In this document: in pieces, positions 1 through 22,319 of the stretch
Layout: every line of letters begins with the position of its first letter
Position numbering within the stretch: the first letter of the stretch is position 1
Virus record (IMG/VR): IMGVR_UViG_3300045988_130630
From: a virus
Length of the DNA stretch: 22,319 nucleotides
Reading direction: 5' to 3' (one strand)
Program-made: the position numbers and the translations under genes
The notes under the pieces: model-generated
What the model saw: only the letters and a program-made list of their open reading frames with translations
Told to the model about the DNA's origin: nothing
Databases searched by the model: none

Positions 1-229
1 GTGTTTCAATTTCTTCACGAGAAAGACCATCACCATATTTATAAGTCATCTTATAATCAACTTGATTAGTTTTAAGGTTAATAGCTTTCCGCACTCGGAT
101 TTCTTCAAGCACTTTACCATCATTATCAAAGTCAATCATAAGATAGATTTGTTCAATTTTCTTATGACGAACACTTTTTTCCTTCATCCAAGAAGGGATA
201 TTTTTAATATCAAACTTACGTTCGATTTC
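1..229 (-). CDS. Hypothetical protein, 3' end runs off the window; start ATG 227-229, begins MEIERKFDIKNIPSWMKEK
   Basis: RBS AAGGAG 8 nt upstream of the ATG on minus; open frame continues to the window edge. Confidence 0.55.
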
Positions 230-393
230 CATCTTTATACTCCTTTAACTCTTGGAAATAAGTAAGAATCTACTCATTTTTATCAATAATCTCTGGACTA
301 TAATTATAATACTTCATAGAAGCAATCTAATCTTTCCATTCAGCGATTAACTAATCTACAGTATAATTCATGATTTCACCTACTTACTATTGA

Positions 394-467
394 GGTGACT
401 GGCGAAGATTTGAACTCGCGACCTTCTGAGCCACAATCAGATGCTCTACCAACTAAGCTACAGCCAC
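394..467 (-). tRNA. tRNA-His (anticodon GTG)
   Basis: Hand-folded cloverleaf: acceptor GTGGCTG/CAGTCAC, D-arm GCTT-AGTTGGTA-GAGC, anticodon arm TCTGA-TTGTGGC-TCAGA, C73; T-stem has a 1-nt bulge. Confidence 0.7.
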
Positions 468-468
468 A

Positions 469-556
469 TGGTGCTTTTGGTGAGACTCGAACTCACATGA
501 ACTTTATGCCCACTAGATTCTTAGTCTAGCATGTATACCAATTCCATCACAAAAGC
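469..556 (-). tRNA. tRNA-Leu, class II (anticodon AAG), CCA encoded
   Basis: Acceptor GCTTTTG/CAAAAGC, 3-bp D-stem, anticodon arm CTAGA-CTAAGAA-TCTAG, 16-nt variable arm, T-arm GTGAG-TTCGAGT-CTCAC. Confidence 0.65.
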
Positions 557-578
557 ATTTTCTTATTTTCATATATTT

Positions 579-607
579 ATTATATAATATTTTTTTTATA
601 AAGTCAA
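579..607 (-). promoter_or_regulatory. Sigma70-type promoter TTGACT-N17-TATAAT, member of the repeated 45-bp promoter family, upstream of the tRNA-Leu/His pair
   Basis: -35 as rc of 602-607, -10 as rc of 579-584, spacer exactly 17. Confidence 0.7.
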
Positions 608-644
608 AAGGGCCGATGTAAAGTATATTCACTTTACATCGGCC
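598..644 (-). terminator. Rho-independent terminator after the AAA+ ATPase gene
   Basis: Perfect inverted repeat ggccgatgtaaagt/actttacatcggcc (611-644), followed on minus by CTTTTGACTTTAT. Confidence 0.65.
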
Positions 645-650
645 GTCGCG

Positions 651-1790
651 TTAATAAAGATATTGTTCAAGAGTGTTTGCGACCTTAGTTAAAACAACAG
701 ACTTAATTACGCGCTCATTTTTAGCCTTTTCAATAGCTTCCTTACGCTTTTCAGCATCAGTAATCGTCCAAAAGTCATCAGGATCAATGTAAACTTCAAC
801 CTTTTTCGGATCAGCTGTAATCATACCCTTTTCAATCTTAATCGAATCAGGAGTCAAGGCATAACGAATAGTCTTACTATCTGAGGCATAACCATCATAC
901 CATCTTTGATGATTGGTATTAGGATTGTTAAACAAATTAACTGAAGCACCATAGGTATTATATACATCACCATTTACCGTAGTAATAGTGATATTGAAAC
1001 GAACATTGGAAGTCTGAGAGATATTAAGGTCTTCAAGAGTTTCTGCCACACCATAACCCTGATTAAGTTCAAAAGCAATCGCTCGAAGATAATCATAAGT
1101 CATATTAACAGTGCGAGAAAAATTCACAATATCCTTAATACCATCTGCGTATTTAGGTTTAACTTTATCAGTCAAATACTCAACGATCTCTTCCTCAGTT
1201 GGGAAAGTAATCTTAAAATGATAATGGAAACGACCAGGTCTATTCAAAAGATAAGTGCTAAGTCGATCAACTTCATTACAAGTAATGATAAAAAGCTTCT
1301 TACCATTATCAAGACCATCAAAAAGAGAAAGCATTTCTTCCTGCGGAGAGGGACCCGCATGGTCGTCAGAGTTATTAGAGAAATTCTTTTCAAACTCATC
1401 AAAAATAATTACGACTTCTTGCTCGATACTGGAAATAAAATCTGCGATACCAGGCATATAAGTATTAGCCAAAAGGACAGGATATCCGTTTTCAATAGCG
1501 TGATGAGAAAGAATACGAGCAAACAATGACTTACCAATACCCTTCTGACCACTTAAAATAACACCAAGATTACGGTCTGAATACTTAAAAGAATTAAGCA
1601 CCTTATTGACTTTAACTTCGTGATTACCATAAATTTTTTCCTCATTGACCGCAAGATCTGGACGAGAAGAAAGATAAAAACCTGCCATCTTACTAAAGCA
1701 GACTTCAAAAGACATAAGCGGAAGTCGCTTATAAGTCTTAACGTCCTCGCCATAAATCTGATAGCGAGAACCAGCGTTTACAATATTCAT
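651..1790 (-). CDS. AAA+ family ATPase
   Basis: 379-aa ORF; Walker A GQKGIGKS, Walker B VVIIFDEFE, sensor-2-like LNRPGRFHYHF; RBS AAGAGGA; TAA stop. Confidence 0.9.
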   Translation of the reverse strand: MNIVNAGSRYQIYGEDVKTYKRLPLMSFEVCFSKMAGFYLSSRPDLAVNEEKIYGNHEVKVNKVLNSFKYSDRNLGVILSGQKGIGKSLFARILSHHAIENGYPVLLANTYMPGIADFISSIEQEVVIIFDEFEKNFSNNSDDHAGPSPQEEMLSLFDGLDNGKKLFIITCNEVDRLSTYLLNRPGRFHYHFKITFPTEEEIVEYLTDKVKPKYADGIKDIVNFSRTVNMTYDYLRAIAFELNQGYGVAETLEDLNISQTSNVRFNITITTVNGDVYNTYGASVNLFNNPNTNHQRWYDGYASDSKTIRYALTPDSIKIEKGMITADPKKVEVYIDPDDFWTITDAEKRKEAIEKAKNERVIKSVVLTKVANTLEQYLY

Positions 1791-1817
1791 ACTTAATCCT
1801 CTTAATTTAAAATTTAA

Positions 1818-1908
1818 TGGCGAAGGAGAGAGGATTCGAACCTCCGGGCCCCAAATGAGGCCAACACCTTAGCAGGGTGCCGCATTCAACCAGCTCTGCC
1901 ACTCCTTC
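1818..1908 (-). tRNA. tRNA-Ser (anticodon GCT), class II, CCA encoded
   Basis: Acceptor GAAGGAG/CTCCTTC, anticodon loop CTGCTAA, long variable arm, T-arm GGAGG-TTCGAAT-CCTCT. Confidence 0.75.
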
Positions 1909-2000
1909 ATAATATATAAATAGAATAATTTACTGCTTAAACAGATGATATCCTCGTTTAAGCCATACCACACCCTCACCCAACACCTCAATTATTCTAT

Positions 2001-2237
2001 TTATTTACACCTATATATAATTAGCTTAGGCTTAATACTATATCCACAATAACTACGCCAAGTGCGATAATTACTAAAAATATAATATTTTCTATCAGGT
2101 TTAATATTACCAAATAAATTTAAAACTCTCAATCCTTGCTTATAATGAGAAGTTTTATTATTCACTTGGTAATTGGCCCAATCAAGAATTTCTTGACCGC
2201 TAAAACAAGGATTTTTATAACTTAAAATATTTTTCAT
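2001..2237 (-). CDS. Hypothetical small protein (78 aa)
   Basis: ORF with strong RBS AGGAGG 7 nt upstream; TAA stop. Confidence 0.55.
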   Translation of the reverse strand: MKNILSYKNPCFSGQEILDWANYQVNNKTSHYKQGLRVLNLFGNIKPDRKYYIFSNYRTWRSYCGYSIKPKLIIYRCK

Positions 2238-2313
2238 ATTCTACCTCCTCTGCTTTTCTGGACTTGGAACCAGCCTATGGTAGCATTAGGTAGGCGACCG
2301 CACTTATCGTTCG

Positions 2314-2379
2314 CTAGGACAAAACTCGCGCTCATCGCCAAAGATCAAATCATCGACATCTTTAAACATATCAGACAAT
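2314..2379 (-). CDS. Candidate 21-aa micro-ORF (MFKDVDDLIFGDEREFCPSER), leader-peptide-like
   Basis: ATG 9 nt downstream of AAAAAAGGAGG; TAA stop; sits ahead of a structured, tRNA-T-arm-like region at 2263-2313. Confidence 0.3.
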
Positions 2380-2646
2380 CCTCCTTTTTTATTTATTTTT
2401 ATGAAACAAAATAGAGAGTAGAAAAACAATTCATTTCTATGGAAGTGAAAGAAAACAACAATCTATATATCAAACGAAAGGGGAAATCAAACAGAAAGAT
2501 AAGTAAGAAAATGAACTAGATGTAAAAGACTCTCTCTATTGTATAGTCTTTTGTTTCTATATATTTAAATATATAGAAGAGTAGCCTTTCTAACAGGCAT
2601 CCCAACAGCCTCGAGCAGCAAAGAGGTTCCTCATTTGTTGGTCTTT

Positions 2647-2722
2647 TGGTGGGCGGAGACAGAATCGAACTGCCGACGCTAGGATCTTCAATCCTACGCT
2701 CTACCAGCTGAGCTATCCGCCC
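2647..2722 (-). tRNA. tRNA-Phe (anticodon GAA), CCA encoded
   Basis: GGGCGGA/TCCGCCC acceptor, GCTC-AGCTGGTA-GAGC D-arm, loop TTGAAGA, T-arm GGCAG-TTCGATT-CTGTC. Confidence 0.85.
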
Positions 2723-2936
2723 ATATTATTTATATTGCTACGATTCCCGATTCTCCACGTAGTCATTCTTCCTTTAAAACTGACTAAAAGAATGTGATAT
2801 TTTATTTATCGTACTACATCAACAATATAAATAGAACAAGACGCTATAAACAATCTTAAGCATATGTATTTTGTACATTGATGTTTTAAAGTTTGCTGTT
2901 AGCGTCTTTGTTATTCAAAAAGAAAGGAAAGATAAA

Positions 2937-3140
2937 TTATGCGTTCGCAGGTTCCGCGTTCTTTGGTCTGCGGAACTTTACATAACGCTCACCATCATAT
3001 CGGGACATCCAAATGATTGTGCCATCCTTAAAATGGAAATCATAAGTAAAATCCTTATCCTGTTCATCAACCTGATGGCAAAAGCCCTTACCGTACTTCT
3101 TAGAATAAACCTTATCGCCGGGCTTAAACTTAAACTTCAT
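2937..3140 (-). CDS. Hypothetical small protein (67 aa)
   Basis: ORF with RBS AAGGAG; TAA stop. Confidence 0.5.
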   Translation of the reverse strand: MKFKFKPGDKVYSKKYGKGFCHQVDEQDKDFTYDFHFKDGTIIWMSRYDGERYVKFRRPKNAEPANA

Positions 3141-3185
3141 TTAGATATCTCCTTTTGGATTATTTTAATTTACAAGACACAAATG

Positions 3186-3257
3186 AAATATTTGTTGGAA
3201 TTGAACCAACTACAATTTGTTTAACAGACAAATACTCTACCAATGAGTTAAAATACT
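3186..3257 (-). tRNA. tRNA-Asn (anticodon GTT), no CCA encoded
   Basis: Acceptor AGTATTT/AAATATT (one G-U pair), D-arm ACTC-ATTGGTA-GAGT, anticodon arm TTTGT-CTGTTAA-ACAAA, T-arm GTTGG-TTCAATT-CCAAC. Confidence 0.75.
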
Positions 3258-3338
3258 TTCAATAGAAAATGATTGCTGTGTGTGCCTTTATTACTGTGAT
3301 ACCTCTTAAAAGAGGGCTTACGGCGTTACGCCTAATGT

Positions 3339-4118
3339 TTATATGTTTTTCCATTCATCATCAGTGTATAAATTTATAATTTTTTTTGTATTAGGTAAAT
3401 TATAAGAAATACACCATTTTCTAATGGAATTATCACTTACATGATATATATTCGCGATAGAAGTAAAACTTTTATTACGAATCAATTTTTTTAATTCATC
3501 ACGAGAAGGTCTTTCAATTTTTCGATGTTCTTTAGCAGAACATTTCTAACATTTTTGACCTTTTCCGCTCCACTCTCCACCACATATAGGACAAACTTTT
3601 TTTAAAAGTTTTTTCTCTTCTTCTGGTTTATTTTTATCAAAACGAGAATAATGTAAAGGATAATTTAATTTTTCATTAAACCAAGTTCTTCCAACATTTA
3701 TATCTCTAATAGTATCTTTACTAACTTTATATTTTTTAGCTAATTCCGAATGATTAACTACACCTAACTTATCATTAATTAAAATATTTTGAATATCTTG
3801 AACTTCCTAATAATTTAATTTTTGATAAATTACGCGATAATCTCCACCTATTGTCTAATTATACTCTGGTTTATAATAATCAATCCAATAAATTTCTCTA
3901 CTATTTAGATTATCAATTTCACATTCTTCTAACACTTCAAATATAAAATTAGAAACACCATATTTTCTGAAACTTTGATATAAGGGATAATTATAGCTTT
4001 TACTCTTTTCATCTTGGGAACTATATATATGATTTTCCCAACGTTCTGCTATATTTCTTGACTATCCAATATAACAATGATTATTTATTTTATTAGTAAT
4101 TTTATAAATTCCTATCAT
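3339..4118 (-). CDS. GIY-YIG free-standing homing endonuclease carrying 4 in-frame TAG codons (at 4062, 3855, 3807, 3546)
   Basis: RBS AAGGAG + ATG at 4118; N-terminus GIYKITNKINNHCYIG-TAG-SRNIAERWENH matches the GIY-YIG motif; C-terminal CPICGG...KC-TAG-KC zinc finger; single coherent frame ending in TAA at 3339. Confidence 0.8.
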
Positions 4119-4201
4119 ATTACCATCTCCTTACACTATAATTAAAATTTTATTTAAGATAATTATAATTTTTCGACCTCGAAAGTATTTAGGTGATGAT
4201 A

Positions 4202-4274
4202 TGGTTGCGGTCGGGCGATTCGAACGCCGTTTTTGGCTTATGAGGCCAACGAGCTACCTTTGCTCCACCCCCGC
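4202..4274 (-). tRNA. tRNA with anticodon CAT (Met or Ile2), CCA encoded
   Basis: D-arm GAGC-AAAGGTA-GCTC, anticodon arm TTGGC-CTCATAA-GCCAA, T-loop TTCGAAT; acceptor stem has mismatches. Confidence 0.6.
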
Positions 4275-4276
4275 AA

Positions 4277-4352
4277 TGGTCGGTCAAATTAGAATCGAAC
4301 TAATATCCCTTGTCTTATGAGAACAATGCTCTGCCAATTAAGCTATTGACCG
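4277..4352 (-). tRNA. tRNA with anticodon CAT (Met or Ile2), CCA encoded
   Basis: Acceptor CGGTCAA/TTGACCG, D-arm GCTT-AATTGGCA-GAGC, anticodon arm TTGTT-CTCATAA-GACAA, T-arm ATTAG-TTCGATT-CTAAT. Confidence 0.8.
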
Positions 4353-4512
4353 AAAATGGGATAGATATAATATTCGCGACCATTATATCTATTGGACTTT
4401 CTAACCCATCGTCCCAAAATTCTTAATAGACCTCATCAAATGGCCAACTTTTGTAGAGGCTTTTGTGCGACCACCTGCGCACTTACATAGACATAAGAAT
4501 GATGCCAACGTA

Positions 4513-4590
4513 TGGCGACCCAGGCGGGGCTTGAACCCGCGGTCTTAGCCGTGACAGGGCTACGTGATATTCCAACTTCACTACTGGGCC
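4513..4590 (-). tRNA. tRNA-Asp (anticodon GTC), CCA encoded
   Basis: Acceptor GGCCCAG/CTGGGTC, D-stem GTGA/TCAC, anticodon arm TAGCC-CTGTCAC-GGCTA, T-arm GCGGG-TTCAAGC-CCCGC. Confidence 0.8.
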
Positions 4591-4593
4591 ATA

Positions 4594-4671
4594 TGGTACT
4601 CCTGGTGGGATTCGAACCCAACGACTCTAGCGTGAAAGGCTAGTGACTTAAGCCCACTTGTCGACAGGAGC
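4594..4671 (-). tRNA. tRNA-Glu (anticodon TTC), CCA encoded
   Basis: Acceptor GCTCCTG/CAGGAGT (G-U at pair 1-72), 3-bp D-stem with long D-loop, anticodon arm CTAGC-CTTTCAC-GCTAG, T-loop TTCGAAT. Confidence 0.65.
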
Positions 4672-4739
4672 ATGTATATTACTTTTTGTTAAAGAAGAAG
4701 TATAACTCCTCCAATTATTGTTTAACTAATTAAATTAGA

Positions 4740-4816
4740 TGGTGGCCTCGGCCAGAATCGAACTGACATTATTAGATTGAGAGTCTAATTTCCTAATCCT
4801 TTTAGAAGACGAGGTC
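4740..4816 (-). tRNA. tRNA with anticodon CTC (Glu-type), CCA encoded
   Basis: Acceptor GACCTCG/CGAGGCC (one mismatch), anticodon arm TTAGA-CTCTCAA-TCTAA, T-arm GTCAG-TTCGATT-CTGGC. Confidence 0.6.
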
Positions 4817-4820
4817 ATAT

Positions 4821-5069
4821 TTAAGCACATCTATCATAATCTTGATTTTTGTGCTTTTGTTTTCGCTTAAATGAGCCTTTACCTTTCTTCGCAGGAACTT
4901 TAAATCCTCTGCGCCGAAACAATTGAAGATATTCATTAAGTTCTTCTTTGTTCTTTTTCATATAACTTTTATTCACGGTATTCATCCTCATCTTCATAAA
5001 GGGAAAGATCCTGATAAGCAGCATATTCATCACTCTGAATCTCGCAAGCATAGCTTTCATAGTAATCAT
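4821..5069 (-). CDS. Hypothetical small basic protein (82 aa, K/R-rich C-terminus)
   Basis: ORF immediately downstream of promoter copy 5111-5139; weak RBS. Confidence 0.4.
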   Translation of the reverse strand: MITMKAMLARFRVMNMLLIRIFPFMKMRMNTVNKSYMKKNKEELNEYLQLFRRRGFKVPAKKGKGSFKRKQKHKNQDYDRCA

Positions 5070-5110
5070 TATACATAATTTAAATCTTCTTTTCTTAACT
5101 TTCTATAAAT

Positions 5111-5139
5111 ATTATATTATATTTTTTATAAAATGTCAA
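5111..5139 (-). promoter_or_regulatory. Sigma70-type promoter TTGACA-N17-TATAAT (repeated promoter family)
   Basis: -35 rc of 5134-5139, -10 rc of 5111-5116. Confidence 0.7.
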
Positions 5140-5256
5140 AAGATTAAAAGACCAACCAAAAAGCGATATTTGTTAACGATGGTCGCCACTCCACCGCCGT
5201 CAATATTCATAAACACTTACCATTTCTACACTAACCTACTAATTAAAGGAGGTGAC

Positions 5257-5344
5257 TGGTGCTTCGAGAGAGACTTGAACTCTCACCATCCATTCGGATA
5301 ATCGGGTTTGAGCCGATCGCGTCTGCCAATTCCGCCATCAAAGC
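5257..5344 (-). tRNA. tRNA-Leu, class II (anticodon CAA), CCA encoded
   Basis: Acceptor GCTTTGA/TCGAAGC, 3-bp D-stem, anticodon arm ATCGG-CTCAAAC-CCGAT, variable-arm hairpin ATCC-GAAT-GGAT, T-arm GAGAG-TTCAAGT-CTCTC. Confidence 0.75.
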
Positions 5345-5354
5345 ATAACTAAGA

Positions 5355-5479
5355 GGATTTTTAAGAAGAACCCTCAAAACTTCTTTCTAATCATCTAATT
5401 GGATTTTTAAGAAGAACCCTCAAAACTTCTTTCTAATCTAATGGAAGTTTTAAGAAGATCTTCCAACTTCTTTCTAATC
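5355..5479. repeat. Three tandem copies of a 46-bp unit, each holding a hairpin AAGAAG-N12-CTTCTT; third copy degenerate
   Basis: Direct repeats at 5355-5392, 5401-5438 and 5443-5479. Confidence 0.7.
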
Positions 5480-5887
5480 TAAATCGCACTTTAGGGCGGC
5501 CGTCCCTCCGCGGCATCACGGTAAATATACTATAATTTTTTATCCAAAAAAAGGTTATAAGCCAAAAAGGGATAATTATTTAAGATATAATTATCAAGAC
5601 TACGCTAACTGCTCAAATTTTCTCTTCTTAGTGGGAAAAACTTTCTTAGCGCTGAAACCAAAATCACTATTAGCATTTTGTATATATATTATCTTATTGT
5701 ATATAAGTTTCATTAATATACCTTATCTATTATATCATTTAGTATATTGTATTAAGTTTTAATTAATAAGATAATATTTCTGGCTGCTTTTATCACCAAT
5801 CATATAATTGGTTATATTGGGCAATGCTCCCAAACTTGCGGTTTACTTAACCGCCGTGCTTACACTTTACACCATATAACCATATAA

Positions 5888-5966
5888 TGGTGGACCTCGT
5901 GAGAATCGAACTCACCTGATTTTCTGTGTGCAAGACAGACGACCACGCCATGCAGTCCCGAAGCCC
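5888..5966 (-). tRNA. tRNA-Cys (anticodon GCA), CCA encoded; atypical D-arm and a 7-nt variable region
   Basis: Anticodon arm TCTGT-CTTGCAC-ACAGA, T-arm GTGAG-TTCGATT-CTCAC, acceptor GGGCTTC/GAGGTCC with two G-U pairs. Confidence 0.55.
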
Positions 5967-6053
5967 GGAATGCGACTTATTTATGTATAGATGGAGTCGC
6001 CAACCACCTGCGTTCAAAGTCCGCAAGCCTTCAACGCATTCCCAGGGAGGGGT

Positions 6054-6130
6054 TGGTGCTGGAGAAAGGACTCGAACCTTCAGATTAATGATCCTAAATC
6101 ATTCGTCTATGCCAATTCGACTACACCAGC
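6054..6130 (-). tRNA. tRNA with anticodon 5'-UAG-3' (reads CUA, Leu-type) but class I architecture with a 5-nt variable loop; CCA encoded
   Basis: Acceptor GCTGGTG/CTCCAGC (one U-U mismatch), 3-bp D-stem GTC/GAC, anticodon arm AATGA-TTTAGGA-TCATT with G37, variable AATCT, T-arm GAAGG-TTCGAGT-CCTTT. Confidence 0.6.
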
Positions 6131-6149
6131 AAATAAAGAGTTTTATAAC

Positions 6150-6265
6150 CCACATCGCGAAGATTCGAACTTCGTCAACCGTTAGGACTCGAACCAACTT
6201 TTACTCTTTTGGATTCCCAGAACCCATAGCCTTGATTAATGTGAGTATAGCCACTACTTCACAAT
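6150..6265 (-). other. tRNA-like remnants: two T-arm-like hairpins with no pairing 5' acceptor strand
   Basis: The hairpins are CGAAG-TTCGAAT-CTTCG and GTTGG-TTCGAGT-CC(T)TAAC; no standard cloverleaf closes either one. Confidence 0.35.
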
Positions 6266-6370
6266 AAGTTTTACTTCGCTTCTTTATATTTAGTCGGGCG
6301 TTTTCCGCAAGCCACATATTCTTTCGACCAGTGGTAGTTTAAACTTATAAAATCCGTGTTAACGCCCCAA

Positions 6371-6447
6371 TGGCGGGAGAGATAGGATTCGAACCTATGA
6401 CATCTTGTTTAACAGACAAGCGCTCTAACCAACTGAGCTACACTCCC
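6371..6447 (-). tRNA. tRNA-Asn (anticodon GTT), second copy, CCA encoded
   Basis: Acceptor GGGAGTG/CTCTCCC, D-arm GCTC-AGTTGGTTA-GAGC, anticodon arm CTTGT-CTGTTAA-ACAAG, T-arm ATAGG-TTCGAAT-CCTAT. Confidence 0.8.
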
Positions 6448-6487
6448 ATAAAAGAAGGACTTTTTAAAATCCTTACTTTATATATTT

Positions 6488-6516
6488 ATTATATTATATT
6501 TTTTTTAAAAAATCAA
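6488..6516 (-). promoter_or_regulatory. Sigma70-type promoter TTGATT-N17-TATAAT (promoter family)
   Basis: -35 rc of 6511-6516, -10 rc of 6488-6493. Confidence 0.6.
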
Positions 6517-6574
6517 CTTTTCTCTTTTACCCAAGTTTTTTTATTTTCTTTTTCTTTCTTCATCTTATATAAAT

Positions 6575-6603
6575 ATTATATAATATTTTTTATAAAATGT
6601 CAA
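6575..6603 (-). promoter_or_regulatory. Sigma70-type promoter TTGACA-N17-TATAAT (promoter family)
   Basis: -35 rc of 6598-6603, -10 rc of 6575-6580; the -35 hexamer contains the TGA stop of the gene at 6600-6782. Confidence 0.7.
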
Positions 6604-6782
6604 TAAGGTCTTTGAATTGGCATTAAATCATCTTCTGAAAGAAGCCACTTTTCACCATGTTCATCAAGGACTTCAATCTGATAATTTAATACTCGAATAA
6701 CAGTACATTTAAGATACTGTCTCCGATAACAACGACCGCGATAAGGGACAAAACAATAAGAATTACCAACTTCAATATTCAT
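6600..6782 (-). CDS. Hypothetical small protein (60 aa)
   Basis: RBS AAGGAG; promoter copy upstream at 6817-6845; TGA stop. Confidence 0.55.
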   Translation of the reverse strand: MNIEVGNSYCFVPYRGRCYRRQYLKCTVIRVLNYQIEVLDEHGEKWLLSEDDLMPIQRPY

Positions 6783-6816
6783 TATTTATTTTCTCCTTTC
6801 TCAACTTTCTATATAT

Positions 6817-6845
6817 ATTATATTATATATTTTTAATAAAATCAA
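6817..6845 (-). promoter_or_regulatory. Sigma70-type promoter TTGATT-N17-TATAAT (promoter family)
   Basis: -35 rc of 6840-6845, -10 rc of 6817-6822. Confidence 0.6.
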
Positions 6846-6873
6846 AAAAGTTCTTTTTGTTTAAAATATTAAA

Positions 6874-6956
6874 TGGCACCAGGGGTACGAGTCGAACGCA
6901 TTACCACGAGATTTGGAGTCACGCCCCAGTCCCTCCGGGATTAAGGTTCCCCTGAT
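6874..6956 (-). tRNA. tRNA-Trp-like (anticodon CCA) with about 7 extra nt in the 5' half; CCA encoded
   Basis: 3' half is canonical: anticodon arm CGTGA-CTCCAAA-TCTCG, T-arm ATGCG-TTCGACT-CGTAC, acceptor 3' CCCTGGT-G-CCA. The 5' acceptor ATCAGGG pairs, but the D region is too long. Confidence 0.4.
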
Positions 6957-15354: not shown

Positions 15355-16947
15355 AGAAGTTCTTTGATTTGGGTTAGTGCCATTAACCCAAGAAACAAAT
15401 TCCTTTTCAGTGATGTCAAAAAGGTCTCTACCCTTTTTAGTAAGAGTTTCCCCATCAACATAATAATTAGAGCGCCAACCGTCTCTTTCTTCTTCAATTT
15501 CACCAGTGAAGAAGGTTTTTACTTTTTTATCTCCACAACAATCCCAACAAATATCCGCATAGAATCCAACTGGCTTCTTTTGGAATCGAAGGCGGATTTG
15601 CTTCATATCATCATAATCTTTACGAACTTCACAACAAGGACAAACTTCTGTGCTTTCGTCATAACAATAAGCACAATAAGTTTTTCCATCGACATTATAA
15701 GTGTCATCGACATAAACAATATCGCCACACTTATCGCACTTTACTGCACCCGAGCAACTCGGACAGATAGTCATTTCTGCGTTATTCTCTCTATCATCGA
15801 AGAGAGAATCATCAAGAAGCTCTCCGCAACACATACACTCAGATTCACCCGAGTAGTTAAGATCAATATTTTCATCCGTAGGGATTTTGGTGGAAACATA
15901 AGCATTATGATCTGAGTAGATATCGTTATACATAAAATTGGTATCAAGATTGAAGTAAATACTTCTATCAAGCTCACCAATAATGTTATTGCTATAATTA
16001 TGAATCTGATTCAAATACTTGGTATAAGGGCCAAAGCCAAGATTCTGTTCAGCGAGCTTCTTGATCCAAGCAAGACAAATACTTTCAAGGTTATCATTAC
16101 AATAAGGATACCCTTTAATGCCAAGGATAAGGCTTTCATCTACAATGAAAAGTTCACGCCAGCGCTTGCTATTCCACATCACAGGCTTACCAACCTTATA
16201 CCAAATTTCCATGTCCTTATCAGATTTAAGATAAGCCTCAAGGATAATGGGAGAATTCATCATTTCAACGGTTCCCTGACGATATTCGCCACCACCATTC
16301 TGCCATCTCATACAAGAATCCCAACCGCAATTATTATCACTCATAGTGATATAATCAAGAGGGTGAACAGAAAGACAGAGTTCACCAGAAATATTTTTCT
16401 GATTAAGGAACTGAGAATGAGCGATACGGAACTTTTCATAAACATCGCGGTCAATCTCCAAAATATCACTCAGCTTACCAAGCATCTTACTAAGCTTCAT
16501 ACCCTTATTAATCATAAGAGTTTTATTATTGTAAGTGAATTTAAAAGGTTCACCATCATAGATGTTAGACATTAAAGGTTCAACATCCAAAAGATTTGCC
16601 AAATTAAAATACTGAGTATTAGAGATGGTTGTTTTAAGATAAAGATCTCTTACCTTATTATTAAAGGTATCTCGGAATTCATATCCATCACCATTTCTAC
16701 CGAAATAATCATAAAAATCCTCACTCATCTCTTCATAAGAACGAGAATAACTTACCTTACGAGAAATGATAAGATTATCTCCCAACATCTTATAAAGATT
16801 CTGCTTATTATAAGCCCAAAAGCGGAGAATGTAGTCGAGAGATGCCTTCATATCGGAGCTATCTCCGCCAAGACCCGCAAAATTGCGGATATACCCTTCA
16901 ATCTTTTCGCAATCTTCTTTGGAAAGGAGCTCAAATAAATTAGCCAT
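15343..16947 (-). CDS. Large hypothetical protein (534 aa), paralog of 11403-12857 (SVHPLD core, multi-CxxC C-terminus)
   Basis: Shared blocks: GELCLSVHPLDY~GTLCFSVHPLDF, GEYRQG~GEYRAG, MWNSKRWRE~LWNSKKWRM; the stop overlaps the promoter copy. Confidence 0.85.
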   Translation of the reverse strand: MANLFELLSKEDCEKIEGYIRNFAGLGGDSSDMKASLDYILRFWAYNKQNLYKMLGDNLIISRKVSYSRSYEEMSEDFYDYFGRNGDGYEFRDTFNNKVRDLYLKTTISNTQYFNLANLLDVEPLMSNIYDGEPFKFTYNNKTLMINKGMKLSKMLGKLSDILEIDRDVYEKFRIAHSQFLNQKNISGELCLSVHPLDYITMSDNNCGWDSCMRWQNGGGEYRQGTVEMMNSPIILEAYLKSDKDMEIWYKVGKPVMWNSKRWRELFIVDESLILGIKGYPYCNDNLESICLAWIKKLAEQNLGFGPYTKYLNQIHNYSNNIIGELDRSIYFNLDTNFMYNDIYSDHNAYVSTKIPTDENIDLNYSGESECMCCGELLDDSLFDDRENNAEMTICPSCSGAVKCDKCGDIVYVDDTYNVDGKTYCAYCYDESTEVCPCCEVRKDYDDMKQIRLRFQKKPVGFYADICWDCCGDKKVKTFFTGEIEEERDGWRSNYYVDGETLTKKGRDLFDITEKEFVSWVNGTNPNQRTSLIF

Positions 16948-16992
16948 ATCTTATCAACCTCTTTTTAATATCTTTCTTAACTTTATATATAT

Positions 16993-17021
16993 ATTATAAT
17001 ATATTTTTTTATAAAAATAAA
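16993..17021 (-). promoter_or_regulatory. Promoter-family copy with a weak -35 (TTTATT-N17-TATAAT)
   Basis: -10 rc of 16993-16998; the module is conserved, but the -35 overlaps the terminator T-tract. Confidence 0.45.
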
Positions 17022-17053
17022 GAAAGCCCTTTGCGGTCAATCAAAGGGCTTTC
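17011..17053 (-). terminator. Rho-independent terminator after gene 17077-18435
   Basis: Inverted repeat gaaagccctttg/caaagggctttc, followed on minus by TTTATTTTTAT. Confidence 0.7.
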
Positions 17054-17076
17054 TTGCGAAAGGGGTTTTATTATAT

Positions 17077-18435
17077 TTACTTACAAAGATTACCCATGAA
17101 CATGAGCGGAAGAAGATCATCCGCGTTCTTGGAGTCCTTCATAAGGAAATACATCATCATAGGATTCTTAGAGAAATCCATACCACTCTGACCACCCATC
17201 ATAGAGAGCATCAGCATGGTGTTCATGTCGAACTCACCACTATTCTCACTCATCATGAGGAAGGGGAGCATATTGCCGAACGGATTCTCTACACTCGGCG
17301 CATTCTCAGGACTCTTCATAAAAGAGTCAAACAGAGAAACGACACGAGTATAGAAGTTAAAGTTGAAGCAATTCTTCGTAGGAAGAATCTTCTTCTCCTC
17401 ACCGGCCTGCGGATCAACAACCGTAATACCGCTATCGCCAACCTCAATTACGAACATAGCCTTGCGGTTATGAACAATAACCATACCAGGGGCGATATCC
17501 TTGATGGCAACCGGCATCTTGTAAAGGAACTTACCGCCATCAAAGTTGAAGATATCAACGTCGATAATCTCCTTACTCTCAGGGTTGTAAGAAACCCAAG
17601 TGCCATTCGCGTTCTTCACGGCCAGGCCATACATAGACATACGAATGTTATCAGTGGTGCAGGGGCCAAAATCAAAATTAAACGCCTTCATTTTCTTATT
17701 TCCTTTCTTATTATCAACATTATTGTTAAATGTATTTTGTTCGTTCAAAACTTTATTGATTCGATCATCAATGTAATCGTTATCAATCATAGCGCACTTA
17801 TCTTCAATTGCGTCAATTCGACCACCAAGTGTAGTAGTAGCAATATTACCACCTGCAAAAATTGTATTAGAATCAATTGAAGCAACTTTTCCAGTTATAC
17901 AATCGCTATCAGGAATTACCGTAATAGGTGTAGTATTTAACTCTCCAAGAATCTTCTGGGCTTCTTCGTCAGAAATAGTCCACGCAGTGGAAAATTCTGT
18001 ATTCCACCCCGCACACACTTTGGTATAATCAAGGTCATCGCGGGTTTTGCTTATATCGTTATTCTTTTCAACAGTCTTCTTCGCTCTACGCATCTTATAT
18101 TCAAGAAACTTTTCCGAACATTCAATCGCATAATCATTTGTAAAAATATTACAAACATTATCAACTAAGTATTCACCAAAAGAACCATCAATACCGTCAG
18201 CAAAGAAAGAATTCATAATATAAGTATCAGGAAAAATATCAAAGAAAATTTTACCATTAAGGTCAGATTTGACAACAATCCTAACACTATTTTTAGTAGT
18301 CTTTAATTTACGCCAAAAGACGTAATCAAGCTTATGATACTTACCATCTTGAACTGCTTGACTAAATTTATCTAAGATTTTATCAAAGACATTAGGTGGG
18401 AATTTATAAGTTCCCATTACATTAGATTCAGCCAT
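17077..18435 (-). CDS. Hypothetical protein (452 aa) with a Met-rich C-terminal tail
   Basis: ORF with RBS GGAGA; TAA stop; terminator downstream. Confidence 0.85.
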   Translation of the reverse strand: MAESNVMGTYKFPPNVFDKILDKFSQAVQDGKYHKLDYVFWRKLKTTKNSVRIVVKSDLNGKIFFDIFPDTYIMNSFFADGIDGSFGEYLVDNVCNIFTNDYAIECSEKFLEYKMRRAKKTVEKNNDISKTRDDLDYTKVCAGWNTEFSTAWTISDEEAQKILGELNTTPITVIPDSDCITGKVASIDSNTIFAGGNIATTTLGGRIDAIEDKCAMIDNDYIDDRINKVLNEQNTFNNNVDNKKGNKKMKAFNFDFGPCTTDNIRMSMYGLAVKNANGTWVSYNPESKEIIDVDIFNFDGGKFLYKMPVAIKDIAPGMVIVHNRKAMFVIEVGDSGITVVDPQAGEEKKILPTKNCFNFNFYTRVVSLFDSFMKSPENAPSVENPFGNMLPFLMMSENSGEFDMNTMLMLSMMGGQSGMDFSKNPMMMYFLMKDSKNADDLLPLMFMGNLCK

Positions 18436-18589
18436 TTAGTCTCCTCTCTACTTCTCGTCGGATATATTCCATATCGCTATCCGTTAGAGTAAGCTCAGTC
18501 TGGAAAGTTGTCGCACCCGCACTAATTTCCTTGATAATTCTTTCAAGTTCCTCAGTGTGATTCGCATAACACATAAACAAATTATCCAT
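18428..18589 (-). CDS. Candidate small protein (53 aa), translationally coupled on both sides
   Basis: RBS GGTGGAG; its ATG overlaps the TAA of gene 18589-18864 (TAATG); its TGA overlaps the ATG of gene 17077-18435 (ATGGCTGA). Confidence 0.4.
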   Translation of the reverse strand: MDNLFMCYANHTEELERIIKEISAGATTFQTELTLTDSDMEYIRREVERRLNG

Positions 18590-18864
18590 TACTCCACCCA
18601 TTCTTTGGCATTTTCATCGTCCCAAAATAGAATAAACTCAGTATAAGCTGTACCATCCTTATCTTTCTCAATAAGGATATTTAGCATATCATTGTAGCCA
18701 CTATCTTCAGGATAATCAGCTTCCCAAATTTCACGAATACTATAATAATCCTCGTGCGGATTCGCCAAATGGGTGATAAATTCCTCTACGGTCCAAGTTT
18801 CAATAGGTGAACAAAACACCAAACCATGATACTCGCTATGAACCGCAATTACTCTCTTAACCAT
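18589..18864 (-). CDS. Hypothetical small protein (91 aa)
   Basis: ORF; 8-nt overlap with the upstream gene. Confidence 0.65.
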   Translation of the reverse strand: MVKRVIAVHSEYHGLVFCSPIETWTVEEFITHLANPHEDYYSIREIWEADYPEDSGYNDMLNILIEKDKDGTAYTEFILFWDDENAKEWVE

Positions 18865-19099
18865 TGTTATCCTCTCCTAATATATCGCAAATTGCCTGAT
18901 GACTAAACGTAATCTTCGCTCCAAGGTAAGGAACTGTTTTATCATCAGCAATAATAATTTCCACAAAAGCAATATCGTATTTATAGAAATACACAATACG
19001 CTTAATTGCTTCCAAATAATCAGAGGCTACCATTACACCCTGAAAATCTTCCTTTTCTGAGTCTACTGCATGAACATGAGCTATGTAGTGATACTCCAT
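18857..19099 (-). CDS. Hypothetical small protein (80 aa)
   Basis: ORF directly downstream of promoter 19133-19161. Confidence 0.7.
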   Translation of the reverse strand: MEYHYIAHVHAVDSEKEDFQGVMVASDYLEAIKRIVYFYKYDIAFVEIIIADDKTVPYLGAKITFSHQAICDILGEDNNG

Positions 19100-19132
19100 A
19101 ATAAATAACCTCTTTTCTTATTTTCTATATAT

Positions 19133-19161
19133 ATTATATACTATTTTTTTAAAAATGTCAA
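19133..19161 (-). promoter_or_regulatory. Sigma70-type promoter TTGACA-N17-TATAAT (promoter family)
   Basis: -35 rc of 19156-19161, -10 rc of 19133-19138. Confidence 0.7.
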
Positions 19162-19168
19162 AAAGATC

Positions 19169-19453
19169 TTACCAACTACGACATACGAGAATACTTACAT
19201 AGTCAGTATCACAAAAGACCTTACGAAGCTCGGCATAAACACGATTCGCGTTAGCAAAAATTTCGCGCTCATCTTCATCAACAAGAGATAAATCTTCATC
19301 ATTGTTAATGAAATAAACTTCGGTATAGCTCCAATCACCAAGAATAACATCTATAACATCATCAATGTCATTCTCTGACCATTCAGGGAAAGTATCATGA
19401 AGCCAAATCCTGAATTGATTTCCATATACAATAGGTTTCAAAGTATAATCCAT
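19169..19453 (-). CDS. Small acidic protein (94 aa), tandem paralog of 19487-19771
   Basis: ORF; shares DEDEREIFANxNRVYAELRK with its neighbour. Confidence 0.75.
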   Translation of the reverse strand: MDYTLKPIVYGNQFRIWLHDTFPEWSENDIDDVIDVILGDWSYTEVYFINNDEDLSLVDEDEREIFANANRVYAELRKVFCDTDYVSILVCRSW

Positions 19454-19486
19454 AAAAAAAGTCCTTTCTTAACTTTTTATATTATT

Positions 19487-19771
19487 TTACCAATCGCAAC
19501 ATACAAGCAGGGTCTTGTAATCGGTATAGCAAAAGAATTTGCGGAGTTCCGCATAGACACGGTTCACATTGGCAAAGATTTCACGCTCATCTTCATCACA
19601 GGTAGATAGATCTTCATCATTGCCAATAAAATGAATTTCTTCATAATTACCATAATCAAGAAGGAATTCCACCATATCATTTACTTCATCCTCAGTCCAA
19701 TCAGGAAAAGTAGCACGAAGCCATTCAATAAACTGATCATAACGCACGACAGGCTTAGAAATATAAGTCAT
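19487..19771 (-). CDS. Small acidic protein (94 aa), tandem paralog of 19169-19453
   Basis: ORF downstream of promoter 19805-19833. Confidence 0.75.
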   Translation of the reverse strand: MTYISKPVVRYDQFIEWLRATFPDWTEDEVNDMVEFLLDYGNYEEIHFIGNDEDLSTCDEDEREIFANVNRVYAELRKFFCYTDYKTLLVCCDW

Positions 19772-19804
19772 ATAAAAAAAGTCCTTTCTTAACTTTCTAT
19801 AAAT

Positions 19805-19833
19805 ATTATATAATAATATTTATAAAAAATCAA
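19805..19833 (-). promoter_or_regulatory. Sigma70-type promoter TTGATT-N17-TATAAT (promoter family)
   Basis: -35 rc of 19828-19833, -10 rc of 19805-19810. Confidence 0.6.
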
Positions 19834-19852
19834 AAAAGGACTTTTAGTTTAT

Positions 19853-20524
19853 TTAATTATTGAATAAATCAGTATCAATGATGGCGAAATTCGCACGATG
19901 AATATATACTGCCTTACCATCAATCATCAACTGAGTAGTCTTAGGAAGATTCTTCGGAATATCCCAAGAGACATTATCACCAGTAAACATACAAATGGGA
20001 TCACCCATCTGAGACTGAATTACTACAATCTTACTGCCGGCATCTGCATTATTCAAATTCTTAGACTTCAAATACCACCAAGAAAGATCCCAATAATCAT
20101 TCCAACCGCGGTCGGTAGGCGCGGAAATGCTGGCTCCATTGCCACTATTAGTCGAGGCTTCCGCGGGAATGTCTACATCATACTGAGTGAGACGGCTATC
20201 AGCAAAAACAATAGTAGAACCGCAACTCTCAATACTCTTACAATCAATATCAACACTTACAATTGACGAAAGAGAATAAGAACTAACCCAATAACCGTCC
20301 GTGCTATAAGCCCATTCCTTTACCTTGTTAGGCTTAATGTCGAAGGTCTCGCCTTCACACCGAAGCCACTGGGCGCCGTGGTTATCATAGAAGGTAGCGA
20401 GGAAAGAAAGCTTAACGTCGCCATCTTCCGGCTCGGCAGTAATTGTAGTTGTTTCTGGACTATCACACGCGGTCAACGAAAGGCAAAGGATAATTGCAAT
20501 AATACCACAAATAAATCTCTTCAT
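19853..20524 (-). CDS. Putative lipoprotein (223 aa)
   Basis: N-terminus MKRFICGIIAIILCLSLTAC is a signal peptide plus lipobox L-T-A-C. Confidence 0.8.
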   Translation of the reverse strand: MKRFICGIIAIILCLSLTACDSPETTTITAEPEDGDVKLSFLATFYDNHGAQWLRCEGETFDIKPNKVKEWAYSTDGYWVSSYSLSSIVSVDIDCKSIESCGSTIVFADSRLTQYDVDIPAEASTNSGNGASISAPTDRGWNDYWDLSWWYLKSKNLNNADAGSKIVVIQSQMGDPICMFTGDNVSWDIPKNLPKTTQLMIDGKAVYIHRANFAIIDTDLFNN

Positions 20525-20527
20525 AAT

Positions 20528-20704
20528 TTAATGCTCCTTCGGATTATTTTCCATATAATTTTTGATACGTTCACCATCAAACCGAGAAGGACACCTGAGA
20601 CAAATATAAGTATTATAACTACTGCACCAATGCTTCTCAGTTCCATCAGGATTGATGGTTGGATTCAAAGTGTCATACGCACAATAAATAGGTTCCATTT
20701 CCAT
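20528..20704 (-). CDS. Candidate small Cys-containing protein (58 aa)
   Basis: RBS GAGGT; its ATG overlaps the TAA of gene 20704-21423 (TAATG); TAA stop just before the ATG of the lipoprotein gene. Confidence 0.45.
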   Translation of the reverse strand: MEMEPIYCAYDTLNPTINPDGTEKHWCSSYNTYICLRCPSRFDGERIKNYMENNPKEH

Positions 20705-21423
20705 TATTTTACCTCACTACATCTTGTTAACGTGTTAATCTTTACATTCTTACGAACATCTTGCGATTTCACGGTTCCGCGGATATGATAAGTATTCCCA
20801 ACAGTCCAATCACTCTTGGAAGAAGTAATCCACATAAACTGATTACCATCAGCATCACTCATAGAATAAGCAATGGTATGACCATACTTACTTTCAAGAG
20901 CGTGCTTATCATCAATCTTCACGGTAATCTCAATGCGGTCGCCGATATTGCCGATCCACTGAGCTAAACTCTCGTCATACACAAGGGCGTCAACCGCGTG
21001 TTTTACCACTTCTTCACGATAAAGTTCCCCATCTGCTCCGCCAACCTTATCCCAATCAAGACGAATCGGTTCAACGTCTGCGGGAAGCGCAGGGATCTCA
21101 TCACACGAGCGGAAATACCAACCCCACAACCGCGTATAACGTGCGGGACTCATCTTAAACCAATCATTCTCTTCATCACAATTACCTTTGAAAATCGTGA
21201 TGTAGCCCGCATCGCCAAACCCAAGAACCTGACGATGCGGAGCCATCTTAGTTGCTACCTCTTGGGATTTTTCAGGGTAAAGCTTAGCATACTCCGCGTC
21301 TTCATACCACCGGACTTGTCTCACATTAAGAGTTCGGGGATGCTGAACCTGAATATACTTTTTACCACCGGAAATATAAACATCACCGATTACTTTATAT
21401 GACTGAAAACTCGGAGCTACCAT
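20704..21423 (-). CDS. Hypothetical protein (239 aa)
   Basis: ORF inside a tightly packed operon. Confidence 0.8.
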   Translation of the reverse strand: MVAPSFQSYKVIGDVYISGGKKYIQVQHPRTLNVRQVRWYEDAEYAKLYPEKSQEVATKMAPHRQVLGFGDAGYITIFKGNCDEENDWFKMSPARYTRLWGWYFRSCDEIPALPADVEPIRLDWDKVGGADGELYREEVVKHAVDALVYDESLAQWIGNIGDRIEITVKIDDKHALESKYGHTIAYSMSDADGNQFMWITSSKSDWTVGNTYHIRGTVKSQDVRKNVKINTLTRCSEVK

Positions 21424-21426
21424 GCT

Positions 21427-21714
21427 TTACACCTCCCACATACTAACTATGCTAAAATGTTTTTCATCCTCTAAGATATAAGCTTCAAGCGTTTCATATT
21501 TCTTAGAGCTATTATACTTATTATATAACTCAAAAGAGCATTTCATATCATCAAAATAATCTTCAACGGATAATTCATGATAAACACAAGTCCAAAGGAA
21601 ATCTTCATAAGTTCTTTCTTCATAAAAAGAAAGAAGCATTTCATATGCGTCTGAAAGATCACCGCAAGCTAAAATGGGGAAATACTCATTATATATTAAA
21701 TGAACTCTTTTCAT
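21427..21714 (-). CDS. Hypothetical small protein (95 aa)
   Basis: ORF, 4-nt overlap with the upstream gene. Confidence 0.7.
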   Translation of the reverse strand: MKRVHLIYNEYFPILACGDLSDAYEMLLSFYEERTYEDFLWTCVYHELSVEDYFDDMKCSFELYNKYNSSKKYETLEAYILEDEKHFSIVSMWEV

Positions 21715-22025
21715 AAGATTGTCTGCTCCTCAATATAATATTCATGGCTCTTAAACTGAATAGCGAAACCTTCGGTTGTGATATAGGGAGACCGCATTGC
21801 TTGAAGCTTGCTATACCAATCTTTCAAACTGGCGACCTCCGCCCACCACTTTTCCGGTTCAATAGTAAGATAAGAGCTTGTGAACCGCACGGTATCACTA
21901 AGGAATCGCTCATACATTGCTTCCTCTTGGAGAGAAAGAACTGTCTCCTGAGCGTCATCAATAGTTTCTGTAAGAAGAACAATCTCCTCGGTCTCATTGT
22001 CCCTAATAGCGTAAATCGTTTTCAT
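21711..22025 (-). CDS. Hypothetical small acidic protein (104 aa)
   Basis: ORF. Confidence 0.7.
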   Translation of the reverse strand: MKTIYAIRDNETEEIVLLTETIDDAQETVLSLQEEAMYERFLSDTVRFTSSYLTIEPEKWWAEVASLKDWYSKLQAMRSPYITTEGFAIQFKSHEYYIEEQTIL

Positions 22026-22027
22026 AA

Positions 22028-22279
22028 TTAAAACTCCTTATACTTTTCATATTCTTCTTCCGAGACTTCCCAAACATTATACCCACATTCGGCAAGATAA
22101 ACGTCATACTCATCATAGAAGTCTTCTTCGCTTTGCTGATCCCACCACTCCATAGCGTCATCTTCAACACAAGATTCCGCATATCGTTCCATTTCTTTTT
22201 CTGTGCCTTTAAAGAAATGGTCTATTGTTTCACCACAATAGCAGGTATATGTTTGAATGTGATAAAATTTAACTTCCAT
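22028..22279 (-). CDS. Hypothetical small acidic protein (83 aa) with a CxC...C motif
   Basis: ORF. Confidence 0.7.
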   Translation of the reverse strand: MEVKFYHIQTYTCYCGETIDHFFKGTEKEMERYAESCVEDDAMEWWDQQSEEDFYDEYDVYLAECGYNVWEVSEEEYEKYKEF

Positions 22280-22319
22280 ATTAATTCTCCATCAAATAAT
22301 CAAATCCATAACCGCACAA

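What the first reader, a model, noticed from the sequence alone, without database searches (positions are those of the whole stretch)
579..19833. Twelve copies of a conserved roughly 45-bp promoter module, all minus-oriented, absent from the recoded late module
The module reads TTGACA/TTGATT-N17-TATAAT inside a conserved AT-rich context; its consensus on the minus strand is approximately CTTTTTGACATTTTATAAAAAATATTATATAATATATATAGAAAG.

Copies occur at 579-607, 5111-5139, 6488-6516, 6575-6603, 6817-6845, 7658-7686, 13847-13875, 14690-14718, 15326-15354, 16993-17021, 19133-19161 and 19805-19833. Each sits immediately upstream of a tRNA or a gene.

Conservation well beyond the two hexamers suggests UP-element or phage-factor recognition. 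None precedes genes 7694-10966, which use a different, unrecognised promoter class. That fits early/middle versus late temporal control tied to TAG recoding.
Basis: seen in the sequence. Interest (0 to 1): 0.7.

Follow-up and report, generated by a model that had tools for sequence, protein, structure and literature searches.

The report
Repeated host-type early promoters in a recoded phage
The twelve repeats are real, evolutionarily protected copies of a strong housekeeping-type (sigma-70/sigma-A) promoter cassette in a ~190-kb uncultured gut phage that reads TAG as glutamine. They head TAG-free genes and tRNA arrays and are missing from TAG-rich gene blocks, which is the ordinary early-promoter design of large phages with one modest twist.

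Summary
All 12 sites are at the stated coordinates on the minus (gene) strand. TTGAY-N18-TATAAT gives 11 hits against 0.13 expected.

Eleven sites share an extended module of about 65 nt. The twelfth, 14690-14718, is only a generic TTGACA-17-TGnTATAAT promoter.

The module is under strong purifying selection in 88-97% identical relatives: the -10 shows 0% divergence and the -35 0.9%, against 12-14% in the flanks. Its extended consensus persists in much more distant relatives.

It is best read as a host-RNA-polymerase (sigma-A/sigma-70) promoter fused to a leader and Shine-Dalgarno sequence. Some copies are also fused to an upstream terminator.

In 67 kb of a close relative, 19 copies lie in TAG-poor or tRNA regions and none lies in 31 kb of TAG-rich blocks (tail fibres, endolysin, accessory cassettes).

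The split is not clean:
- TAG-bearing homing endonucleases sit inside module-driven units.
- One gene with a TAG sits directly behind a copy.
- In relatives, the amber suppressor tRNA lies about 1 kb behind a top-scoring copy.
- The window's "late module" is a swappable accessory cassette, not a proven structural block.

The closest analogues are the early promoters of SPO1, kayvirus and T4. This is a new member of a known kind, of modest interest.

The parts
579..607 (-). Module copy, -35 TTGACT. Fused to terminator 611-644. Heads tRNA-Leu(AAG)/tRNA-His, 22 nt to tRNA 469-556. The extended module runs about 12 nt further 5' and about 25 nt further 3'.
   Evidence: (LOO 47 bits)
5111..5139 (-). 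Module copy, TTGACA-17-TATAAT. Heads small ORF(s) at 4821-5078 and the following tRNA array.
   Evidence: (LOO 57)
6488..6516 (-). Module copy, TTGATT. 40 nt upstream of tRNA-Asn 6371-6447. Downstream member of a tandem promoter pair.
   Evidence: (LOO 38)
6575..6603 (-). Module copy, TTGACA. The TGA stop of gene 6600-6782 lies inside the -35. Upstream member of the tandem pair.
   Evidence: (LOO 59)
6817..6845 (-). Module copy, TTGATT. 34 nt upstream of the ATG of gene 6600-6782 (TAG-free).
   Evidence: (LOO 64)
7658..7686 (-). Module copy, TTGACA. 42 nt upstream of the odd tRNA 7545-7615. Its upstream edge (about 7697) is the downstream breakpoint of the variable cassette.
   Evidence: (LOO 62)
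13847..13875 (-). Intermediate copy: TTGACA-17-TGnTATAAT with an A-run spacer. The -35 overlaps the last codons of gene 13865-14668. Heads the peptidase-like gene 12707-13813.
   Evidence: (LOO 33)
14690..14718 (-). Generic consensus promoter, TTGACA-17-TGnTATAAT, that does not share the extended module. 21 nt upstream of gene 13865-14668, which carries one in-frame TAG.
   Evidence: (LOO -0.4)
15326..15354 (-). Module copy, TTGATT. The TGA stop of gene 15343-16947 lies inside the -35. Heads gene 14837-15253.
   Evidence: (LOO 58)
16993..17021 (-). Module copy of the terminator-fused subclass. The -35 TTTATT is formed by the T-tail of hairpin 17020-17055. Heads the 534-aa gene 15343-16947.
   Evidence: (LOO 59)
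19133..19161 (-). Module copy, TTGACA. 33 nt upstream of gene 18857-19099.
   Evidence: (LOO 56)
19805..19833 (-). Module copy, TTGATT. 33 nt upstream of gene 19487-19771. Its near-palindromic core produces the only plus-strand PWM hit.
   Evidence: (LOO 58)
611..644 (-). Intrinsic terminator, 15-bp stem. Its T-tail runs into the -35 of copy 579-607.
17020..17055 (-). Intrinsic terminator, 14-bp stem, fused to copy 16993-17021.
14795..14823 (-). Intrinsic terminator, 13-bp stem, after gene 14837-15253 and about 75 nt upstream of promoter 14690-14718.
11052..11081 (-). Intrinsic terminator, 13-bp stem, that insulates the recoded cassette from upstream transcription. Homology to several relatives ends at 11046.
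7694..10966 (-). TAG-recoded cassette without any module copy. Three genes carry 4, 6 and 3 in-frame TAGs; two of them are glycine-rich-domain proteins (PF12810). Relatives hold a radical-SAM-like cassette here instead.

Best explanation
The repeats are copies of a compact expression cassette built around a strong housekeeping-type promoter. Unmodified host RNA polymerase holoenzyme (sigma-A/sigma-70 class) should recognise it as soon as the phage DNA enters a Bacillota-type host.

Anatomy, 5' to 3' on the minus strand:
- a short A-run followed by a T-run, which in some copies is the U-tail of the preceding intrinsic terminator;
- the -35 hexamer (TTGACA or TTGATT);
- an exactly 17-bp, A/T-only spacer with an A6-8 run;
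- the -10 hexamer TATAAT;
- an A/T-only discriminator (ATWTATA);
- a purine start about 7 nt after the -10;
- a purine-rich leader (AGAAAGTTAAGAAAGG) that supplies the Shine-Dalgarno sequence 25-45 nt before the start codon.

The copies start many short transcription units. These are TAG-free genes that the host's standard code can translate, and tRNA arrays. In close relatives one such array contains the amber suppressor tRNA(CUA).

Gene blocks rich in in-frame TAG (TAG = Gln) carry no copy. They must be reached by read-through or from another, unidentified signal, and they need the suppressor for translation.

Shown: sequence anatomy, non-randomness, strand and position, purifying selection, anticorrelation with TAG-rich blocks.
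Inferred: recognition by host RNA polymerase, transcription start sites, early timing, strength, and any causal link to the code switch.
For: Non-randomness:
- 11 pattern matches against 0.13 expected, all on the gene strand.
- The PWM separates the 12 sites from all other sequence.
- Leave-one-out scoring and an independent PWM from a distant relative each recover 11 of 12 sites, with nothing else on the gene strand.

Placement:
- All -10 boxes are non-coding, with 21-72 nt to the next gene or tRNA for eleven sites.
- Strong terminators lie directly upstream of three copies.

Comparative evidence:
- Copies sit at orthologous positions, always on the gene strand, in 10 relatives. In eleven further loci the count is 68 on the gene strand against 1 opposite.
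- Divergence among 88-97% identical relatives is 0.0% in the -10, 0.9% in the -35, 3.5% in the spacer, 2% at +1..+10 and 5% at +11..+25. The flanks, which are partly coding, show 12-14%.
- The same extended consensus is kept in about 70%-identical relatives and in L142.

Host type:
- Shine-Dalgarno motifs precede 26 of 29 genes.
- The nearest cultured relatives are Herelleviridae of Bacillota.

Relation to recoding:
- In 67 kb of relative 118866, 19 copies lie in 35.9 kb of TAG-poor or tRNA sequence and 0 lie in 31.2 kb of TAG-rich blocks. The probability of that under a uniform spread is about 7e-6, my calculation (0.535 to the power 19).
- TAG = Gln: of 34 distinct sense-codon replacements seen at TAG sites in relatives, 23 are CAA or CAG.
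- The suppressor tRNA(CUA) scores 57.8 bits and lies about 1.05 kb behind a 70-bit copy, with no predicted terminator between.

Precedent:
- A kayvirus has 58 sigma-70 consensus early promoters and 12 late promoters without a -35 (PMC7698491).
- The 12 SPO1 early promoters also share sequence beyond the hexamers.
Against: - There are no transcript data, so start sites, strength and timing are inferred.
- Ten of the 12 window copies lack the TGn extended -10 that is common in Gram-positive promoters and present in the more distant relatives.
- The leader block is also kept before tRNAs, where no ribosome-binding site is needed. Part of the conservation may therefore reflect copying of the cassette rather than function.
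- The early/late split is not clean. TAG-bearing HNH and GIY-YIG genes, and gene 13865-14668, lie in module-driven units. A TTGACA-16-TATAAT site lies inside a relative's recoded fibre block.
- The gene-level association is only borderline: Fisher p = 0.025 and 0.053 with a crude gene caller.
- The replication-gene stretch of the relative has only one weak copy in 8 kb despite few TAGs. So absence of the module is not specific to recoded genes.
Confidence: 0.85

Rival explanations
1. The extended module is recognised by a phage-specified component. This could be a phage sigma factor with sigma-70-like specificity, a virion-delivered modifier of RNA polymerase (as T4 Alt favours T4 early promoters), or an activator or repressor binding the A/T spacer or the near-palindromic core. 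On this reading the conservation outside the hexamers is a recognition code that sets phage promoters apart from host ones.
For: - Spacer, discriminator and leader are conserved among paralogues and across distant relatives.
- Orthologous divergence in the spacer and at +1..+10 is only 2-3.5%.
- The core ATATTATATAATAT is palindromic in some copies, which gives a 35-bit reverse-strand hit.
- The whole clade shifted together from TGn to TWn before the -10.
Against: - The hexamers and spacing are a perfect housekeeping consensus, which needs no extra factor.
- A/T-only sequence is palindromic by chance at high frequency.
- No phage sigma factor or RNA-polymerase modifier was found in the window: Pfam and PHROGs give mostly unknowns.
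- Two functional-looking copies (13847, 14690) do without the shared spacer.
- Extended consensus is normal for host-polymerase early promoters of SPO1. By my recollection, not checked here, the same holds for T4 and T5.
Confidence: 0.1
2. The copies are primarily mobile or recombinogenic regulatory cassettes, terminator plus promoter, like the promoter-early stem-loop (PeSL) cassettes of T4-type phages. Their extended similarity would then come from copying and gene conversion, and their main evolutionary role would be as homology joints for swapping gene cassettes. This does not exclude promoter function.
For: - The variable cassette is bounded exactly by terminator 11052-11081 (homology ends at 11046) and by the upstream edge of copy 7658-7686 (homology resumes at about 7697) in several relatives.
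- A hairpin-fused subclass with TTTATT as -35 recurs at several loci.
- The leader block is kept even before tRNAs.
- The tandem gene duplicate 19169-19453 / 19487-19771 carried part of the cassette with it.
Against: - Only 2-3 of the 12 window copies have an adjacent hairpin.
- Only one swap hotspot was seen.
- Orthologous copies are conserved in place rather than moving.
- Position-specific conservation peaks exactly on the -35 and -10, as expected from selection on promoter function rather than from recent copying.
Confidence: 0.25
3. The sites are chance products of A/T-rich intergenic sequence, or non-functional low-complexity repeats.
For: - The window is 35% G+C, and loose sigma-70-like matches (9 of 12 or better) occur at chance frequency: 57 found against 49 and 44 expected.
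- A loose version of the pattern hits many unrelated A/T-rich phage contigs.
Against: - 11 exact pattern matches against 0.13 expected.
- All copies are on one strand.
- Random windows never exceed 0.9 bits with an independent PWM.
- There is strong purifying selection centred on the hexamers.
Confidence: 0.01

Closest known systems
Early (sigma-A) promoters of the host-takeover module of Bacillus phage SPO1 (Herelleviridae)
   Same: Both are a dozen closely spaced consensus housekeeping promoters with 17-bp spacing, each heading one or a few small early genes. Sequence is shared beyond the hexamers: in SPO1 this is an upstream AAAAAG, the spacer T(T/C)NCTAC and TGTGn before the -10, seen directly. 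The window's ATPase and its 534-aa protein have their nearest cultured relatives in Herelleviridae.
   Different: The extended sequence itself differs: the window PWM scores -17 to -44 bits on the SPO1 sites. The SPO1 promoters sit in the terminal redundancy in two divergent groups, whereas here all are co-directional and spread over tens of kb. Here many head tRNA arrays and the genome is TAG-recoded. The SPO1 middle and late sigma system (gp28, gp33/34; my recollection, not checked) has no identified counterpart here.
Early and late promoter classes of Staphylococcus kayvirus vB_SauM-515A1 (PMC7698491)
   Same: The kayvirus has 58 early promoters with strong sigma-70 consensus (TTGACW, 17 bp, TATANT) driving most transcription units, each often following a terminator. 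Morphogenesis units lack them and use a different class. Homing-endonuclease genes sit inside such units.
   Different: The kayvirus early promoters carry the TRTGN extension, which most window copies lack. The kayvirus late box TGTTATATTA was not found upstream of the recoded genes here. The kayvirus is not recoded.
T4 early promoters and promoter-early stem-loop (PeSL) cassettes of T4-type phages (from my own knowledge; not checked in the library)
   Same: Host-polymerase early promoters with a consensus that extends beyond the hexamers. Terminator hairpin plus early promoter units flank variable genes and are proposed to mediate modular shuffling. Compare the cassette hotspot bounded by terminator 11052-11081 and copy 7658-7686.
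   Different: The host phylum and the sequence differ. Only a minority of copies here are hairpin-fused. Exchange at these joints is inferred from one hotspot only.
TAG-to-Gln (code 15) recoded gut phages, with recoding concentrated in late and lysis genes (bioRxiv 10.1101/2021.08.26.457843)
   Same: In-frame TAGs are concentrated in tail-fibre, endolysin and accessory genes, while many other genes are standard-code compatible. The phage encodes a suppressor tRNA(CUA).
   Different: That study contains no promoter analysis: the word 'promoter' occurs 0 times. This locus adds a promoter class that anticorrelates with TAG-rich blocks, and it places the suppressor tRNA behind a copy of that class.

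Membership tests
Housekeeping sigma-70 / sigma-A promoter | -35 hexamer close to TTGACA | tested here: met
   TTGACA in 6 copies, TTGACT in 1, TTGATT in 4, TTTATT in 1.
Housekeeping sigma-70 / sigma-A promoter | -10 hexamer TATAAT at 17 +/- 1 bp from the -35 | tested here: met
   TATAAT with exactly 17 bp in all 12 copies. The -10 shows 0.0% divergence among orthologues.
Housekeeping sigma-70 / sigma-A promoter | Position and orientation: intergenic, co-directional with and shortly upstream of a gene or RNA gene | tested here: met
   12 of 12 copies are on the gene strand. All -10 boxes are non-coding. The gap to the next feature is 21-72 nt, or 127 nt for the upstream member of the tandem pair. 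In eleven further relative loci the strand count is 68 against 1.
Housekeeping sigma-70 / sigma-A promoter | Transcription start 6-9 nt downstream of the -10; open-complex formation by host holoenzyme | not testable with these tools
   This needs 5'-end mapping or in vitro transcription. No transcript data are available.
Extended -10 (TGn) promoter | TG at -15/-14 | tested here: not met
   TG is present only in 13847-13875 and 14690-14718 and absent from the other ten copies. It is present in most copies of the more distant relatives. Positions -15 to -13 are the one variable spot of the spacer.
UP element (alpha-CTD site) | A/T-rich block at -40 to -60 resembling AAAWWTWTTTTNNNAAA, or the proximal AAAAAARNR | tested here: inconclusive
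   Only a short A-run (about -48 to -43) followed by a T-run abutting the -35 is shared. This is clearer in L142 (AAAAATCTTAAT). Nothing is conserved upstream of about -50. In some copies the T-run is a terminator tail.
Bacteroidota-type promoter (TTTG / TAnnTTTG) | -33 TTTG and -7 TAnnTTTG upstream of genes | tested here: not met
   1 match against 0.97 expected, on the non-gene strand inside a tRNA. 26 of 29 genes have Shine-Dalgarno motifs.
Kayvirus-type late promoter | Long -10 box TGTTATATTA without a -35, upstream of morphogenesis genes | tested here: not met
   No exact or one-mismatch match lies in the expected position before the recoded cassette. The only near match is TTTTATATTA, after the terminator upstream of one fibre-block gene in a relative.
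PeSL-like mobile regulatory cassette (T4-type) | Terminator stem-loop directly fused to an early promoter | tested here: inconclusive
   Fused in 579-607 and 16993-17021, and in further copies in relatives (m118370 1216, 4318; L065 5407, 6345). Most copies have no hairpin.
PeSL-like mobile regulatory cassette (T4-type) | Copies coincide with breakpoints of gene-cassette exchange | tested here: inconclusive
   One hotspot was found, with breakpoints at 11046 and about 7697. No genome-wide test was possible.

The most novel reading that the evidence does not exclude
The module is the transcriptional half of a two-layer timer.

In this reading, host polymerase fires the cassettes at once. This produces the standard-code early proteins and the tRNA arrays, including the amber suppressor that sits at the border of the recoded tail-fibre block. 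Only the build-up of that tRNA then licenses translation of the TAG-rich fibre, lysis and accessory genes, which carry no module of their own.

Terminator-module pairs would in addition serve as the homology joints at which recoded accessory cassettes are exchanged between genomes.
Probability: 0.25. Interest if true: 0.55.

Novelty: new member of a known kind. Interest (0 to 1): 0.3.

Why it matters
The finding gives an uncultured, TAG-recoded, roughly 190-kb phage clade a concrete and testable transcription map: which units host polymerase can start, and which blocks cannot be started that way. As far as the one study I read shows, it is sequence-level promoter evidence bearing on the published idea that stop-codon recoding separates early from late expression.

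It also adds a point that model has to absorb. In close relatives the suppressor tRNA appears to be under the early-type promoter class.

It supports a Bacillota/Mollicutes-type host over a Bacteroidota one, and it supplies a compact strong promoter-plus-RBS cassette that could be tested as a part. Otherwise it is the expected design of a large virulent phage.

Tried and rejected
- Megablast of half the window against GenBank phages found no match. Only protein-level links to Herelleviridae were found.
It could not be used as a genome-wide map, and its 40-55-bit PWM scores largely reflect the pattern itself. I walked along one relative with protein queries instead. This reached 67 kb, about 35% of the genome. 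The 73-178 kb part, which presumably holds capsid and tail genes, was not seen.
- I searched for a second (late) promoter class. The kayvirus box TGTTATATTA was not found in the right places. Inspection by eye of the regions upstream of TAG-rich units showed small hairpins and A/T-rich boxes but no convincing shared motif.
- Scoring the SPO1 early promoters with the window PWM gave negative scores. The architecture is analogous but the sequence is not homologous.
- A gene-level Fisher test of 'module-proximal' against 'TAG-free' was only borderline (p = 0.025 and 0.053) and rests on a crude ORF picker. The segment-level contrast is the stronger statistic.
- I considered TAG = Tyr, because the suppressor has a long variable arm and resembles the neighbouring tRNA-Tyr anticodon arm, and because of one q/Y paralogue position. 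I rejected it: TAG sites are replaced in orthologues mainly by CAA or CAG.
- Host inference from the DUF5052 lipoprotein gave only a MAG contig that is the phage itself, in a bin labelled Mollicutes. This is weak evidence.
- The Rfam search found nothing bearing on the module.

Full report
**What the window is**

The 22.3-kb window is 35% G+C, and every gene and tRNA is on the minus strand. It carries 16 tRNA calls, 14 of which Rfam confirms.

Several genes are open only if TAG is read as sense:
- 10412-10966, with 4 TAGs
- 8983-10395, with 6
- 7694-9001, with 3
- an HNH endonuclease, 6941-7426, with 3
- a GIY-YIG endonuclease, 3339-4118, with 4
- 13865-14668, with 1

Where relatives carry a sense codon at a TAG site, it is mostly Gln: CAA or CAG make up 23 of the 34 distinct replacements counted, so TAG = Gln.

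Close relatives (88-97% nucleotide identity) are IMG/VR contigs of 160-197 kb. One of them, contig 126226, wraps from its end to its start across this region, so the genome is complete or circularly permuted at about 193 kb. No GenBank phage matches at the DNA level. At the protein level the nearest cultured phages are Herelleviridae of Enterococcus and Bacillus, with the ATPase at about 42% identity.

**Checking the observation**

All twelve coordinates are right. TTGAY-N18-TATAAT gives 11 hits, all on the minus strand, against 0.13 expected. The twelfth site has TTTATT as its -35.

A 59-nt PWM scores the twelve sites at 28-69 bits and all other positions below 5 bits. The exception is a plus-strand shadow of the near-palindromic copy 19805-19833.

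Because that PWM was built from the same sites, I repeated the test in two ways.
- Leave-one-out scoring gives 33-64 bits for eleven sites but -0.4 for 14690-14718.
- A PWM built only from a distant relative (L142, ATPase 52% identical) recovers eleven of the twelve and nothing else on the gene strand. Random windows never exceed 0.9 bits.

So the window holds eleven copies of an extended module plus one generic perfect promoter (TTGACA-17-TGnTATAAT).

All -10 boxes fall in the 16.8% of the window that is non-coding (chance 5e-10). They lie 21-72 nt from the next start codon or tRNA. The exception is 6575-6603, which forms a tandem pair with 6488-6516.

**Anatomy of the module**

I pooled 20 paralogous copies from the close clade, 9 from L142 and 18 from about 70%-identical relatives. 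The shared module runs from about -48 to +25:
- a short A-run;
- a T-run abutting the -35;
- TTGATT or TTGACA;
- a 17-bp A/T-only spacer, TTTT(A/T)(A/T)AAAAAATAT..;
- TATAAT;
- ATWTATA;
- then (A/G)AAAGTTAAGAAAGG.

The last block contains the Shine-Dalgarno sequence. The start codon follows 25-46 nt after the -10 in most protein-heading copies.

Three copies use the TGA or TAA stop of the upstream gene inside or next to the -35.

One subclass is fused to an intrinsic terminator whose T-tail forms a degenerate TTTATT -35. In the window this is 16993-17021 with hairpin 17020-17055. Copy 579-607 is likewise fused to hairpin 611-644 but keeps TTGACT. Further fused copies occur in relatives.

The more distant relatives carry TGn before the -10. 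The window's clade has mostly lost it, and positions -15 to -13 are the only variable spot in the spacer.

**Evidence of function**

Copies occupy orthologous positions in ten relatives, always on the gene strand. In eleven further loci the count is 68 on the gene strand against 1 opposite, and that one is the shadow.

Aggregated over the twelve sites and 7-14 orthologues each, divergence is as follows:

| Region | Divergence |
|---|---|
| Flanks (partly coding) | 12-14% |
| 10 nt before the -35 | 3% |
| -35 hexamer | 0.9% |
| Spacer | 3.5% |
| -10 hexamer | 0.0% |
| +1 to +10 | 2% |
| +11 to +25 | 5% |

Conservation peaking on the two hexamers is what a working promoter predicts. I therefore read the module as a housekeeping (sigma-A/sigma-70) promoter cassette used by host RNA polymerase. 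Start sites, strength and timing are inferred.

**Host type**

Shine-Dalgarno motifs precede 26 of 29 genes. The Bacteroidota promoter pattern is not enriched: 1 match against 0.97 expected. A DUF5052 lipoprotein gene is present. A 164-kb contig carrying the same phage region sits in a MAG labelled 'uncultured Mollicutes bacterium'.

**Relation to recoding**

The window's module-free block 7694-10966 is preceded by a strong terminator (11052-11081) and followed at once by copy 7658-7686. Its products are two glycine-rich-domain proteins (PF12810) and one protein of unknown function. In six relatives the block is replaced by a radical-SAM-like cassette, with breakpoints at 11046 and about 7697. 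It is therefore a swappable accessory cassette and not a demonstrated late structural module.

To test the general claim I walked 67 kb along relative 118866. Contig coordinates and counts are:

| Contig segment (kb) | Module copies | Content | TAG per kb coding |
|---|---|---|---|
| 6.0-10.7 | 0 | accessory cassette | 3.1 |
| 10.7-20.1 | 8 | 18 tRNAs | 2.3 |
| 20.1-36.4 | 0 | 19 mostly tail-fibre-like genes, 15 with TAGs | 2.6 |
| 36.4-54.8 | 10 | 30 genes, 2 with TAGs | 0.3 |
| 54.8-65.0 | 0 | RiPP-like/radical-SAM cassette; endolysin-like gene with 8 TAGs | 2.0 |
| 65.0-73.1 | 1 (weak) | replication genes | 0.3 |

The 2.3 TAG per kb in the second segment comes from 3 of its 11 genes. The GIY-YIG homing-endonuclease homologue (4 TAGs) and a 285-aa gene (2 TAGs) are among them.

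So 19 copies lie in 35.9 kb and none lies in 31.2 kb of TAG-rich blocks. The probability of that under a uniform spread is about 7e-6 (my calculation). Gene-level tests with a crude ORF picker are borderline, at p = 0.025 and 0.053.

**Complications for a clean early/late reading**

TAG-bearing genes sit inside module-driven units. These are the HNH gene right after copy 7658-7686 and its tRNA, the GIY-YIG gene within the tRNA array, and gene 13865-14668, which lies 21 nt behind promoter 14690-14718.

A perfect TTGACA-16-TATAAT follows a terminator inside the relative's fibre block.

The replication stretch is TAG-poor yet nearly module-free.

Most notably, the amber suppressor tRNA(CUA) lies just beyond the window's left edge in relatives that are 98-99% identical to the adjacent window sequence. 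It scores 57.8 bits and has the anticodon loop CUCUAAA. It sits about 1.05 kb downstream of the highest-scoring copy (70 bits), with no predicted terminator between. It also lies directly upstream of the recoded fibre block, whose first large gene ends at the next strong terminator. The tRNA that enables TAG decoding therefore appears to be under the early-type promoter class.

No second promoter class could be defined.

**Comparison with known systems**

The kayvirus vB_SauM-515A1 has 58 sigma-70 consensus early promoters (TTGACW, 17 bp, TRTGN-TATANT) and 12 late promoters (TGTTATATTA, no -35) concentrated in morphogenesis units (PMC7698491).

The SPO1 host-takeover module shows twelve consensus promoters with their own extended consensus: upstream AAAAAG, a shared spacer and TGTGn. 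I read these directly from the genome. The window PWM scores them negatively, so the similarity is one of design and not of descent.

T4 early promoters and PeSL cassettes are a further analogue, from my own knowledge and not checked here.

The study proposing that recoding regulates late and lysis genes contains no promoter analysis.

**Verdict**

The promoter interpretation is well supported. The tie to temporal control and recoding is supported as a strong anticorrelation but not as a clean switch, and the 'late module' label for 7694-10966 is unproven. This is a new member of a well-known kind, phage early promoters recognised by host polymerase. Two modestly interesting additions are the suppressor tRNA lying behind a module copy and the terminator-module pairs bounding a cassette hotspot.

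Noticed in passing
window 2242-2292 (-): Sub-threshold but significant match to the type-P1 twister ribozyme: 41.1 bits against a gathering score of 67.2, E = 4.7e-6 for the whole window. The core nucleotides are kept and one optional stem is missing. Its 3' end overlaps the Shine-Dalgarno sequence of gene 2001-2237.
   Followed up: partly
window 7545-7615 (-): A tRNA-like gene directly behind module copy 7658-7686 has a 6-nt anticodon loop (CTTCAA; ARAGORN reports the anticodon as 'tc'; Rfam tRNA 46 bits). Relatives keep it with 'tt' or 'tc' variants. Its function is unknown.
   Followed up: partly
window 6860-6950 (-): Looks like tRNA-Trp(CCA) carrying an insertion: anticodon loop CUCCAAA, an acceptor stem, and a 3' end ...GGTGCCA. 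Neither ARAGORN nor Rfam calls it. Relatives have an ordinary tRNA-Trp(cca) at this place. The TAG-bearing HNH gene 6941-7426 lies between it and tRNA 7545-7615.
   Followed up: partly
L131 15957-16045, L132 15956-16045, L141 15138-15210 (relatives; about 4.3 kb beyond window position 1): Amber suppressor tRNA(CUA). In most relatives it carries a 17-nt variable-arm insertion (57.8 bits); in contig 118866 it is 73 nt. Orthologue codon replacement nevertheless indicates TAG = Gln.
   Followed up: partly
window 7697-11046, compared with L002/L003/L005-L008 from about 15900 and with L141 1-4680: A cassette hotspot. The glycine-rich-domain gene cassette of the window is replaced in several 90%-identical genomes by a cassette with two radical-SAM-like genes. 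Contig 119030 carries both cassettes.
   Followed up: partly
window 5355-5482: Three tandem copies of a 43-46-nt unit between tRNA genes. The predicted fold is no better than shuffled sequence, z = 0.42.
   Followed up: partly
window 19169-19453 and 19487-19771 (-): Tandem paralogous 94-aa genes, about 72% nucleotide identity. The downstream one keeps the leader and Shine-Dalgarno part of the module (AAAGTTAAGAAAGGAC) but not the promoter. Some relatives have only one of the pair.
   Followed up: no
L157 (CAMELE010000001.1, 164 kb): The same phage region, with the lipoprotein 93% identical at the protein level and 91% nucleotide identity overall, is the largest contig of a MAG labelled 'uncultured Mollicutes bacterium'. 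Either the phage genome was binned as bacterial, or this is a hint to the host.
   Followed up: no
relative contig 118866, 58.2-64.9 kb (L174, L187): A Cys-rich 234-aa ORF next to a TAG-bearing radical-SAM gene, which looks like a RiPP cassette. It is followed by an endolysin-like 433-aa gene with 8 in-frame TAGs and a holin-like gene. None has a module copy upstream.
   Followed up: no

What the first reader, a model, noticed from the sequence alone, without database searches (positions are those of the whole stretch)
6054..6130. Class I tRNA with a UAG anticodon (Leu-type anticodon, non-Leu architecture)
The fold gives an anticodon loop TTTAGGA, that is U33, anticodon UAG and G37, which is appropriate for a CUN reader. 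The variable loop is only 5 nt and the D-stem only 3 bp, whereas bacterial tRNA-Leu is always class II.

There are three readings. It may be an unusual Leu isoacceptor. It may be a tRNA charged with another amino acid that reads CUA. Or the hand fold may be wrong. It is not the amber suppressor, which would need a CUA anticodon.
Basis: seen in the sequence. Interest (0 to 1): 0.6.

Follow-up and report, generated by a model that had tools for sequence, protein, structure and literature searches.

The report
Phage leucine tRNA lacking long arm
This is a real phage tRNA gene that reads the leucine codon CUA and has lost the long extra arm normally found on bacterial leucine tRNAs while keeping their other hallmarks; the type is rare in bacteria but turns out to be common in phages, so it is interesting but not new.

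Summary
Window 6054-6130 (minus strand) is a 77-nt tRNA gene (ARAGORN; Rfam 59.8 bits) with anticodon UAG, G37, a 5-nt variable loop, A73 and an encoded CCA.

The reading "non-Leu architecture" is only half right. The 3-bp D stem and 11-nt D loop (GAAUUGGCAUA), G1-C2-U3, U48 and A73 match the phage's two class II tRNA-Leu genes and cellular tRNA-Leu(UAG). That D-arm motif occurred in 0 of 270 class I non-Leu tRNAs examined.

- **Conservation:** relatives keep the gene, with compensatory changes in every stem.
- **Equivalence:** one relative has an 85-nt class II tRNA-Leu(UAG) swapped into the same slot between conserved flanks.
- **Codon meaning:** CUA positions in clade genes exchange mainly with other Leu codons (23 of 28 alternative codon types) and never with Thr, Ser or Ala.

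The best reading is a type I (arm-less) tRNA-Leu(UAG), charged by host LeuRS and decoding CUA/CUG.

Similar genes occur in many phage contigs, in bacterial tRNA arrays and in Felix O1-like coliphages, where they are annotated tRNA-Leu. Type I tRNA-Leu is published for Streptomyces coelicolor, and a short-variable-loop tRNA-Leu(TAG) is noted in Mycobacterium arrays. Charging was not tested, and the reason for losing the arm is unknown.

The parts
6054..6130 (-). Whole tRNA gene, 77 nt including the encoded CCA. It is a class I (type I) tRNA with anticodon UAG.
   Evidence: ARAGORN; Rfam RF00005 at 59.8 bits. Identical or nearly identical in relatives L039-L043 and L047, and diverged with compensatory changes in L050.
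6124..6130 (-). Acceptor stem 5' strand, GCUGGUG (positions 1-7). It starts G1-C2-U3, like the window's class II tRNA-Leu genes.
   Evidence: All seven acceptor pairs show changes on both sides across the family.
6105..6121 (-). D arm: 3-bp stem GUC/GAC enclosing the 11-nt loop GAAUUGGCAUA (G13, A14, A15, U16, U17, G18, G19 and following). This is the Leu-type D arm.
   Evidence: Same architecture as tRNA-Leu(AAG) at 469-556 and tRNA-Leu(CAA) at 5257-5344 and as cellular class II tRNA-Leu(UAG). The motif is absent from 270 of 270 class I non-Leu tRNAs. L041 carries the compensatory change U11-A24 to C11-G24.
6087..6103 (-). Anticodon arm: stem AAUGA/UCAUU and loop UUUAGGA.
   Evidence: All five stem pairs covary.
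6094..6096 (-). Anticodon UAG, which reads CUA and, by U34 wobble, CUG. It is followed by G37, so G36-G37 is the usual context for m1G37.
   Evidence: The + strand reads cta at 6094-6096. The m1G37 statement rests on general knowledge, not on a test here.
6082..6086 (-). Variable loop AAUCU, 5 nt, ending in U48, the partner of A15 in the Levitt pair.
   Evidence: U48 is invariant in 20 of 20 class I UAG tRNAs although the search pattern did not constrain it.
6065..6081 (-). T arm: stem GAAGG/CCUUU and loop UUCGAGU.
6058..6064 (-). Acceptor stem 3' strand, CUCCAGC, with the U6.U67 mismatch.
   Evidence: In L050 this position is a U6-A67 pair.
6054..6057 (-). Discriminator A73 plus the encoded CCA.
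   Evidence: A73 is invariant in 20 of 20 family members although the search pattern did not constrain it.
6575..6603 (-). Candidate promoter TTGACA-17-TATAAT (12 of 12 matches), upstream of tRNA-Asn(GUU) and this tRNA.
   Evidence: Consensus scan. This is a pattern match only; expression was not shown.
6371..6447 (-). tRNA-Asn(GUU), lying between the candidate promoter and the target. It is probably co-transcribed with the target.
   Evidence: 74.7 bits. Co-transcription is an inference.
469..556 (-). Comparator: class II tRNA-Leu(AAG), 88 nt, with D arm UG AUG GAAUUGGUAUA CAU.
5257..5344 (-). Comparator: class II tRNA-Leu(CAA), 88 nt, with D arm UG GCG GAAUUGGCAGA CGC.

Best explanation
The gene encodes a functional phage tRNA-Leu(UAG) of the rare type I (class I) architecture. 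It looks like a leucine tRNA whose long variable arm has been reduced to a 5-nt loop. The parts that bacterial LeuRS is known to read are all kept: A73, A14, the A15:U48 Levitt pair, and G18-G19 in a D loop of tRNA-Leu length on a 3-bp D stem.

Proposed steps:
1. The tRNA is transcribed within the minus-strand tRNA cluster, probably from the consensus promoter at 6603-6575 (inferred).
2. It is processed to a 77-nt tRNA with its encoded CCA (inferred).
3. Host LeuRS charges it. LeuRS ignores the anticodon, and in E. coli it does not need the variable arm (inferred from identity elements and literature).
4. G37 is methylated next to G36 (inferred from general knowledge).
5. It decodes CUA and, by wobble, CUG as leucine. 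That CUA means Leu in this clade is shown indirectly.

It is functionally interchangeable with an ordinary class II tRNA-Leu(UAG).
For: 1. **Real tRNA, unambiguous register**.
2. **Leu-type D arm.** The D arm matches the co-resident class II tRNA-Leu genes and cellular tRNA-Leu(UAG): the target loop GAAUUGGCAUA against GAAUUGGCAGA. The motif U8-R9, 3-bp stem, N-AAYUGGYANA was found in 0 of 270 class I and 1 of 86 class II non-Leu tRNAs. It was found in 28 of 48 class II and 24 of 33 class I tRNAs with Leu anticodons.
3. **U48 and A73.** Both are invariant in 20 of 20 class I UAG tRNAs although the search pattern did not constrain them. Of 13 class I tRNAs with other Leu anticodons, which were not selected by the pattern, 13 have U48 and 11 have A73.
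4. **Published identity rules.** E. coli leucine identity rests on A73, A15-U48, G18G19 and A20a, and not on the anticodon or the variable arm. Variants lacking the variable arm remain chargeable (review PMC9976931).
5. **Purifying selection.**
   - The gene is identical in five relatives.
   - L041 has a compensatory D-stem change.
   - L050, whose neighbouring ATPase is only 52% identical, has compensatory changes in the acceptor, anticodon and T stems (its D stem carries the same C11-G24 pair as L041) and the same D loop, U48, G37 and A73.
   - Family-wide, 19 of 20 pairs covary.
6. **Cassette swap.** L049 carries an 85-nt class II tRNA-Leu(UAG) in exactly this slot. The flanks are conserved up to the first and last base of the gene.
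7. **Related phages.** Enterococcus phage EF24C has a class II tRNA-Leu(UAG) upstream of the homologous ATPase.
8. **CUA behaves as Leu.**
   - Of 22 codon columns containing CUA in clade genes, 23 of 28 alternative codon types are Leu codons (TTA 14, TTG 4, CTT 3, CTC 1, CTG 1). The rest are Phe 2, Met 1, Gln 1 and Arg 1. None is Thr, Ser or Ala.
   - CTA/TTA exchange occurs in 64% of CTA columns, like the synonymous CTG/TTG exchange (50%).
   - The non-synonymous CTT/TTT and CTC/TTC exchanges occur in only 7% and 9% of columns.
9. **Other anticodon-blind identities are excluded.** There is no G3:U70 (Ala), and no long arm or G73 (Ser).
Against: - No aminoacylation or expression data exist, and the host is unknown.
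- E. coli LeuRS did not charge the S. coelicolor type I tRNA-Leu(CAA). The authors describe ScoLeuRS as the only prokaryotic LeuRS known to charge both types (PMC6614811). Acceptance of a type I tRNA-Leu by a given host LeuRS therefore cannot be assumed.
- CUA is rare in the window's credible genes: 7 of about 4,300 codons, against 152 CUU. Codon demand does not obviously explain the gene.
- The acceptor stem has a U6.U67 mismatch.
- By overall sequence, the closest non-orthologous tRNAs are phage tRNA-Thr(UGU) genes, through the acceptor and anticodon stems. Descent from a class II tRNA-Leu is therefore not demonstrated.
- The codon test shows what CUA means in the clade, not which tRNA delivers the leucine.
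Confidence: 0.8

Rival explanations
1. Counter-defence variant. The tRNA is still a tRNA-Leu, but the loss of the long arm is adaptive. It would make the phage's CUA/CUG decoder invisible to host or rival factors that recognise class II tRNAs through the variable arm, such as MenT/AbiEii-type nucleotidyltransferase toxins or arm-dependent nucleases, while LeuRS recognition is kept.
For: [quoted passage not shown] - Class I Leu-anticodon tRNAs recur in many unrelated phage contigs. They sometimes sit beside a class II tRNA-Leu with the same anticodon, as in L006.
- In cellular genomes they were found only in dense tRNA arrays.
Against: - The same phage keeps long-armed tRNA-Leu(AAG), tRNA-Leu(CAA) and tRNA-Ser(GCU).
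- Its relatives also carry a 90-nt tRNA-Tyr.
- A close relative (L049) replaces the class I gene with a class II gene with no other visible change, which suggests near-neutral interchange.
- No toxin that targets the tRNA-Leu arm is known for this unidentified host.
Confidence: 0.12
2. Sense-codon recoding. The tRNA is charged with another amino acid, for example Thr as for the yeast mitochondrial tRNA-Thr(UAG), and inserts it at CUA.
For: - The best BLAST matches of the gene in cultured phages are tRNA-Thr(UGU) genes at 74% identity.
- The acceptor stem GCUGGUG and the G1-C72 and C2-G71 pairs resemble tRNA-Thr.
- The class I shape itself fits this reading.
Against: - CUA columns never exchange with Thr, Ser or Ala codons, and they behave like synonymous Leu sites.
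- The anticodon lacks G35 and U36, which bacterial ThrRS relies on (general knowledge).
- The anticodon loop is the normal 7 nt, not the 8 nt of the yeast mitochondrial case.
- G37 is present rather than the A37 typical of tRNA-Thr.
- The D arm, U48 and A73 are Leu-type.
- A bona fide class II tRNA-Leu(UAG) substitutes for it in L049.
Confidence: 0.03
3. Decaying or non-functional tRNA relic in a fast-turnover tRNA cluster.
For: - The cluster contains doubtful calls and T-arm-like relics.
- tRNA cassettes are gained, lost and swapped among relatives.
- The acceptor stem has a U.U mismatch.
- CUA is rarely used.
Against: - The Rfam score is high at 59.8 bits.
- A73 and CCA are kept.
- Compensatory substitutions are kept out to a relative whose ATPase is only 52% identical.
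- Covariation in the wider family is very strong.
Confidence: 0.04

Closest known systems
Canonical class II tRNA-Leu(UAG) of bacteria and phages, for example T5 tRNAL1(UAG) at 85 nt, Enterococcus phage EF24C at 85 nt, and relative L049 at 85 nt
   Same: - Anticodon UAG and A73.
- A 3-bp D stem with an 11-nt D loop carrying A14, A15 and G18G19.
- U at the last variable position.
- The same genomic slot (L049), or the same neighbourhood upstream of the homologous ATPase (EF24C).

Sources.
   Different: The long variable arm of 12-16 nt is replaced by the 5-nt loop AAUCU. Position 9 is A rather than the G seen in the window's class II tRNA-Leu genes.
Type I tRNA-Leu(CAA) of Streptomyces coelicolor (Fan et al. 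2019, PMC6614811)
   Same: [quoted passage not shown] In that organism it is shown to be leucylated by the single LeuRS.
   Different: - It is chromosomal rather than phage-borne.
- Its anticodon is CAA.
- Its variable loop ACAGC ends in C48, whereas the phage tRNA keeps the E. coli-type U48 and A15.
- In S. coelicolor A73 is not an identity element, and E. coli LeuRS does not charge that tRNA.
tRNA-Leu(TAG) with a short variable loop in Mycobacterium tRNA gene clusters (Behra et al. 2019, PMC6582537)
   Same: The same anticodon, the same loss of the long arm, and a location in a dense tRNA cluster of a kind linked to mobile elements.
   Different: It is described in one sentence, with no identity or function analysis. 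The hosts are actinobacteria, and its sequence was not compared here.
Class I tRNA-Leu(UAG) and tRNA-Leu(CAA) of Felix O1-like coliphages, for example Escherichia phage wV8, NC_012749
   Same: A 77-nt tRNA with anticodon UAG, a 3-bp D stem, an 11-nt loop CAACUGGUAGA, U48, A73 and CCA. GenBank annotates it tRNA-Leu.
   Different: It has A37 instead of G37, different stems and a Gram-negative host. No direct sequence homology was detected with the window gene.
Animal mitochondrial type I tRNA-Leu
   Same: A Leu tRNA without a long arm, recognised mainly through A73 and A14 (PMC9976931).
   Different: It works in an organellar system with its own LeuRS and has a relaxed structure. ScoLeuRS does not charge it.
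Yeast mitochondrial tRNA-Thr(UAG), which reassigns CUN to Thr
   Same: A class I tRNA with anticodon UAG (from general knowledge).
   Different: The anticodon loop here is 7 nt rather than 8, and CUA behaves as Leu here.

Membership tests
tRNA (Rfam RF00005) | Cloverleaf matching the covariance model above the gathering score | tested here: met
   59.8 bits against a gathering score of 29, over the full-length model. ARAGORN agrees.
Bacterial tRNA-Leu (canonical, class II) | Long variable arm of more than 10 nt with a stem | tested here: not met
   The variable loop is 5 nt, AAUCU.
Bacterial tRNA-Leu (canonical, class II) | Discriminator A73 | tested here: met
   A at 6057. It is invariant in 20 of 20 related class I UAG tRNAs.
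Bacterial tRNA-Leu (canonical, class II) | Core elements read by E. coli-type LeuRS: A14, the A15:U48 Levitt pair, and G18G19 placed in a long D loop on a 3-bp D stem | tested here: met
   The D arm is GUC-GAAUUGGCAUA-GAC and U48 is present. The motif is specific to Leu-anticodon tRNAs in 437 unique tRNAs. The list of elements comes from PMC9976931.
Bacterial tRNA-Leu (canonical, class II) | Leu anticodon, with the cognate codon meaning Leu in the genome | tested here: met
   The anticodon is UAG. CUA columns exchange with Leu codons in 23 of 28 alternative codon types.
Bacterial tRNA-Leu (any type) | Leucylation by LeuRS | not testable with these tools
   This needs a biochemical assay. Published results point both ways.
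Type I tRNA-Leu (S. coelicolor CAA; Mycobacterium array TAG; mitochondrial) | Leu anticodon combined with a 4-5-nt variable loop | tested here: met
Yeast-mitochondrial-type tRNA-Thr(UAG) (CUN recoding) | Enlarged 8-nt anticodon loop | tested here: not met
   The loop UUUAGGA is 7 nt.
Yeast-mitochondrial-type tRNA-Thr(UAG) (CUN recoding) | CUN positions correspond to Thr in homologues | tested here: not met
   None of the 28 alternative codon types at CUA columns is Thr.
tRNA-Ala and tRNA-Ser (the other identities that ignore the anticodon) | G3:U70 for Ala; a long variable arm with G73 for Ser | tested here: not met
   U3-A70, a 5-nt variable loop and A73.
Amber suppressor tRNA | Anticodon CUA | tested here: not met
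   The anticodon is UAG. Separate tRNA(CUA) genes exist in relatives, outside the window.

The most novel reading that the evidence does not exclude
Phage type I tRNA-Leu genes would be a widespread, selected counter-measure. Deleting the long variable arm while keeping the LeuRS-read core would give phages leucine decoders that escape host toxins or nucleases which recognise class II tRNAs by that arm, such as AbiEii/MenT-like systems. It would also imply that many bacterial LeuRS enzymes, including those of E. coli and Bacillota, can charge arm-less tRNA-Leu, contrary to the published view that only the Streptomyces enzyme does.
Probability: 0.12. Interest if true: 0.75.

Novelty: new member of a known kind. 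Interest (0 to 1): 0.4.

Why it matters
Textbooks state that bacterial tRNA-Leu is class II. The one biochemical study of a bacterial type I tRNA-Leu concluded that the Streptomyces LeuRS is exceptional in charging it.

This gene and the many similar genes found here occur in diverse phage contigs, in bacterial tRNA arrays and in Felix O1-like coliphages. They show that arm-less tRNAs with Leu anticodons and a conserved Leu-type core are common in mobile tRNA clusters. That raises two testable questions:
- Do ordinary host LeuRS enzymes charge them?
- Does losing the arm give phages any advantage, such as escape from factors that read the arm?

For annotation, the practical point is that such genes should be called tRNA-Leu and should not be taken as evidence of CUA recoding.

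Tried and rejected
- **Close DNA relatives in cultured phages.** Megablast of window 5000-7800 against cultured phages found nothing. A more sensitive blastn of the tRNA found only tRNA-Thr(UGU) genes at about 74% identity. I judged that to be stem-level resemblance rather than shared identity, given G37, the D arm and the codon test.
- **Ranking by overall identity.** Ranking 309 tRNAs by identity with the variable region and anticodon removed did not separate isotypes. tRNA-Thr, tRNA-Pro and tRNA-Leu were interleaved, so I switched to a D-arm motif test.
- **Codon test inside the window alone.** This had too little power, with 20 CTA codons of which 13 lie in ORFs 8581-8865 and 9195-9440. 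Variation by codon position showed those two, and 2001-2237, to be doubtful as genes. I excluded them and pooled codon columns across relatives instead.
- **Scan of cellular genomes.** The search pattern mostly hit non-tRNA sequence (104 of 121 matches), and some hits were class II tRNAs with a chance GTTC in the arm. It therefore gives presence, not frequency.
- **Literature.** Searches on phage tRNA combined with variable arm, and surveys of tRNA arrays and viral tRNA clusters, contained no discussion of class I tRNA-Leu.
- **Phage T5.** I checked it as a possible precedent, but its tRNA-Leu(UAG) is class II at 85 nt.
- **Early versus late CUA usage.** It could not be done meaningfully with 7 credible CUA codons.

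Full report
**Context**

The window is phage DNA with 35% G+C, and its credible genes all lie on the minus strand. PHROG and Pfam matches include an ATPase, peptidase-like proteins and DUF5052. The ATPase at 651-1790 is about 43% identical to those of Herelleviridae such as Enterococcus phage EF24C and Bacillus phage Deep Blue, and 48% identical to a sequence from a human faecal phage contig.

Positions 394-7615 hold a dense tRNA cluster. ARAGORN makes 16 calls there, and Rfam confirms 14 of them at the gathering score.

**Checking the observation**

ARAGORN reports tRNA-Leu(tag) at 6054-6130 on the minus strand. Rfam's tRNA model matches 6057-6130 end to end at 59.8 bits, with E = 7e-11.

Both programs give the same layout: GCUGGUG UA GUC GAAUUGGCAUA GAC G AAUGA UUUAGGA UCAUU AAUCU GAAGG UUCGAGU CCUUU CUCCAGC A CCA.

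**What the architecture says**

The key comparison is with the phage's own class II leucine tRNAs.

| tRNA | Position | D arm |
|---|---|---|
| tRNA-Leu(AAG), class II | 469-556 | UG AUG GAAUUGGUAUA CAU |
| tRNA-Leu(CAA), class II | 5257-5344 | UG GCG GAAUUGGCAGA CGC |
| Target, class I | 6054-6130 | UA GUC GAAUUGGCAUA GAC |

All three begin G1-C2-U3 and end A73-CCA. Cellular class II tRNA-Leu(UAG) genes picked up in a genome scan have the same D arm (UG GCG GAAUUGGCAGA CGC) and a YUUAGGA anticodon loop.

Only the variable region departs from the canonical form.

These were 437 unique sequences with a 3-nt anticodon (an earlier count is).

| tRNA group | With the motif U8-R9, 3-bp stem, N-AAYUGGYANA |
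|---|---|
| Class I, non-Leu anticodon | 0 of 270 |
| Class II, non-Leu anticodon | 1 of 86 |
| Class II, Leu anticodon | 28 of 48 |
| Class I, Leu anticodon | 24 of 33 |

Many of the class I UAG examples had been fished with a pattern containing part of this motif. The negative set, the window clade, Phass-1 and the class I tRNAs with other Leu anticodons were not selected that way.

Two features the pattern did not constrain are invariant in an alignment of 20 class I UAG tRNAs. These are U48, the partner of A15, and A73.

Published work on E. coli names exactly these elements as the leucine identity set: A73, the A15-U48 pair, G18G19 and A20a. It reports that neither the anticodon nor the long arm is required, and that truncated tRNA-Leu lacking the arm is still charged (review PMC9976931).

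**Conservation and interchangeability**

Searching IMG/VR with the ATPase and with a 534-aa protein recovered about a dozen close relatives.
- The class I UAG gene is identical in L039, L040, L042, L043 and L047.
- L041 has a compensatory D-stem change, U11-A24 to C11-G24.
- L050, whose ATPase is only 52% identical, has a diverged copy. It has compensatory changes in the acceptor, anticodon and T stems, and its D stem carries the same C11-G24 pair as L041. The D loop, U48, G37 and A73 are unchanged.

In L049 the same slot, between tRNA-Asn(GUU) and tRNA-Ala(UGC), holds an unrelated 85-nt class II tRNA-Leu(UAG). The flanks are nearly identical right up to the first base of the tRNA and resume just downstream of its CCA end. 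This is a precise cassette swap of one tRNA-Leu(UAG) for another.

Enterococcus phage EF24C carries a class II tRNA-Leu(UAG) upstream of the homologous ATPase.

Across the 20-member class I UAG alignment, the cloverleaf with a 3-bp D stem and a 4-5-nt variable loop pairs in 98.5% of cells. Nineteen of 20 pairs change on both sides, and no shuffle or slid control comes close.

**What CUA means in this phage**

CUA is rare in the window. There are 20 CTA codons in ORFs of at least 60 aa, against 152 CTT. Thirteen of the 20 lie in ORFs 8581-8865 and 9195-9440. Their pattern of variation by codon position shows they are not credible in that frame, and ORF 2001-2237 is also doubtful.

I therefore aligned the credible window genes codon by codon with the relatives and collected every column in which any genome has CTA.
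- There are 22 such columns.
- Among the 28 alternative codon types in them, 23 are Leu codons: TTA 14, TTG 4, CTT 3, CTC 1 and CTG 1.
- The other five are Phe 2, Met 1, Gln 1 and Arg 1. None is Thr, Ser or Ala.

An internal control supports this. CTA/TTA exchange occurs in 64% of CTA columns, similar to the synonymous CTG/TTG exchange at 50%. The non-synonymous CTT/TTT and CTC/TTC exchanges occur in only 7% and 9% of columns.

CUA therefore encodes leucine in this clade. A tRNA(UAG) carrying another amino acid would be harmful.

**How it most likely works**

A perfect TTGACA-17-TATAAT match lies at 6603-6575 on the minus strand, upstream of tRNA-Asn(GUU) and the target. This is a pattern match only.

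I infer that the tRNA is transcribed with its neighbours and matured with its encoded CCA. I further infer that host LeuRS leucylates it through A73 and the D-loop/variable-loop core, that it is methylated at G37, and that it reads CUA and CUG.

What is shown:
- The gene and its fold.
- The Leu-type core.
- Purifying selection on the gene.
- Interchange with a class II tRNA-Leu(UAG).
- CUA meaning Leu.

What is inferred: expression, charging and modification.

**Main caveat**

Fan et al. 2019 showed that the S. coelicolor LeuRS charges a chromosomal type I tRNA-Leu(CAA). E. coli LeuRS did not charge it, and the authors regard the Streptomyces enzyme as the only prokaryotic LeuRS known to accept both types (PMC6614811).

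That tRNA has the variable loop ACAGC, ending in C48. The phage tRNAs keep A15 and U48, which may be why they can work elsewhere. This is untested.

**How common and how new**

One pattern scan of IMG/VR matched 36 stretches. ARAGORN shows many 73-77-nt tRNAs there with Leu anticodons: UAG, and also CAG, CAA, UAA and AAG in the same loci. Some lie beside a class II tRNA-Leu with the same anticodon.

In cellular genomes the same pattern mostly hit non-tRNA sequence. Genuine class I UAG tRNAs were found only in loci packed with tRNAs, for example 28, 19 and 15 tRNAs within 8 kb. These are tRNA arrays or phage-like regions.

Among cultured phages:
- Phass-1 has such a gene.
- Felix O1-like coliphages such as wV8 carry 77-nt tRNA-Leu(UAG) and 78-nt tRNA-Leu(CAA) genes with the same D-arm type. 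GenBank annotates them tRNA-Leu.
- T5 has the ordinary 85-nt form.

In the literature I found two precedents. One is a single sentence noting a short-variable-loop tRNA-Leu(TAG) in Mycobacterium tRNA clusters (PMC6582537). The other is the Streptomyces study. Surveys of tRNA arrays and viral tRNA clusters do not mention the feature.

The window gene is therefore a new member of a known but little-studied kind.

**Why the arm is lost**

This remains open. A neutral explanation fits the L049 swap and the retention of long-armed tRNA-Leu(AAG), tRNA-Leu(CAA) and tRNA-Ser in the same phage. Under it, LeuRS does not need the arm, and phage tRNA genes turn over quickly.

An adaptive explanation is escape from factors that read the arm. 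It is made plausible by MenT3 and by preliminary AbiEii data. Nothing here supports it directly, and I give it about 12%.

**Verdict**

The best interpretation is an arm-less (type I) tRNA-Leu(UAG), with confidence 0.8. CUA recoding is not supported. Interest is moderate at 0.4.

Noticed in passing
window 469-556 (-): tRNA-Leu(AAG) has an unmodified-type A34 anticodon, which is unusual for bacteria. It matches the dominant Leu codon of the window's genes: CUU accounts for 152 of 340 Leu codons.
   Followed up: partly
window 7545-7615 (-), with a promoter-like site at 7686-7658 (-): A tRNA-like gene (Rfam 46.2 bits) has a 6-nt anticodon loop, CUUCAA, so ARAGORN reports a 2-nt anticodon 'tc' ('tt' in most relatives). 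It sits just downstream of a perfect TTGACA-17-TATAAT match.
   Followed up: no
window 5808-5882 and 5888-5966 (-): ARAGORN's tRNA-Thr(agt), with an 8-bp acceptor stem and an odd T loop, and its tRNA-Ala(tgc), at 79 nt with G3.U70, a 3-bp D stem and a 7-nt variable loop, do not reach the Rfam gathering score. The Thr(agt) call is absent from several relatives.
   Followed up: no
window 6131-6230 (-): The spacer just upstream of the target contains T-arm-like hairpins (GUUGG-UUCGAGU-CCUAAC and CGAAG-UUCGAAU-CUUCG) but no detectable tRNA. They may be relics of decayed tRNA genes. The spacer is conserved in relatives.
   Followed up: partly
window 9195-9440, 8581-8865 and 2001-2237 (-): These listed ORFs are doubtful as genes. 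Variation among relatives falls on codon position 2 for 9195-9440 (6/37/6) and shows no third-position excess for the other two. The first two also hold 13 of the window's 20 CTA codons.
   Followed up: partly
window 1818-1908 (-); relatives L039-L049: tRNA cassettes turn over within conserved flanks. Three unrelated versions of tRNA-Ser(GCU), at 91, 88 and 87 nt, occupy this slot in different relatives. In L039 the 5' half of the gene is replaced. The tRNA content of the cluster differs between otherwise 90-99% identical phages.
   Followed up: partly
relatives, outside the window: L039:15957-16046 and 16620-16709; L044:6473; L047:16911: Beyond the window's left end, close relatives carry a 90-nt class II tRNA(CUA) amber suppressor near a 90-nt tRNA-Tyr(GUA). 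Some carry a 72-73-nt tRNA(CUA) instead (L044, L046, L048, L049), and L047 and L049 carry an 80-nt tRNA(UCA). This suggests stop-codon suppression or recoding in this phage group.
   Followed up: no
window 3185-3257 and 6371-6447 (-): There are two tRNA-Asn(GUU) genes of very different composition, 27% and 48% G+C. The second shares the U6.U67 acceptor mismatch with the target.
   Followed up: no
L195 (Escherichia phage wV8, NC_012749) 1494-1570 and 2072-2149: Felix O1-like coliphages carry class I tRNA-Leu(UAG) and tRNA-Leu(CAA) with a Leu-type D arm. This is notable because E. coli LeuRS was reported not to charge the Streptomyces type I tRNA-Leu.
   Followed up: partly
alignment A3 (class I UAG tRNAs from L007, L015, L019, L029, L050, L150, L167, L172, L175): Nine of the 20 class I tRNA-Leu(UAG) sequences have a G1.U72 wobble pair at the top of the acceptor stem. 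The window gene has G1-C72.
   Followed up: no
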